This document shows positions 1-64,000 of a stretch of 64,000 nt of DNA, piece after piece. A model generated the notes under the pieces. The model was not told where the DNA came from. It saw nothing but the letters and a program-made list of their open reading frames with translations, and searched no databases. Source of the DNA: Methanocaldococcus indicus (GTDB lineage: Archaea > AGJL01 > Methanococci > Methanococcales > Methanocaldococcaceae); contig NZ_CP186926.1 in assembly GCF_049554935.1 (NCBI RefSeq), forward strand, positions 1,152,001 to 1,216,000. The letters are read 5' to 3'. The number at the start of each line of letters is the position of its first letter. Position 1 is the first letter of the stretch. Both the position numbers and the translations under genes were made by a program.

Positions 1-787
1 ATTTTTTCCTTGGCACTTATACATGGACATCCATTGGGTTCCAAATAAAGATAAAAGAATAGCAAACCCAGCACAAACATTTTTTGACAAATATGTTATA
101 TCAGCAAAAAATATTGAAGTTCCTGGAATATATACTGAAGTTTATACTCCATATCAGAACTATATCAATCACATCTTACAAAATAAAGATAGAATAGAGA
201 ATTTTGGTTCTTTAGTAGCTCCTCTTGGAGTAAAATATATTTTACTTACAAAAGAAGTGGATTATAAAAACTACAACTTCTTATTTAAACAGAAAGATTT
301 AAAATTAATCTTAGAAACAAAAAATTTCTATGTGTTTAAAAACGAAAGGTATAAAGGAAAGATTTATTCAGTTGAAGGAATTAAATATGTAAAAAATTTT
401 GATGAATTAATAAACTTAAGTAATAAAGAGGATATATCAAAAGAATTAATTTTAATAGGAAATGGAACTAATAAAGCCTCAGACAAATGGAAGCCATTAA
501 ATTACAAAGAAATAAATCCTGCAAAATATGTTATTGAAGATAAGCCTTTAAAATACATAATATTCACAAACGAATACTCAAAAGATTGGGTGTTAAATGG
601 AAAAAAACCTTTAAACGCTTATGGCGTTGTCAATGCCTATGAAATAAAAGAAAATGAAAATAAATATATCATAACTTATGAAAGGTTTTATAAAGTGTGC
701 TTACCTTCTTATATAATTTCCTTGATATCTCTAATGTTATGTATCGTATGTTTAATTAAAGAGAAACTAAACTTAAAAACCAAATAA
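1..787 (+). CDS. C-terminal part of a large membrane protein (YfhO/AftD-like, putative GT-C fold); start lies upstream of the window
   Basis: Frame 2 is open from the window edge (FFPWHLYMDIHW). Motifs LGVKYILL, KEINPAKY..IIFTNEYSKDW..NAYGVVNAY and the terminal TM helix parallel the C-terminus of ORF 5268..8192. Confidence 0.6.
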   Translation, partial: FFPWHLYMDIHWVPNKDKRIANPAQTFFDKYVISAKNIEVPGIYTEVYTPYQNYINHILQNKDRIENFGSLVAPLGVKYILLTKEVDYKNYNFLFKQKDLKLILETKNFYVFKNERYKGKIYSVEGIKYVKNFDELINLSNKEDISKELILIGNGTNKASDKWKPLNYKEINPAKYVIEDKPLKYIIFTNEYSKDWVLNGKKPLNAYGVVNAYEIKENENKYIITYERFYKVCLPSYIISLISLMLCIVCLIKEKLNLKTK

Positions 788-791
788 ACCT

Positions 792-2166
792 CTATTTTCT
801 ATTCCAGTCATCCTCAAATCTTACAATATCATCCTCGCCCAAATACTCTCCAACCTGTATCTCTATAACCTCCAAAGGAATCTTTCCAGGGTTTTCTAAC
901 CTATGCTTTAAACCGCTCTTCTAACGAAGATGCTTTCTCCACTTCTAACAAATTTTTCTTTTCCCTCAATAGTTACCTTAGCCATACCTTTAACAACAAC
1001 CCAGTGCTCACTCCTATGGTAATGTAATTGATAACTCAGCTTTTTTCCAGGTAGAACAGTTATTTTCTTAACTTTATAAAATCTTCCCTCATCTAAAACC
1101 TCATAACATCCCCACGGTCTATAAACTTTCTTGTGGAATAAAACCCTTTCATTACCTTTTTGTTTTAAATATTTAACTACATCTTTAACTTTCTGACTTT
1201 CTCCCTTATTACAAATTAATAAAGCATCTTTCGTATCAACAACAATTAAATCATCGATTCCAATCAAAGAAACTAACTTCCCTTCATGAGTATATATTAG
1301 GTTATTTCTCGAATTTAAAACAACATTCTCCCCATAAATAATATTTCCATTTTTATCCTTATTAAAAACCTCATATATGGCATCAAAACTACCTAAATCA
1401 CTCCATCTTATATTTAGAGGGATTACAGCAACTCTATCAGATTTCTCCATAATTCCATAATCTATTGAAATATCAGGAACTTTTTTATAAACCTCCTCTA
1501 TATTGCCCTCTTTAAATGCCTTACAAATTTCTGGACAGTATCTCTTAACTTCCTCTTCAAAAATATCAGTCTTAAAGAGAAACATTCCACTATTCCATAA
1601 ATATCCTCTCTCTATATATCTCTTAGCAGTCTCAAAATCAGGTTTTTCTTTAAATTCATCTACCTTATAACCAACATCCAATTTCATTCCAGGTTTTATG
1701 TAACCATAGCCTGTATGAGGTCTATTAGGCTTAATTCCAAAGGTTATTAAATAATTATCTGCCAACTTAACTCCTTCTTTAACAGATTTCACAAATTCAT
1801 CTCCATTCTTAATTAAATGGTCTGAAGGGAAAACAGCTACAACATTATCTCCATCCCTATCCTTTATAACTTTAGCCCATAATATATTGCTGGTAAGGTA
1901 TTTTTTCCAATAGGTTCAACTAAAATATTTTCTTCTTTAAAATTATAACCTAACTCCTTTATCTGACCCAAAACCAAAAACTTATGCTTTTCATTTGTAA
2001 TTATGTATATATCATTTATATCTGATAGTTTTAAAGTCCTTTCAAATGTTAGTTGAAAAAGTGATTTTCTAAATGCTTTGAATTTTATAAATTGTTTCGG
2101 GTAATATTCTCTACTTAGTGGGAATAATCTACTACCTATACCACCAGCCAAAATGATAGATTTCAT
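792..2166 (-). pseudogene. manC: Mannose-1-phosphate guanylyltransferase / mannose-6-phosphate isomerase with two frameshifts
   Basis: ILAGGIGSRLFPLSREYYPKQF, WNSGMF, DISIDYGIME, WSDLGS and the cupin RPWG..HRSEHW are all present. The frame breaks at about 1872 (the other frame continues VIKDRDGDNVVAVFPSDH) and at about 918 (continues [38 protein letters not shown], stop at 792). Confidence 0.88.
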
Positions 2167-2242
2167 TTTATCACTTTTTTATTATTTATCTTATAAATTA
2201 AAATATTATTATTCTGATTATTAAATAAAAATTTTCCAAAAA

Positions 2243-2848
2243 TTGGTGACATTTATGGTAGATAAAATTAAAGACATTAGAGATGTAATTTTAAATGTAT
2301 TTATTATTATGTTATTTATATATTTATTTATAATGACATACATCTATTTACAAACTAACATTACCTACAACTTATATATTATAAAGGTAAATATACAAGT
2401 AGTATTGGTGATTTTGGGAATAATGCTTATTTTACTGTATCTTCCAAAAGTGAAAACAGTAACATATGATTTATTTAAGAAATTCCATTCTCAAATAAAA
2501 TCTTTTTCATTAGGTCAAAAGTTTGTTCTTATAGCAATTATTCTTCTAATATACTCTGCAATTTCTTTAATAAAAAATAATGAAAATTATGCGAATGCAA
2601 TTGCTATTTTAAGTTATTACTTTTTGACTCTTGGAGTAATTAATGAATTCATAATTTATGTTTTAGAAGAAAAAATTAATGACAAAATAAATATTATTCA
2701 AACATTTGCATCTCTACTATTTCTTGGATTAGCTGTTCATTATACAAGTGATATTAAATATTATTTTAAATATTTGGATATTGTAATTATTGCAATTGCA
2801 TTAATATACATTATAATAGAATTAAAAAATAAAAAAAAAAGATATTAG
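2243..2848 (+). CDS. Hypothetical multi-pass membrane protein
   Basis: About six hydrophobic segments and a basic C-terminus. Confidence 0.65.
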   Translation: MVTFMVDKIKDIRDVILNVFIIMLFIYLFIMTYIYLQTNITYNLYIIKVNIQVVLVILGIMLILLYLPKVKTVTYDLFKKFHSQIKSFSLGQKFVLIAIILLIYSAISLIKNNENYANAIAILSYYFLTLGVINEFIIYVLEEKINDKINIIQTFASLLFLGLAVHYTSDIKYYFKYLDIVIIAIALIYIIIELKNKKKRY

Positions 2849-2856
2849 TTAATTGT

Positions 2857-4296
2857 TCATTTTTTCTTACCTATAAATAAGTATGCTCCCACTCCAATAA
2901 TTACCAATACAGCTATTACCATTATGATTGCTGTCCATGGAGATCCTTTTGTTTCTTCTGTTACTGATTGTGTTGTTACTTCTTTTGTTGTTGTAGTTTT
3001 TTCCTCGATTGTGGTTGGCTTTGAGGATTTATTTCCTTCTTTGATTGTTGTTGTTTTTGTTGTAGTTTCTTCTTCAGTTGTAGTAGGTTTCTCTTCTTCT
3101 GCTTTAATTGCTACAGCAAAAATACTAAATCCTGGAGTGTATGCTTTATAATATATATTTTCTGCATCTTCAATTCCTAATTTTTGGGTTTCTAAAGTTT
3201 CCCATCCATTGTGGTATCTTAACATTACTACATCATCTGGGTTATATCCTTTTTCTTTAAGCCATTTCTTTGATACCATAAACTTAATCCAACCTTTTGG
3301 TTCAATTTCTTTTCCTGTAGCTTCATCTATAACCTTTATTTCAATGATGTTGTATATGTCCTTAGCAATTGCTGGCTTTTCTATTGTTGATGGTAGTGAT
3401 GCTAATTTTGCAATCATTACTTTTGCTTGGACTTGTTGTTGATACTCAAGTGTTAATCCAAGTATTCCTAATTCTTTTGCTTTTTCAAATGGTATTGATA
3501 TTTCTATTGGTTTTCCTGGTTCAAATTGAGTTTTTATTTCTACTTTTGCAACAACTCCTGGAGTTTCAGTTTCTTCGGAGGATATTGCTATGCCGCCTCC
3601 ACCACCAGATGTATAATGTCCAGATGTATAATGTGTTGTTGTAGTTGTTTCTTTTACTTCAATACTTTGTTCTTTTGTAAATAAAACTGTTTCACCATCA
3701 GATTTTTTAACTACAACTTCTAATTTTATTTTGTAAGTTCCAGCAGATTTTGGTTTCCATTTTATATCATAAACAATAAATGCAGAATTTAAACTATTTA
3801 TGACATTGTATCCGTAACCATAGCCAGTTATGTAGCCATAATTATATCCGTAACCATATCCTGTTTGGTAAGTAATATACCCATATCTTGATTCATTTAT
3901 ATAATCATATCCATAACCATATCCTGAAACAGCATTAGTTTCTGAATCTACTTTTATTTCAATAATCTCACTTGAAGTGTTGTATAGCTCTATATTTTGA
4001 ACAACAATTGCATTTGGAGTTAAATTAATCGGAATATTTACTTTATCAACTTTTCCATCTTTTGATATTGTTAATGTTATATTTTGGATATCTGACCATT
4101 CTTGACTTTGGATTTCTATTTTTGCTTTGAAACTAACCTCTTCATTTACATTACAACTTGAAGGTAGATTTTCAAAACTTACCTGTATTCCCGCCATGGG
4201 TTGTATCAATATTAGCATAGCTACAATACTTAGCGTTATTATTATACTTGATAATGTCTTCTTGTCTTTATTTATAGGAGTCATAATCTCCCCCAA
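2857..4296 (-). CDS. PGF-pre-PGF domain cell-surface protein
   Basis: Signal peptide, GYGYG-rich segment, GGGGG linker, YYKAYTPGFSIFAV motif, Thr/Glu-rich linker, C-terminal TM helix followed by KKK. Confidence 0.8.
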   Translation of the reverse strand: MGEIMTPINKDKKTLSSIIITLSIVAMLILIQPMAGIQVSFENLPSSCNVNEEVSFKAKIEIQSQEWSDIQNITLTISKDGKVDKVNIPINLTPNAIVVQNIELYNTSSEIIEIKVDSETNAVSGYGYGYDYINESRYGYITYQTGYGYGYNYGYITGYGYGYNVINSLNSAFIVYDIKWKPKSAGTYKIKLEVVVKKSDGETVLFTKEQSIEVKETTTTTHYTSGHYTSGGGGGIAISSEETETPGVVAKVEIKTQFEPGKPIEISIPFEKAKELGILGLTLEYQQQVQAKVMIAKLASLPSTIEKPAIAKDIYNIIEIKVIDEATGKEIEPKGWIKFMVSKKWLKEKGYNPDDVVMLRYHNGWETLETQKLGIEDAENIYYKAYTPGFSIFAVAIKAEEEKPTTTEEETTTKTTTIKEGNKSSKPTTIEEKTTTTKEVTTQSVTEETKGSPWTAIIMVIAVLVIIGVGAYLFIGKKK

Positions 4297-4463
4297 AATA
4301 TAGAATCATAAGTCTTAGAAAGAAATAAGAATATATAAAATCTTAATTAACTTTATAAATATATAAAATTTATGGTATTGAAAATTTATGGGTAATATTG
4401 GGTTTATACTAGTTATAGTAATTAATATTATATATAAATGTTTGTGATATTTCTATATTTGAA

Positions 4464-5204
4464 ATGGTGAGGCTGATGGGATTATCTATAATTATGCCTT
4501 GTTATAGAGGAGAAAGATTTATTGAACATTCCATTAGAGAAGTTGAAAGAATAGTTAGTAAATTTTGTAAAGATTTTGAAATTATTGTTGTAGTTGATGG
4601 TTTTGTAGATAAAACTTATGAGATTGCTAAAAAGTTAGAAGAAGAATTTAATAATTTAAAGGTTGTAGGATATGAGAAAAATAGAGGTAAGGGTTATGCA
4701 TTAAAGTATGGGTTAAAATTTTGCAATGGGAAGTATGTGGCATTGTTGGATAGTGATTTAGAGTGTCGTCCTGAAACATTAAAGTGGTTTATTGAAAAAA
4801 TTAAAAACAATAATATTGATATAATTATTGGAAATAGAAAAAATAGAAAAAGTATTGTTAAATATCCAAAATTAAGGAAGTTCCTAAGCTATGGGTTTGT
4901 ATTTTATGTAAATTTGATGTTTCCAGAGCTTAAAGTTAAAGATACTCAAACTGGAATTAAGATGTTTAAAAAAGAAATTTTAGAAGATTTATTTAAAGAG
5001 TTTGAAAGGTTGAATTTATCTTATAGATATTCCTTTGATGTTTCTTTATTGGTTTTGGCAAGAAGAAAAGGATATACAATAAAAGATAGCCCATGTATTG
5101 TTGTTAAAGAGGATAATGGAAATAATCTAAATGGATTAAAATTAATTAATATAATTTATAGTATGGGAAAAGATATTATTAAGTTAAAAATGAGGTTGAA
5201 ATAA
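4464..5204 (+). CDS. GT2 glycosyltransferase (dolichol-phosphate sugar synthase-like)
   Basis: SIIMPCY, IIVVVDG, NRGKGYAL, LDSD and DTQTGIKMF motifs. Confidence 0.85.
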   Translation: MVRLMGLSIIMPCYRGERFIEHSIREVERIVSKFCKDFEIIVVVDGFVDKTYEIAKKLEEEFNNLKVVGYEKNRGKGYALKYGLKFCNGKYVALLDSDLECRPETLKWFIEKIKNNNIDIIIGNRKNRKSIVKYPKLRKFLSYGFVFYVNLMFPELKVKDTQTGIKMFKKEILEDLFKEFERLNLSYRYSFDVSLLVLARRKGYTIKDSPCIVVKEDNGNNLNGLKLINIIYSMGKDIIKLKMRLK

Positions 5205-5267
5205 ATTAAATTAAAAATCTATTTTAAATTTAATAGATTATTTAGTTTTTGTTTTAAATTTGATTAC

Positions 5268-8192
5268 CTATTTTTCTCTTTTCCAGTTATAAAGTAAGTA
5301 GGTTATACAGCATAATAGTGTTGCTCCACTTATGAATAATCCAAAGTAGAATAAACTCTGTGGTAAGAAATATATGATTATTGTAAATCTACCATCCTTA
5401 TTTTTATCAAATTCTTTTGGGTTAATATACCATGCGTTTGCAAAACCGTTTGCTATGAAGTGGAAAGTTTCATTTACAGCTGGTTTTTTAAATAAGTAGA
5501 TTATATCCCCCGGAGTAAATCTATACCAGTCATGCTTAGCCTCTTTCACATGAACTTTTGGATATTCTGCCATTATTTGGTTAAAGTTAGTTGATTTATC
5601 TTCTATGTAGATTTTCCACTGTGGATGATATGATTCAGAGAACACCAGGAAGAATGGTTGTGTAGCGTTTTCTACTGATACAATGTATTTTGTTGGGTTG
5701 ATTTTTTTGAAGGTTATTGTTGGAGTTGAAGATTTAATTTCATTTAGTTTAGTTAAGTTAGTTAAATCTAATGTGTGCAAGGTTATATTATTATCTTTGA
5801 TTATATGATTAATTTGTATTATTGCTCTTTGATTTGGGGGGATTACAATTGGAAAGTTTATGGGTTTTGTCCCCATACCCATCCAGTCAGTTTCCCACCA
5901 TACTCCTATAATATCATCTATTTGTTTTCCATTTTCATCTATTTTAGTAATTATTAATGGTTTAGAACCAGTTTTAATGTAGATTAGTGTTGAATTATAG
6001 GCACTCCAGCCAGTTGAACTATACGGTGGGAATTTGTATGGACATGTTTTTAGGGATGAGAAAGTCAGAGTATCATTTAGTTCTTTTCCATCTGTTCTTA
6101 TAACTGATTTCCATCCTATATAGTATCTTGCATCTATAGAATTGTTTGATAAATTATTCCAGCTGAATGGATTTTTATTTCCATTGGTTGGTTTTATAGA
6201 TATTGTGTGTTTAGTTATGATTATTGAATTATTGTAATTTTTAAGGAATTGCCACTGTTCTTTATTTGTTTGGTTAGAAAGGATTATTATGTTGTTTTCA
6301 ATTTCATAGTCATCCAAGCTTAGTATTATGAACATGTCATTAAGGCTACTATTTAAGAACACTATATTTCTAACAGAATATATTTTAGGTAAGCTATATT
6401 TCAATGAATATATCTTAACATATCTATTATGCGAAGTGCTATTATTAATGATATAGAGTTTATTATCAAGTTGTTTATTTATTAATTCTAAATTATATAG
6501 ATTTTTATTTGGAGTGTGCCATGGTAAAACATCCATTCTTAATACTATATATTTTATATTTAACATATATAAAATTTTTTTAACTTTTGAGATATTAGTT
6601 GAAGTGTATATATTTTTTTCGAGAATTCTAATAAAATCTCTGTTAAATATACAAAGATCTGAATATAATGTGGGTTTTGGAGAATATAATATTATTGGAT
6701 CTCCTCCCTGACCTTCAGTCTGATAAAAAGTTTTAAGGTAGTAAGGTGAAGCAACCATTGGTAAATACATAACTCGTATGTCTTTTTTATCGTTTTTTAA
6801 CAATAGTTGAATTTTTTTATATTCTTCAGGAGTTTCAAAAACATTTACCTTCGCCCATAGCTTATGGTAGTTATCTGAAAGATAGTTATAAGAAAAATCT
6901 CCAGATAAGTATGTAGGAATATTAAGTAATAGAAATATCAAAATGGCTATTATTAACATTAATTTTTTTGTTTTTATATTATTTAGCTTTTTTAAAGTTA
7001 GAAAAATTGAAAGCCCTACACAAATCGATAGTCCTAAAGTAGCAATAAAAATTAAATGTTGAGGGGATCTAAACAAAAACATATAGGATATTACATTACT
7101 TAAAACATTTTTAAGAGGACCCTTTAATCCTGATGATAAACCAACACCAATTAGGAATACGAAATACCAAAAGAGATATTCCCCATATATTCCAAACTTT
7201 GTAGTTTTATTATCTTTAAACATTATACCTAATAAACATAATATAACAGGGGCTATCAAAATGAAATACCCTACAGATCCAAAAAAATCAAGTACTACGT
7301 GCGTATAAAAATGTCTATCAAAATACCCCGAAGTCGTAAATGCAAGAAAAGTATCTGGAACATTATGTGCAAATGACATATATACTTGCATTTTTGGTTG
7401 TGAAATTGCGTATTCTATTTGAGTAGATGTTAAAAAATTAATAAAATAAAATAACCACCACGCATTCAGTAGTAAAATCATGAGAAAAACAAATAACAAA
7501 AAAATTTTATTAATTTTTATTTTTTTTATATTTAGTGTTATATATATCATTATAATAAATATAAAAATAAATAATTTTTGTAGAGACATTGTTATAGCTG
7601 AAAATAGCAAAACAAATATTATTAAGTCCCTAATGGGTTTTTTACTTGTTATAATAATACGTCTGAAGTAAAGGAGTATCAATGGAAAAATCGAATATGA
7701 TATTAATTGGGTGTATGCTCCCCCAATAATTTCATTAAATAAATAGGGTGAAAATCCGTAAAACAACCCTCCAAAAAACGAAGCAATATATATTATATTA
7801 GAATCTAATTTTTGCTCTGAGTAAGATACAATAATATTGTATATTAAATAAAACATAGAAATAGATGAGATGCTTAAAATAAGAGATATAAAAAGCTTGG
7901 ATGTTAAACCTCCCCCAAATATCTCACATAAAATTCCTTGAATGATCCAATATGGGATGTTAGTTATAAAATACCCAATTTCAAAACCAAAACAATTTTC
8001 ATCATATACAAAAAAAGATTTTTTTATTAAAGTATTTGCACTAATTGATGTTGATGGAAATGACCAATCCCAGTTATGTCCAACTGTGCCATTATTTACC
8101 AAAAAATTATGTATGCTAAAAAAACTAAGAAAAATGTAAAATAAAAATACAAATGCTAATTTTTTGTTAATTGATTTGACTGTTTTAATCAT
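5268..8192 (-). CDS. Large multi-pass membrane protein, AftD/YfhO-like putative GT-C glycosyltransferase
   Basis: N-terminal GHNWDW loop, about 12 TM helices, GGLFYGFSP, LFRSPQH, LNIKYIVLRMD, a large external domain and a terminal TM helix. Confidence 0.6.
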   Translation of the reverse strand: MIKTVKSINKKLAFVFLFYIFLSFFSIHNFLVNNGTVGHNWDWSFPSTSISANTLIKKSFFVYDENCFGFEIGYFITNIPYWIIQGILCEIFGGGLTSKLFISLILSISSISMFYLIYNIIVSYSEQKLDSNIIYIASFFGGLFYGFSPYLFNEIIGGAYTQLISYSIFPLILLYFRRIIITSKKPIRDLIIFVLLFSAITMSLQKLFIFIFIIMIYITLNIKKIKINKIFLLFVFLMILLLNAWWLFYFINFLTSTQIEYAISQPKMQVYMSFAHNVPDTFLAFTTSGYFDRHFYTHVVLDFFGSVGYFILIAPVILCLLGIMFKDNKTTKFGIYGEYLFWYFVFLIGVGLSSGLKGPLKNVLSNVISYMFLFRSPQHLIFIATLGLSICVGLSIFLTLKKLNNIKTKKLMLIIAILIFLLLNIPTYLSGDFSYNYLSDNYHKLWAKVNVFETPEEYKKIQLLLKNDKKDIRVMYLPMVASPYYLKTFYQTEGQGGDPIILYSPKPTLYSDLCIFNRDFIRILEKNIYTSTNISKVKKILYMLNIKYIVLRMDVLPWHTPNKNLYNLELINKQLDNKLYIINNSTSHNRYVKIYSLKYSLPKIYSVRNIVFLNSSLNDMFIILSLDDYEIENNIIILSNQTNKEQWQFLKNYNNSIIITKHTISIKPTNGNKNPFSWNNLSNNSIDARYYIGWKSVIRTDGKELNDTLTFSSLKTCPYKFPPYSSTGWSAYNSTLIYIKTGSKPLIITKIDENGKQIDDIIGVWWETDWMGMGTKPINFPIVIPPNQRAIIQINHIIKDNNITLHTLDLTNLTKLNEIKSSTPTITFKKINPTKYIVSVENATQPFFLVFSESYHPQWKIYIEDKSTNFNQIMAEYPKVHVKEAKHDWYRFTPGDIIYLFKKPAVNETFHFIANGFANAWYINPKEFDKNKDGRFTIIIYFLPQSLFYFGLFISGATLLCCITYLLYNWKREK

Positions 8193-9094
8193 TCCACCAT
8201 CCCCTCCAACACACCCTTTAAGTATGCACCGATAAACTCAGTTTTTCCAAGTTTTAATAACACATACAAATAATACATTGTTATAACTAAATTAAAAGTT
8301 AGTAAAAATATTATATAGTGTGTTTTTGGTGCATTTCTTTTCATAAATATAACCCTATTTCTTGCCAATAAATATACCCTATCCCATCTATGCAATCCTA
8401 AATTTCTTGAGTTGTCCGTTTCTATAGGGATGTTATGGTATGCTATTGCAGAAGGAACTGCTAAAACTTTATACCCTAATTTTTTTATTCTAATAGCTAA
8501 TTCGCTTTCTTCATACATAATTTTATATTTTTCATAAAAACCTCCAAGTTTATCAAAGCATTCTTTTCTCACCATGAAAGTATGGGGCATGTGGTCTATT
8601 TCATAAGGTTGTTTTGGAAGATTTACTTCACTTAGCTTTTTATTTCTATGCAAATATTTTGTTAAACTTGTAAATAAATCGTTATATCCCCCTGCACACC
8701 AGATTATATCGCTATTCCAATACAATATTACTGGTGCTACTAAGCCCACTTTTTCATCACTTTCCAATACTTCAACAAGCTTGTTTATAGTATCTTTATC
8801 AACAGCTCCATCATCATCTATAAAGAACAAATACTTCCCTTTAGCGTATTTTGCTCCTATGTTTCTGCCTTTGGCTGGAAAGTAATTTTTATCATTCTTT
8901 ACATAGAAAATATAAGGAAATTTTTCACAGTATTTCTTAATAATATCGGGAGTATTATCAGTAGATGCATTATCTACAACAATTATTTCTTTTTTTGGAT
9001 AGTTATCAGATACTAATGATTCTAATAAAATCTTAAGTTTATCAAGTCGATTATGTGTTACTATGATAATAGAAACTAATGGTAATTTGTTCAT
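8189..9094 (-). CDS. GT2 glycosyltransferase
   Basis: VSIIIVTHN, IIVVDNASTD, GRNIGA and FFIDDD motifs. Confidence 0.9.
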   Translation of the reverse strand: MNKLPLVSIIIVTHNRLDKLKILLESLVSDNYPKKEIIVVDNASTDNTPDIIKKYCEKFPYIFYVKNDKNYFPAKGRNIGAKYAKGKYLFFIDDDGAVDKDTINKLVEVLESDEKVGLVAPVILYWNSDIIWCAGGYNDLFTSLTKYLHRNKKLSEVNLPKQPYEIDHMPHTFMVRKECFDKLGGFYEKYKIMYEESELAIRIKKLGYKVLAVPSAIAYHNIPIETDNSRNLGLHRWDRVYLLARNRVIFMKRNAPKTHYIIFLLTFNLVITMYYLYVLLKLGKTEFIGAYLKGVLEGMVE

Positions 9095-9114
9095 TTTTTA
9101 CACCACATTATGAT

Positions 9115-9726
9115 TTATTTTTTAGCAATAATAAATATGGTGTATCCACTATCTTTTTTCCTTAAATTATACTCAATATCTATTTTCTTTAGTAATAGCT
9201 TTGGAGCATAAGGTAAATTCACTTTAAAAATTTTAGTAATTGGATATGTTATAAAACTATACCATAAAATACCCAATAACTCCCAAAAACCGCCTGCAGT
9301 AAAAACATCTTCTACTTTAAATCCAACATTTTCAACCATTTTAATAAGGGTCTTTACTTTATAATGCCTATGTCCTAAAATATACTTTGCAGGGTCTAAA
9401 TACGTATAAATAGGTCTATCATTTGGAGTTGTTAAGATTAAAATACCGTTTGGCTTTAGAACTCTATAGATTTCTGATAATGCCTTCAACTCACTATTTT
9501 TTGGTAGATGTTCAATTACATCTGTAAAATAAACAAGATCAAAAGTATTATCTTCAAATGGTAAGTTCAAGACATCTGCAACTATATCGGGATTTACATT
9601 AGGATCAATATCTACATTTATACTTCCAAATCGGGTTTCTTTACAACCAATATTTAATGAAAATCCATTAATATTTGAAGTTAGTTCTTTAATAACTCTC
9701 AACCTACCAAAAATTTCATTATTCAT
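9115..9726 (-). CDS. Class I SAM-dependent methyltransferase
   Basis: LNIGC, LPFEDNTFDLV, DVIEHL and EIYRVLKPNG motifs. The likely start is ATG at 9726, just after the upstream stop codon. Confidence 0.85.
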   Translation of the reverse strand: MNNEIFGRLRVIKELTSNINGFSLNIGCKETRFGSINVDIDPNVNPDIVADVLNLPFEDNTFDLVYFTDVIEHLPKNSELKALSEIYRVLKPNGILILTTPNDRPIYTYLDPAKYILGHRHYKVKTLIKMVENVGFKVEDVFTAGGFWELLGILWYSFITYPITKIFKVNLPYAPKLLLKKIDIEYNLRKKDSGYTIFIIAKK

Positions 9727-9730
9727 TTTA

Positions 9731-10750
9731 TCAACCTTGTTTCCATTTACTTCTATCTTCAGGTTTAACCCCAAACAAATAATTCTGTAAAGTTCCAAAT
9801 CCATAAACCAACAAAGTTATCCAGCAGGCTGGGATATGAAAGAACCAAGCTACATCTGGCTTTTTTCTATAACCTTTAATAACTTGAAATAATAACGGTA
9901 ATATAAATACCGTATAAACAATAAACTTTAAAAGTTTGCCTCTGCTAAGTGATGACCATGGATATTTTCTTAATCCCAATTTTTTATAGTATGAATAATC
10001 TTTAATCCTTCTTCTCTGTTTTCTTATAAAGGTAGATATACTACCAGAGAATATATGGATTATTCCAACTTTAACCTTAGCAAATTTGTTATATCCTTGC
10101 TTAACTAACTCATACACAACATCAATATCAAACAAATAATCATCTATTGAACATTTTTTAAGCATTTTTCTTCTTATCATAAATCCATTAGCACCAATTG
10201 TTGGTATTTCTCTCTCATTAATCTCAATTTTTAAATAATCTCCCCTATCTTCCTCTTTGATATTTAATTCTGTCCATTTGTCAGTTATCAAACAATACCT
10301 ATCATAGTTTCCCATGTATAGACATAAAGGGTCGTTCATTCCTATTAAAGCACAATATCGAGTTATATAACCATCTTCCTTTCTGTAAGTATAATAAAGC
10401 GGTTCTGAGCCAACTATTTCCTCATCTTCAATAAATGGTTTTATCATTTTTTTAAACCAATCTTTTGTTGGTAGTATATTATCAGAATCAATTAATGCAA
10501 TAATATCTCCGTTAGCTTTTTTAACTCCAACGGCTTTTCCAGCCTCCCCCGTTTTTAAAGGATTATTAAATATTTTATCCGTATATCTTCTTGCTATCTC
10601 TAAGGTTCTATCTACAGACCCTCCATCGGCAATGATTATTTCAATTTTATCCTTTGGATAATCTTGATTAACTATAGATTCCAGACACATCTCAAGAGTT
10701 TTTTCTGAGTTATATGTTGGAATAACTACTGTTATAGAGGGACACTCCAT
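9731..10750 (-). CDS. GT2 glycosyltransferase with C-terminal TM segments
   Basis: ITVVIPTYNS, IIIADGGSVD and ALIDSDN motifs. Confidence 0.9.
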   Translation of the reverse strand: MECPSITVVIPTYNSEKTLEMCLESIVNQDYPKDKIEIIIADGGSVDRTLEIARRYTDKIFNNPLKTGEAGKAVGVKKANGDIIALIDSDNILPTKDWFKKMIKPFIEDEEIVGSEPLYYTYRKEDGYITRYCALIGMNDPLCLYMGNYDRYCLITDKWTELNIKEEDRGDYLKIEINEREIPTIGANGFMIRRKMLKKCSIDDYLFDIDVVYELVKQGYNKFAKVKVGIIHIFSGSISTFIRKQRRRIKDYSYYKKLGLRKYPWSSLSRGKLLKFIVYTVFILPLLFQVIKGYRKKPDVAWFFHIPACWITLLVYGFGTLQNYLFGVKPEDRSKWKQG

Positions 10751-10778
10751 TTTTTATCAACCTCAGTTGTCTTTACTA

Positions 10779-11198
10779 TTATTTAGCACATACATATTTT
10801 TTATCAAACTTTACAAAAATCCTATAAACCAGAAAGTAACTTAAAGGATGCAATTCATAACTACTAAAATCTAATATTAAATGAGATAACAACCCAATAG
10901 AAGCCCCAAATAAACATTTAGATAAGTTAGGAAACAAAAAACCAAATAAAATTAACAAAAACACAAATTCAAGGGAATGAAATAACACAATTACTTTTCC
11001 AAACTTTTCATAAAAATGCTCAAAAATTTCTTTACTAAAGATTATTTTCTTTTTATATATCCAAAAATCTATAAGATGGTCTACATCAACAAAAAATCCA
11101 AAGATGAAACAAAATAAAGCACCATCTAAAGAACTTGTCGATACATAATATATCAATGCTAAAATAATAGACGCTATAAGATGATATTGGGGCATCAT
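10779..11198 (-). CDS. Small membrane protein, possible metal-dependent hydrolase (YdjM/LexA-binding-like)
   Basis: N-terminal His followed by the DVDH, FHSLE and SHLILD pattern within TM helices. Confidence 0.55.
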   Translation of the reverse strand: MMPQYHLIASIILALIYYVSTSSLDGALFCFIFGFFVDVDHLIDFWIYKKKIIFSKEIFEHFYEKFGKVIVLFHSLEFVFLLILFGFLFPNLSKCLFGASIGLLSHLILDFSSYELHPLSYFLVYRIFVKFDKKYVCAK

Positions 11199-11207
11199 AC
11201 TTCTACC

Positions 11208-12671
11208 TTAATTTGAAGGAGAAAAATCCTTTAAATGACCTATAACCTTCTTAGCCCCTCTTAATATAAATTCTAAATCTTCCTTACTTCTAATTGATAA
11301 AATCCTTCTCATCACATATTTAGGGGTTAAGAACGATTTATACAATTCTCTTGTTAATTCTTTAACATCATTATCATCTATTGGAGCTTTTATAACAAGC
11401 TTCCTCATATCGTAATCATCCCAATCATAAGTCATTAACAATCCTTGCTCCTTCATATCTTCAAACATCTTAGTCCCGGGATATGGAACAACTATAGTGG
11501 CTTGTAAAGTTGAAGCATAACCCTTCTCAAACAGCCATCTCGCTAACTTTACAGTTTTCATAGCTTCTTCTTTTGTCTCCCAAGGATAACCGACCATTAT
11601 CGTTATATGTGGCTCTAATCCAGCCTCTGAAGCCCATTTTAGCTCTTCTGTAATCCTCTCTACAGTTACTCCTTTATTTATCCTTTTCAATGTTTCATTA
11701 CTTGCAGATTCCAAACCACAGAGTATCATTCTAAATCCTGCCTTTGCTAAAAGTTCATAATCTTTTTTAGTTAATGCTCCAAATCTCATATTGCATCCAA
11801 TATATATTTCTTCGTTATAGCCCCTCTCAATTATCATATTTGCAAACTTTCTTAGCCATTCTCCTGATGGAAATGAACCTGTGTCATCAAAAATTTCTTT
11901 AACTTTATACTTTTCAATTAACATCCCAATTTCATCAACTAATAACTCTGGATTTCTTACCCTATAATTTGGATATAATGTTGTCCAAGCACAAAAACTA
12001 CATCCCCCATTCTCTCTCCACCAGCAATCTCTTCCAGCCATTGTATAAGTTCCAGGAGTTCTTTTGTAATTTCCATTTTTATATGCATAAAGCCACCATT
12101 TTGTTAAATCTCTATCTATAAATGGTAGTGAATTTAAATCATGATTTAATATAAACCTTCCAGTATTTTTTATATGCCCATCTTCATCCTTATAATAAAA
12201 CCCAGGTTCAAGGTTATCCTTTCCTTCCAACCATTTAACCAAATTTAAAAGCATAAAATCATAGTCTCCACCAGTTATTACAAAATCTACTTTAGAATTT
12301 TCAAATGACTCTAACGGCAATGCAGTAACATGATCACCCATCAAAACTATCTTAGTTTTTGGCAGATATTCTTTTAACTCGTTAATTATTTTCCAATGTT
12401 TTTTAACCACGGGAGTTTTTGTTTCTATCGCTATAATATCAGGTTCTTCATTTATAATATCATTTAACCATTTATCATAGCTTTTTTCTTCAGCAATTCC
12501 ATCATCCCAAACCACATCATAACCATTATGCTTTAATAGAGTTGCCGCATAAGCTGGGACCATAGGATATATATAAGTAGGCTCACTAAACCATTGAAAT
12601 TGCCTATTTTGTGAAAGTAACGGAACTCCTTTTTCACTTTCCAATGGAGGGTAAGATATACTAATTTTCAT
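11208..12671 (-). CDS. B12-binding-domain radical SAM protein
   Basis: N-terminal cobalamin-binding-like domain (AATLLKHNG..VLMGDHVTALP), GRDCWWRENGGCSFC, IFDDTG, GLESAS, GYPWET and PYPGT. Confidence 0.85.
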   Translation of the reverse strand: MKISISYPPLESEKGVPLLSQNRQFQWFSEPTYIYPMVPAYAATLLKHNGYDVVWDDGIAEEKSYDKWLNDIINEEPDIIAIETKTPVVKKHWKIINELKEYLPKTKIVLMGDHVTALPLESFENSKVDFVITGGDYDFMLLNLVKWLEGKDNLEPGFYYKDEDGHIKNTGRFILNHDLNSLPFIDRDLTKWWLYAYKNGNYKRTPGTYTMAGRDCWWRENGGCSFCAWTTLYPNYRVRNPELLVDEIGMLIEKYKVKEIFDDTGSFPSGEWLRKFANMIIERGYNEEIYIGCNMRFGALTKKDYELLAKAGFRMILCGLESASNETLKRINKGVTVERITEELKWASEAGLEPHITIMVGYPWETKEEAMKTVKLARWLFEKGYASTLQATIVVPYPGTKMFEDMKEQGLLMTYDWDDYDMRKLVIKAPIDDNDVKELTRELYKSFLTPKYVMRRILSIRSKEDLEFILRGAKKVIGHLKDFSPSN

Positions 12672-12674
12672 AAA

Positions 12675-13655
12675 TTACCACCTTTTTCTTAAATCTTTCT
12701 TTAATAATCCAATAATAAACCCAATACCATAAACCAAGTGTGTGAGTATAATCCCAATCCAAGTTAATATTAACAATTTAGGAGATTTGGTTTGGTCTAA
12801 TGCCGCTACAAATGCTAAAATAACATACACCAACATTATTAAAGACATGAACAGGGCAATATACTTCACTATAGGCAGATATAAAGCTAATATCAAACTA
12901 ACAATCCAAAACACAAACATGCCCACCAACAGGGAGGGAACTATATAAATTAATTTTCTTGAATTTTCTGGAAATTTCTTAAAGAAATGTCCTCTGTGCA
13001 ACCCAAATCTATATACCTGTCTTAGATGTGGAATAAACAACGGTCTTCTGTGATGATAAACTATAACATCAGGAGCCTCTATCATTTTAAACCCCAATTT
13101 TTTTATTTCTAAGCATATTAAAGTATCTTCTCCAGGCCAGTATTCTTCATTCCATCTAACTTTTTCAAATATTTCTTTTTTTACTATAAAGTTACACGAG
13201 TGGATATCATCAGATTCGTAAGGTTTCCCCATCTTGTATCTATTTTTTAATCCCCCCATCAAAAATGATGAATATATGTATCCACTAACTTTCTGCATAT
13301 CACTATCTTCAGGAGGCGTTATTCCAGGTCCCCCCACAGCAGCCACTTTAGGATCTTTTAAATATTTAACAGCATTTTTCAGCCAATCTTTTATAGGATA
13401 CGCATCATCATCTATAAAAGCTACAATATTTCCAGAAGAATTTTCTACACCAATATTCCTTTTCTTTCCTGGAGACGCTTTCCCAGTAGGTATTATTTTT
13501 ACATCTTTATCGTCTACTATATCCTCATTATTTATATAATCTGGTAAGACAATAATTTCAAAATCTGGATAATTTAATTCTTTACATTTTCTAATACAAT
13601 CTTTCGCATATTTATTAATATTTTTACATGGGATGATAATAGAAACTTTATCCAT
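12675..13655 (-). CDS. GT2 glycosyltransferase with C-terminal TM helices
   Basis: VSIIIP, KRNIGV, AFIDDD and PGED motifs. Confidence 0.9.
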   Translation of the reverse strand: MDKVSIIIPCKNINKYAKDCIRKCKELNYPDFEIIVLPDYINNEDIVDDKDVKIIPTGKASPGKKRNIGVENSSGNIVAFIDDDAYPIKDWLKNAVKYLKDPKVAAVGGPGITPPEDSDMQKVSGYIYSSFLMGGLKNRYKMGKPYESDDIHSCNFIVKKEIFEKVRWNEEYWPGEDTLICLEIKKLGFKMIEAPDVIVYHHRRPLFIPHLRQVYRFGLHRGHFFKKFPENSRKLIYIVPSLLVGMFVFWIVSLILALYLPIVKYIALFMSLIMLVYVILAFVAALDQTKSPKLLILTWIGIILTHLVYGIGFIIGLLKKDLRKRW

Positions 13656-13672
13656 ATACCTTAACCTCCTAA

Positions 13673-14375
13673 GACACTGTCAAGTTAACGACTTCAACCA
13701 ATTGTAGAACATCATGAAACTTTTAATCCAGCTAACAACTGTATCGAATTTGCTGTTATTAGGAAACCTATTATAAAATGCTTTAGTTCTTCGTTTGAGT
13801 AGTGAGAAAAAGCTTTCTACACAATTTCTCAGTCCGAATCTGACTCTTTCAAATTCTAAACCCAATCTTTGCAATGCCCACGGATACCATCTTCCACCAT
13901 CGACCAAAATCTTCGGCTTATTAGAGCAAAATTTTAATATGCTCTTAACGAATAATATAGTATCGAGGTAGTTTCTTGTTTCAGAAACATAAACTCCCAA
14001 GCACTCTTTCGATTCAACATCAATAGCAGACCATACGTAAATAACTTCATTTCCAATCTTTAGTTTGGTCTCATCGATTGCAATTGCGTATCTTTCCTTT
14101 CTTTCAGGTTCGTTTAAAACCTCTTTAACCTTGTGATAATAAGTCCTAACCGACTCATGGCTTATACTTTCGAATTGGGAAAGAAACAAACTTACTTTCC
14201 TCAACGATAGTCCAAAGTAATACAAAATCCCAGCTAAGATTTTAACTTCTATCGACTTCTTATTCCTTTTAAAAATCTTCTCCTCTTCGATTCTCTCCTT
14301 TAAGACTTCTATCGTGAGCTTCATATTTTACTATTTTTTATCGATATATTAATAAAAGCTTAACTTGACACTCTC
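13673..14375 (-). mobile_element. IS6-family insertion sequence (ISMja1-like), copy 1, 703 bp, intact 214-aa transposase at 13680..14324
   Basis: Terminal IRs GACACTGTCAAGTTA (13673-87) and TAACTTGACACTCTC (14361-75). DDE motifs IAIDETK, VDGGRWY and NCVES. The stop codon lies inside the right IR. Confidence 0.93.
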
Positions 14376-14394
14376 ACTATAGTAAGGTTAATAT

Positions 14395-15365
14395 ATATTA
14401 GTCAAAAATATATATTTTATCATTTAATAAATAGCCCCAATATTTAAGGTTATATGTGATTGTGAAGAGTAAGAGCTTAACGCTTAAACCTTTCTTGCTT
14501 ACAGCTCGAATATGCTTAGGGAACATTGTAACTAACTCTGAGAAGTTAGTTTCGATGCTTTTTTTCAACTTATTCAATATTTTATACTTTTTTCTCTCTA
14601 CAAACAATTTAATCATGTTTTTTCTTTTTATCGCTTCGAAATAAACTTTTCCATTTCTTAATAAATTTTCAAAACCTTTATCCATATAACCTTTATCTCC
14701 GATTATACTACAGTTCATAAATTCTCGAATAAACCATCTGAAATTTTTCTTTTAAAATATCTAAGTCGTGTTGATTTGCAGGATTAATGAATATCAGCAT
14801 TAGATATAAACCATCGGTGATATAAGTTGCTTTATATCTAAAATAATAACGTTTTTTTGATGCATTAAACCCGACTGTTCCATCTTTTTTAATTAACATT
14901 GATTTTCCTCTTTTATTATGTCTGTTTTTTCTTACAAGTTCTTTCGTTTCAATTGGAATTGTATCTATAAATAACAAACAGTTTTTTGTTTAAAAAGACC
15001 CTCTGAATTTCAAATAATAGTTCTTCATATCTACTTAATCGTTCAACTAATTTGTTGTATCTTATTTTCGGAAATAACCCCAACTCTTCGATTAAAAATT
15101 CATATCCCTTTTTATACACCCACCGAAGTATACCATACAATAGAACCGAAAAGATTATTAAGTCCAAGAAAGATATTTTTTCTCTGCGGGTGTATGGCGA
15201 TTTATATTTAGTAACTATCAGGTGAAACTTAGTCCGCATAAGTTTTATTAAACGCTTAATCTTCGGAATTTTTGATTTATCGGTGATATTATCACCTCCC
15301 AATATTTTTTGTAGTAATCTATAATTACATAAAATTATATATAAATATATCTGTTTGATGGGAAC
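14395..15365 (-). mobile_element. Degenerate IS982-family element (transposase split across three frames, 14398..15302)
   Basis: FIDTIPI, GFNASKKRYY, GDKGY, SIETNFSEL and HIRAVSKKG motifs. Flanked by the 12-bp direct repeat TAAGGTTAATAT (14383-94 and 15366-77). No clear IRs, so the ends are inferred. Confidence 0.72.
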
Positions 15366-15400
15366 TAAGGTTAATATTTTTATCAGAGACTGTTGGAAAC

Positions 15401-15453
15401 AAAAGCTTTATGATGTTTTACAATAAGGATGATGTCGGTAACTTGACAGTGTC
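15401..15453 (+). mobile_element. Orphan, diverged 3' end of an IS6 element with an intact right IR
   Basis: AAAAGCTTTATGATGTTTTACAAT...GTCGGTAACTTGACAGTGTC aligns with the transposase 3' end AAAAGTTTCATGATGTTCTACAAT...GTCGTTAACTTGACAGTGTC. Confidence 0.8.
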
Positions 15454-15482
15454 TTATAAGATTATAAACTTAGGGGATTTAA

Positions 15483-16808
15483 ATGAAAATTTCAGTTATT
15501 GGAACTGGATATGTTGGTATAATACAAGCAGTTGGTTTAGCAGAGTTTGGTTTTGAAGTTGTAGGAATAGATATTGATGAATCAAAAGTTAAAGCATTAA
15601 ATAGTGGAGAATGTCCTTTGTATGAAGAAGGATTAGAAGAGCTATTAAAAAAACATGTAAATAAAAATTTAACTTTTACAACATCTTATGAGCCAATAAA
15701 AGACTCTGAAGTTATATTTTTATGTGTTGGGACTCCACAAGATAAAGATGGTAATGCTGATTTAAGATTTTTATTTTCAGCAGTTGAAAAAATAAAAGAA
15801 ACAATAGATAAAGAAGATTATAAAGTTATTGTTATAAAATCTACTGTTCCAGTAGGAACAAATAGGAAAGTGAAAGAACTCTTAAGAGGTTATAATGTTG
15901 ATGTTGTTTCAAATCCTGAATTTTTAAGGGAAGGAATTGCTGTTTATGACTTTTTCAATCCAGAGAGAATAATTTTAGGATTTGAAAGTTTAGATAAGAA
16001 AAAGCCAATTGAGATTATGAAAAAAGTTTATAATTATTTTGAAGGGAAAAATGTTCCATTTGTAATAACAAATTGGGAAACAGCAGAGTTAATAAAATAT
16101 GCATCAAATGCATTCTTAGCAACAAAAATATCATTCATAAATGAGATAGCAAAATTAGCAGATAAAGTAGGAGCTGATATAAAAAACATAAGCTATGCTA
16201 TGGGATTAGACCCAAGAATCGGTAATAAGTTCTTAAATGCTGGAATTGGTTATGGTGGAAGCTGTTTCCCCAAGGATGTCAAAGCATTAATAAAACAATT
16301 TGAAAACAATAATATAGAGCCGATATTAATTAAAGCTACGGATAGAGTTAATGAAGAACAAATAAAATGGTTCTTTGAGAAAATTAAAAATTACTATGGA
16401 AATTTAAATGGAAAGACCTTTGCTATCTTAGGTTTGGCTTTTAAACCAAATACTGATGATTTGAGAGAAAGTAGGGCTATAAAATTGATAGATATGGTTT
16501 TAGATAGTGGAGCAATTGTTAAAGGGTTTGATTATGTGGAAAAAGCAAGAGAAAATACAACTAATATGTATAAATTGAATAAGTCAAAGGCATTTTACGG
16601 CTATAATTTGTATGTGTTGGATGACTTGTATGAGACAGTTAAAGATGTCGATGGAATAATAATAACTGTTGAGTATGATTTTAATAAAGAAGATTGGGAA
16701 AAAATTGCAAATTTAGTTAAAGAAAAAGTTGTATTTGATGGAAGAAATGTTTTGGATGTTAAAAAGATTAAAAAATTAGGATTCAAATATTATGGGGTGG
16801 GTAGATGA
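15483..16808 (+). CDS. ugd: UDP-glucose 6-dehydrogenase
   Basis: GTGYVG, CVGTP, KSTVPVG, SNPEFLREG, GYGGSCFPKD and GLAFKPNTDDLRES motifs. Confidence 0.93.
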   Translation: MKISVIGTGYVGIIQAVGLAEFGFEVVGIDIDESKVKALNSGECPLYEEGLEELLKKHVNKNLTFTTSYEPIKDSEVIFLCVGTPQDKDGNADLRFLFSAVEKIKETIDKEDYKVIVIKSTVPVGTNRKVKELLRGYNVDVVSNPEFLREGIAVYDFFNPERIILGFESLDKKKPIEIMKKVYNYFEGKNVPFVITNWETAELIKYASNAFLATKISFINEIAKLADKVGADIKNISYAMGLDPRIGNKFLNAGIGYGGSCFPKDVKALIKQFENNNIEPILIKATDRVNEEQIKWFFEKIKNYYGNLNGKTFAILGLAFKPNTDDLRESRAIKLIDMVLDSGAIVKGFDYVEKARENTTNMYKLNKSKAFYGYNLYVLDDLYETVKDVDGIIITVEYDFNKEDWEKIANLVKEKVVFDGRNVLDVKKIKKLGFKYYGVGR

Positions 16809-16873
16809 AAACAATAAACTTTATTTAATTAATAGTAAATTCTTCATTTCCCATATTTAGTACTGGAATAGTA

Positions 16874-17575
16874 GAGAGTGTCAAGTTAAGCTTTTATTAA
16901 TAATTGATAAAAAATAATAAAATATAAAGCTCACGATAGAAGTCTTAAAGGAGAGAATCGAAGAGGAGAAGATTTTTAAAAGGAATAAGAAGTCGATAGA
17001 AGTTAAAATCTTAGCTGGGATTTTGTATTATCTTGGACTATCGTTGAGGAAGGTAAGTTTGTTTCGTTCCCAATTCGAAAGTATAAGCCATGAGTCGGTT
17101 AGGACTTATTATCACAAGATTAAAGATGTTTTAAACGAACCTGAAAGAAAGGAAAGATACGCAATTGCAATCGATGAGACCAAACTAAAGATTGGAAATG
17201 AAAATATTTACGTATGGTCTGCTATTGATGTTGAATCGAAAGAGTGCTTGGGAGTTTATGTTTCTGAAACAAGAAACTGCCTCGATACTATATTATTCGT
17301 TAAGAGTATATTAAAATTTTGCTCTAATAAGCCGAAGATTTTGGTCGATGGTGGAAGATGGTATCCGTGGGCATTGCAAAGATTGGGTTTAGAATTTGAA
17401 AGAGTCAGATTCGGACTGAGAAATTGTGTAGAAAGCTTTTTCTCACTACTCAAACGAAGAACTAAAGCATTTTATAATAGGTTTCCTAATAACAGCAAAT
17501 TCGATACAGTTGTTAGCTGGATTAAAAGTTTCATGATGTTCTACAATTGGTTGAAGTCGTTAACTTGACAGTGTC
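16874..17575 (+). mobile_element. IS6-family element copy 2 (702 bp), transposase start codon mutated ATG to ATA
   Basis: IRs at 16874-88 and 17561-75. Reads ATA AAG CTC where copies 1 and 3 read ATG AAG CTC. Carries an L-to-R change (SLFRSQ). Confidence 0.93.
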
Positions 17576-18277
17576 TGTAGATATATTAAAAGATTATTTA
17601 GATGAAGATGATTATATTGAGTTATTATCAAAAACTAAGAGTAAAGAAGAATCAATAAAAAGAATAATCAATAGTGGGCTAAGTAGAAGCAAAAAATTTG
17701 AATTACTTTTGTCAATAGATAAAGATGAAGCTATAAAATATGCCACTAAAAATAGGTTGTATAATGACCTCATTAAATATTATTATTTTGCTAATGAATA
17801 TGATAAAGTCGTTGAATTATTTAGAAAATATAAATTCAGATACATCCCAAACATTATATATGATGTCAATTATTAAAGTGAATCCTGAGGATAAAGATGA
17901 TTTATTAAGAAAACTATTCAAATATGCAGATTCATATACTAAATATTACATTGCTATGGAATTAAATGATAAAGAATTATTGCTTAAAACCTATAAAGAG
18001 TTAGTTAAATATGATATTCATAGACATGAATTAATAAATGTAATAAGAAAACTTTTATTAGATTATGATGAGAAATCCATAATTCCCAATAATAAAAAAT
18101 TTGATTTATAAATATATTGATGAAAAGACACAGTTTGGTTATGAATCTGCTGTTTCTTTATTAGAGATTCTAAAGGAACATGATGAAGATGAATTTAAAA
18201 ATCTTTTAGAAGAAATAAAAAAGAATCACTTTAGAAAAAGAAATTTAATGTCACTAATATCAAAAAAGGGCCGGTAA
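17576..18277 (+). pseudogene. Frameshifted C-terminal remnant of a helical protein, probably the tail of the SWIM zinc-finger gene at 35658..36039
   Basis: Begins abruptly at the IS end. Segments in changing frames end ..GYESAVSLLEIL..FKNLLEEIKKNHFRKRNLMSLI, which resembles the C-terminus of SWIM-family proteins. Confidence 0.55.
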
Positions 18278-18334
18278 ATATGTAATAAAAAATTTAAAAA
18301 TTCACTATTTATCAATAAATTTTTTGATATATAG

Positions 18335-18559
18335 ATAGTAGAAGAGTTTATAAAGGAAAATAAGCAGAGAATTGAACAAAAATTTAAGGATGAAAGGATA
18401 GTTATAAAGAAGGAGTTAAAGGATGAGTTGAGGTATGAGTTAGCAGCTAAGGAGGATGTTTTATTAACTAAAACAGAACTTAAAAAAGATATTGATTTAG
18501 TTAGGTGGGATATGATAATAATAGCATTACCAGAGATTATTGGTAAATTTTTTAGTTGA
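18335..18559 (+). pseudogene. Start-less remnant of a coiled-coil + TM protein (DUF1640-like ELATKED family)
   Basis: Open frame IVEEFIKENKQ..LKDELRYELAAKEDVLLTK..MIIIALPEIIGKFFS, preceded by a stop codon. Paralog of 20880..21247. Confidence 0.55.
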
Positions 18560-18576
18560 TTATAGGGTGATAAATA

Positions 18577-19020
18577 ATGGATGAAGAAAAATTAAATAAA
18601 ATCTTAAATGAATTTTTAGAAAGATGTAAAGAAAAATTTGGTGATAATTTAATATCAATAGTTTTATTTGGTTCTTATGCAAAAGGGACAGCAACTGAAT
18701 ATTCCGATATTGATTTATTAGTTATTGCTAATAACTTGCCAAAAAGAAGAATTGATAGGTATAAAATTATAAAAGATATTGACTTAGAGTTTCTTAAAAA
18801 ATATCACATAACCATATCTCCAATTTTAATTAAGCCAGAAGAATTATCAACTAAATCAATAAGTCCATTAATTTATGGTATTTTAACTGGTTATAAGGTT
18901 ATTTATGACAAAAACAATTTTTGGAATAATTATATTGAAAAAATAAGGCCGATTATAAAAAAAGATGGGGCCATTTATGTTGAGAGGGATAAAGAATGGA
19001 AGATAGCAGAGTTAATTTAA
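18577..19020 (+). CDS. Minimal nucleotidyltransferase (MNT antitoxin-like)
   Basis: LFGSYAKG..SDIDLLVI motif. Confidence 0.88.
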   Translation: MDEEKLNKILNEFLERCKEKFGDNLISIVLFGSYAKGTATEYSDIDLLVIANNLPKRRIDRYKIIKDIDLEFLKKYHITISPILIKPEELSTKSISPLIYGILTGYKVIYDKNNFWNNYIEKIRPIIKKDGAIYVERDKEWKIAELI

Positions 19021-19436
19021 GCAAATACTTTTTATCTATGGCAGAAGAAGATTTAGAAATTGCCAAAATTTTGTTAGAAACAAAACATTATGCTGGCTCT
19101 GTCTTTCACTCTCAACAGTGTATTGAAAAAGGTATTAAATCTGTCTTAATCTTATTTGGAATTTTTATAAAAACACACTACGTCTCAAATTTACTGGTTA
19201 GGAATTTGGATAAGTTTGATGAATATTGGAAAGAGAGGTTTGATAGCTTATTACCTATAATAAGGGAATTAGAAAGACATTGGGCTTTGCCTCGCTATCC
19301 TGAACCAATGGGGGAAGAAGTGTGGAATCCACTGGATAATTATACCAAAGAAGATGCAGAAGAATGTCTTAAAAATGCAGAGTATGTTTTAAAGGTTGTT
19401 AAGGAGTTTTTAAAAGAAAAATATGATTTAGAGTAA
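18996..19436 (+). CDS. HEPN domain protein
   Basis: AEEDLEIA, FHSQQCIEKGIKS, KTH, RYP and AEECLKNAE motifs. Overlaps the MNT gene. Confidence 0.85.
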   Translation: MEDSRVNLSKYFLSMAEEDLEIAKILLETKHYAGSVFHSQQCIEKGIKSVLILFGIFIKTHYVSNLLVRNLDKFDEYWKERFDSLLPIIRELERHWALPRYPEPMGEEVWNPLDNYTKEDAEECLKNAEYVLKVVKEFLKEKYDLE

Positions 19437-19490
19437 AATTATACAATATATGCTCCTGAAAATATTAAAATATTACCACATAAAATAGGT

Positions 19491-19982
19491 ATGAGTATGA
19501 TAATTAAGAATAGGGAATTATTAGAAAAGATAATTAAAGAGTTAAAAAGCCAAAATCTAAAAATCATCTTTACTAATGGATGTTTTGATATAATTCATAG
19601 GGGACATGTAGAATATTTAAATAAATCAAAGAAGCTGGGAGATGTTTTAATAGTTGGGATAAATTCAGATGAATCAATAAAAAAGATAAAAGGTAATAAA
19701 AGACCAATAATTCCTCTATACTCCAGAGCTTATGTTTTAGATAACTTAAAGGCTGTTGATTTTGTAGTTCCTTTTGATGAAGAAACTCCAATAGAGTTGA
19801 TAAAAATCATTAAGCCAGATGTTCATGTGAAAGGAGGAGATTATAAAGAAGAAGATTTACCTGAAGCTAAAATTGTTAAAAGTTATGGTGGAAAAATAAA
19901 AATAATTCCTTTAATTGATGGTTTTTCAACAACAAAAATAATAGATTGGGTTTTAGAGAAATACAAAGAGGGGAAAAAATGA
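19491..19982 (+). CDS. rfaE2: D-glycero-beta-D-manno-heptose-1-phosphate adenylyltransferase (RfaE domain II / HldC)
   Basis: FTNGCFDIIHRGH, GINSDES..KG..RP, VKGGDY and LIDGFSTT motifs. Confidence 0.9.
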   Translation: MSMIIKNRELLEKIIKELKSQNLKIIFTNGCFDIIHRGHVEYLNKSKKLGDVLIVGINSDESIKKIKGNKRPIIPLYSRAYVLDNLKAVDFVVPFDEETPIELIKIIKPDVHVKGGDYKEEDLPEAKIVKSYGGKIKIIPLIDGFSTTKIIDWVLEKYKEGKK

Positions 19983-20887
19983 TAATAGTTTTAGGAGAGG
20001 TAATGTTAGATAAATACACTTATGGAAAGGTTGAGAGAATAAATCCAGAAGCTCCAGTCCCAATATTAAATGTAGTTGAAGAAAGATATACCTTAGGAGG
20101 AGCTGGAAATGTAGCTAATAATATAGCATCTTTAAATCATGGTGTATTTTTAGTTAGTATCTTAAATAATGATGAATTTGGAAAATGTATTAAAGAGTTA
20201 TGTGAAAAGAATAATATCAAATATTATTTTATCTCTGATGGAAGGCCAACAATTGTAAAGCATAGGTTTGTTGCCTTAGGATATAATCAGCAATTGCTTA
20301 GGGTTGATTATGAAAAAGTTTATCCTATAAATGATAACTTAGCTGAAAAAATCTTAGAAGTTATTAAAAATCTCAATGAAAAATCAAATATATTGATAAT
20401 TTCTGATTATGCAAAGGGATTAATTACAAAAGAACTTATGGAAAGTATAAAAAAAGAATTTAAAGGAAAAATCTTAGTTGACCCAAAACCTAAAAATATT
20501 GAACTTTATAAAAAAGTTTATTTAATAAAACCAAATTTAAAAGAAGCTTCTCAAATTTTAGGGATAGAGATAGAGAATAAAGATGATGAGGTAGAAAAAG
20601 CTGGTTTAGAGTTAGTTGATAAATACAACTCAAACTTTGTTATAACAAGGAGTGAAAAAGGAGCTACATTGATAACATTAGATGGAGAAATTTTCCATAT
20701 CCCAACAAAAGTTAAAGAAGTTCATGATGTCTCTGGAGCTGGAGATACATTTATTGCTGTTTTAGGATATGCATTAGATAAAGGTTATGATTTAGTTGAT
20801 GCCGTTAAATTGGCAAATAAGGCAAGTTCAATTGTTGTTGGAAAAGTTGGAACTGCAACAGTTTGCTTAGAGGAGTTGTTTGATTAA
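19979..20887 (+). CDS. rfaE1: D-glycero-D-manno-heptose-7-phosphate kinase (RfaE domain I / HldA, PfkB fold)
   Basis: GEVMLDKY..RINPEAPVP, GGAGNVANN, QQLLRVD, SDYAKG and DVSGAGDT motifs. The ATG at 19979 overlaps the upstream stop. Confidence 0.92.
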   Translation: MIIVLGEVMLDKYTYGKVERINPEAPVPILNVVEERYTLGGAGNVANNIASLNHGVFLVSILNNDEFGKCIKELCEKNNIKYYFISDGRPTIVKHRFVALGYNQQLLRVDYEKVYPINDNLAEKILEVIKNLNEKSNILIISDYAKGLITKELMESIKKEFKGKILVDPKPKNIELYKKVYLIKPNLKEASQILGIEIENKDDEVEKAGLELVDKYNSNFVITRSEKGATLITLDGEIFHIPTKVKEVHDVSGAGDTFIAVLGYALDKGYDLVDAVKLANKASSIVVGKVGTATVCLEELFD

Positions 20888-21247
20888 ATTTAAATTTTTT
20901 GATGAAAATATGTCAAGCATCTCAATTAATGATTTAGCTTTAAAAATTGAAAAATTAGAAAAAGAAATAAAAAAATTGAAAGAGGAGAATGAATTACTTA
21001 AAGAAAAGATTAAAGAAACATCAATCTGTGTTGCAAGAGAAGAAATTAAGTATCAATCAGCAATAATTAGAAATGACGTTAGAGATGAATTAAGAAAAGA
21101 ACTTGCAACAAAAGAGGATTTAATGCTTGTTGAAGAAAGATTAGAAAAAAAATTGAATTAATTAATCAAAAACTTGATTTTTGGATAAAAATATTAATAA
21201 TATTAATTATAATATCACCATTTATTCCTAATATATTAAATTCCTAA
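20880..21247 (+). pseudogene. Coiled-coil + TM protein (DUF1640-like) frameshifted in an A8 run
   Basis: RDELRKELATKEDL motif. One extra A at 21145-52 restores IELINQKLDFWIKILIILIIISPFIPNILNS with a stop at 21247. Confidence 0.6.
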
Positions 21248-21296
21248 TATATTAAAAAATATAGGATTGGTATTAAGATGAAAATAAAGGGAAATT

Positions 21297-21809
21297 ATGG
21301 ACAATAAAGCAATTTTCTTAGATAGAGATGGGGTTATAAATAAAAGATTAATTGAGGATTATGTTAAAAAAATAGATGAGTTTGAATTACTGCCTAAAGT
21401 TAGAGAGGCGTTAATTGAATTTAAAAAAATGGGTTATTTGTTGATAGTTGTAACTAATCAGCAGGGAATAGCCAAAGGAATTATGACAGAGGATGATTTA
21501 AAAGTTATTCATAATTATATGCTTAAATTGTTGCCAGAGATTGATGATATTTTTTATTGCCCACACTTAGAAGGGACTTGTAATTGCAGAAAGCCAAAAA
21601 ATGGAATGCTTTTAAAAGCTAAGGAAAAGTGGAATATTGATTTTAAAAAAAGTTGGATGATTGGTGATAGTGAAAGTGATATAATCTGTGGGAAGAGTGT
21701 TGGTTGTAAAACAATAAGGATTCTTTATGATGATAATGATAAAACTGAGGCTGATTTTACAGCTAAAAGTTTATATGATTGTGTTGAGATTATTAAGAAT
21801 AATAAATAA
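21297..21809 (+). CDS. gmhB: D,D-heptose 1,7-bisphosphate phosphatase
   Basis: FLDRDGVIN, VTNQQG, CPH..CNCRKP and MIGD motifs. Confidence 0.9.
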   Translation: MDNKAIFLDRDGVINKRLIEDYVKKIDEFELLPKVREALIEFKKMGYLLIVVTNQQGIAKGIMTEDDLKVIHNYMLKLLPEIDDIFYCPHLEGTCNCRKPKNGMLLKAKEKWNIDFKKSWMIGDSESDIICGKSVGCKTIRILYDDNDKTEADFTAKSLYDCVEIIKNNK

Positions 21810-21890
21810 GTTTATATTAACGATTTGTTAAGAAAATTTTAAAGAATTTGGAAGAAAAAAGGCAAAACCTAATTTAAAAAATGTGATATT

Positions 21891-23009
21891 GTGGATATAA
21901 TTTCAATATTAAGGATGGTCGATAAACATATAGGAAATTTGGCAATATTATTTATATCTTTCTTAAAAACTAAGACACATAAGAATCTAAGAGATAGAAA
22001 ACCAAAAAATATATTGATTATTAGATTATGGACTTTGGGAGAAAGTATATTAACTCTTCCTATGATAAAAAGACTAAAAGAAGAGGGATATAATATATCT
22101 GTTTTAGTAACAAAGAGAAGTAAAGGGGTTTTTGAAAATATTGACTTTGTTGATGAAGTTATTGATTTGGAAGATTTTTGGAAAGTTTTAAAGAATTTTA
22201 AAAAGTATGATGTTGTGATTGATACTGAACCTTATCTAAATATATCTGCTATATTAGGTTGGTTTTTAGGTAAAACTGTTATTGGATTTAAGGGTCTTTT
22301 TAGAGATAAGTTATATGATTTTAAAATTGATTATAATGATAAAATTCATGCAGTTTATAATTTTTGTAATATGTTAAAACCGTTTGGTATCACATATAAA
22401 CCAAAAAAATTAGTTCCTCTAAAATATGGAGAGAATGATAAAGAGAATGTTGATATGTTGTTGAGAAAATATAGCTTAGAGGATAAAGAATTAATTGGCA
22501 TCCATTGTGGAACTGCTGAAACAGCTCCATGGAGAAGCTGGAAAAAAGAGAAGTTTGCTAAATTAATTGAAAAGTTAGTTGAGGATGGATTCTATATTAT
22601 TTTAACTGGTAGTAAAAATGACTATGAAGTAAATGAAAAAGTCCTAAATTTAGTTGATGATAAATTTAAAAATAGAGTATTTAACTTTGTAGGTAAAACT
22701 AATTTGAGAGAATTTGCTTATTTATTAACAAAATTTAAAGTTTTTATATCTAATGATACTGGACCTATGCATTTAAGTGCTGCTATGGAAACCAAGACAA
22801 TTGGCTTATTTGGGCCAAATTTACCAGAAAGGTTTGCTCCTTTTGGTGATGGGAATATTGCTATTTATAAGGCAGACAACTTAGATTGTTCTCCTTGTAT
22901 AAATGTTCATAAAGGAGAGTTTAAAAGATGTGAATTAAATGGAAAGTGCATGGATTTAATTGAGGTGGAAGATGTTTATAATGTTGTTGTAAATATGGTG
23001 AGAAAATGA
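21891..23009 (+). CDS. GT9 family (ADP-heptose heptosyltransferase-like)
   Basis: ILIIRLWTLGESIL, SNDTGPMHLSAA, GLFGP and a C-terminal Cys cluster. Confidence 0.88.
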   Translation: MDIISILRMVDKHIGNLAILFISFLKTKTHKNLRDRKPKNILIIRLWTLGESILTLPMIKRLKEEGYNISVLVTKRSKGVFENIDFVDEVIDLEDFWKVLKNFKKYDVVIDTEPYLNISAILGWFLGKTVIGFKGLFRDKLYDFKIDYNDKIHAVYNFCNMLKPFGITYKPKKLVPLKYGENDKENVDMLLRKYSLEDKELIGIHCGTAETAPWRSWKKEKFAKLIEKLVEDGFYIILTGSKNDYEVNEKVLNLVDDKFKNRVFNFVGKTNLREFAYLLTKFKVFISNDTGPMHLSAAMETKTIGLFGPNLPERFAPFGDGNIAIYKADNLDCSPCINVHKGEFKRCELNGKCMDLIEVEDVYNVVVNMVRK

Positions 23010-24052
23010 AAATTCTACTATTCAAGATTGGAGCTATAGGAGATACTTTAATGACGACACCATTAATACGACAATTAAGAAAAAATTTTAAAGACGCCAC
23101 CATTGATTATTTAATTGGGAAATATTCTTATGGGGTTTTAGAAGGAAACAAGCATTTAGATAACATAATTAAATTTGACGAAGATATATTCTTTAAAAAA
23201 GATTTTAAAGAATGGTTAAAGTTAATTTTTAAAATTAGAAAAAGGAGATATGATACAATTTTTGTTTTAGACAAACATTGGATTTTTAATTTAACTGCTT
23301 TTTTGTTTGGAATTAAAAAAAGAATTGGCTTTGATAGGTTTGGTGAAGGAAAGTTTTTAACTTATAAAGTTCCTTATTTTGGAAGAAAGCATGAGATTTT
23401 TTATTATTTGGATTTACTGAAGGGTTTAAGAATTGAGCCAAATTATGAAGATTGGGAGATGGAAATATTTTTAAGTGAGAAAGATTTGGACTTTGCAGAA
23501 AGATTTTGGGATGAAAATAATTTAAATGATAAAGTTGTTGTTGGAATTTGTCCAGGAGGAGCAAGAAATATTGGAGTTGGAGATGATGATTTAAGAAGAT
23601 GGGACTCTAAAAAATATATAGAGCTAATAAAAAAATTAAAAGAAAAAGGATTTGAAGTTTTGTTAATTGGAGGAAAGACAGATAAAGGAATTGAAAAAAC
23701 AATACTAAAAGAAGTTAAATGCATTTCTACTATAGGAAAAACATCTTTAAAAGAAAGTTCTGCTTTATTAAAAAAATGTGATGTTGTTGTTTGTAATGAT
23801 AGCGGACCAATGCATTTAGCAGCATCAGTTAATAAAAAAATTATTAGTATATTTGGTCCTACTCATCCATCTGAAAAAGCTCCATTACATAAAGAAAGCA
23901 AATATATTTGGAAACAAATAGGGTGTAATCCATGTTATGATTTGTGGGGAAGATTTCCAAAACCTTGTCCTTATAAAAAGAGATGCATGGAATGTATAAA
24001 AACTGAAGAAGTATTAAATATTATTGATGAAGTTATTGGTGATATAAAATGA
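23006..24052 (+). CDS. GT9 family (RfaF/RfaQ-like heptosyltransferase)
   Basis: KIGAIGDTLMTTP, CPGG..RRW, CNDSGPMHLAA and IFGPT motifs. Confidence 0.9.
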   Translation: MKILLFKIGAIGDTLMTTPLIRQLRKNFKDATIDYLIGKYSYGVLEGNKHLDNIIKFDEDIFFKKDFKEWLKLIFKIRKRRYDTIFVLDKHWIFNLTAFLFGIKKRIGFDRFGEGKFLTYKVPYFGRKHEIFYYLDLLKGLRIEPNYEDWEMEIFLSEKDLDFAERFWDENNLNDKVVVGICPGGARNIGVGDDDLRRWDSKKYIELIKKLKEKGFEVLLIGGKTDKGIEKTILKEVKCISTIGKTSLKESSALLKKCDVVVCNDSGPMHLAASVNKKIISIFGPTHPSEKAPLHKESKYIWKQIGCNPCYDLWGRFPKPCPYKKRCMECIKTEEVLNIIDEVIGDIK

Positions 24053-24966
24053 AAGTTTTGGTCACTGGAGGAGCAGGATTTATTGGGTCTAACTTAGCAT
24101 TAGAACTACAAAATAAAGGTTATGAAGTTATAGTTTTAGATGATTTTTCATCTGGGCATTTTAAAAACCTTATAGGTTTTGAAGGGGATGTTATCACAGA
24201 AAATATTTTAGATGTTGATTTAAATAGATTTAATAATGTTGATGTTATTTTTCATCAAGCGGCGATAACAGATACAACAGTTCAAGACCAAAAATTAATG
24301 ATGCAAATTAACACAGAAGGTTTTAGGAGGTTTTTAGATTTTGCTGTTGAGAATAACATTAAGTTTATATATGCATCATCAGCAGCAACTTATGGTAACT
24401 CTAAAGCTCCTCAAAAAGAAGAAGATGCTGGAAAACCAAACAATATCTATGGCTTTTCAAAATGGATTTGTGATTGTATTGCAAAAAAGTATATGAAAAG
24501 ATTTCCAGAAGCACATATAGTTGGATTAAGGTATTTTAATGTCTTTGGACCGAGAGAGCAGTATAAGGGAAAGATGGCTTCCATGGTTTGGCAATTAGCA
24601 AAACAGATGGTCGATGGCAAAAGACCAAGAATTTTTAAATGGGGAGAGCAAAAAAGAGACCAAGTGTATGTTAAAGATGTTGTTAAAGCAAATCTATTAG
24701 CTATGGATGCTAAGAAAAGCTGTATTGTGAATATTGGTAGTGGAAGAGCAGTTACTTTTAATTATATAATTGAAGTTTTGAATAAGGTGTTAGGATTTAA
24801 CTATGAACCAGAGTATTTTGACAATCCATATAAAGAGTTTTATCAAGATTATACTGAAGCAGATTTAACCAAAGCTAAAGAATATTTAGGATATAAACCA
24901 GAGTGGAGTTTTGAAGAAGCAGTTAAAGATTATGTTAAGTGGTTGAAAGAGAATTCATATATATAG
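24049..24966 (+). CDS. hldD: ADP-L-glycero-D-manno-heptose 6-epimerase
   Basis: VTGGAGFIGSN, HQAAITDTT, YASSAATYG, YGFSK and GLRYFNVFGPREQYKGKMAS motifs. Confidence 0.88.
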   Translation: MKVLVTGGAGFIGSNLALELQNKGYEVIVLDDFSSGHFKNLIGFEGDVITENILDVDLNRFNNVDVIFHQAAITDTTVQDQKLMMQINTEGFRRFLDFAVENNIKFIYASSAATYGNSKAPQKEEDAGKPNNIYGFSKWICDCIAKKYMKRFPEAHIVGLRYFNVFGPREQYKGKMASMVWQLAKQMVDGKRPRIFKWGEQKRDQVYVKDVVKANLLAMDAKKSCIVNIGSGRAVTFNYIIEVLNKVLGFNYEPEYFDNPYKEFYQDYTEADLTKAKEYLGYKPEWSFEEAVKDYVKWLKENSYI

Positions 24967-24982
24967 ATATTTGTGGTAATAT

Positions 24983-26053
24983 ATGTTTAAAGTGGATAAG
25001 ATTAAACAGAAGTTTATTGCTGGTTGGGTAATTAACAATAAGTATTACTATAGAGTAGTAAATAAATATTTAGCACTATTTTTATATTTCTTAGACATTT
25101 TTTTGAATCCATTATTTAAAAAAAGAAAATTTCCTAAAAAAATTGAAAATATATTGATAATTAGAGTTGAACAAATCGGTGATGTTATATTAACTACATC
25201 ATTTTTTAGAGAATTAAAAAGAAACTACCCTAATGCTAAACTAACTGTTTTATGTAGAAAACTTACAAAAGATTTATTTAAGTTGATTCCATGGATAGAT
25301 AATATTATTATATTAAACACTCCATGGCTTAGTAGAAATGATTCCGAGGGTTTTTGGAATGTTCTAAAGTTTATAAAAGAGAATTATAAAAAATATGACT
25401 TAGTTTTTGATTTACATCCTGACCCAAGAAATCTACTTATTGCAAGATTCGTTGGGAAATATACCATTGCCTATGGAATTAGAGGATTTAGATTTTTGAT
25501 TGATAGAGAAATCAGTTGGAATTTTAAAAAAGTTGAACATATAGTTGATAGATATTTAAATATTCTTGAAAAAATGGGACTAAATATAGAGGAAAAAGAA
25601 CTTGAACTCAAGTTAGATGAAAAAATTATGATGAATATAAAGAAAAAATTAAAAAATACGTTTAATTTAGATATAGACAAGGAAAAAAATATAAAAATTG
25701 TGTTAATCCATCCAATAAGTGGAAGAGAAGAAAAAAATATTAGTTGGAAAGAATGGGAAATTATAATAAAAAATTTATTAAAAGAAAAAGATAGCTTAAT
25801 TTTTATTGGTGGGGCAAAAAATGAAAAATCAATAATTAATAAAAATTTAGGGCATTTAATAGATAATAAAAGAGTTTTTAATATTGCAGGGCTTTTTAGT
25901 TTGTTGGAGTATATTCATTTTATAGATTTGGTAGATATTATCTATAGTGTTGATACATTTGTAGTTCATGTAGCTTCAGCATTAAAGAAAAAGATAAAAA
26001 CATTTTATGTAGCAACAAATGAGAATGAGTGGGGATATTATGGAAAAGATTAA
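24983..26053 (+). CDS. GT9 family glycosyltransferase (divergent)
   Basis: ILIIRVEQIGDVILTT, HIVDRYL and VDTFVVHVASAL motifs. Confidence 0.82.
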   Translation: MFKVDKIKQKFIAGWVINNKYYYRVVNKYLALFLYFLDIFLNPLFKKRKFPKKIENILIIRVEQIGDVILTTSFFRELKRNYPNAKLTVLCRKLTKDLFKLIPWIDNIIILNTPWLSRNDSEGFWNVLKFIKENYKKYDLVFDLHPDPRNLLIARFVGKYTIAYGIRGFRFLIDREISWNFKKVEHIVDRYLNILEKMGLNIEEKELELKLDEKIMMNIKKKLKNTFNLDIDKEKNIKIVLIHPISGREEKNISWKEWEIIIKNLLKEKDSLIFIGGAKNEKSIINKNLGHLIDNKRVFNIAGLFSLLEYIHFIDLVDIIYSVDTFVVHVASALKKKIKTFYVATNENEWGYYGKD

Positions 26054-27269
26054 AGTGTTGTATATTGGCAATTACGCACCTTGGCTATACCAAAATTTTA
26101 AATATTACAATAAGTTTGGAATTGATTTTTATGTTTTACCAATAGAAGGGAAAAATTTTTTAGAAAAGTATAAAATAAAATATTATAATGCTAAAAGAAT
26201 AAAGGATATTATTAAAATTCCAGTATTAGTTGATTTTTTAAACTATTTTTTTTCTATTGGGAATAAAGTTATAAAACTTGAAGAAATAATAAAAAAGGAA
26301 GATTTTGATATAGTTCATAGTTTAGAACCTTTTTCTCCTTATACCGTTGATGTAATTAGGTTGTCTAAAAAATATAATTATAAAATAGTTGTAGAAACAT
26401 GGGAAAATTTACCATATAATTGGGAATATTTCTCATACCTTGGAACTCCTTTTTCATTATTTAAAATAGAAAGAATTTATCATAAAAAAAATAAAAGATA
26501 TTCATTAACAAACTGTGATAAAATATTGGCGAAATCAAAAACTGTTAAAAATGCCTTAATTTTAGAAGGTTGGAATAAGAATAAAATAGAGACAATATAT
26601 TATGGGGTGGATTCAAAAGTATTTAATCCATATTCAGAGAAAGAAAAAGAGAATCTAAAAGAAAAATACATGAGAAAAATAGAAATAGAAAATAACGCTA
26701 AAAGAAAGTTTTTTGTCTTATCTATTGGCAGAATTGAATATGAAAAAGGATATATTGATATGTTTTGGGCAATAAAAAAATTAATTGAAGAATATAGAAA
26801 TAAAATTGATATTTATTGGTTAATATTGGGTTCTGGAAATTTAAAAAATAAATTGAAGGAATTATCCAAAACTTTTAGAATTGGAAAATATGTAAAATTC
26901 TTAGGGTTTCTTGATTATTTTAACTTACCTGATTATTATAATTTAGTAGACGTTTTTGTATTAACTCCAAATCCAAATATTCATTGGCTTGAGCAGTATG
27001 GGTTTGTTTATATTGAAGCACAAATGTGTAGCTTGCCTGTAATTTCTTCATTAACTGGGGAGATACCCAATATTGTTAAAAATGGAGAAACAGGTTTTTT
27101 AGTGAAGCCAAGAGATTCTTTTGAAATATATTGTAAAATAAAAGAACTTATAGAAAATGAAGATTTAAAAAAAGAATTTAGAAAAAATGCAAGAAAATGG
27201 GCATTAAACTTTGATGCTGAAAAGAAAGCAAAGGAACATGCTGAGTTTTATAGGTCAATTTTACAATAA
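26040..27269 (+). CDS. GT4 family glycosyltransferase
   Basis: GRIEYEKG, EQYGFVYIEAQ and PVIS..GEIP..NGETGFLV motifs. Confidence 0.88.
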   Translation: MEKIKVLYIGNYAPWLYQNFKYYNKFGIDFYVLPIEGKNFLEKYKIKYYNAKRIKDIIKIPVLVDFLNYFFSIGNKVIKLEEIIKKEDFDIVHSLEPFSPYTVDVIRLSKKYNYKIVVETWENLPYNWEYFSYLGTPFSLFKIERIYHKKNKRYSLTNCDKILAKSKTVKNALILEGWNKNKIETIYYGVDSKVFNPYSEKEKENLKEKYMRKIEIENNAKRKFFVLSIGRIEYEKGYIDMFWAIKKLIEEYRNKIDIYWLILGSGNLKNKLKELSKTFRIGKYVKFLGFLDYFNLPDYYNLVDVFVLTPNPNIHWLEQYGFVYIEAQMCSLPVISSLTGEIPNIVKNGETGFLVKPRDSFEIYCKIKELIENEDLKKEFRKNARKWALNFDAEKKAKEHAEFYRSILQ

Positions 27270-28292
27270 TCCTTTTTCTTTTAATATTCTTATATTTTCT
27301 TTTGGTATCTCAAATCTAATATATTTCCACATTTTAAAGGACATAGGCTTTCTTTTTATTTTACCAGAAAATATTAATTTGAATGCATGAAGTGTCCCTT
27401 TCAGAAATTCAGAATACATTTGTAAAAAAGAAATATTTGGTTCTTTCTGTTTTAAATTTTTATAAGATAGTATACTTTGAATAGTTAACCAATTTAGAAC
27501 ATATATGAAAAATAAAAATAATGGATAATTTTTATATAACATTAATATTTGATTTTTTGTCATCTGGTATTCTCTCCATAAGTTATTTCTTCTTTTAGGT
27601 GTTTCATTATGTCTTATTACTATCCATGGATTTAAAACAACTTTATAATTATTAATCCAAAGTCTAATAGATAAATCAATGTCTTCCGCATATACAAACA
27701 TATTTTCATCAAAACCATTTATCTTTTTAAAAGCTTCTTTTTTAATTAAAACTCCACATGTTGCAAAATGATTTAAATAAAAATATACAGAATTTTTTTT
27801 TAATAAATTTATGTTATTTGCAAGATCATAACATTTTTTTGTTTTTTTATCTAATTCACAAACTGCATATTCATAGCCAATTCTTTTCCCGTTTTTGTAT
27901 ATTGGATATTCAGTAGCATAACGAATAGCACCGATTTCGTCATTTTTTTCTAATAATCCAATATCTTTTTCTATAATACTTTTTAAAATATTCTCATTTT
28001 GCAGATAGTTATCGTCATCTAAAAAGAGAATATATTTACCATTTGAATTCTTAACACCAATGTTTCTACCTTTGGAAGCCCCAACATTTTTGTTATTATT
28101 TATATATTTAATGTTTAATTTCTTTTCATAATTTTTTATTAAGTCTATAATGTCTTCACCGTTATTTACAATAACAATTTCATATAAATCTCTATCAACA
28201 TTTCTCTGTGTTAAAATGCTATCTAATAAATTTTTTAAATCTTCTTTTCTGTTATTTGTCACTACTACAATAGACAATAAAGTGTTACTCAT
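27261..28292 (-). CDS. GT2 glycosyltransferase
   Basis: LSIVVVT, GASKGRNIG, FLDDD and GFDENMFVYAEDIDL motifs. Confidence 0.9.
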   Translation of the reverse strand: MSNTLLSIVVVTNNRKEDLKNLLDSILTQRNVDRDLYEIVIVNNGEDIIDLIKNYEKKLNIKYINNNKNVGASKGRNIGVKNSNGKYILFLDDDNYLQNENILKSIIEKDIGLLEKNDEIGAIRYATEYPIYKNGKRIGYEYAVCELDKKTKKCYDLANNINLLKKNSVYFYLNHFATCGVLIKKEAFKKINGFDENMFVYAEDIDLSIRLWINNYKVVLNPWIVIRHNETPKRRNNLWREYQMTKNQILMLYKNYPLFLFFIYVLNWLTIQSILSYKNLKQKEPNISFLQMYSEFLKGTLHAFKLIFSGKIKRKPMSFKMWKYIRFEIPKENIRILKEKGLL

Positions 28293-29337
28293 TTATTTCA
28301 CCTTCAATTATATTCAAAAAATACTGTGCTAATTTTTTATCTAAAAAATATTTATTAACATGAGCATTTCCTTCTTTTGCAATTTTTTTCCATCTATTGT
28401 TTTCTAAATGATAAAAAATTAAGTCTCTAATTTCATTAACATTATTGTAAAAAACAGCCGATTTTCCATTAATAAAATTATTAGGTATTTCAATTATTGG
28501 CTTTTTTGTTAATAACATTGTTTTTAAGTATGGTATTTCATAATATCTAAAAGTATCTACTCCATATCCATAAGTATTTATAGATATTTTTGAAGAGGCT
28601 ATTATTTTCAAATAATCTTCAAACCTTAAACTACCTTTGTTTGTATAACATTTTATATCATATTCTTTTTCTAATTCTGTTAATATACTAAAAATAATTT
28701 TTCTCTCTTTAGTATTTGGCGTTGCAATAAATGAAACGTCATAGTCTTTCTTTTTAATATTTTTTAAAATAGGATAGTGTTCTTCTAAATTTACAATACC
28801 TAAAGGAATTGGGCGTATTTTTTCGTTTTTTATAATATTTGTTGGATATAGGTACAAACCATTTAAAAAAATTGAATTAGATATACTTTTAAATAATATT
28901 TTTGAATTATGATATAAAACAGCAGATAAATGCTTTTTAAGATAAATATAAGATTCTAAATCATTAATTAGTTTTTCTCTTTTAAAATATACAAGAACTT
29001 TATTACTAAAAATTATTTTTCTTATATAAGGAATATCATCGAAATCTATTATAATTATATTTTTCTTACTGTTTTCTAAAATATATCTAATGAAATTAGC
29101 AATATAATCATTTAGGCATCCAATAATTATATAATCATAACAATTGTTATCTATATTTTCTTTAATCTTTTTCCAATTTGAAATATCTTTTTTATCATAT
29201 TTTACTGTAAAAGATTCTTTATCGATATTTGGCAAAGGAAAAATATCAATATTTTCACCTAATATTTTTTTTAGTCCAATATAAAGAGTATTTTTAAGAT
29301 AATGGGAATGTAAAGTATCTAATAATAAAATTTTCAT
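28285..29337 (-). CDS. Putative glycosyltransferase (CgeB / Glyco_trans_1_2-like C-terminus)
   Basis: YFKRE, YDVSF, SKISIN..GYGVDTFRYYEI and IAKEGNAHV motifs. Confidence 0.65.
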   Translation of the reverse strand: MKILLLDTLHSHYLKNTLYIGLKKILGENIDIFPLPNIDKESFTVKYDKKDISNWKKIKENIDNNCYDYIIIGCLNDYIANFIRYILENSKKNIIIIDFDDIPYIRKIIFSNKVLVYFKREKLINDLESYIYLKKHLSAVLYHNSKILFKSISNSIFLNGLYLYPTNIIKNEKIRPIPLGIVNLEEHYPILKNIKKKDYDVSFIATPNTKERKIIFSILTELEKEYDIKCYTNKGSLRFEDYLKIIASSKISINTYGYGVDTFRYYEIPYLKTMLLTKKPIIEIPNNFINGKSAVFYNNVNEIRDLIFYHLENNRWKKIAKEGNAHVNKYFLDKKLAQYFLNIIEGEINE

Positions 29338-29345
29338 AATTTCAC

Positions 29346-30269
29346 CTAAATTTTTAGCCAATGACTTAAATCTCTTCCTGTGAATTCACTTAATGATAAT
29401 ATATCGTCTTTATATAATCTAATTAGATATTCTTTTGTTTCTTTTCTTATTTTTGGTTTTTTACTTCTTCTATATGCCAAATTCACATAAATCTTTTGAT
29501 AAACTCTTCCTAATTTTAATTTTCTAGCTAAACTATAAACATAAGGAAATTTAGAGATATTTTCCAATAATACAATTTCAAATTTATTGAATAATTTATA
29601 CCATTTAGAAGAGACATCTGGAAGAATTCCAGCATTTTCTTTTCTTTTTAAAGATTTTGGAATGTAATTAATATTATTAACTTCTAAAAATTCATAAATA
29701 TCCTTTAATAATTTTTTTGGATTACTTATTATATCATCATAAAAACATATAAAAATTTGCTCCTTATCAAACAAAGATAACCATTTTTGAAGATGTTTAT
29801 AATAAAAACCAATTTCTATGTCCCACTTAGCTACTTTTAAATAATCTTCAAATGTTATATGTTCTAAATTTTTTAACTCTTTAAAATGTTTTCTTAATAT
29901 AAATGAGGAAGGTAACGAGTAGAAGTAGCTTGAGTATAACCTTTCAATAGGATTTCTAAATATTACAATTAATTTAATATTTGGAAAGTGTTTTTTTATT
30001 CTTTTATATGCTAAGGGGTCTGCGAAGTATGAAGGTGAAAATTCCCCCTTAATTGGCTTTTCTGAATTAAAGTTGGATAAATACCACTCAATTCCCTTTT
30101 TATAATTCTCTTCAAATTCAAATTTCTCACAATAGTAATATTTATTAAAAAAATGTATTTCTTTTTTCTCTGGAAGGTATATTTCAGGATGTTCAGAAAG
30201 ACATTTTGCTAACCACGTAGTCCCACTTTTTGGAGTTCCAATACCTATAAAATTTATGGTTTTTTCCAT
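29346..30269 (-). CDS. PAPS-dependent sulfotransferase
   Basis: 5'-PSB loop GTPKSGTTWL, HPEI..KEIHFF, GEFSPSY and 3'-PB motif IFRNPIERLYSSY. Confidence 0.9.
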   Translation of the reverse strand: MEKTINFIGIGTPKSGTTWLAKCLSEHPEIYLPEKKEIHFFNKYYYCEKFEFEENYKKGIEWYLSNFNSEKPIKGEFSPSYFADPLAYKRIKKHFPNIKLIVIFRNPIERLYSSYFYSLPSSFILRKHFKELKNLEHITFEDYLKVAKWDIEIGFYYKHLQKWLSLFDKEQIFICFYDDIISNPKKLLKDIYEFLEVNNINYIPKSLKRKENAGILPDVSSKWYKLFNKFEIVLLENISKFPYVYSLARKLKLGRVYQKIYVNLAYRRSKKPKIRKETKEYLIRLYKDDILSLSEFTGRDLSHWLKI

Positions 30270-30293
30270 AAATTCACCTTTCTTATATCATAG

Positions 30294-30555
30294 CTATAGT
30301 ACTTGTTTTAAATTTATAAATAATTTATCCCCAAAACGCTCCCAACTATATTTCTCAATCTGTTTTCTTGAGTTTTTACCCATTCTTTTTATTTCATCTC
30401 TATTCTCGTAAAAATATAAAATTCTTTCTTTTAAAATTTCAGTATCCATTACTGGAACTATAAATCCACTTTTTCCATCTTTTATAATATCTTTTATTCC
30501 TACATTATTTGATACGATTACTGGAAGACCTGTCGCCATAGCTTCAGCAACTGCT
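30294..30555 (-). pseudogene. C-terminal remnant of a GT4 glycosyltransferase truncated by IS6
   Basis: AVAEAMATGLPVIVS..DGKSGFIV..YSW begins exactly at the IS end. Confidence 0.88.
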
Positions 30556-31257
30556 GACACTGTCAAGTTAACGACTTCAACCAATTGTAGAACATCATGA
30601 AACTTTTAATCCAGCTAACAACTGTATCGAATTTGCTGTTATTAGGAAACCTATTATAAAATGCTTTAGTTCTTCGTTTGAGTAGTGAGAAAAAGCTTTC
30701 TACACAATTTCTCAGTCCGAATCTGACTCTTTCAAATTCTAAACCCAATCTTTGCAATGCCCACGGATACCATCTTCCACCATCGACCAAAATCTTCGGC
30801 TTATTAGAGCAAAATTTTAATATACTCTTAACGAATAATATAGTATCGAGGCAGTTTCTTGTTTCAGAAACATAAACTCCCAAGCACTCTTTCGATTCAA
30901 CATCAATAGCAGACCATACGTAAATATTTTCATTTCCAATCTTTAGTTTGGTCTCATCGATTGCAATTGCGTATCTTTCCTTTCTTTTAGGTTCGTTTAA
31001 AACATCTTTAATCTTGTGATAATAAGTCCTAACCGACTCATGGCTTATACTTTCGAATTGGGAAAGAAACAAACTTACCTTCCTCAACGATAGTCCAAGA
31101 TAATACAAAATCCCAGCTAAGATTTTAACTTCTATCGACTTCTTATTCCTTTTAAAAATCTTCTCCTCTTCGATTCTCTCCTTTAAGACTTCTATCGTGA
31201 GCTTCATATTTTATTATTTTTTATCAATTATTAATAAAAGCTTAACTTGACACTCTC
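30556..31257 (-). mobile_element. IS6-family element copy 3 (702 bp), intact transposase at 30563..31207
   Basis: IRs at 30556-70 and 31243-57; full 214-aa ORF. Confidence 0.93.
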
Positions 31258-31460
31258 ATTGATGATAGTATATTGTTATAAAAACTATAAATATTATCTT
31301 CTATAATATTTAGTTCATAATTTTTTATTTTATTATAGCAGTAATCAGGTAATATCCTATATGATTCACATATTTCCAAGAATTTATCAATATCAATATA
31401 AATATAATCATTTGTTAGTCTATTACTATTATTATACTTTAAATTAAAAAATACTGTCAT
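31258..31460 (-). pseudogene. N-terminal gene fragment truncated by IS6 copy 3
   Basis: The ATG overlaps the TauE stop codon and the frame runs into the IS IR. Confidence 0.45.
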
Positions 31461-32224
31461 AACATCACCATTATTGCTTTTATTTTTTTAATTAAAAGCA
31501 CCACACCCACAACTAAAATCATTAATGATATCATTTTTCTTAAATTTTTTGGTTTTATTTTTGAATTCAAGTATGCTCCCAAATAAACCCCAGGAATAGT
31601 TCCAAAAATTAAAAGTAAAACCAAATTATAATTAACACTTCCTAAACTTATATAACTTACACTGCTAAAAAATGTCAATAGAAGTCCATAAAATAAACTT
31701 GTTCCAATAACATCTCTTGGAGAAAGATTTGTAAAGTTCATTAATGCAAAAGTAATTAATACCCCACTACCTATGGACGTAAATTGAACAACCAGCCCTA
31801 CTAAAAATCCAAAAAATACTAAAATTTTGGATGAATTATATTTTTTATGAATACAAAAAAATTCTTTTTTTAAATTTATAATTGAAGTAAATATTAAAAC
31901 AATACTAAGCATTATTGTTAAAAAAGTATTTATTTCGTCTCTATTAATAGTTCTTAGTATTATAGAACCAATAGCTATAGCTGGAAAACTACCAAAAAAT
32001 AGTTTTAGAGCAATATCGGTATTTACATTTCCTTTTTTATTATGAAAATAAGCACCCAATCCTTTTGTTATTGCAGCATATAACAAATCAGTTCCAATAG
32101 CAATTATTGGCTCAACTCCTAAAAATATCAATGATGGGGCCATCAATACTCCACCACCAATACCAGTAAGACCCACAACAACTCCAACTATAAACCCCAA
32201 AATAATAAAAATGATCCAATGCAA
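31457..32224 (-). CDS. TauE/SafE (TSUP) family sulfur-compound transporter
   Basis: GLTGIGGGVLMAP, AIGTDL, TSIGSG and VIGTSL motifs; about eight TM helices. Confidence 0.88.
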   Translation of the reverse strand: MHWIIFIILGFIVGVVVGLTGIGGGVLMAPSLIFLGVEPIIAIGTDLLYAAITKGLGAYFHNKKGNVNTDIALKLFFGSFPAIAIGSIILRTINRDEINTFLTIMLSIVLIFTSIINLKKEFFCIHKKYNSSKILVFFGFLVGLVVQFTSIGSGVLITFALMNFTNLSPRDVIGTSLFYGLLLTFFSSVSYISLGSVNYNLVLLLIFGTIPGVYLGAYLNSKIKPKNLRKMISLMILVVGVVLLIKKIKAIMVML

Positions 32225-32228
32225 AAAA

Positions 32229-32753
32229 TCACCCTAAATATCCAAGCTCTCTCGCCTTTTTTATTATTAATTCAACTTCTTCATTAACACTCATTTTTGA
32301 AGTATCTACAATAACTTCTGGATTTTCTGGTTCTTCATAGACCCCATCATATCCCGTAAGGCCTTTAATTTCACCTTTTAATGCTTTAGCATAAAGACCT
32401 TTTGGGTCTCTTTTAATTCTTTCTTCAAGAGGGGCATAAACATAAACTTCCATAAACTTGCCAATTTCTTTTCTTGCGTATTCCCTAACACTCCTATAAG
32501 GTGAAATAAGTGAAACTATTGCAATAGTCCCATTTTTTGAAAGTAATTTAGCTATGTAAATAACTACTCTATTATGCAGTTCCCTTGCTTCTCTACTAAA
32601 CCCCAAATTTGGATAAAGTGTTTTTCTGATTTCATCCCCGTCTAAAATCTCAACGTTGTATCCCATTTCATTTAATCTATTTTTTAGTGCTTTTGCTAAA
32701 GTTGTTTTTCCTGCTCCACTTGGCCCGGTAAGCCAAATTGTAAATCCTGTCAT
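32229..32753 (-). CDS. cysC: Adenylyl-sulfate (APS) kinase
   Basis: WLTGPSGAGKTT, LDGDEIR, SLISPY and RDPKGLYAKA motifs. Confidence 0.95.
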   Translation of the reverse strand: MTGFTIWLTGPSGAGKTTLAKALKNRLNEMGYNVEILDGDEIRKTLYPNLGFSREARELHNRVVIYIAKLLSKNGTIAIVSLISPYRSVREYARKEIGKFMEVYVYAPLEERIKRDPKGLYAKALKGEIKGLTGYDGVYEEPENPEVIVDTSKMSVNEEVELIIKKARELGYLG

Positions 32754-32763
32754 TTTGTCTCCC

Positions 32764-33705
32764 TTATTTTTTTGAAATATTATTATTTTGAATAATGCTT
32801 AAAACTTCATTAATGCTGTCTTTGTTGCAAATACATCCTAAGACATCATTTTTACCACCAACATTAAATCCTTTAGATTTCAATGTTTGAATAATCTCAC
32901 TTATTTTTATATCATTCTCCAAATTAGGTGAAATTCTAAAGTATATCTGTGCTTTTCCATGGAAACCTTTATTTACAACTATTGCTCCATCATAACTCAT
33001 TTCCCAAACAACTTTTCTTGCAACTTTTGATATAATATTAAATTTACTCTCAAATTCAATGAAAGCAAATCCTTCTTTAACCTTAATATTTGAAATTGCA
33101 TTCTCTATTGCATCATTGATTTTTTCAAGGTTCTTGTTCCACTTTTCATACTCTAAAATTTCTTTTGGTTCTAATTCTAAAACAACTTTTACAGCATTTT
33201 CTACGCTTTTTCTATCCATAATGATATAGTTAGAATCAATCAATTGAACTAACTTTAAAGTCTCTTCTTTACTAAGATTTTTTTCCTTTAAAAGCTCTAA
33301 AATTTTTGGAATATTATATGCTCTTTCCCCAATATCCCCTACAGCTCCAAGTGCAGATAAGTAATTCCAAAAAGAAAAATATTCAGAAACTACAAAAGAT
33401 GCTGAAGGATAATCTTTTCCAATCAAAACTGGATTTATTTGTTTAACATGAGGGTTTTCAATCTTTTTTTGAATATGATGGTCAATAAATATTGTTTCTT
33501 TTTTTATGTTTTCTACTTCATTTGGAAGATTTAAATCTAAAACATAAATTTTTTCTGATTTTTCAATCCATTCCCAAATTCTTTTATCAAACCTAAATTC
33601 TCCAATTGGTGGAGTTACATTTACAAAATCCTCTAAATTTAATGCTTTAACTGTTAAAGCTGCTGAAGTTATCCCATCAGTATCCCAGTGATGGATAATT
33701 AACAT
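32764..33705 (-). CDS. DHH-family phosphoesterase, probable PAP phosphatase
   Basis: HHWDTDG, LDL, IDHH and GG motifs; located between sat and cysC. Confidence 0.8.
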   Translation of the reverse strand: MLIIHHWDTDGITSAALTVKALNLEDFVNVTPPIGEFRFDKRIWEWIEKSEKIYVLDLNLPNEVENIKKETIFIDHHIQKKIENPHVKQINPVLIGKDYPSASFVVSEYFSFWNYLSALGAVGDIGERAYNIPKILELLKEKNLSKEETLKLVQLIDSNYIIMDRKSVENAVKVVLELEPKEILEYEKWNKNLEKINDAIENAISNIKVKEGFAFIEFESKFNIISKVARKVVWEMSYDGAIVVNKGFHGKAQIYFRISPNLENDIKISEIIQTLKSKGFNVGGKNDVLGCICNKDSINEVLSIIQNNNISKK

Positions 33706-34856
33706 TTACTCACCTACAAATGGATTTTTGAAACTTTTTATAACTTCATAAACCTCTTTTCTCATAAAGTGTTCTGGAGGTATCTTTCCATTCATTATCA
33801 TGTTCCTGATTTTTGTTCCACTAAAATATTTCCTATCTTCCATTGGATGAGGACAAATTTTTTCATTTACTATACCTTTACATTTTTTGCAATAGAAAAA
33901 TTCTTTAAAAAACATTGGAGTTATACCCAAATCAGGGAAGTTTTTGAATATCTCTTGTGCTTCGTAAGGCTTATAATAATTTCCTACTCCTGCATGGTCT
34001 CTTCCAACAATAAAGTGAGTACATCCAAAGTTCTTACGCATTATTGCGTGGTGTATGGCTTCTCTCGGTCCAGCATATCTCATTTCATACCTAACAGTTG
34101 CTAAAACTGCGGAATCTTTTGGATAGTAATGTTCAAATAATGTCTCATACGCTTTTAAAATAACTTCATCTTTATAATCTCCTTTCTTTTTCTTTCCGAG
34201 AACTGGATTTATAAAAAGACCATCAACAAAAGTTAAGGCAAATTTTTGTAAATACTCATGTCCTAAGTGAGGAACATTTCTTGTTTGGAATGCAACTATT
34301 GTCTCAAATTTTCTTTTTTTAAATAAAACTCTTGTTTCTGATGGTCTAAGGGTATATTTTTCAAAAGGATTAGGTAACTCATTTAGAAGATAAATTTCTC
34401 CACCAACAAGGTATTCTCCCATATCCATGACTTTAGCAACTCCAGGATGATTTATATCTGTTGTTTTAAAAACCTTCTGGGCAAATTCTTTTTTATCATA
34501 CTTATAGATGTCATCAACATGCATCACTGCTATCAGAATGTCTTTGTAAAAAAGTAGAATTGTATCTTCTACTCCAAAATTGAGCTCTTTTTCGCTAACA
34601 TCCAAAACAATAGGAATACTCCACGGTAAGCCATTCGGTAATCTCATAGTATCTAAAACTGATTGAAATTCTTCCTCTCTTAGAAATCCCTCAAGTGGAG
34701 AATAAACTCCATAAGCAATATTTTCTAAATCAACTGCTATTCCCTCTCTAATTTGGATTTTTTGGTATTCATCCTTTTCATCTAAAATTCTCTCTTTAGT
34801 TTTTTTTTTGATGATAGTTTTCTAACCAATTTTCCTCCATGTGGCTTTGAAACCAA
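33706..34856 (-). pseudogene. sat: Sulfate adenylyltransferase (ATP sulfurylase), frameshifted in an A10 tract
   Basis: TTG start at 34856 after RBS GGGGTGAT (VSKPHGGKLV). Frame break at the T10 run 34800-34809. Downstream YSPLEGFL, FQTRNVPHLGHE, RYAGPREA, GRDHAG and SGTKIR are intact. Confidence 0.9.
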
Positions 34857-34968
34857 AATTATCACCCCATACTTCACAAAAATATTTCAAAGGATCGTTT
34901 AGTAAAAAGTAAAATATATAATAAATAATACAAATTATCTATTTTTGAATTTTTTGGAATACTATTCC

Positions 34969-35657
34969 GACACTGTCAAGTTAACGACATCAACCAATTG
35001 TAGAACATCATGAAACTTTTAATCCAGCTAACAACTGTATCGAATTTGCTGTTATTAGGAAACCTATTATAAAATGCTTTAGTTCTTCGTTTGAGTAGTG
35101 AGAAAAAGCTTTCTACACAATTTCTCAGTCCGAATCTGACTCTTTCAAATTCTAAACCCAATCTTTGCAATGCCCACGGATACCATCTTCCACCATCGAC
35201 CAAAATCTTCGGCTTATTAGAGCAAAATTTTAATATACTCTTAACGAATAATATAGTATCGAGGCAGTTTCTTGTTTCAGAAACATAAACTCCCAAGCAC
35301 TCTTTCGATTCAACATCAATAGCAGACCATACGTAAATATTTTCATTTCCAATCTTTAGTTTGGTCTCATCGATTGCAATTGCGTATCTTTCCTTTCTTT
35401 CAGGTTCGTTTAAAACATCTTTAATCTTGTGATAATAAGTCCTAACCGACTCATGGCTTATACTTTCGAATTGGGAACGAAACAAACTTACCTTCCTCAA
35501 CGATAGTCCAAGATAATACAAAATCCCAGCTAAGATTTTAACTTCTATCGACTTCTTATTCCTTTTAAAAATCTTCTCCTCTTCGATTCTCTTATCGTGA
35601 GCTTTATATTTTATTATTTTTTATCAATTATTAATAAAAGCTTAACTTGACACTCTC
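34969..35657 (-). mobile_element. IS6-family element copy 4 (689 bp), defective
   Basis: IRs at 34969-83 and 35643-57. Shares the ATA start mutation and SLFRSQ with copy 2, and has a private 13-bp deletion at about 35592. Confidence 0.93.
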
Positions 35658-36039
35658 TGTTCAACAGCCCAATAAAATTAAATGCAAATTCTGGATGATG
35701 ATATTTAATTCTTTCAATTATGTATTTTACTAACTCCTCTTTTTCCATATTCTTTAATTTATCTATTATTTTGTCTGCATCAATATATTCATTATTTTTA
35801 TAACTTAAGAGAGTTGCAACTCCATGCTTACAGTTATAACCATAAGAACAGGAACATTCTGATTCCAAAGTTTTTAAATTAACAACTACATCATAAACAT
35901 GAGTTCCAATAACTTTACCATATATCTTGTCTCCAAACTTTATTACACTCTTTACTCTTCCTTCTTTGTAATATTCAACTCCTCTTTTATATATCTCATA
36001 TCCATATTTTCTGATGATTTCATCCATAATATCTCTCAA
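35658..36039 (-). pseudogene. SWIM zinc-finger protein, N-terminal half, truncated by IS6 copy 4
   Basis: RGVEYYKEGRV, VIGTHVYDV and CSCSYGYNCKH motifs; the frame runs into the IR. Confidence 0.85.
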
Positions 36040-36590
36040 AATAACATCTTCTCAACTTCTTCACATATAACATGATATATGGTTAGATGACATTCTTGAA
36101 TTCTTGCTGTATCATTAGAAGGAACTATTAAAGCTAAATCAACAATATCCTTTAATTTTCCCCCTCCTTTCCCCAATAATCCAATTGTATAAATTCCCAT
36201 TTCTTTTGCTTTATTAACTGCTTTTATAACATTTTCTGAGTTTCCACTTGTAGATATTCCAACTAAAACATCTCCCTCTTTTCCTAATGCCTCTACTTGT
36301 CTTTCAAAAATCTTATCAAATCCATAATCATTCCCAATAGCTGTTAAAATAGATGTATCTGTTGTTAATGCAATAGCTGGCATTCCTTTTCTTTCCAACT
36401 TAAACCTTCCAACTATTTCAGCTGCAAAATGCTGAGCATCAGCAGCTGAACCACCATTTCCACAAATTAAAATTTTATTTCCATTTTTTAATGCATTATA
36501 TATTATATCAATAGCTTTTTTTAACTTATCTTCATTTTCTTCAATAAACTTTAATTTTACATTAGCACTTTCTTTAAAATACTCTTTCAT
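36036..36590 (-). CDS. gmhA: Phosphoheptose isomerase
   Basis: [30 protein letters not shown] and RIQECH motifs. Confidence 0.95.
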
Positions 36591-36710
36591 AATTTCACCA
36601 ATATATTATTTATTTATTCTATTATTTATTCTACTAACTTAACTTAATAAATGTTTTATAATAACTAAATTATTATTCTTTTAGTTCAAATTATTAGAGG
36701 ATGATATTAG

Positions 36711-37934
36711 ATGAAAATATGTGTTATTGGTTTAGGTTATATTGGATTACCTACGGCATCTATCTTAGCTGTAAGAGGATATGAAGTAGTTGGAGTAGAT
36801 ATTGATAAAAAGAGGTTGAAGGAGATTAAAAATTTAAGTTTTAAGACAACTGAGAAGGATTTATTAACATTGGTTAGTGGTGCTATAAAATCTGGAAATT
36901 TGGAAGTTAAAGATAAACCAGAAGAGGCAGATGTTTTTATTGTTTGTGTTCCAACTCCTTTAAAAAATAAAAAATGTGATTTAAGCTATATTAAAAATGC
37001 TGTTGAAAGTATAAAACCTCTAATAAAAGATAAAAATCTTGTAATTATTGAAAGTACTGTTCCTCCTGGAACTTGTGAAGAGATTTATAAAATGATTAAT
37101 AAAGATATTTATTTAGCTTATTGTCCAGAGAGAGTTTTGCCAGGAAATATATTACATGAGCTAATAAACAATGATAGAATTATTGGAGGAATTAATAAAG
37201 AATCTGCTATAAAAGCTAAAAAAATATATGAGAGCTTTGTTAAGGGAAATATATATTTAACTGACACAAAAACAGCTGAAACTGTCAAGTTAATGGAAAA
37301 TATTTATAGAGATGTTAATATTGCATTAGCTAATGAGTTTGCTAAAATAGCTGAAGAGCTAAATATTGATGTATGGGAAGCCATAAACTTGGCTAATAAA
37401 CATCCAAGAGTTAATATTCTTAAACCTGGACCAGGTGTTGGAGGGCATTGTATAAGCATAGACCCATGGTTTTTAGTTGAAAAAAGTAAAGAAGCTAAGC
37501 TTATAAAAACTGCAAGAGAAATAAATGATGAAATGCCCATATATGTGGCTAATAAAATTAAAAAATTAGCTAAAAAAACAGTTACTATTTTTGGTGTAAC
37601 TTATAAGGGAAATGTAGATGACACAAGAGAAAGTCCTGCTGAAAAGATAATTGATGAGTTATTAAAGGATAACTATGATGTAAGATGTTATGATAGATAT
37701 GCAAGAGATTTTAAATATCCTCTACTAAATTTGGAGGAGAGTGTCAAAGATAGTGAGTTAATTGTTGTGTTGGCTGACCATGATGAGTATAAAAACTTTA
37801 AGGAAGAGGATATAAAAAGAATTGGAAAATTAATGAAAAGAAGAGTTATTTATGATACAAGAAATATAATCAATAAAGATTTATGGAAAAATGAAGATTT
37901 CAAAATTTATATATTAGGTGGTAAAAATGATTAA
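36711..37934 (+). CDS. wecC: UDP-N-acetyl-D-mannosamine dehydrogenase
   Basis: [26 protein letters not shown] and [11 protein letters not shown] motifs. Confidence 0.88.
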
Positions 37935-38748
37935 AGTGGCAGTTACAGGTGCATTGGGAAGAATGGGTTCAGGAATAATAAGAACTATTCTACAACAGGA
38001 AGATATGGAATTAGTAGCAGCATTTGAGAGAGTAGGGCATAAAGATAAAGGTAAAGATGTTGGAGAACTAATAGGAGTAGGAAAAATAGGAGTTATTTTA
38101 AATACTGCTGATGAAATGGATAAAGTATTAAAAGAGAAAAAGCCAGATGTATTAGTTGATTTTACAATAGCTGATGCATGTGTTGAAAATGTAAAAACAG
38201 CTGCAAAAAATAAAGTAAAATTGGTTATAGGAACAACAGGATTTACCAAAGAGCAAAAAGAAGAGATTTTAAAAGCAATTAGAGAGAATAAAGTTTCAGC
38301 TGTCATATCTGAGAATTTTGCAATTGGTGTTAATATATTCTTCAAAACATTAGAGTTCTTAGCTAAAAAACTTGGAGATTATGATATTGAGATTATAGAG
38401 ATGCATCATAGATATAAAAAAGATGCTCCTTCTGGAACAGCATTAAAAGCTGCTGAAATAATTAAAGAGAATAGGGGAGGAGGTTATTTTGTTTTTGGTA
38501 GAAAAGGTTTAGTTGGAGAAAGAAAAAAGGACGAGATAGGAATACATGCAGTAAGAGGAGGTGATGTAGTAGGAGAACATACTGTTATATTTGCAGGAGA
38601 TGGAGAAAAGTTAGAATTGACACATAAAGCAAGTAGCAGACAAGCATTTATCAATGGTGTTATCTTAGCTATTAGATTTTTAAAAGATAAAGATGAAGGA
38701 ATTTATGGCACTTTTGATGTCTTAGGATTGAGAGAATTAAGAACATAA
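37927..38748 (+). CDS. dapB: 4-hydroxy-tetrahydrodipicolinate reductase
   Basis: GALGRMG, DFT, GTTG and [15 protein letters not shown] motifs. Confidence 0.95.
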
Positions 38749-40019
38749 ATTCCAATAAATAAGGATATAATTCCTGCAAAGAAATCTCCTAAACTCCAAC
38801 CAATACATATTCCCAAATAACCTAAAAATAATGCCAAGATATAACTTGATGAAATATGGAAAAATTCTCTAATTATAGAGATTAAAAAGCTACCTTCTCC
38901 TCTACCTAATGCTTGGAATAATGAAGATGTAGAAAAAGTAAAAGGAATAAACAATAAATATATACTAACTATCTTTAATGTTTTTGATAATGGCTCTTTT
39001 AATGATATATCTCCATAACTAAAAATATATGCTAAATAATCAGAAAAAATAACTATTAAAGAAAATATTATAAATTCTAAGATTAATCCATAAATTATAG
39101 TATATAAATAAGCTTCTCTAACTTTTTTGTATAGCTTAGCTCCATATAATGCCCCAATAACAGATACTGCACCACTTGACAATCCAATTAAAGGAACAAA
39201 ACCAAACTCAGTTATTCTTAAAGCCCCTGTAAATACTGCTAAATCTTTATCATTTCCAAACATCATTATTAAATATGTTAAAAAGAAAAAAGTTCCTGCA
39301 ACTATAACATCATTAAAAGATGAAGGTATAGAAACTCTTAATAAATCCTTAATTATCTCAAAATCAATTTTTTTATAAATTTTTAATGGTTTAGTTTTTA
39401 TGTAATAAAATATCAATATTAAAAGTGAGATAAAAATAGAAACAACTGATGCAATTCCTGCTCCTAAGACACCTAATTTTAAAGTATATATAAAAATAGG
39501 GTCTAAAATAATGTTTATTAAACATCCTACTATTGTTGCTATCATAACTATTTTTGTTCTACCAACCCCTCTAAAAACTCCATAAAATACATCAGCTAAA
39601 TTTAAAACAATTGTTCCTAAAATTAGAGTTTTTGAATATAAAACTGCATCTAATAAATTTACATTCATTAAATTTAAAATAAAATCCACATTTGGATAGA
39701 AAATAAATATAACAAATAATGAATATATAATAGCTAAAATAATTGCATTATAAACAGCTTTTTCAGCTTTTTTAATATTATTTTCTCCTAAACTCCTTGA
39801 TATTAGTGAGCTAACAGCTATACTCAATCCCCAGGCAAATGCATAAAAAATTATTAAAATTGGAAAACTTGCACCAACTGATGCCAATGCCTCTGCTCCT
39901 AAACCTGCTACCCAAAAACTATCAGCAAAACTATACAATGACTCAAAAAATGTAGCAAAAATTATAGGTTTGGATATTCTAATGATTGATTTTTTAGGAT
40001 TATCCAAAAGTTCCAACAA
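38703..40019 (-). CDS. MATE family transporter
   Basis: About 12 TM helices; DSFWVAGLG..ALA and NIILDPIFI..LGVLGAGIA motifs. Confidence 0.9.
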   Translation of the reverse strand: MLELLDNPKKSIIRISKPIIFATFFESLYSFADSFWVAGLGAEALASVGASFPILIIFYAFAWGLSIAVSSLISRSLGENNIKKAEKAVYNAIILAIIYSLFVIFIFYPNVDFILNLMNVNLLDAVLYSKTLILGTIVLNLADVFYGVFRGVGRTKIVMIATIVGCLINIILDPIFIYTLKLGVLGAGIASVVSIFISLLILIFYYIKTKPLKIYKKIDFEIIKDLLRVSIPSSFNDVIVAGTFFFLTYLIMMFGNDKDLAVFTGALRITEFGFVPLIGLSSGAVSVIGALYGAKLYKKVREAYLYTIIYGLILEFIIFSLIVIFSDYLAYIFSYGDISLKEPLSKTLKIVSIYLLFIPFTFSTSSLFQALGRGEGSFLISIIREFFHISSSYILALFLGYLGICIGWSLGDFFAGIISLFIGIYVLNSLNPKTSKVP

Positions 40020-40066
40020 TATCCCCTCTACAATAAAGAGATAGATTAAAAAAGAGAATTAAATAT

Positions 40067-40369
40067 TTACTTTTGAGATTTTAATTCCTCTAAAACTTTG
40101 TCACACATATTTATAATATCCTTTAAACTTTCTTTTAGCACATCTATTGGATTTACACCCTCTTCTGTCAATATTGTTAATTTTGGATTGGTTATGTATC
40201 TTCCTGTTTCAGGATGAAGGAGTTGATGCTCAATATAGTAAGATGCCATTTTAACACCTTTTTTTGTTAAAAGAACATCTTTTAATAAATTAGGTAATGA
40301 GTGGTCTTCTCCAACTAATTCAATCTCTAATAAATTATCTTTCTTCTCTAATATTTTTATCTCCATCAT
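40067..40369 (-). CDS. rpoL: DNA-directed RNA polymerase subunit L (Rpo11)
   Basis: EIELVGEDHSLPNLL..ASYYIEH motif. Confidence 0.9.
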   Translation of the reverse strand: MMEIKILEKKDNLLEIELVGEDHSLPNLLKDVLLTKKGVKMASYYIEHQLLHPETGRYITNPKLTILTEEGVNPIDVLKESLKDIINMCDKVLEELKSQK

Positions 40370-40961
40370 ATTCACCTTTTAAAAGTTCTTTCTTAGCTAA
40401 GTTTATATCTTTATTTAATACAATTTTATCCTCTTCTTCTCTTAAAAATCCTTTATCTAATGCCTCTTCTATAACATCTTCAAGAGGTTTATTTTTTAAA
40501 TAAGATACAAGAACCACTAAATTCTTAACAGGTTTTGAGCCAAGTTTTGAGAATCTAAGCTCATTGTATAAGTTATGCAAATCTTCTAAAATCTTGTTAA
40601 ACTCATCAAGAGGCACATCTGTCTTTATAGCTCCTTCATCTTCTAAGTGTATAACTCTATATCCTAACTCCTTCAATGTGTCAATAACTAAATCCTTATT
40701 AACAGGATATTTCAATTCAGATAAGTAGTATTTATAATAACCTTCTTTATCTTTATTATACTTTCTCTTAATTTTTTCTAAAAGAGTTCTTACAGCTCTA
40801 TAATTCTCTGTTAAGGATTCCTTATCATAGCCAAATACATAAACTCTTAAATTCTTATTTTTAGATTTGACAATACAATCGATACCCATCTTTTCCAAAG
40901 CTTTACATATTTCCAATATTTCATCTTCACCACTAACCTTAGTAGCAATAATTCTCTTCAT
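40335..40961 (-). CDS. Conserved archaeal hypothetical protein (DUF2067-like)
   Basis: Intact ORF co-transcribed with rpoL, a usual position for this family. Confidence 0.55.
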   Translation of the reverse strand: MKRIIATKVSGEDEILEICKALEKMGIDCIVKSKNKNLRVYVFGYDKESLTENYRAVRTLLEKIKRKYNKDKEGYYKYYLSELKYPVNKDLVIDTLKELGYRVIHLEDEGAIKTDVPLDEFNKILEDLHNLYNELRFSKLGSKPVKNLVVLVSYLKNKPLEDVIEEALDKGFLREEEDKIVLNKDINLAKKELLKGEYDGDKNIREER

Positions 40962-41042
40962 AAATTTCACCAATAATTTTAATAAGAAATATTTTTAAAT
41001 AAATACTAATAAATAGAATATAATAATTGTTATTTTGGTGGA

Positions 41043-42878
41043 ATGATGAAAAATTTATTTATAAATTTAAATAATTCAAAAATTGAAATTATTGAGAAAG
41101 ATATCTTTCCAATAGATTGGGGATTATATTGGCACAATAAATTTGAGACATATAAGTATGATGTATATGATTATAGGAATGTATTTACATTTGGAACTGT
41201 TGGACTTCCAGTTTATGGGGGACATAGATTAACATTTTGTTTTAAATCTCCATTAACAGATAATTTCTTTTTTTCATCTATGGGTGGAGCAGGATATCAG
41301 TTTTTAGCAACAGGTTACAACAATGTAGCTATTGTTGGTAGAGCTAAGAAGCCTTCTTTATTAATTATTAGTGATAAAAGTATAGATATTGTTGAGATAA
41401 GGGAAGATTTTAGAACAGTTTATGAAATATACAACCATATAGTTGAGCACTATAAAGAAAGAAATTTGAGGGCTATTGTTGTTGGTGAAGCTTCAAAAAA
41501 GACAGCTTTAGGAGCCTTATTTTCTCAAACTGTCTTAAATAACAAAGTTGTAGAAGGTTCAGAAGATTGGGCTGCAAGAGGTGGTGGTGGCTCTGTTCTA
41601 TATCAAGCTCATAACTTAGCTGGAATTGTATATTTTGGAGACAAAAATGAAGAGAAAGCATTGAAAGATAAAGTTAAGGAGATAGTTGAAGAGTATTATA
41701 AAGAGAGCTATATAAATGTTGTTAAGAAATTTACTAAAAAATATAGATATAATGATGAATCTCAGACAGGAGGGACATTTGGAAACAACTGGTTAATCTA
41801 CAAAGAAAAAGTCCCTATCTTTAATTGGCAAATGCCTTACATATCTAAAGAAGAGAGAAAAAAGCTTCTTAATATTATATTGGAAAATTATTTAAAAATA
41901 TTTAATCAGGAGGCAATTGAAACAAAGAGCTGGAAAAATTGTGGAGAACCTTGTCCAGTAGTATGTAAAAAATATAGGAATAAAAATAAGGTTGATTATG
42001 AACCTTATGCAGCAAATGGGACACTTTTAGGAATATTTGATTTACATGAAGCTGATAAAGTTGTTAAAGAAGTAGATAGTTTAGGATTTGATGCTATTGA
42101 AGTAGGAAATTTAACAGCTTTTGTTTTTGAATCTTTATATAGAGGACTATTAAAGGAGGAAGAACTCAATATTAAAACTCCATACTTCAACTATAAAGAT
42201 ATCTTAGAAGGAGATATAAAAGAGATATCAAGACACAATTCAGAACAAGCTATAAAGTTCTTAAATAATTTAGCAAATAACTACAATAGAGTATATAAAA
42301 TCTTATCATTAGGAACAAGAAAAGCTGTTAAACTCTTAGATGAGATGTACAAGAGCAGAACAAAAGAAATTAAATTTAAAGATATTGCTGTTTATATTGC
42401 CTTAGGAGATTGTTCAAGTATAAATCCAAATCTTTATTGGAGTCCAGGCTTCTTTATGCCATTAGTTATATCTGGGAGGTATTTAACATACTACAAGCCA
42501 GAATTTTTAGAGCCAGAGGAGTTAGCTGAGAAGATTTATGAAAATGTTAAATTAGAGTTGGCATTAGATAATTTAACAATTTGTAGATTCCATAGAAAAT
42601 GGCTAAAACCAGTTATAAACAAAATTGTCAGTGAAATCTTTAATATAGATTTTAATTATGAAAAATATAGCTTAGAACTTTACAAGAAAATATATGAATA
42701 TAACAAAAAATGCATCTATCCGAATAACTTTGAAAGTGAAAGAGTTAAAGATTTATTAGTAGGATTGGCTAAAGAATGTGGAAACAAAAACTGGAACAAG
42801 GAAAATATAGATAATTATTTAAAAAGATTTTTAGATAAATATTCTGAATTATTTAACATTGATTGGAAGATTAAATAA
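41043..42878 (+). CDS. gor: Glyceraldehyde-3-phosphate:ferredoxin oxidoreductase (AOR family)
   Basis: SSMGGAG, DWAARGGGGS, CGEPCPVVC, DYEPY, GFDAIE and CRFHRKW motifs. Confidence 0.85.
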   Translation: MMKNLFINLNNSKIEIIEKDIFPIDWGLYWHNKFETYKYDVYDYRNVFTFGTVGLPVYGGHRLTFCFKSPLTDNFFFSSMGGAGYQFLATGYNNVAIVGRAKKPSLLIISDKSIDIVEIREDFRTVYEIYNHIVEHYKERNLRAIVVGEASKKTALGALFSQTVLNNKVVEGSEDWAARGGGGSVLYQAHNLAGIVYFGDKNEEKALKDKVKEIVEEYYKESYINVVKKFTKKYRYNDESQTGGTFGNNWLIYKEKVPIFNWQMPYISKEERKKLLNIILENYLKIFNQEAIETKSWKNCGEPCPVVCKKYRNKNKVDYEPYAANGTLLGIFDLHEADKVVKEVDSLGFDAIEVGNLTAFVFESLYRGLLKEEELNIKTPYFNYKDILEGDIKEISRHNSEQAIKFLNNLANNYNRVYKILSLGTRKAVKLLDEMYKSRTKEIKFKDIAVYIALGDCSSINPNLYWSPGFFMPLVISGRYLTYYKPEFLEPEELAEKIYENVKLELALDNLTICRFHRKWLKPVINKIVSEIFNIDFNYEKYSLELYKKIYEYNKKCIYPNNFESERVKDLLVGLAKECGNKNWNKENIDNYLKRFLDKYSELFNIDWKIK

Positions 42879-42927
42879 TAAAGTAAAAAGGAAAAAATAA
42901 TAAAAATATAAACAATATAATAAAAAA

Positions 42928-44010
42928 TTAAATTTTTTCAATTGTTAAACAGGAATTTCCTAACAATTTAATCTTATAGTCATATCCTAAACTATCCAAT
43001 GTATTTATAATTTCATTAACTTCATAGTATTTTACAAATCTATCATTTAATTTATTGTAGAAAGTAAATAACTCATTTTTAATTGGGTCAAACTTGTCTG
43101 CAAAGTACTCCTCCATTATAAATAATCTACCTCCTGGGACTAAGGAGTTCATAGATTTTTTTATAAATGTTTTTAATGATGGAAGATATCTCAAAGTGTG
43201 AGAGCATATAATCAAAGAATATTTTTCTTTTGGGGCCATATCATAAAAGTCCATAGCTCTCAAATCATAGGAATCAAAATATCTTCTTTTTACTCTATTT
43301 TTTGCTATCTCTATTAAACCTTTTGATATATCTATTCCTGTGTAATGGCCTATTAGATGAACATGACCAATATAGTAGTAAGGAGACCATGAACCACAAC
43401 CTACATCTAAGATGCAATCATCACATTCTAAGTTTGTGGCTAATGTAGATATCTCCCTACATAGATGATAATATGGACTACTTAAAATCATGTCCCAAAT
43501 ATCTGGGTCTTTTTTAAAGTTTATTGCAATTTTAGGATGCTTACTACTTATTAATGCATACTTAGCTACATGAGTAATATAAGTATATTTCATTACATAG
43601 TCACTAATGATTTTGTCAAATTCAGGCATTTTAATTTTAATTTCAAAATCTTCATTCATAGATAGTTTTCCATCAGAGTAATTAATAATACCTATATTTG
43701 CCCCAGTTTTTACAAACTCTAATATAAATTGTTTGTTAGGATAAGATATCTTGTCCAATAATTCTTTAACATTTGGATGATATTGAGCTATATTTTGGAA
43801 AATACCAAATTCAATTCCCTGTCTAATAAATGTTGTTAATAAATCTTGGCCTAAGTAATCTATGGTTTTATCTGCCATTTCTATTTTCTTTTTTAACCTT
43901 AAACTTTTTGATAGTATATCACTTGAATCATTTTCAGATGGTTGATATTCTGAAAAGATTGATGAAATATCTAAATTGAGCTTATCTAAATTATTGTTGT
44001 TTATAGGCAT
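42928..44010 (-). CDS. Class I SAM-dependent methyltransferase
   Basis: ILDVGCG, GIDIS and LVPGGRLFI motifs. Confidence 0.8.
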   Translation of the reverse strand: MPINNNNLDKLNLDISSIFSEYQPSENDSSDILSKSLRLKKKIEMADKTIDYLGQDLLTTFIRQGIEFGIFQNIAQYHPNVKELLDKISYPNKQFILEFVKTGANIGIINYSDGKLSMNEDFEIKIKMPEFDKIISDYVMKYTYITHVAKYALISSKHPKIAINFKKDPDIWDMILSSPYYHLCREISTLATNLECDDCILDVGCGSWSPYYYIGHVHLIGHYTGIDISKGLIEIAKNRVKRRYFDSYDLRAMDFYDMAPKEKYSLIICSHTLRYLPSLKTFIKKSMNSLVPGGRLFIMEEYFADKFDPIKNELFTFYNKLNDRFVKYYEVNEIINTLDSLGYDYKIKLLGNSCLTIEKI

Positions 44011-44011
44011 A

Positions 44012-44347
44012 TTACCACCTCATAGAAGATATTATATCACTATCTTGGTCTTTGAGGACTTCAACAACTTTTTTTCCATATTCAGTAAGTTTATATATTT
44101 TTATACCACCTTTTTCTTCACATTCTACTAAACCAAGCTCAATTAATGAAAAATGACCGTTATATCTACCATTTAGTCCTTTTAAACAACCTAATACATT
44201 ACTTGGGTCTGATTTAACGCCACGGGATATTTCTGATAAATAAGTACCATAAGGATATATATTGTACAAGTAATATAATATTTTTTTTCTTAATTTACTT
44301 TTGTTTAGCGACCTAACAATCATAGGGTCTAAAAAGACGATACTCAT
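44012..44347 (-). CDS. earA: Winged-helix transcription factor, archaellum activator EarA family
   Basis: RSLNKSKLRKKIL..YLSEISR..SDPSNVLGCLKG..RY..SLIELGLV. Confidence 0.75.
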   Translation of the reverse strand: MSIVFLDPMIVRSLNKSKLRKKILYYLYNIYPYGTYLSEISRGVKSDPSNVLGCLKGLNGRYNGHFSLIELGLVECEEKGGIKIYKLTEYGKKVVEVLKDQDSDIISSMRW

Positions 44348-44376
44348 AGTATCACCAGAGATTATATAAAAATTTT

Positions 44377-46965
44377 TTAAATAATTTGGAAAACTCTATT
44401 AATTATTCCACTTATTATTGAAGATATAAACCCAAACAATCCATTATTTTCTTCTTTTTGCATATTAGATGTGTTTTGTTGTGTTTCTTTTACCATTGTA
44501 TTTTTTGGGCTTGGATTATTAGTAGTTGGGTTAATAGTGATATTTTCTTTTAAATTGGTAATATTATTATTTGTTGTATTTGTGGTATTAGTGGTTTCAT
44601 TCTCTACTACATTTTCTACTATATTGCTTATATTTTGGAAATCCTTTATTAATATTTCCTTTTTAAGTACAATTGACTTAATAGTGTTATTTAATATAAT
44701 AAATTTATCTACTTTAATGTAAAATTCTACCTTATTAGAGTTTATATTTTTAAGAGGTATTTCAACAACTTTATAGCTATTTGGAGGAATTGATATAGTT
44801 CTTGGAGTTTCATTAAAAGATGTCCAATATTCTGCAGTTATATTTAAAGGGAAATCTTTATTAGATAATTTTACATACATTTTTGAGTTATTTATTGTTA
44901 TATTTTCTATATAAACAGGGGATATAACTTCTGTCAATTTAAATGTCTTTGTTGGGACACTATTTCCTAATAAATCTAATGCAGAATATCTACCAATCTC
45001 ATACTCATTAGGTATTGAAACAGGATGTAATCCTAAACCATTTCCAAATATGATATCAACACCTAAATTTTTTGGAATAATATGGACTACAGTATATCCT
45101 TTAAAGCCTTCTTTAAAGGTTATTGGGAACGTTACCACAGTTGAAGAGTCATTTTCTACTAAAACATCTTTTTTTGGAGAAATATACTCAATTGTTCCAT
45201 TTCTATTAATTACTTCTAAATAAACTTCACAATTTAGGGGAATATTTAATTTATTTGCAAATTTTACCTCTACCTTACAAGGAATTCCAACAACTGGCTT
45301 ATTTACATATATTGAGTTATTATATTTTATTGCATTAATTTTAACTAATGGAGTTATATATTTTAAATATTCAACTCTAATTGGATATATAGCATTAAAA
45401 TGAACTGTTGCATATGAATCTTTAGCTCCTTCATCTGGAACTACTTTAATATATAAATCTCCATTAAACTCTCTATTAAATTTTATACTAATATTGTAAT
45501 CTTTTTTTGTATGAGGAGGAACAATAAAGTATATATTACTTGTATAATTTACAATTCCTTTCTTGTTTAGTTTGTCATAGACAATAATTTTCCCTGTTAA
45601 AGTTTTGTTGTAGATATTGTATAGAGTGATAGTCATATTATAAGTTTTTCCTACTAAAACATAACCACTATTTTTAGAGACTCCTCTAATTATACTTTTT
45701 TCCTGAGGTAGAGATATACTTACTATCTTAATTGGTGAGATTGGTGTAGGATTTGGATTTAAAGTTGTTTCTTTTCTATATATTAATTTTAAGTAATTTA
45801 TATCTGGATAAACCTCAGAATATATTTTCACATTTCCTAATTTAGGATATATTGGAATATATAAAGTTCCAGTAGATGTTTTATTTAATTTAATATCTCT
45901 AACCACAGTATAATTATCATAGCATAAAACAAACTTTGTATTAACATCTTCATTGTATTTATTTTCTAAATCAACTTTTAAAATAGCTAAATATCTATCA
46001 TCATCTTTAACATAGTATCTTGGAATTTCTACATATTTTCTATAGTATTTGTCATTAATTGCCTTTTCTATATCATCATCTATCCAGGCATTGTAGTAGA
46101 AGTTTTTTACAATATTTGAGGTATTATCATCTATTTTATTATAAACCTTAATATTTTTAATGACTACTGGTAGTAAAAATGTCATTGGCTCACTTTTGTA
46201 ATCAAACCATATTCCATTTTTATCTCTTCTCTGAATTGTTTCTTCATATCCATCTACACTATGAGTAACATTTAAAACTTCAACATAAGTAGTAATTTTA
46301 AAATTGTCATCAGTAATATTTATTTCTGGAATTTTAAAATATATTGTTTTTTCTTCACCATATGGAATATATACTGTCTGTGAGTTGTTTATTCCATCAT
46401 ATATAACATTATTTCCAGATTTAGCTACAATCCAAACTTTTGCTATATAGTCACTTGATGCATAAGGATTACTTTTTAATGTAATTTTAAACCAATTAGA
46501 AAAACAAACCTGAGTATTCTTATTTAAATAGTATCCATCAGAGCAAGTTATATTTTTTACATCTATTGGAAAAATAACTTTAATTTTAAATGTTTTTGAA
46601 GCTATTGTCTTTCCTTCATCATCTACTAAAGAAACTTTAACATCATGCTCTTTATCATCAGTTATTGGAACTCTTAACTCTATAACATTTTCTATATGTG
46701 AATTTGGAGCTAAACTAATATATCCATAGTCATATTTTTTTCCATTACATTCAACAACTATCTTTACCCTATGCTCATAATCATCTTTATTGACAATCCC
46801 AATATAGAGAATTTGCTCATCAATCTTTATATGTAACATTGGAGCATTTGGAGGGTCATAAGGAGTTGCTATTTTGTAAATCTCCACATTTCCCCAAGCA
46901 TAACTAAATATTGAGATGCATAATATCAATAACCATAATTTTATACTTTTGCTCATATATCTCAC
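44377..46965 (-). CDS. Large secreted or cell-surface beta-rich protein
   Basis: Signal peptide, many N-x-S/T sequons, N/T-rich linker and an amphipathic C-terminal helix. Confidence 0.7.
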   Translation of the reverse strand: MRYMSKSIKLWLLILCISIFSYAWGNVEIYKIATPYDPPNAPMLHIKIDEQILYIGIVNKDDYEHRVKIVVECNGKKYDYGYISLAPNSHIENVIELRVPITDDKEHDVKVSLVDDEGKTIASKTFKIKVIFPIDVKNITCSDGYYLNKNTQVCFSNWFKITLKSNPYASSDYIAKVWIVAKSGNNVIYDGINNSQTVYIPYGEEKTIYFKIPEINITDDNFKITTYVEVLNVTHSVDGYEETIQRRDKNGIWFDYKSEPMTFLLPVVIKNIKVYNKIDDNTSNIVKNFYYNAWIDDDIEKAINDKYYRKYVEIPRYYVKDDDRYLAILKVDLENKYNEDVNTKFVLCYDNYTVVRDIKLNKTSTGTLYIPIYPKLGNVKIYSEVYPDINYLKLIYRKETTLNPNPTPISPIKIVSISLPQEKSIIRGVSKNSGYVLVGKTYNMTITLYNIYNKTLTGKIIVYDKLNKKGIVNYTSNIYFIVPPHTKKDYNISIKFNREFNGDLYIKVVPDEGAKDSYATVHFNAIYPIRVEYLKYITPLVKINAIKYNNSIYVNKPVVGIPCKVEVKFANKLNIPLNCEVYLEVINRNGTIEYISPKKDVLVENDSSTVVTFPITFKEGFKGYTVVHIIPKNLGVDIIFGNGLGLHPVSIPNEYEIGRYSALDLLGNSVPTKTFKLTEVISPVYIENITINNSKMYVKLSNKDFPLNITAEYWTSFNETPRTISIPPNSYKVVEIPLKNINSNKVEFYIKVDKFIILNNTIKSIVLKKEILIKDFQNISNIVENVVENETTNTTNTTNNNITNLKENITINPTTNNPSPKNTMVKETQQNTSNMQKEENNGLFGFISSIISGIINRVFQII

Positions 46966-47070
46966 CTTTTGAGATAGGAGAAAATATTATATATGGTGTT
47001 ATGCTTTAAATCTTAATAAATCTATTTTTTATTTTTAGCAGAATTAATAATATATAAACTATTTTTGTAG

Positions 47071-47280
47071 GTGAAAAGAATGATATATATAAATAAAGAG
47101 TTATGTAAAGCTTGCTATATATGCATTGAGTTCTGCCCAAAGAAAGTTTTTACCATATCAAAAGAGCTAAGTAAGAAAGGAGTTTATCCTCCTAAGGTTG
47201 AAGATGAGAGTAAATGCACATATTGTAAAATTTGTGAAATGATGTGTCCTGACCAAGCTATTGCAGTGGTGAAAAAATGA
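47071..47280 (+). CDS. korD: 2-oxoglutarate:ferredoxin oxidoreductase delta subunit (2[4Fe-4S])
   Basis: CKACYICIEFCP and CTYCKICEMMCP motifs; first gene of the operon. Confidence 0.85.
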   Translation: MKRMIYINKELCKACYICIEFCPKKVFTISKELSKKGVYPPKVEDESKCTYCKICEMMCPDQAIAVVKK

Positions 47281-48425
47281 AATTGGATGAAAAAGGAAGA
47301 TTAAAGCCAGGAGCTTATTTTATGCAAGGAAATGAAGCTTGTGCTGAGGGAGCTATTGTAGCTGGATGTAACTTTTATGCAGGTTATCCAATAACCCCAT
47401 CCTCAGAGATAGCAGAAAGAATGGCATACAGATTACCTCAGTTGGGAAGGACTTATATCCAAATGGAGGATGAGATAGGTTCATTAGCTGCTGTTATAGG
47501 AGCTTCATGGGCTGGATGTAAAGCAATGACAGCTACATCTGGCCCTGGATTTAGTTTAATGCAAGAACATATTGGTTATGCAGTTATGACTGAAACACCA
47601 TTAGTTATTGTCAATGTTCAAAGAGGTTCTCCTTCAACTGGACAGCCAACAATGGCATCTCAGAGTGATATGCAACAAGCTAAGTGGGGAAGTCATGGGG
47701 ACTATCAAATAATTGCACTTTCTCCTTCATCTGTTCAAGAATGTTTTGAATACACAATAATGGCCTTTAATTTAGCTGAAAAATATAGAGTTCCTACTTT
47801 TGTTATGAGTGATGAGATTGTTGGACATATGAGAGAGAAGTTAGTTATTGATAGTTATGATAAATATGAGATTGTAGATAGAGAGGAAGGATTAGATGAA
47901 CTTCCATTTAAGCCAGGGGAGAATTTAGTTCCTAAGTTTCCTACCTTTGGGAAAGGGTATAGAGTTCATGTAACAGGTTTAACTCACAATGAAAAAGGAT
48001 ATCCTGATGTTTCTCCTGAGACACATGATAAGTTGGTTAGAAGATTGAATAACAAAATATTAAAAAATATTGATGATATCTTTTCTTATGAAGGTTGGTA
48101 CTTAGATGACTGTTCTGATTTAGTTATAGTTGCTTATGGAGCTCCATCAAGAAGTGCTGAGGTAGTAGTTAAAGAGTTGAGAGAAGAAGGATTAAGTGTA
48201 GGATATGTTAAGTTAAATACAGTTTGGCCGTTCCATGATGAATTTATCTACAAAGTAGCAAAAGAAACTGAAAAGATATTAGTTCCTGAGATAAACTTAG
48301 GACAGATAGTTAGAGAAGTTCAAAGAGCAAGTAAAGGAGAGTGTGAAGTTCTATCATATACTAAGATAGGTGGAGAAATTCCTACACCAGATGAAATTAA
48401 AAATTATTATTTAAAAAATAAGTAA
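47277..48425 (+). CDS. korA: 2-oxoglutarate:ferredoxin oxidoreductase alpha subunit
   Basis: GYPITPSSE, QMEDE, TATSGPG and QRGSPSTG motifs. Confidence 0.88.
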   Translation: MKLDEKGRLKPGAYFMQGNEACAEGAIVAGCNFYAGYPITPSSEIAERMAYRLPQLGRTYIQMEDEIGSLAAVIGASWAGCKAMTATSGPGFSLMQEHIGYAVMTETPLVIVNVQRGSPSTGQPTMASQSDMQQAKWGSHGDYQIIALSPSSVQECFEYTIMAFNLAEKYRVPTFVMSDEIVGHMREKLVIDSYDKYEIVDREEGLDELPFKPGENLVPKFPTFGKGYRVHVTGLTHNEKGYPDVSPETHDKLVRRLNNKILKNIDDIFSYEGWYLDDCSDLVIVAYGAPSRSAEVVVKELREEGLSVGYVKLNTVWPFHDEFIYKVAKETEKILVPEINLGQIVREVQRASKGECEVLSYTKIGGEIPTPDEIKNYYLKNK

Positions 48426-48434
48426 GGTGAGAAT

Positions 48435-49253
48435 TTGGAACATTTTGCTTTGAAATATTTAAGAAAAGACAGATTACCACATATATTTTGTCCAGGTTGT
48501 GGAATTGGAATTATAATGAACTGTTTCTGTAAAGCAGTTGATGAGCTAAATTTAGATTTAGATAAGTTAGTTTTAACTTCTGGAATAGGATGTTCTTCAA
48601 GAGTTCCAGGATACTTTTTATTAGATTCTCTACATACCACACATGGAAGAAGTTTAGCATTTGCCACAGGAATTAAATTAGCTAATCCTGAATTAACTGT
48701 TGTTAATTTTACAGGAGATGGAGATTTAGCAGCTATTGGAGGAAATCACTTTATACATGCATGTAGAAGAAATATAGATATAACTGTTATTTGTGTGAAT
48801 AACCAAATATATGGTATGACAGGAGGTCAAGTTTCACCAACAACACCAGAAGGTTTTAGAGCTACAACAGCCCCTTATGGGAATATAGAGAATCCTTTTG
48901 ATTTATGTAAGTTGGCAGTGGCAGCAGGAGCAAGTTATGTAGCAAGATGGACAACAGCACATCCTTTCCAATTAGCAAGAGCAATAAAAAAAGGAATTGA
49001 AACAAAAGGACTTGCATTTATAGAAGTTATTTCTCAATGCTATACATACTTTGGAAGAATGAACAATTTTAAATCAAACACAGAACTTTTAAAATATATA
49101 AAAGAGAACTCAGTTGTTAAGGCAAAGGCAGAAAGAATGGATAAAGAGGAATTAAAAGGTAAGATTATAGTTGGAGAATTTGTAAATAGGGAGAGAGAAG
49201 AATATACTGACAAATACTATAAGATGTTAGAAAAATGTAAAGTAATAAGGTGA
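48435..49253 (+). CDS. korB: 2-oxoglutarate:ferredoxin oxidoreductase beta subunit
   Basis: FCPGCG, GIGCS, HTTHGR and GDGD..NN..YGMTGGQ motifs. Confidence 0.88.
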   Translation: MEHFALKYLRKDRLPHIFCPGCGIGIIMNCFCKAVDELNLDLDKLVLTSGIGCSSRVPGYFLLDSLHTTHGRSLAFATGIKLANPELTVVNFTGDGDLAAIGGNHFIHACRRNIDITVICVNNQIYGMTGGQVSPTTPEGFRATTAPYGNIENPFDLCKLAVAAGASYVARWTTAHPFQLARAIKKGIETKGLAFIEVISQCYTYFGRMNNFKSNTELLKYIKENSVVKAKAERMDKEELKGKIIVGEFVNREREEYTDKYYKMLEKCKVIR

Positions 49254-49257
49254 ATTT

Positions 49258-49809
49258 ATGAGAAAAGAGCTAAGATTTGCAGGATTTGGAGGGCAGGGAA
49301 TACAATTAGCTGGAATTATTTTAGGAAGGGCTGCTGCTCTATATGAAGATTTGTATGCCTTTCAAACACAATCTATAGGGCCAGAGGCAAGAGGAGGAAA
49401 ATCAAGGTGTGAAGTAGTTATATCAGACAATCCAAGAGATTATCCAAAAGTTAGAAATTTAGATATATTGATAGCTATGTCACAGGAGGCATTAGATAGC
49501 TATATTTCTGATTTAGATAGTGGGAAAATTCTCATATATGACCCAGATATGATGACAAAACATCCTGAGAGAGATGATATTACTATCTACAAAATTCCAG
49601 CAACTAAGGCAGCTTATGAGTTAGGAAATAGGATTGTTGCAAATGTAGTTATGTTAGGGGCATTAGTTGAATTAACAGGAGTAGTATCTAAGGATAGTAT
49701 AAAAAAAGCAGTTGCTGAATCTGTTAAAGAAAAATTCATTGAATTGAATTTAAAAGCTTTGGAAAAAGGATTTGAATTAGGAAAAAAAGCAAAAGGAGAA
49801 GTATGTTAA
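49258..49809 (+). CDS. korC: 2-oxoglutarate:ferredoxin oxidoreductase gamma subunit
   Basis: GFGGQG, GPEARGG and ANVVMLGA motifs. Confidence 0.88.
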   Translation: MRKELRFAGFGGQGIQLAGIILGRAAALYEDLYAFQTQSIGPEARGGKSRCEVVISDNPRDYPKVRNLDILIAMSQEALDSYISDLDSGKILIYDPDMMTKHPERDDITIYKIPATKAAYELGNRIVANVVMLGALVELTGVVSKDSIKKAVAESVKEKFIELNLKALEKGFELGKKAKGEVC

Positions 49810-50795
49810 ATAAAGCTTCAACATCTATAGAGATTTCAAAAGATAGATATGAATTGTTAGAGGAAATAAAAGAGAATAATTATAAAAGAATTTTAATAGT
49901 TGGAAATGTAGATGTTGGGAAAACAACATTAATAAACTTTTTATCAAATAATCTAAATTGTGGAATTTTAGATTTGGATGTTGGACAAAAATCTATTTTA
50001 CCTCCTGCAACAATCTCTTTAAAATACTCTTTTTTAGTAAAGCATTATTTTATAGGTTCTACAACACCAGCTCAATTTATAGGAGAGATGATTGTAGGAG
50101 CCAATAAATTAGCTAATTTAGTTAATGATTTAGTTTTAATAGATACACCAGGATTTATATATGGAATTGGTGGAGAGCTAATAAAACTGTTAATTGAGAG
50201 TTTAAAACCTGATTTAATTGTTGGAATTGAAAGGGATAAAGAACTAAGGAATCTTTTAAGATATGAAAATGTAAAATTTTTAAAGTCATATAGCAACAAA
50301 ACATATTCAAAGGAAGAGAGAAAAAAGATAAGAGAAGAAAAATGGAAAAAATACTTTGAGAATAGTAAAGAAATTATAATCAACTTCAAAGATTTTATTT
50401 TATCAGGAAGTAAATTGTTTTATGGTGTTAAAATAACTGAAAATGAAAAGTATCTAATTGAGAATCTATTAAAATGGAAAATTCTTTATGGAAGTAGAAT
50501 AGATAAGCAGTATATAATTGTTAAGGAAGATTTAGAAAGAATCCATATAAGTTTAGATAGAAATTTTATATTTTATTTAGATAAAGACAGATTTTTAAAC
50601 TTATTAGTTGGATTGATTGATAAAGATGGTTTTTGTGAAGGTTTAGGAATTGTGAAAGAGATTGACTTTGAAAATGAAACTTTAAAAATTTTGACTCCTA
50701 TAAGTTTGGATAATATAAAGGAGATAAGATTTGGTAGAATAAAAATAAATGATGACTTTACAGAAGGAGCTTATTTAGATAGAGAACTAATTTAG
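49803..50795 (+). CDS. Clp1/Nol9-like polynucleotide 5'-kinase
   Basis: GNVDVGKTT, DLDVGQ..PP, IDTPG and ER..IRE..WKKYF motifs. Confidence 0.8.
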   Translation: MLNKASTSIEISKDRYELLEEIKENNYKRILIVGNVDVGKTTLINFLSNNLNCGILDLDVGQKSILPPATISLKYSFLVKHYFIGSTTPAQFIGEMIVGANKLANLVNDLVLIDTPGFIYGIGGELIKLLIESLKPDLIVGIERDKELRNLLRYENVKFLKSYSNKTYSKEERKKIREEKWKKYFENSKEIIINFKDFILSGSKLFYGVKITENEKYLIENLLKWKILYGSRIDKQYIIVKEDLERIHISLDRNFIFYLDKDRFLNLLVGLIDKDGFCEGLGIVKEIDFENETLKILTPISLDNIKEIRFGRIKINDDFTEGAYLDRELI

Positions 50796-50883
50796 TAATA
50801 ATAAATTGCTATTTTTTATTAAATAAGTTTATATTTTTTTGGTTATTTTAGTTTTATCTAATAAAGCTGTTTTTAGGGATAGT

Positions 50884-53121
50884 ATGGTTGTTAAAGAGAT
50901 TATTGAAGGGGCAAAATTAGCATTAAATTTAGCAAGAGATTTAGCAAATAAAGAAGATGACAATCTAAAATTAGAGTATCCTGGGACTTCTTACAACTTA
51001 CCTATAATCTATGGTTTATTAGGAAAAGAAATAAAAACAGTTAAAGATTTAAAAGAGTTATTAAATTCATTGGAAGTTAAAGATGAAGAAACTTTGGAGA
51101 ATGCTTTAAATTCTGGGGTTATAACTTTAATAGCTGCTGAAGCAATTGAAGCTCTAAAATATGCAAAAGGTAATCCTTACACTGATACAACAGGATTTAT
51201 TCCTGATGAAATTTTAAGAGGTTTGGGAGTTCCATTAGTTGAAGGGAAGATTCCAGCTATTTTAGTTGTTATTGGAAAAGTAGGAGATAAAGAAAAGCTA
51301 AAAAAATTAGTTGAAGATATAAGAAAAAGAAATATTTTGGCTTTATTTGTTGGAGAAATAATTGATGAGCTAAAAGATGCAAATATAGATTTGGGGTTAG
51401 ATACTCTTTTAGTGCCTATTGGTAGAGAAATAACTTCTGCTGCTCATGCCGCTAATTTAGCAGTTAGAGCACCTTTAATTTTTGGAAATATTAAACCAGG
51501 AAATACTGAAGAAATTATTAGTTATTTAAAAGATAGAGTGCCAGCAATAGTTATAGCTTTGGGAGATTTAGATAATATAACTCTCTCAGCTGGAGCAGGA
51601 TGTATAAAAGCAGGAATTCCTGTTATAACTAATAATAAAGTCCCAGTTATAGAAAAAGCTTTGGAGTATTCTGATATTGATAATATAGTTGAGAATGCCT
51701 TAAAAATGAAAGATATTGAAGTTAAAGTTAAAGAGTTTAAAATTCCAGTATCAGTAGGACCGATGAATGAAGGGGAGAGGATAAGGAAGCCCGATATGTA
51801 TGTAGAATTAGCTGGACCAAAGAGTTATGGATTTGAGTTAGTGAGAGTAGATAACAACGCAGAGGATAAAGTTGAAATTATAGGGAAAGATTTAGATGAA
51901 TTAGAGGAAGGAAAAGCTCATCCTTTCGCTATTATTGTTAAAGTTAAAGGTAAGGATTTGGAAGAAGATTTAGAAGGAGTTTTAGAGAGAAGAGTCCATG
52001 AATTTTTTAACTATATAGAAGGGGTTATGCATTTAAATCAAAGAGACCAAGTGTGGATAAGGGTTTCAAAAGATGCTTTTAAAAAAGGTTTAAGATTAAA
52101 ACATATTGGTGAAGTTATTAAAGATTTGTTTAAAGAGCATTTCCCAATAATTGAGAGTTGCGAAGTAACTATAATAACTGACCCCGAAAAAGTTAAAGAA
52201 GAATTAGAAAAAGCCAAAGAGATATATAAGAAAAGAGACGAAAAAACCAAATCAATTAGAGAAGAGGATGTAGATGTATTTTATGGTTGTATAATGTGTC
52301 AAAGTTTTGCTCCAACACACGTATGTGTTATAACTCCTGATAGACCTTCATTATGTGGAAGTATAAACTATTTAGATGCGAGAGCAGCTGCAAAGATAGA
52401 CCCTAATGGACCAATATTTGCAATTGAAAAAGAAGAATGTTTAGATGAAAAATTAGGAATTTATTCAGGGGTTAATAAAGTTGTTGAAGAATATAGTCAA
52501 GGAGCTGTTAAACAATTTGCTCTACATTCATGTTTAGAAAGTCCATGCACATCCTGTGGATGTTTTGAGGCGGTAGCGTTTTATATTCCAGAAGTAGATG
52601 GATTTGGGATAGTGCATAGGAACTTTAAAGGAGAGACACCATTAGGAATACCGTTTTCAACATTAGCGGGACAGTGTAGCGGAGGAAACCAAGTTCCTGG
52701 ATTCGTTGGAATATCAATTAGTTATATGCAATCTCCTAAATTCTTACAAGGAGATGGTGGATGGAACAGAGTAGTATGGCTACCGAGGGAATTAAAAGAG
52801 AGAGTTAAAGAAGCGATACCAAAAGAGATATATGATAAGATAGCAACAGAGGAAGATGTAAAAAATACTGATGAACTTAGAAATTTCTTAAAAGAGAAAG
52901 GACATCCAGTAATTAATCTATGGGAAAAAGAAGAAACAAAAGAAGAAGTTGAAGAAAAAGAAGAACCTAAAAAAGAAACTGAAACTAAAAAGGTTGAAGA
53001 GAAAAAAGAAGAAGATAAAACTATGGACTTTGTTAAGTTTGTTGAACTTCTACCTCCTGGAATCAAAATAGAGCTCACTAATGTAATAATAAAAGCTGAT
53101 AAAATTATTATTAAGAAATAG
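50884..53121 (+). CDS. cdhC: Acetyl-CoA synthase (ACDS beta / AcsB, long form with N-terminal domain)
   Basis: EGERIRK, LERRVH, CIMCQSFAPTHVC, CTSCGCFE and GGWNRVVWLP motifs. Confidence 0.9.
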   Translation: MVVKEIIEGAKLALNLARDLANKEDDNLKLEYPGTSYNLPIIYGLLGKEIKTVKDLKELLNSLEVKDEETLENALNSGVITLIAAEAIEALKYAKGNPYTDTTGFIPDEILRGLGVPLVEGKIPAILVVIGKVGDKEKLKKLVEDIRKRNILALFVGEIIDELKDANIDLGLDTLLVPIGREITSAAHAANLAVRAPLIFGNIKPGNTEEIISYLKDRVPAIVIALGDLDNITLSAGAGCIKAGIPVITNNKVPVIEKALEYSDIDNIVENALKMKDIEVKVKEFKIPVSVGPMNEGERIRKPDMYVELAGPKSYGFELVRVDNNAEDKVEIIGKDLDELEEGKAHPFAIIVKVKGKDLEEDLEGVLERRVHEFFNYIEGVMHLNQRDQVWIRVSKDAFKKGLRLKHIGEVIKDLFKEHFPIIESCEVTIITDPEKVKEELEKAKEIYKKRDEKTKSIREEDVDVFYGCIMCQSFAPTHVCVITPDRPSLCGSINYLDARAAAKIDPNGPIFAIEKEECLDEKLGIYSGVNKVVEEYSQGAVKQFALHSCLESPCTSCGCFEAVAFYIPEVDGFGIVHRNFKGETPLGIPFSTLAGQCSGGNQVPGFVGISISYMQSPKFLQGDGGWNRVVWLPRELKERVKEAIPKEIYDKIATEEDVKNTDELRNFLKEKGHPVINLWEKEETKEEVEEKEEPKKETETKKVEEKKEEDKTMDFVKFVELLPPGIKIELTNVIIKADKIIIKK

Positions 53122-53123
53122 AT

Positions 53124-53158
53124 GAGCATGCCTCCCTATAAAAGGGTTCGGCATGCTC
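53124..53158 (-). promoter_or_regulatory. Archaeal SECIS element in the selD 3' UTR
   Basis: The minus strand reads GAGCAUGCC-GAA-CCC-UUUUAUA-GGG-A-GGCAUGCUC. This is a 9-bp lower stem, a GAA/A internal loop and three C-G pairs, matching the Methanococcales SECIS consensus. Confidence 0.93.
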
Positions 53159-53225
53159 TCAAACATTAAAATTATTTCTGATTTATTTTATTATTAGATT
53201 TTTAACTTTATTATTAGTTTTTGAT

Positions 53226-53242
53226 TGCCCAGCACCGAGCTT
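53226..53242. repeat. 17-bp inverted-repeat arm (selD stop codon / 3' UTR)
   Basis: TGCCCAGCACCGAGCTT is the exact reverse complement of 54195..54211. Confidence 0.95.
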
Positions 53243-54257
53243 AAACTTCTAAAACTTTAACATCTTTACTTAAATAAGCTTTATTCCCTTTTCTTTTTAC
53301 TTCTCCAACTTCAAATGCATAAACTACTTTTTCTAATTCACTAATTAAATCATCCTTATACTCTCTTTTTGTAGATATTAACAAACCTCCTGCAGTTTCA
53401 GCAGAATAACCTTCTAATAATGGATGCCCAAAATTTTTACTTAGTTCTGGTGTCCCTCTAATACATGGTAGAAGATTTATTTCAATATCTACACCACTAA
53501 ATTTAGCAATATCATTTGCATGCCCTAATAAACCAAATCCAGTAACATCAGTTAAAGCATTTGCTATTTTATCTCCAACTTTTTTCTCAGCTTTTCTTAA
53601 AGCCAATAAGGATTTTCTATTAGATGTTGTCATTAACTCAATTGCTTTATTTATTATATATTCAGCTTCTTCTTTTGATATATTTAACATATCTCTAAAT
53701 TCTTCTGGCACTCTACTCAATGCCATTGCCGGCTGTGTTCCTAATGGTTTAGTTAAAATTAAGACATCTCCCACATTAGCTCCTTTTTTTGTTAATAGTT
53801 CTTCCTCACGTCCAACTCCTGTAACTGCTCCACCAATTAATGGCCAGGGATTCAGTATAGTGTGTCCTCCAACAATTGATGTTTTATCTTCTCTACAAAA
53901 ATCTTGGAATCCTTTTAACATATCCTTAGCCATTTGTATAGGCATCTTTTCAGGAATTCCTACAATTGCAAGAACACCAACAACATCTAAAAATCCCATA
54001 GCATAAATATCACTTAAAGAGTTGCAAGCAGCAATTTTTCCCTGAATGTAGGGATTATCTACAATTGGAGTAAAGACATCTACTGTCTTAGCAATTAATA
54101 AATTACCTCTTTTTATAACAGATGCATCATCTCCTAAACCAACAACACAATCTTTTAAATCTTCATCTAAAACTATGCCTTTAACTAAATTTTCAAGCTC
54201 GGTGCTGGGCAGCTTACAAGCTCATCCATGTAGTTTAACCATCTCAGTTAATCTCAT
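53241..54257 (-). CDS. selD: Selenide, water dikinase (selenophosphate synthetase), selenoprotein with UGA-Sec at codon 12 (54222-54224)
   Basis: ATG at 54257 reads MRLTEMVKLHG-U-ACKLPSTELE, then GDDAS, DVFTPIVD, NSLSDIYAMG, GGHT, LTKPLG, TDVTGFGLLGH and ETAGGLL. A SECIS lies downstream. Confidence 0.95.
54195..54211. repeat. 17-bp inverted-repeat arm (selD coding, 11 nt downstream of the Sec UGA)
   Basis: AAGCTCGGTGCTGGGCA is the exact reverse complement of 53226..53242. Confidence 0.95.
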
Positions 54258-54438
54258 ATTTTATCACCATCTTATAAACTAATTCATAAATCAACTTTAA
54301 AATAATTAACTCAAAAAATAATAAATTTTATCAAAAGATTTTATTTAGCTTGGTATGGATATTAAAGAATTTTATGAAAAATAGAAGATATTAAAAATTC
54401 TAATATGGTTAATTCAATAAAATATAATTTCAAATAAA

Positions 54439-55524
54439 TTAATAAATAATTTTATCTAACATATCAAATTCTAAAGCTAATTTTATTTCTCTTGCTATTC
54501 TTTGACCCATACTCATTGGTTCATTATATAGTATGTAAGAATAAGGAGAACCATTCATAAAGCTGTTTGTTCCTCCATCTATTCTTGCAGACATTTCAAA
54601 GACAACCAACTCTAAATTTTCTGTGCATAAACTTTGTAAGCAGAAAGGACCAACAATTCCAGGAGGAACTAACTCCTTGGCTGATTTAACTAATTTATCT
54701 CCCATATCAAACACTAATGGTAATAAGCTCTCTCTTATCACTACTGGAAAGTTCCCAGTTATTACATAACTTGGTTCCATATCTAACTCTAACTGTTCCT
54801 TAGCAGGAATTCTAACTAATCCATCAATATTGCTCTCATATCTTCTATCTATTCCTAAAAGCTCAACTTCATTTTTTAATGGTGAATAGAAATAATGTAG
54901 GCAATAGTTGGCTCCAACAACATACTCCTCTATATGTGCTCTTTCAATATCTTCATCATCTAAAATTCCTCTTTCTTTTAAAAGATTTGCTTTTTTGTAA
55001 AACTCTTCTTTTGAATTAGCTATGAAATAACCTTTTCCTCCTCTTGCTCCTGGAAATTTTACTATAACTGCTCTATCTATCTCATCAGGAGAATTAAATT
55101 TTTTAGGAATTCTTATATTTCCATTCTCTAAAATTTTTCTTTCTAAATCTCTCTCAGCTTCCCATCTTAATATCTTCCTATTTCCAAACATTGGAACTAA
55201 AAAGTTATTCTCAATATTATCTAAACCACAATATGCAATAAATGAACCATGAGGGACAACTATGGCATTTAACTCTCTTAATTTCTCTTGAACTTCTTCA
55301 TTTTTTATATCTTTAAAGTCATCTATGTAAATAAATTTATCAGCCACTCTAAACCTTTTGTATGGAACATCTCTCCCTTTTACAGTTATACAGACTGTTG
55401 AAAATCCTTCTAACTTAGCTCCTTTTAATATATGGAGAGCTGTATGACTTCCTACTGTTGCAATAGTTATTTCATCCCTATTGTATGTATCTAAAATTTC
55501 AAGAATTTCTTCTTTCTTTATCAT
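54439..55524 (-). CDS. purP: FAICAR synthetase (formate-dependent, ATP-grasp)
   Basis: GSHTALHI, PHGSF, GARGGKGYF, RYESNIDG and SARIDGGTN motifs. Confidence 0.92.
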   Translation of the reverse strand: MIKKEEILEILDTYNRDEITIATVGSHTALHILKGAKLEGFSTVCITVKGRDVPYKRFRVADKFIYIDDFKDIKNEEVQEKLRELNAIVVPHGSFIAYCGLDNIENNFLVPMFGNRKILRWEAERDLERKILENGNIRIPKKFNSPDEIDRAVIVKFPGARGGKGYFIANSKEEFYKKANLLKERGILDDEDIERAHIEEYVVGANYCLHYFYSPLKNEVELLGIDRRYESNIDGLVRIPAKEQLELDMEPSYVITGNFPVVIRESLLPLVFDMGDKLVKSAKELVPPGIVGPFCLQSLCTENLELVVFEMSARIDGGTNSFMNGSPYSYILYNEPMSMGQRIAREIKLALEFDMLDKIIY

Positions 55525-56588
55525 TATTCCACTCTTTTCATTTTCAATCTTGAAATTTTTCTGATTTCATCAAAGTTAATCTTTTCATCAATATGTACAT
55601 ATCCATTATATACAGCTCTCTTGAATAATCCTTCTCCCCATTTATTTCTTATTAGAACTGTTGAGTAGTTCTCTCCACTACCTACGTTACCAATAGAAAT
55701 ATCTGCCTTTTGAGCTGTGAAGTCATTACAAAACTTACAACCTTCTCTCATAGCTTTTTCAATATCAACTAATTTATATTTTTTGGATGTCCCATCAATC
55801 AAGTATATATTTAACTTCCCTTTACTAATCTCCATCTTTTTTATTTCCCAAGGTTCTATATTGTCCTTTTTTAATATCTCAACTAACTTATTATAATCAT
55901 AAATCTCAAAACAAAACAATCCTATTTTAAACTTAATAGCTTTTCTAAATGGTGCTAATAAATCATTATCAGATGCTAAGATTTTAGCAACAGCATCCAT
56001 AACACATGGAGTCCCAACTATTGCTAACCTCTCTAACTTTTCTTCCATAACAGCTCTTTTTAATGCTCTTAATGGTGGTTCTCTCCATAAATATTTACTT
56101 CCTGCTGTTTTTAAAACATCTTCTTTATTTTTAGCTAAATATGAGTAAGGAGAGAGAGTAAATCTGTCTATATTCATTACAATAGCTCCATCTATTAAAT
56201 CCTCTTCAAATGCATTATATAAAATAGATGAAACTACTCCCCCATTTTGAGCATATTTAATATTTAATGTTGATTTTGCAGCATAAGCTTTTAAATAGTT
56301 TCCAATTTCATCACTTACATAATAGTTTCCTACTCTTGGACATGCATCATAACAAGCCCCACAAGGGACATCATAAACAGTAGTTTTACAAAACTCTGCA
56401 GATATTGGATAATGTCTCTCTTCTTCATAAGTAGCTATACAAAAAGAACAGCTATCACACTCAAACTTTACAGGACTCTCCTCTTTAAAATATAAATTAT
56501 CTGCTGGACACACAGATGTGCAAGCTCCACATCCAGAACATCTATGTTTATTCCACACCTCTAACTCTAAATCTTTGTATGTTTTCAT
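55524..56588 (-). CDS. FrhB-like F420-binding Fe-S subunit associated with glutamate synthase
   Basis: CSGCGACTSVCP, QNGGVVS, GSKY, VGTPC, IGLFC and CKFCNDF..ADISIG motifs. Confidence 0.85.
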   Translation of the reverse strand: MKTYKDLELEVWNKHRCSGCGACTSVCPADNLYFKEESPVKFECDSCSFCIATYEEERHYPISAEFCKTTVYDVPCGACYDACPRVGNYYVSDEIGNYLKAYAAKSTLNIKYAQNGGVVSSILYNAFEEDLIDGAIVMNIDRFTLSPYSYLAKNKEDVLKTAGSKYLWREPPLRALKRAVMEEKLERLAIVGTPCVMDAVAKILASDNDLLAPFRKAIKFKIGLFCFEIYDYNKLVEILKKDNIEPWEIKKMEISKGKLNIYLIDGTSKKYKLVDIEKAMREGCKFCNDFTAQKADISIGNVGSGENYSTVLIRNKWGEGLFKRAVYNGYVHIDEKINFDEIRKISRLKMKRVE

Positions 56589-56600
56589 GTCCTCACCTTC

Positions 56601-57374
56601 TTAAAATAAATCAGGAGTATATAGCTTACCAAATGGTCTTTTGGATATAGGTGCTATTTTTGTCCATTTTGAATATAGTAAGTCATCAAACTTATCCTCT
56701 AAATTGAAATATTTACAAAAATCTTTAACATCTTCTTCAATATTTTTTAAATCCTCATCAGTGAATTCTTTTATATCAGCTGCAACACCAAGCTGTTTCT
56801 TGTCTATATTTCCTCTTATGTAAATAACTCCTCCATGTATTCCTGTCCCTATCATTCTCCCCTTTATCTTTCCTAAATCATTTCCCTTCTCATCAATATT
56901 TAGAACAATTATTTTTCCTCCAGCCATATACTCTCCTAAGAAATCCTTAGCAGTTCCTCCTATAACAAGAACAGGAACCTTATCTTTATATGCCTTCATA
57001 TGTATTCCACTTCTATAACCAACATCTCCTCTAACAAAAACCTTTCCTCCTCTCATTGAATGAGCAGTAACATCTCCACTGTTTCCATATATTATAATTC
57101 TTCCATCATCCATAGTGTTTCCAGGAGCAAATTCACAGTTTCCATATACATAAATTGTTGGACCACTCATAAACATTCCTAAATCTCCACCAGGTGTTCC
57201 ATATATCTCAATAGTTAAATCTTTTTTTCTTAATCCATTAGCTATAAACCTCTGTCCTAAAACATTCTTTAAAATTATCTTTTTTAAGTCAGAATTTTCC
57301 TCAATAACTTTATGAATTTTTTCATTAAGTTCTCTATAATGTAAATCCTTAGCATCTATTTCAACAACTTCCAT
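56601..57374 (-). CDS. Glutamate synthase large-subunit domain 3 (GXGXG)
   Basis: GQRFI, GNTMDDG, GDVGYRSGIHM and DFLGEYMAGG motifs. Confidence 0.88.
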   Translation of the reverse strand: MEVVEIDAKDLHYRELNEKIHKVIEENSDLKKIILKNVLGQRFIANGLRKKDLTIEIYGTPGGDLGMFMSGPTIYVYGNCEFAPGNTMDDGRIIIYGNSGDVTAHSMRGGKVFVRGDVGYRSGIHMKAYKDKVPVLVIGGTAKDFLGEYMAGGKIIVLNIDEKGNDLGKIKGRMIGTGIHGGVIYIRGNIDKKQLGVAADIKEFTDEDLKNIEEDVKDFCKYFNLEDKFDDLLYSKWTKIAPISKRPFGKLYTPDLF

Positions 57375-57408
57375 AACCTATCCCCTCAAAAAAATAAAAA
57401 AGGTTTTT

Positions 57409-58920
57409 TTATTCACCAGCAGCTTTAATTCCTAATATTTCAAGCTCTTTCTCAGTTAATCCAACTCCTCTTAATCTATCTCTATTACCTCTTAGACTTT
57501 CTATTGCATTAATTCCATTAGCTCCTAAGAGTTCTTTTATTTCATGTGTCCAAGCTTTTATTAAGTTTGCTACTCTTTCAGCTCCTTTTTCTGGGTCTAA
57601 TCTTTTAACTAACTCTGGTCTTTGTGTTGCTATTCCCCATGCACATAATCCTGTGTAACATCTACCACAAACTCTACATCCAAGTGCTACCATTGCAGCT
57701 GTTCCTATATAAACAGCATCTGCTCCCAAAGCAATTGCTTTAAATACATCTGCTGAATTTCTAATTCCACCACTTGCTATAATACTTATCTCATTTCTTA
57801 AACCTTCTTCTCTTAATCTTCTATCCACAGTAGCAATTGCCATCTCTATAGGAATTCCTACATGGTCTCTAAATACCTTTGGAGCTGCTCCTGTTCCTCC
57901 TCTATATCCATCTATAACAACTGCATCAGCATCACTTGTGGCTATACCAACTGCAATTGCAGGAGCATTGTGAACAGCAGATATTTTAACAAACACTGGC
58001 TTTTTCCATCTTGTTGCCTCTTTTAAACTTCTAACTAATTGTGCTAAATCTTCAATTGAATATATATCATGGTGAGGAGCTGGGGATATAGCATCACTTC
58101 CCTCAGGAATCATCCTTGTTGCAGATATCTCTGCTGTAACTTTTTCTCCTGGAAGATGCCCACCAATTCCTGGCTTAGCTCCTTGTCCTATTTTTATCTC
58201 AATAGCTGCTCCTTTTTCTAAATATTCAGGAGTAACTCCAAATCTTCCACTTGCAACTTGTGTAATTATGTTAGATGCATAAGGATATAGTTCTTTTGGC
58301 AATCCTCCTTCCCCTGTTCCCATAAATGTTCCACATTCTTTAACAGCTTTGGCAAAAGATAAATGAGCATTTAATGATAAAGCTCCATAAGACATGTGTG
58401 CAATCATTATAGGAGTATCTAACTTTAAATTAGGGGCTATCTTTGTTTTCAATTTAACTTTTTTGTATTCATCAAATTCTATCTCCAACTGTTTAGGTTT
58501 CTTTCCTATGTATGTCCTTAATTCCATTGGTTCTCTTAGAGGGTCAATAGATGGGTTAGTTACTTGACATGCATCTAATACAATTCTATCAAAATATACA
58601 GGATGTTCCATAGCATTTGCCATTCCACTTAATAATATCTTTCCAGTTTTTGCTTGATTGTAGTTATCTCTCCTTATATCTGCTGTCCATAGTGGATGGC
58701 TCCTCCAATCAACTGGCTCCTCTATTATTGTTATAGCATTTCTTGGACACATTGCTACACATCTATGACATGCTCCACATCTATTGGGGTAGATAACTAT
58801 CCTATCTCTCTCTTTCCTATAAACTCCCCAGGAACATTCTACTGTACATCTACCACATAGCATACATCTACTATAATCAATAACTGGCTGATACTTTGGT
58901 GGCACATAACTTGGAATCAT
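57409..58920 (-). CDS. Archaeal glutamate synthase, FMN domain with N-terminal ferredoxin
   Basis: Two CxxCxxCxxxC motifs, MSYGALS, TGEGG, QVASGRFGV, GQGAKPGIGGHL and CRVCGRCYTGLC. Confidence 0.92.
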   Translation of the reverse strand: MIPSYVPPKYQPVIDYSRCMLCGRCTVECSWGVYRKERDRIVIYPNRCGACHRCVAMCPRNAITIIEEPVDWRSHPLWTADIRRDNYNQAKTGKILLSGMANAMEHPVYFDRIVLDACQVTNPSIDPLREPMELRTYIGKKPKQLEIEFDEYKKVKLKTKIAPNLKLDTPIMIAHMSYGALSLNAHLSFAKAVKECGTFMGTGEGGLPKELYPYASNIITQVASGRFGVTPEYLEKGAAIEIKIGQGAKPGIGGHLPGEKVTAEISATRMIPEGSDAISPAPHHDIYSIEDLAQLVRSLKEATRWKKPVFVKISAVHNAPAIAVGIATSDADAVVIDGYRGGTGAAPKVFRDHVGIPIEMAIATVDRRLREEGLRNEISIIASGGIRNSADVFKAIALGADAVYIGTAAMVALGCRVCGRCYTGLCAWGIATQRPELVKRLDPEKGAERVANLIKAWTHEIKELLGANGINAIESLRGNRDRLRGVGLTEKELEILGIKAAGE

Positions 58921-58925
58921 ACTTA

Positions 58926-60014
58926 TCACTTCCAAACTCTTGCTATTACTGGCTCTCCTGCATCAGGCATCCAAACTCTATCTAAGTTAGAGCATATCTT
59001 CCTTATAGCTGATTCTTCACTTGAAACAAATAATAAATCATCTTTTTCAGCTGCAACTAATGGTCTTAGTTTTATTCTATCTGTTAGCCCAAACATTGTT
59101 GTATCTTCTTCTATCTCTCCATTCATAAACAATAGTCCTCCTGGTGTAGCAACTGCAATAGCAAAAGGTCCATTTAACATAGCTCCTCCATAAGTTAATC
59201 TAATAGCTTTGTGCAACTCTCTCTCTTCCTCTGGCATATCATCAATTTCATTCCAGAATCTTGGAGCTAATGCAGTTGTTGCTAATTCCAAAGGTAATCT
59301 ATGCTTTCTTAATAATAAATCTAATATGTAGGTAACAACCTCAGTATCAGTTAATAATCTACACTTATAACCAAACATTTCTACAAATCTTCTATTTGTT
59401 CCATAACTTGTTATCTCACCATTATGGACTACACTCCAATTTAGTAAGTTGAATGGATGTGCTCCTCCCCACCAGGCTTTTGTGTTTGTTGGATATCTTG
59501 CATGAGCTAACCATAAATAACCTTCATACTTATCTATTCTAAAAAATTCAGCTACCTCTTCTGGCCATCCAACAGCTTTAAAAACACCTAAATCTTTACC
59601 ACTTGATATAACATAAGCCCCATCTACATTGTCATTAATTTCCATAACAATATCTACAATAACATCCTCTTCTCTATCTGAATATTTTTCATCAACTTCA
59701 TAAAAGTATCTCCATGGAATATGAACTTTTTCAATTATTCCTTCCTCAGTAGGGATTTCTTCATCCTTAACTATTGTTCCATACTGTTCTAAAACATTTT
59801 CAACAGCAACTTTTATTTTTTCAAATTTTGGGCTGTTATCTATTAATATATGAAAAGCATAGCAATCTTTGTATTTTGTTGGATAAATTCCATAACCAAC
59901 ATATCCAGAACCTTTACCATTACCTCTTTCTTTTAAACTACATAATCCCAAAGCTATTTTTTTTCCATTAATCATCTTTTTTTTTCTACTCATAAAACCA
60001 ATAATTCCACACAT
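58926..60014 (-). CDS. Glutamate synthase amidotransferase domain (class II GATase)
   Basis: [26 protein letters not shown] and DRIKLRP motifs. Confidence 0.9.
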
Positions 60015-60133
60015 ATGAGAAACACCTCAATATCAATTAAAAGAGTATTTATAGATATAGAGAGGTAATATTTAAAATATTATTGTATGATATTAAGAAT
60101 ATTTAGTAAGGTTATTAGATGAGGTTATAGGTT

Positions 60134-61009
60134 ATGGAACTAACATTTATTCAGAAGGAGATTCTCCAAGAATTAATAAATATTTATAGAGAAAAAAATT
60201 GTCCAGTTAAAGGGACTGAAATAGCTTTAAGATTAAATAGAAATCCAGGAACTATAAGAAACCAAATGCAGGCTTTAAGAGCTTTGGATTTAGTTGATGG
60301 AGTTCCAGGACCTAAGGGAGGTTATGTTCCTACAAGTAAAGCATATAGAGTTTTGGGATTAGAAGATGAAGGAGAGATTATAGTTCCAATATATAAGAAT
60401 GGAAATAAAGTAGAAGGTGTGAAAGTTGTTAAGATAGAGTTTGATACTGTAAGTTATGAGAAGTGTTGTTTATCTAAAATATACATTGAAGGAGATACTA
60501 AACTCTTTAATATTGGAGATATTATAAAGGTTGGACCTACATATCATAATAAGATTATTATTTATGGAAGAATTATTGGAAGAGATGATATTCATAGAAT
60601 TTTGTTACTGGATGTATTTAGAGTTTGTAGTATTCCAAATGTCAAAGTTGGTGATATTGGTATAAAGAAAGTATATACCATCTCCCCAAATAATAGTTTA
60701 ATAGATGTTGCTAAATTATTTAATGAGAAAGATATTAGTGGAGCTCCTGTAGTTGAAAATAATAAAATTATAGGAATGATAACAATCCATGATTTAATTA
60801 AGAATATTGATAATATTAACAATAAACTTGTTAAAGATGTAATGTCAAAAAGAGTTATAACTATAAATAAAGATGAGAAGGTATATAATGCTTTAAAAAT
60901 TATGAATAAATACAACATTGGGAGATTACCAATAGTGGAAGATGATAAGTTAATTGGTATAATAACAAGGACAGATATTTTAAAATTACTTAGTGGAGAT
61001 ATTAACTAA
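60134..61009 (+). CDS. HTH + CBS-pair regulator
   Basis: NPGTIRNQMQ..GPKGGY and two CBS domains. Confidence 0.85.
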   Translation: MELTFIQKEILQELINIYREKNCPVKGTEIALRLNRNPGTIRNQMQALRALDLVDGVPGPKGGYVPTSKAYRVLGLEDEGEIIVPIYKNGNKVEGVKVVKIEFDTVSYEKCCLSKIYIEGDTKLFNIGDIIKVGPTYHNKIIIYGRIIGRDDIHRILLLDVFRVCSIPNVKVGDIGIKKVYTISPNNSLIDVAKLFNEKDISGAPVVENNKIIGMITIHDLIKNIDNINNKLVKDVMSKRVITINKDEKVYNALKIMNKYNIGRLPIVEDDKLIGIITRTDILKLLSGDIN

Positions 61010-61021
61010 TAATATTATATA

Positions 61022-61648
61022 TTGGAGATTATGATGACATTCTTAGAGATATTAGGGCTTATAACCTTAATTTTTATTATAATTCTACTATTTTCTTTAA
61101 TACTAATATTAATAATTGGATTTATTTTGATTAAAAAGAAAAAGTTAATATTACCTGAATTAGCTCTTTATATATTTGATACACTCTATTCCTTTATTTT
61201 GAAAATTTTTCTATATTTTGGTTCAGAAGATACATTTTATCATATTGGAGTTGAATTTTATAATAAATACTATGAAGAGAAATATAAACAAACTAAAAAA
61301 AGGATATTAATTTTACCTCATTGTTTAAGAGCACAAAATTGTCCTGCTAAATTGAATAGTAATGGAATTGATTGCATAATGTGTGGAAAATGTAGTATTT
61401 CAACAATTTATAAAGTAGCTATTGAGAAAGGTTATAAAGTTTATATAATTCCTGGCTCAACATTTGTTAAAAGAATTATTAAGTTAGAAAAGCCTGAGGC
61501 AGTTTTTGGAGTAGCTTGTAATAGAGACCTATTTTTTGGAATGAATATGCTATCAAGGAAAAAAATAATTCCTCAAGGACAACCATTATTAAAAGATGGA
61601 TGCATAAATACTATTGTAGATGTAGATGAATTAATTAGGAGATTATAG
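61022..61648 (+). CDS. DUF116 family membrane-anchored protein
   Basis: LPHCLR..CPA, CIMCGKC, IIPGS, GVAC and GCINT motifs. Confidence 0.8.
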   Translation: MEIMMTFLEILGLITLIFIIILLFSLILILIIGFILIKKKKLILPELALYIFDTLYSFILKIFLYFGSEDTFYHIGVEFYNKYYEEKYKQTKKRILILPHCLRAQNCPAKLNSNGIDCIMCGKCSISTIYKVAIEKGYKVYIIPGSTFVKRIIKLEKPEAVFGVACNRDLFFGMNMLSRKKIIPQGQPLLKDGCINTIVDVDELIRRL

Positions 61649-63262
61649 TTCTCTATAATCTATCAACTCTTCATATCTTACTACTTCTTTCATAGCTTTG
61701 ATTTCTATTGGAATTTCATGCTCATTTAACCAAGATAATGGATTTATTCCCCCTAAATATACAATTCCAAACATATCCTTTCCAACATTTATTCCATATA
61801 GTTCATTGTTTGGCTCACCTATATCTAAAACTCCATTCCATTTTAGTTTTTTTAATACAAAATCTAATTTTTCTCTTGAAATTCTGTGAGTTTCTCTAAA
61901 TCCTGCTAAGAATGTTGTTTCACAATCCACCATATTGAAGAATATTTCATGAGGGTCTAAGGATGAGCCAGAGTATCCAATTATGTTTATAAATCTCTTT
62001 TTATCTTCTAAACATTCAATAACTCCTCCATACTTTGGGAGGATTGGTATAGAGTTGTTAATAAAAATTCCATCCAAAGTTAGAGCACATATAGTATATA
62101 TTTTTAATTTATCTTTCTCTTCAACAACTTTTAATCTATCTCCTATGCCTAAATTCTTCTTATATGCTTCTTTTAACAACTCCAAAACATCATTGTAATA
62201 TTTTTTATCAGTGTATCCTACATTTGCAATTACATTTCCAACATCTTCATCAATATCAAAATCTACCTTTGTTATTAAATTTAACATCTTAGATAGTGAG
62301 TTTTTAATCCTTATTTTTGATTTTTTATTTATAATTTCCCTATTTTCTTTTTTAAATTTAGTTAAAGATTCTAATCTTACAATTGATGACATAGGAACTA
62401 TTTCATAGTAGTAACCCATTTCAATAAATGGAGCTATTGGTGTTAATCCTCCTATTAATGCAATTCCTATATAGTCATTTCCAATATCTAAACCTAAAAC
62501 ATTCTCTTCACCATAGCTAATAACACATTTCAAATCTTCTAATTTTAAAATCTCCTCAAATTTAGGTAAATACTCTTTGGCTATTACTCTAAAATTGGCT
62601 GGAACATATCCTTCTCCATTTTCAATAACTCCTAAAACATCTGTTTCTTTCTTTTCTAAAAATGCCAATAGTGGGTCGATAGATGTTGATTTATATTCAA
62701 TAATCTCCTTAAATTCAACTGGCTGATTATCTTCAAATTTAACAATTCCTCCACATATATGGATAGGCATAATTCCATTTTGTAAGAGAATATTATCAAA
62801 ATTTAATGAGCATAAAGTTAATATTTCAGAGTAATTACCTCTATCAATTAATCCAACTCTATTTCCAACAACTAATCCAGCTGAGAATACTTTCCTTATT
62901 GTTTCAACAGCAACATCAAAATCAGCATATATCTTAGCTCTATTTATAACAACATATCCAAATCTATAATTTGATGATATAGTCTTTTCTAAGATATTTG
63001 AGTAAATACTTCCTAATCTATAACTAATATTTGCTTTTTCTAACTCCTCTAAACCTTTTTCAGTTATAATTCTCCCAGAATAGCCCAATTTTTTTGTTAA
63101 TCCTAAGCTATCTAAAATTTTTAAGTGATATCTAACAGCTCTTTCTCCAATCTTATAACCTTTTTTGTTTAGTTCTCTTGCAATGACTTTGGCTCCAACA
63201 GGTTCTTTTGAATTAGCCAATATCTCTAAAATCTCTATTAATTTTCTATCCAAATCAGGCAT
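61643..63262 (-). CDS. nrpR: Global nitrogen repressor NrpR
   Basis: wHTH GAKVIA..IGERAVRYHL plus two NRD domains (TSIDP / SSLDP, GGLTP / GGINP). Confidence 0.92.
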   Translation of the reverse strand: MPDLDRKLIEILEILANSKEPVGAKVIARELNKKGYKIGERAVRYHLKILDSLGLTKKLGYSGRIITEKGLEELEKANISYRLGSIYSNILEKTISSNYRFGYVVINRAKIYADFDVAVETIRKVFSAGLVVGNRVGLIDRGNYSEILTLCSLNFDNILLQNGIMPIHICGGIVKFEDNQPVEFKEIIEYKSTSIDPLLAFLEKKETDVLGVIENGEGYVPANFRVIAKEYLPKFEEILKLEDLKCVISYGEENVLGLDIGNDYIGIALIGGLTPIAPFIEMGYYYEIVPMSSIVRLESLTKFKKENREIINKKSKIRIKNSLSKMLNLITKVDFDIDEDVGNVIANVGYTDKKYYNDVLELLKEAYKKNLGIGDRLKVVEEKDKLKIYTICALTLDGIFINNSIPILPKYGGVIECLEDKKRFINIIGYSGSSLDPHEIFFNMVDCETTFLAGFRETHRISREKLDFVLKKLKWNGVLDIGEPNNELYGINVGKDMFGIVYLGGINPLSWLNEHEIPIEIKAMKEVVRYEELIDYREL

Positions 63263-63282
63263 ATTATATACACCATTAAATT

Positions 63283-64000
63283 TTATTTAACAAATTTTTT
63301 CCAATCTTTTTTAATATATATATTTCCTCCTTGATATTCTCCATAATCCATATTATAATTTTCTTCTAAATCTCCCTCTAACTCTAAATAAATCATTTTT
63401 AACTCATTTATTGTTTCATCATCAGCTTTCCATAAACCTCTTTGATATGCCTCTAACAATCTTCTGCTGATTTCTTCTAAAGCATATATGTTATTTTCTT
63501 TGAAAAATTCTCTGTTTTCTTTGTTTTTTATGAATGTATTAAATATCTCATCATATATCCATTTATCAACTTCTTTTGTTGTAGCACTCCATCCATACAA
63601 CCTACCAATTCTTTTGGCAATATCTCCAGCCCCTTTATAACCATGTCTTTTCATTCCTTCTATCCACTTAGGATTTAATAGTTTAGATAATGTAACTCTT
63701 TCTATTTCTTCCTTTAAAGTTCTGATTTCTACATTGTTTAATTTTCTTGTATCTCCATAATAAACTTTTATATCTTCCCTTTTTAGAGTTTTTACAGCAT
63801 TTGTTAGTCCTCCATGAGTTCCAAAGTAACAACAACATCCTAATAAGTCATACTCATCAGTTACTACTTTATTAAATGATATATCAACACTTTTCAAAAT
63901 TTCTTTAAATGCTCTATCTGCCTTTTTCCCATAAACTCCTTTACCATAGGCATAAGAATTCCAATAAATAAATACATCTTTTAAATCTTCTTCATTCTCC
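63283..64000 (-). CDS. cobN: Cobaltochelatase CobN, C-terminal part (runs off the window)
   Basis: Frame is open to the window edge; LLNPKWIEGMKRHGYKGA, GWSATT and RLLEAYQRGLW motifs. Confidence 0.88.
   Translation of the reverse strand, partial: ENEEDLKDVFIYWNSYAYGKGVYGKKADRAFKEILKSVDISFNKVVTDEYDLLGCCCYFGTHGGLTNAVKTLKREDIKVYYGDTRKLNNVEIRTLKEEIERVTLSKLLNPKWIEGMKRHGYKGAGDIAKRIGRLYGWSATTKEVDKWIYDEIFNTFIKNKENREFFKENNIYALEEISRRLLEAYQRGLWKADDETINELKMIYLELEGDLEENYNMDYGEYQGGNIYIKKDWKKFVK

What the first reader, a model, noticed from the sequence alone, without database searches (positions are those of the whole stretch)
53226..54224. Candidate long-range RNA helix that loops the selD 3' UTR SECIS back to the Sec UGA codon
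Seen: the selD mRNA reads UGA GCU UGU AAG C-UGCCCAGCACCGAGCUU (54211 to 54195). About 970 nt later, overlapping the stop codon, it reads AAGCUCGGUGCUGGGCA (53242 to 53226), a perfect 17-nt complement that extends to 20 bp with one G-U pair. The helix starts 11 nt after the UGA, and the SECIS begins about 68 nt beyond the 3' arm, across an A/U-rich spacer. The coding arm uses five consecutive G/C-ending codons (CTG CCC AGC ACC GAG) in a gene and genome that otherwise prefer A/T-ending codons. The 3' arm is a GC island in an AT-rich UTR, which suggests selection on the pairing. Established: archaeal SECIS elements lie in UTRs, archaea have no known SBP2, and how a distant SECIS reaches the UGA is unresolved. 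The bacterial fdhF minimal SECIS acts about 11 nt after UGA, and some eukaryotic selenoprotein mRNAs have a recoding stem just 3' of UGA. Inference: the duplex closes the mRNA into a loop, pauses the ribosome with UGA in the A site and delivers SECIS-bound aSelB/Sec-tRNA. It could also provide selenium-responsive autoregulation of SelD. I am not aware of this being described, but could not check the literature.
Basis: partly seen in the sequence, partly recalled or inferred. Interest (0 to 1): 0.92.

Follow-up and report, generated by a model that had tools for sequence, protein, structure and literature searches.

The report
RNA helix tethering selD SECIS to UGA
In heat-loving methanogens, the selD messenger RNA keeps a 17-22 base-pair helix that folds its distant selenocysteine-insertion signal back to just after the UGA codon, and related genes use the same base-pairing trick, one through a separate small RNA.

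Summary
selD lies on the minus strand (ATG 54257, Sec UGA 54224-54222, stop 53243-53241). Bases 54211-54192 pair with 53245-53226, giving 17 perfect pairs that extend to 20. An archaeal GAA/A SECIS follows 67 nt later.

This is not chance. No shuffle out of 100 gave two matches, and the 17-mer occurs only at these two sites in the genome. All 18 evaluable Methanocaldococcus and g5 selD loci have a 17-22 bp helix starting 9-13 nt from the U of UGA. Six of 19 pairs show compensatory changes. None of 18 evaluated loci from the other three genera has it.

The helix is predicted in the full mRNA fold at 80 C, with a duplex energy of -18.7 kcal/mol.

The same design appears elsewhere. The fwuB 3'UTR pairs 24-32 nt after its UGA across the order. 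In Methanocaldococcus one element carries an anti-hdrA box, an anti-fwuB box and a SECIS. It co-varies with both targets even where it is unlinked, and raw reads in a relative show it as a discrete RNA of about 100 nt.

The best reading is an RNA tether that brings the SECIS to the UGA. Ribosome pausing and autoregulation are untested. The closest precedent is the fdhA1 5'UTR SECIS flanks published in 2025.

The parts
53241..54257 (-). selD (selenide, water dikinase) coding sequence, 338 codons, with in-frame UGA at codon 12
   Evidence: Translation with TGA=U. NCBIfam NF010705 SelD scores 591.5 bits against a cut-off of 291. All 29 orthologous loci with an N-terminus carry TGA at the same codon.
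54222..54224 (-). Sec codon UGA (codon 12, motif LHG-U-ACK)
54192..54211 (-). 5' arm of the long-range helix (UGCCCAGCACCGAGCUUGAA), inside codons 16-22. It starts 13 nt from the U of UGA.
   Evidence: Covariation. GC3 is 5 of 6 here against 14.5% gene-wide.
53226..53245 (-). 3' arm of the long-range helix (UUUAAGCUCGGUGCUGGGCA). It overlaps the stop codon UAA (53243-53241).
   Evidence: Conserved with compensatory changes in 18 of 18 g1+g5 loci.
53159..53225 (-). A/U-rich 67-nt spacer between the 3' arm and the SECIS. The spacer is 14-95 nt in orthologues.
53124..53158 (-). Archaeal SECIS hairpin: 9-bp basal stem, GAA/A asymmetric loop, CCC/GGG apical stem, 7-nt loop
   Evidence: Pattern scan of the genome. 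Conserved with 6 of 8 compensatory basal pairs. Folded as such in the mRNA MFE. No Rfam family matches.

Best explanation
The two arms form an intramolecular long-range RNA helix in the selD mRNA of Methanocaldococcus and the related genus g5. The helix closes a loop of about 950 nt. The 3'UTR SECIS, 14-95 nt 3' of the 3' arm, then emerges at the UGA-proximal end of the duplex, a few tens of nucleotides from a ribosome that has UGA in its A site.

I read the helix as a tether, or guide, that raises the local concentration of the SECIS and its still unknown bound factor(s) with aSelB.GTP.Sec-tRNA at the recoding site. This would compensate, at growth temperatures around 80 C, for a UGA-SECIS distance of about 1.0-1.1 kb.

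Shown: the pairing, its conservation and covariation, its predicted thermal stability, and the recurrence of the same design in other selenoprotein genes.

Inferred: that the helix forms in vivo and that it increases Sec insertion. Any ribosome pausing would be a secondary effect, limited to the helices that start at +9 to +13.
For: (1) Conservation. A helix of 17-22 bp is present in 18 of 18 evaluable selD loci of g1 (Methanocaldococcus, 16 loci) and g5 (2 loci). The 5' arm always starts 9-13 nt from the U of UGA.

(2) Covariation on alignment A1.
- 19 pairs, 6 with changes on both sides, 96.8% of cells paired.
- Across the whole 30-pair structure, which includes the SECIS stems, 0 of 500 shuffles reach the observed pairing or covariation score.
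- Sliding the partner by 1-3 columns gives 31-40% paired.
- The SECIS basal stem in the same alignment has 6 of 8 compensatory pairs.

(3) The 3' arm keeps pairing although it moves relative to the stop codon, from -2 to +23 nt.

(4) Thermodynamics.
- Duplex energy is -40.5 kcal/mol at 37 C, -18.7 at 80 C and -14.1 at 90 C.
- In the 1191-nt mRNA the MFE holds 16 of 17 core pairs at 37 C and 17 of 17 at 80 C, with mean pair probability 0.96.

(5) The link is to the UGA, not to the mRNA ends. Analogous helices sit after UGA at codon 121 of fwuB and about codon 208 of hdrA.
- fwuB: 13-22 bp at +24 to +31 in 14 of 14 Methanocaldococcus genomes evaluated.
- fwuB: 25-26 bp in g5, two 10-bp halves in g3 and 11 bp in g2.
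- hdrA: 22-24 bp at +9 to +11 in 11 of 11 Methanocaldococcus genomes evaluated.
- hdrA in one g5 genome: 25 bp at +32, followed by a SECIS.

(6) Only long-distance genes have a helix. In G000, vhuU, fruA, HesB-like and vhuD (UGA-SECIS distance 73-379 nt) show nothing above 10 A/U-rich pairs.

(7) In all these cases the SECIS lies 3' of the guide box, so antiparallel pairing puts it at the UGA-proximal end.

(8) A published analogue exists for fdhA1. Flank length rises with growth temperature, and activity per mRNA was two-fold higher with the flanks (PMC11881835, passages).

(9) The stretch with both arms and the SECIS in a relative (L008:1150-2450) is held at word share 1.00 in 2 RNA runs and at least 0.98 in 4 more, out of 11 holding runs from 4 studies. 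These are contigs, so this shows presence only.
Against: - No experiment or probing data exist for selD.
- The helix is dispensable for Sec-SelD in related genera. None of 18 evaluated loci of g2, g3 and g4 has it (best 8-13 A/U- or G.U-rich pairs), yet all keep Sec12 and a SECIS, which in the 9 g3/g4 loci scanned sits 2-16 nt after the stop.
- In M. maripaludis reporters a 3'UTR SECIS works at 520-679 nt without any such pairing (PMC9622424, passages).
- Adding fdhA-type complementary flanks did not raise total reporter activity and lowered mRNA about three-fold (PMC11881835, passages).
- Translating ribosomes must melt the helix on every passage, so its occupancy in vivo is unknown.
- A G.U versus A.C test of strand specificity was not discriminating: +13 against +10 pairs over 18 helices. 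The sequence alone therefore does not prove that the pairing acts in sense RNA.
- Synonymous-site conservation of the coding arm is only modestly raised: 0.69 against 0.59, rank 34 of 324 windows.
- The genomes are related, so covariation counts overstate the number of independent events.
Confidence: 0.65

Rival explanations
1. The helix is chiefly a translational roadblock or regulator. It stalls or blocks elongation just after UGA, either to give slow Sec decoding time or to couple SelD output to selenium supply. SECIS delivery is not its main role.
For: The selD and Methanocaldococcus hdrA helices start 9-13 nt from the U of UGA. From recalled knowledge of ribosome footprints and helicase position, that is near the mRNA entry site when UGA is in the A site. 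The duplex is stable at 80 C.
Against: The equivalent helices of fwuB (+24 to +32) and g5 hdrA (+32) are too far downstream to stall a ribosome with UGA in the A site. The partner arm always lies next to a SECIS, which a pure roadblock does not need: a local hairpin would do. No data on selenium response exist.
Confidence: 0.13
2. The helix serves mRNA stability or processing. It could protect the mRNA by end-to-end closure at high temperature, or it could be a site for a double-strand-specific RNase. Its position near UGA would be incidental.
For: In selD the arms bracket almost the whole ORF. In the fdhA-type reporter the complementary flanks changed mRNA abundance about three-fold downward (PMC11881835, passages). 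The helix is restricted to the two genera g1 and g5 among the five sampled.
Against: In fwuB and hdrA the coding arm lies 360-620 nt inside the ORF, again just after UGA, so the pairing does not close the mRNA ends. Selenoprotein genes with a nearby SECIS lack any such helix. The coupling to UGA and SECIS in four genes is hard to explain by stability alone.
Confidence: 0.12
3. The repeat acts at the DNA level, or is kept alike by gene conversion. It would be an inverted repeat around selD (inversion, replication or recombination signal) with no RNA function.
For: The arms are a perfect inverted repeat flanking a gene. The G.U versus A.C test does not favour RNA.
Against: The 17-mer is not a repeat family: it has 2 sites in the genome. 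Homology ends sharply at the arms. The same logic holds between unlinked loci up to about 880 kb apart with compensatory changes. One partner there is seen as a discrete small RNA in a relative's raw reads. Twenty base pairs is short for recombination (general knowledge).
Confidence: 0.04
4. The complementarity is a chance match.
For: None beyond the fact that single matches can occur.
Against: 0 of 100 shuffles gave 2 matches. The helix is conserved in 18 of 18 loci with 6 compensatory pairs.
Confidence: 0.01

Closest known systems
Complementary sequences flanking the fdhA1 5'UTR SECIS of Methanococcales (Peiter et al., RNA Biol 2025, PMC11881835; passages read)
   Same: UTR sequence next to an archaeal SECIS is complementary to the ORF shortly 3' of the Sec UGA, so duplex formation would place the SECIS near the UGA. 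The pairing is conserved in Methanococcales and longer in thermophilic genera. The authors proposed that it aids recoding.
   Different: That SECIS is in the 5'UTR with two short flanks (7 + 10 nt in M. maripaludis), placing the SECIS 43 nt 3' of UGA. Here the SECIS is in the 3'UTR, with a single 17-22 bp arm 5' of it, and the helix starts 9-13 nt from the U of UGA. In the passages I read, the term selD does not occur and the sps passages do not mention such a pairing.
Bacterial SECIS (fdhF type)
   Same: An RNA structure sits within a few nucleotides 3' of UGA and brings the Sec-specific factor to the A site (reviews PMC8211752 and PMC2933860, passages).
   Different: The bacterial element is a local hairpin inside the ORF, bound directly by the SelB C-terminal domain. 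Here the structure after UGA is one strand of a duplex whose partner lies about 950 nt away. The SECIS itself is a separate GAA/A hairpin, and archaeal SelB lacks that domain.
Long-distance RNA-RNA interactions that activate recoding in plant RNA viruses (luteovirus -1 frameshift, tombusvirus-type stop-codon readthrough) and the eukaryotic Sec redefinition element next to UGA. All recalled, none seen here.
   Same: A 3'-proximal sequence pairs with a site just 3' of the recoding codon over kilobases, or a stem sits a few nt after UGA, and this stimulates recoding.
   Different: These belong to a different domain of life with different recoding events. They do not deliver a SECIS.
Base-pairing guide RNAs (bacterial and archaeal trans-acting sRNAs, C/D-box guides) and the hypothesis that viral mRNAs capture a host SECIS by antisense tethering (PMC4997913; title and start of abstract seen in a search listing only)
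   Same: The fwuB/hdrA element found here uses antisense boxes to bring a functional RNA module to a target mRNA.
   Different: The three phrase searches ('trans-acting SECIS', 'SECIS in trans', 'SECIS element in trans') listed 2 papers. I read passages of one (PMC10778597), which named no natural trans-acting SECIS, and I did not open the other (PMC3177196). For selD itself the pairing is in cis.

Membership tests
Archaeal (methanogen-type) SECIS element | Hairpin in an untranslated region of a selenoprotein mRNA | tested here: met
   It lies at 53158-53124, 82 nt after the selD stop on the selD strand.
Archaeal (methanogen-type) SECIS element | [quoted passage not shown] | tested here: met
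   The sequence reads GAGCAUGCC-GAA-CCC-UUUUAUA-GGG-A-GGCAUGCUC. In 18 orthologues 6 of 8 basal pairs are compensatory and GAA is invariant except one AAA.
Archaeal (methanogen-type) SECIS element | Directs Sec insertion in vivo | not testable with these tools
   Only the M. maripaludis sps SECIS was tested by others (PMC11881835 passages).
SelD / selenophosphate synthetase selenoprotein | Full-length match to the SelD family above the curated cut-off | tested here: met
   NF010705 scores 591.5 bits (cut-off 291) over residues 1-338. TIGR00476 scores 233 bits (cut-off 125).
SelD / selenophosphate synthetase selenoprotein | In-frame UGA at the N-terminal active-site position | tested here: met
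   The motif is LHG-U-ACK at codon 12. TGA is at the same codon in 29 of 29 loci with an N-terminus and in 9 of 9 further loci.
SECIS-adjacent sequences complementary to the ORF 3' of UGA (fdhA1 type, PMC11881835) | Complementarity between sequence next to the SECIS and the ORF shortly after the Sec codon | tested here: met
   A 17-22 bp helix joins the 3' arm (14-95 nt 5' of the SECIS) to the 5' arm (9-13 nt from the U of UGA).
SECIS-adjacent sequences complementary to the ORF 3' of UGA (fdhA1 type, PMC11881835) | Both flanks of the SECIS are complementary to the ORF, and the SECIS is in the 5'UTR | tested here: not met
   There is a single arm on the 5' side of a 3'UTR SECIS. The sequence 3' of the SECIS runs into the convergent cdh gene.
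SECIS-adjacent sequences complementary to the ORF 3' of UGA (fdhA1 type, PMC11881835) | Conserved across Methanococcales, longer in thermophiles | tested here: inconclusive
   The selD helix is present in g1 and g5 only (18 of 18) and absent in g2-g4 (0 of 18). The fwuB helix follows the published trend: 11 bp in g2, 10+10 in g3, 13-22 in g1 and 25-26 in g5. Growth temperatures were not given by any search.
Bacterial SECIS | Local stem-loop within the ORF directly 3' of UGA, bound by the SelB C-terminal domain | tested here: not met
   The post-UGA sequence pairs with a partner 946 nt away, not locally. The SelB domain was not tested.
Repeat family / mobile-element terminal inverted repeat | The same repeat occurs at several genomic sites | tested here: not met
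   There are only 2 sites in the 1.44-Mb genome at up to 2 mismatches.

The most novel reading that the evidence does not exclude
SECIS elements of hyperthermophilic Methanococcales are RNA-guided. A guide box beside the SECIS base-pairs 9-32 nt downstream of the Sec codon and so decides which UGA is recoded.

In Methanocaldococcus one small RNA of about 100-110 nt carries two guide boxes (anti-hdrA and anti-fwuB) plus a single SECIS, and it acts in trans on two mRNAs. That would be the first natural trans-acting SECIS. selD uses the same principle in cis.

In the window's own genome this RNA gene lies 41 kb from fwuB and 880 kb from hdrA, and fwuB has no SECIS pattern within 1.5 kb on its strand.
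Probability: 0.5. Interest if true: 0.95.

Novelty: new variant of a known kind. Interest (0 to 1): 0.82.

Why it matters
How an archaeal SECIS communicates with a UGA up to a kilobase or more away is unsolved. No SBP2 homologue is known, and archaeal SelB did not bind a SECIS in vitro (reviews).

A covarying duplex that physically ties the SECIS to the recoding site gives a concrete, testable RNA-only answer for the long-distance cases. The test is disruptive and compensatory mutations in selD.

The finding extends a 2025 observation on one unusual gene (fdhA1) to selD, fwuB and hdrA. It suggests that SECIS targeting can be programmed by base pairing, even in trans. If true, guide-plus-SECIS RNAs could direct selenocysteine to chosen UGA codons in engineered archaea, and the textbook statement that SECIS elements act only in cis would need revising.

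Tried and rejected
- Rfam. No family matched the selD 3'UTR region or the orphan element.
- Covariance model. R1, built from 22 selD SECIS sequences, was meant as a SECIS census of the genome. It found selD (51.8 bits), vhuU (19.1) and fruA (14.3). It missed the orphan element, and it reached the vhuD SECIS only as a 7.4-bit partial match. It is too selD-specific, so I dropped it and used my pattern scans instead.
- Strand test. G.U versus A.C extension of the 18 selD helices was not discriminating, +13 against +10 pairs. I make no strand claim from wobble pairs.
- Synonymous-codon conservation of the coding arm was only modest, rank 34 of 324 windows. It is not used as strong evidence.
- Short-distance selenoprotein genes of G000 (vhuU, vhuD, HesB-like, fruA) showed no helix above 10 bp.
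- hdrA of G000 against its own downstream region, through the vhuD SECIS, showed nothing above 11 A/U- or G.U-rich pairs.
- g4 fwuB (L089) was not evaluated because my script slipped by one codon. In one search, three hdrA loci (G009, G005, G002) were not evaluated because my motif regex did not match. One search does list antisense hits of 33 bases at 91% identity there.
- L017, L029 and L030 were dropped from the selD counts because they are cut at contig ends. L082 and L032 have only 56 and 95 nt of 3' flank.
- Methanopyrus was not examined.
- The ends of the selD transcript were therefore not examined. For selD I have only the word shares, which come from contigs and show presence only.
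- Klein et al. 2002 (PNAS) was not held. I could not check whether the element was already listed among the G+C-rich RNAs of M. jannaschii.
The supplements of PMC11881835 (its Table S3 and Fig. S1) were closed and may bear on whether other genes were screened.
- My claim that the selD pairing is not in print rests on searches and on the passages read. It covers only the held library.
Full report
**1. What is in the window**

selD lies on the minus strand: ATG at 54257, stop TAA at 53243-53241, 338 codons. It has an in-frame UGA at codon 12 (54224-54222) in the motif LHG-U-ACK.

The protein matches NCBIfam NF010705 (SelD) at 591.5 bits against a cut-off of 291. The flanking genes are purP-like (54442-55524, minus strand) and a convergent acetyl-CoA decarbonylase/synthase alpha/beta gene ending at 53121.

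A canonical archaeal SECIS (9-bp stem, GAA/A loop, CCC/GGG stem, 7-nt loop) sits at 53158-53124. Rfam has no matching family.

**2.

- Arms 54211-54192 and 53245-53226 give 17 Watson-Crick pairs plus one G.U and two A-U pairs, 946 nt apart.
- The 17-mer is expected 0.01 times in the window. No shuffle out of 100 gave two matches.
- It occurs only at these two places in the 1.44-Mb genome.
- Of 10 inverted pairs with an exact seed of at least 14 within 3 kb in the whole window, it is the only G+C-rich one.
- Five of six codons in the coding arm end in G/C, against 14.5% gene-wide.

**3. Comparative test for selD**

A selD protein search found the gene in 39 of 40 Methanococcales genomes, counting the window's own G000. 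Record titles identify g1 as Methanocaldococcus and g3 as Methanothermococcus. The other genera are unnamed.

All loci with an N-terminus keep TGA at the same codon.

In all 18 evaluable loci of g1 (16) and g5 (2), the best pairing between the post-UGA region and the 3' flank has these features:
- It is 17-22 bp long.
- It starts 9-13 nt from the U of UGA.
- The 3' arm begins -2 to +23 nt from the stop.
- A SECIS follows 14-95 nt further on.

In 18 evaluated loci of g2, g3 and g4, the best pairing is 8-13 A/U- or G.U-rich pairs at scattered positions. In the 9 g3/g4 loci scanned, the SECIS sits 2-16 nt after the stop.

On an alignment of the 18 helix-bearing mRNAs, the helix has 19 pairs. Ten never vary, six change on both sides, and 96.8% of cells are paired. 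For the whole 30-pair structure, which includes the SECIS stems, 0 of 500 shuffles reach the observed values. Sliding the partner gives 31-40% paired. The SECIS basal stem, as an internal yardstick, has 6 of 8 compensatory pairs. The genomes are related, so these counts are not independent events. Even so, several different pair types occur at single positions (GC, UA and CG at one pair).

**4. Physical plausibility**

The duplex energy is -40.5 kcal/mol at 37 C, -18.7 at 80 C and -14.1 at 90 C. In the 1191-nt mRNA the MFE contains 16 of 17 core pairs at 37 C and 17 of 17 at 80 C, with mean pair probability 0.96. The SECIS folds as expected.

**5. The same design in other selenoprotein genes (outside the window)**

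A pattern scan of G000 finds six SECIS hairpins: vhuU, vhuD, HesB-like, fruA, selD and one orphan at C1:978133-978170 with no selenoprotein ORF nearby.

The orphan element:
- About 35 nt upstream of the SECIS lies a 24-bp complement (plus a further 10 bp) to hdrA mRNA, starting 9 nt from the U of its UGA.
- Next to that lies a 17-bp complement to fwuB mRNA, 31 nt after its UGA.
- The fwuB gene of G000 has a 57-nt A/U-rich 3'UTR and no SECIS pattern within 1.5 kb on its strand.

Distribution of the element:
- It is found in 15 of 17 Methanocaldococcus genomes. The two misses are assemblies 86% complete.
- In 11 genomes (one locus partial) it lies directly downstream of fwuB, about 55 nt after the stop in G004 (L039). 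That is about 7.2 kb downstream of the hdrA UGA in 9 of the genomes listed.
- In G000, G003 and G015 it is unlinked (41 kb, 3.8 kb and about 450 kb from fwuB). In G008 it is on another contig.

Pairing with the targets:
- Pairing with hdrA is 22-24 bp at +9 to +11 in 11 of 11 genomes evaluated.
- Pairing with fwuB is 13-22 bp at +24 to +31 in 14 of 14 genomes evaluated.
- Both pairings co-vary, including in the unlinked genomes. There are four fwuB box variants, each matched by its element. hdrA variants are matched in G003, G013 and G000/G008.

Beyond Methanocaldococcus:
- fwuB has a cis helix of 25-26 bp in g5, two 10-bp halves in g3 and 11 bp in g2.
- hdrA of one g5 genome has a 25-bp cis helix at +32, followed by a SECIS in its own 3'UTR.

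Genes whose SECIS lies 73-379 nt from UGA have no such helix.

**6. Expression**

In a relative (G004 locus L039), the raw-read RNA run X13 gave these depths:
- 0-2 over the fwuB ORF;
- 154 over 1457-1560 and 224 over 1561-1664;
- 0 beyond that.

Adapter sequence follows positions 1603-1611 in 387 listed reads. Eleven reads carry loose letters before 1504. This indicates a discrete RNA of at most about 100-108 nt, ending in the U-tract after the SECIS (sequence), together with shorter 3' fragments.

The tool's table of molecule starts and ends listed nothing, so the 5' end is only roughly placed. Strand cannot be decided from the library alone. An A/T-rich TATA-like box lies roughly 25-35 nt upstream of 1504. 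That reading is mine and was not tested.

Contig depth in a standard RNA library (X4) falls from about 1e5 over the ORF to about 2e3 over 1561-1664. Contigs cannot show ends.

For selD, the stretch with both arms and the SECIS (L008:1150-2450) is held at word share 1.00 in 2 RNA runs and at least 0.98 in 4 more, out of 11 holding runs from 4 studies.

**7. Mechanism**

The common denominator of selD, fwuB, hdrA and the published fdhA1 case is a guide sequence next to a SECIS that pairs 9-32 nt (43 nt for fdhA1) downstream of the Sec codon. The SECIS lies on the 3' side of the guide, so it emerges at the UGA-proximal end of the duplex.

This favours a tether. A precise A-site roadblock is geometrically possible only for selD and Methanocaldococcus hdrA. 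The footprint numbers behind that statement are recalled, not from a call.

The function in Sec insertion is inferred. The published reporter test of fdhA-type flanks in mesophilic M. maripaludis found no requirement, an mRNA drop of about three-fold, and two-fold higher activity per mRNA (PMC11881835, passages). Three genera keep Sec-SelD without the helix, so it is an enhancement, plausibly temperature-related, and not a necessity.

**8. Literature**

I read passages only. None of the following mentions a selD pairing, a guide for fwuB or hdrA, or a trans-acting SECIS:
- PMC8211752
- PMC9622424
- PMC11881835
- PMC2933860
- PMC4989117
- PMC5054222
- PMC11227280
- PMC10778597
- PMC3432209

Two of them treat hdrA as sharing the SECIS downstream of the neighbouring vhuD (frhD) gene. 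PMC4989117 says so for Lokiarchaeota, and PMC11227280 suggests it may also hold in Methanococcales.

Searches found nothing closer.

**9. Verdict**

The helix is real and under selection for pairing. The tether reading is the best supported at 0.65.

The selD case is a new variant of a kind first noted in 2025 for fdhA1. The associated small RNA with two guide boxes and a SECIS is the most novel lead, and it rests so far on comparative evidence and one RNA run.

Noticed in passing
G000:C1:978117-978239 (minus strand; outside the window; loci L033, L035): An orphan SECIS element carries an anti-hdrA box (24+10 bp, pairing 9 nt from the U of the hdrA UGA at C1:96157) and an adjacent anti-fwuB box (17 bp, pairing 31 nt after the fwuB UGA at C1:1019210), followed by a T-run. 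The next gene downstream is PII-like (my reading of the translation, not searched). The element is conserved in 15 of 17 Methanocaldococcus genomes and co-varies with both targets.
   Followed up: yes
L039:1504-1611 (G004, downstream of fwuB): Raw RNA reads (run X13) pile up only on the SECIS element. Depth is 154-224 there, against 0-2 on the fwuB ORF and 0 beyond. Adapter read-through at 1603-1611 indicates a discrete small RNA of at most about 100-108 nt.
   Followed up: partly
fwuB loci L087, L088 (g5), L090 (g3), L091 (g2), and L038-L049 (g1): The fwuB 3'UTR upstream of its SECIS pairs with the ORF 24-32 nt after the Sec UGA across the order. The pairing is 11 bp in g2, two 10-bp halves in g3, 13-22 bp in g1 and 25-26 bp in g5.
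   Followed up: partly
L094 (G039, g5): hdrA 3'UTR, 138-213 nt after the stop: A 25-bp complement to hdrA at +32 after UGA is followed 17 nt later by a GAA/A hairpin framed by AUGA...UGAUG. In G000 the hdrA-vhuD spacer instead holds only a short hairpin, GAUGA-GGGGCAU-U-AUGCCC-UGAUGA, without GAA/A. It may be a degenerate SECIS or a k-turn-like motif.
   Followed up: partly
window 13672-14345 and 16903-17576: A 674-nt inverted repeat, 98% identical, consists of two copies of a transposase-like ORF (13680-14324 minus, 17023-17568 plus). They bracket a 441-aa ORF that looks like a UDP-glucose/GDP-mannose dehydrogenase (15483-16808). The layout resembles a composite transposon. The family names are my reading of the translations and were not searched.
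   Followed up: no
window 15903-15940 and G000:C1:247639-247676: An identical 38-nt stretch was picked up by the relaxed SECIS pattern at two genomic places. It is A/U-rich with an AAA loop and lies inside the dehydrogenase-like ORF, so it is probably a duplicated gene segment rather than a SECIS.
   Followed up: no
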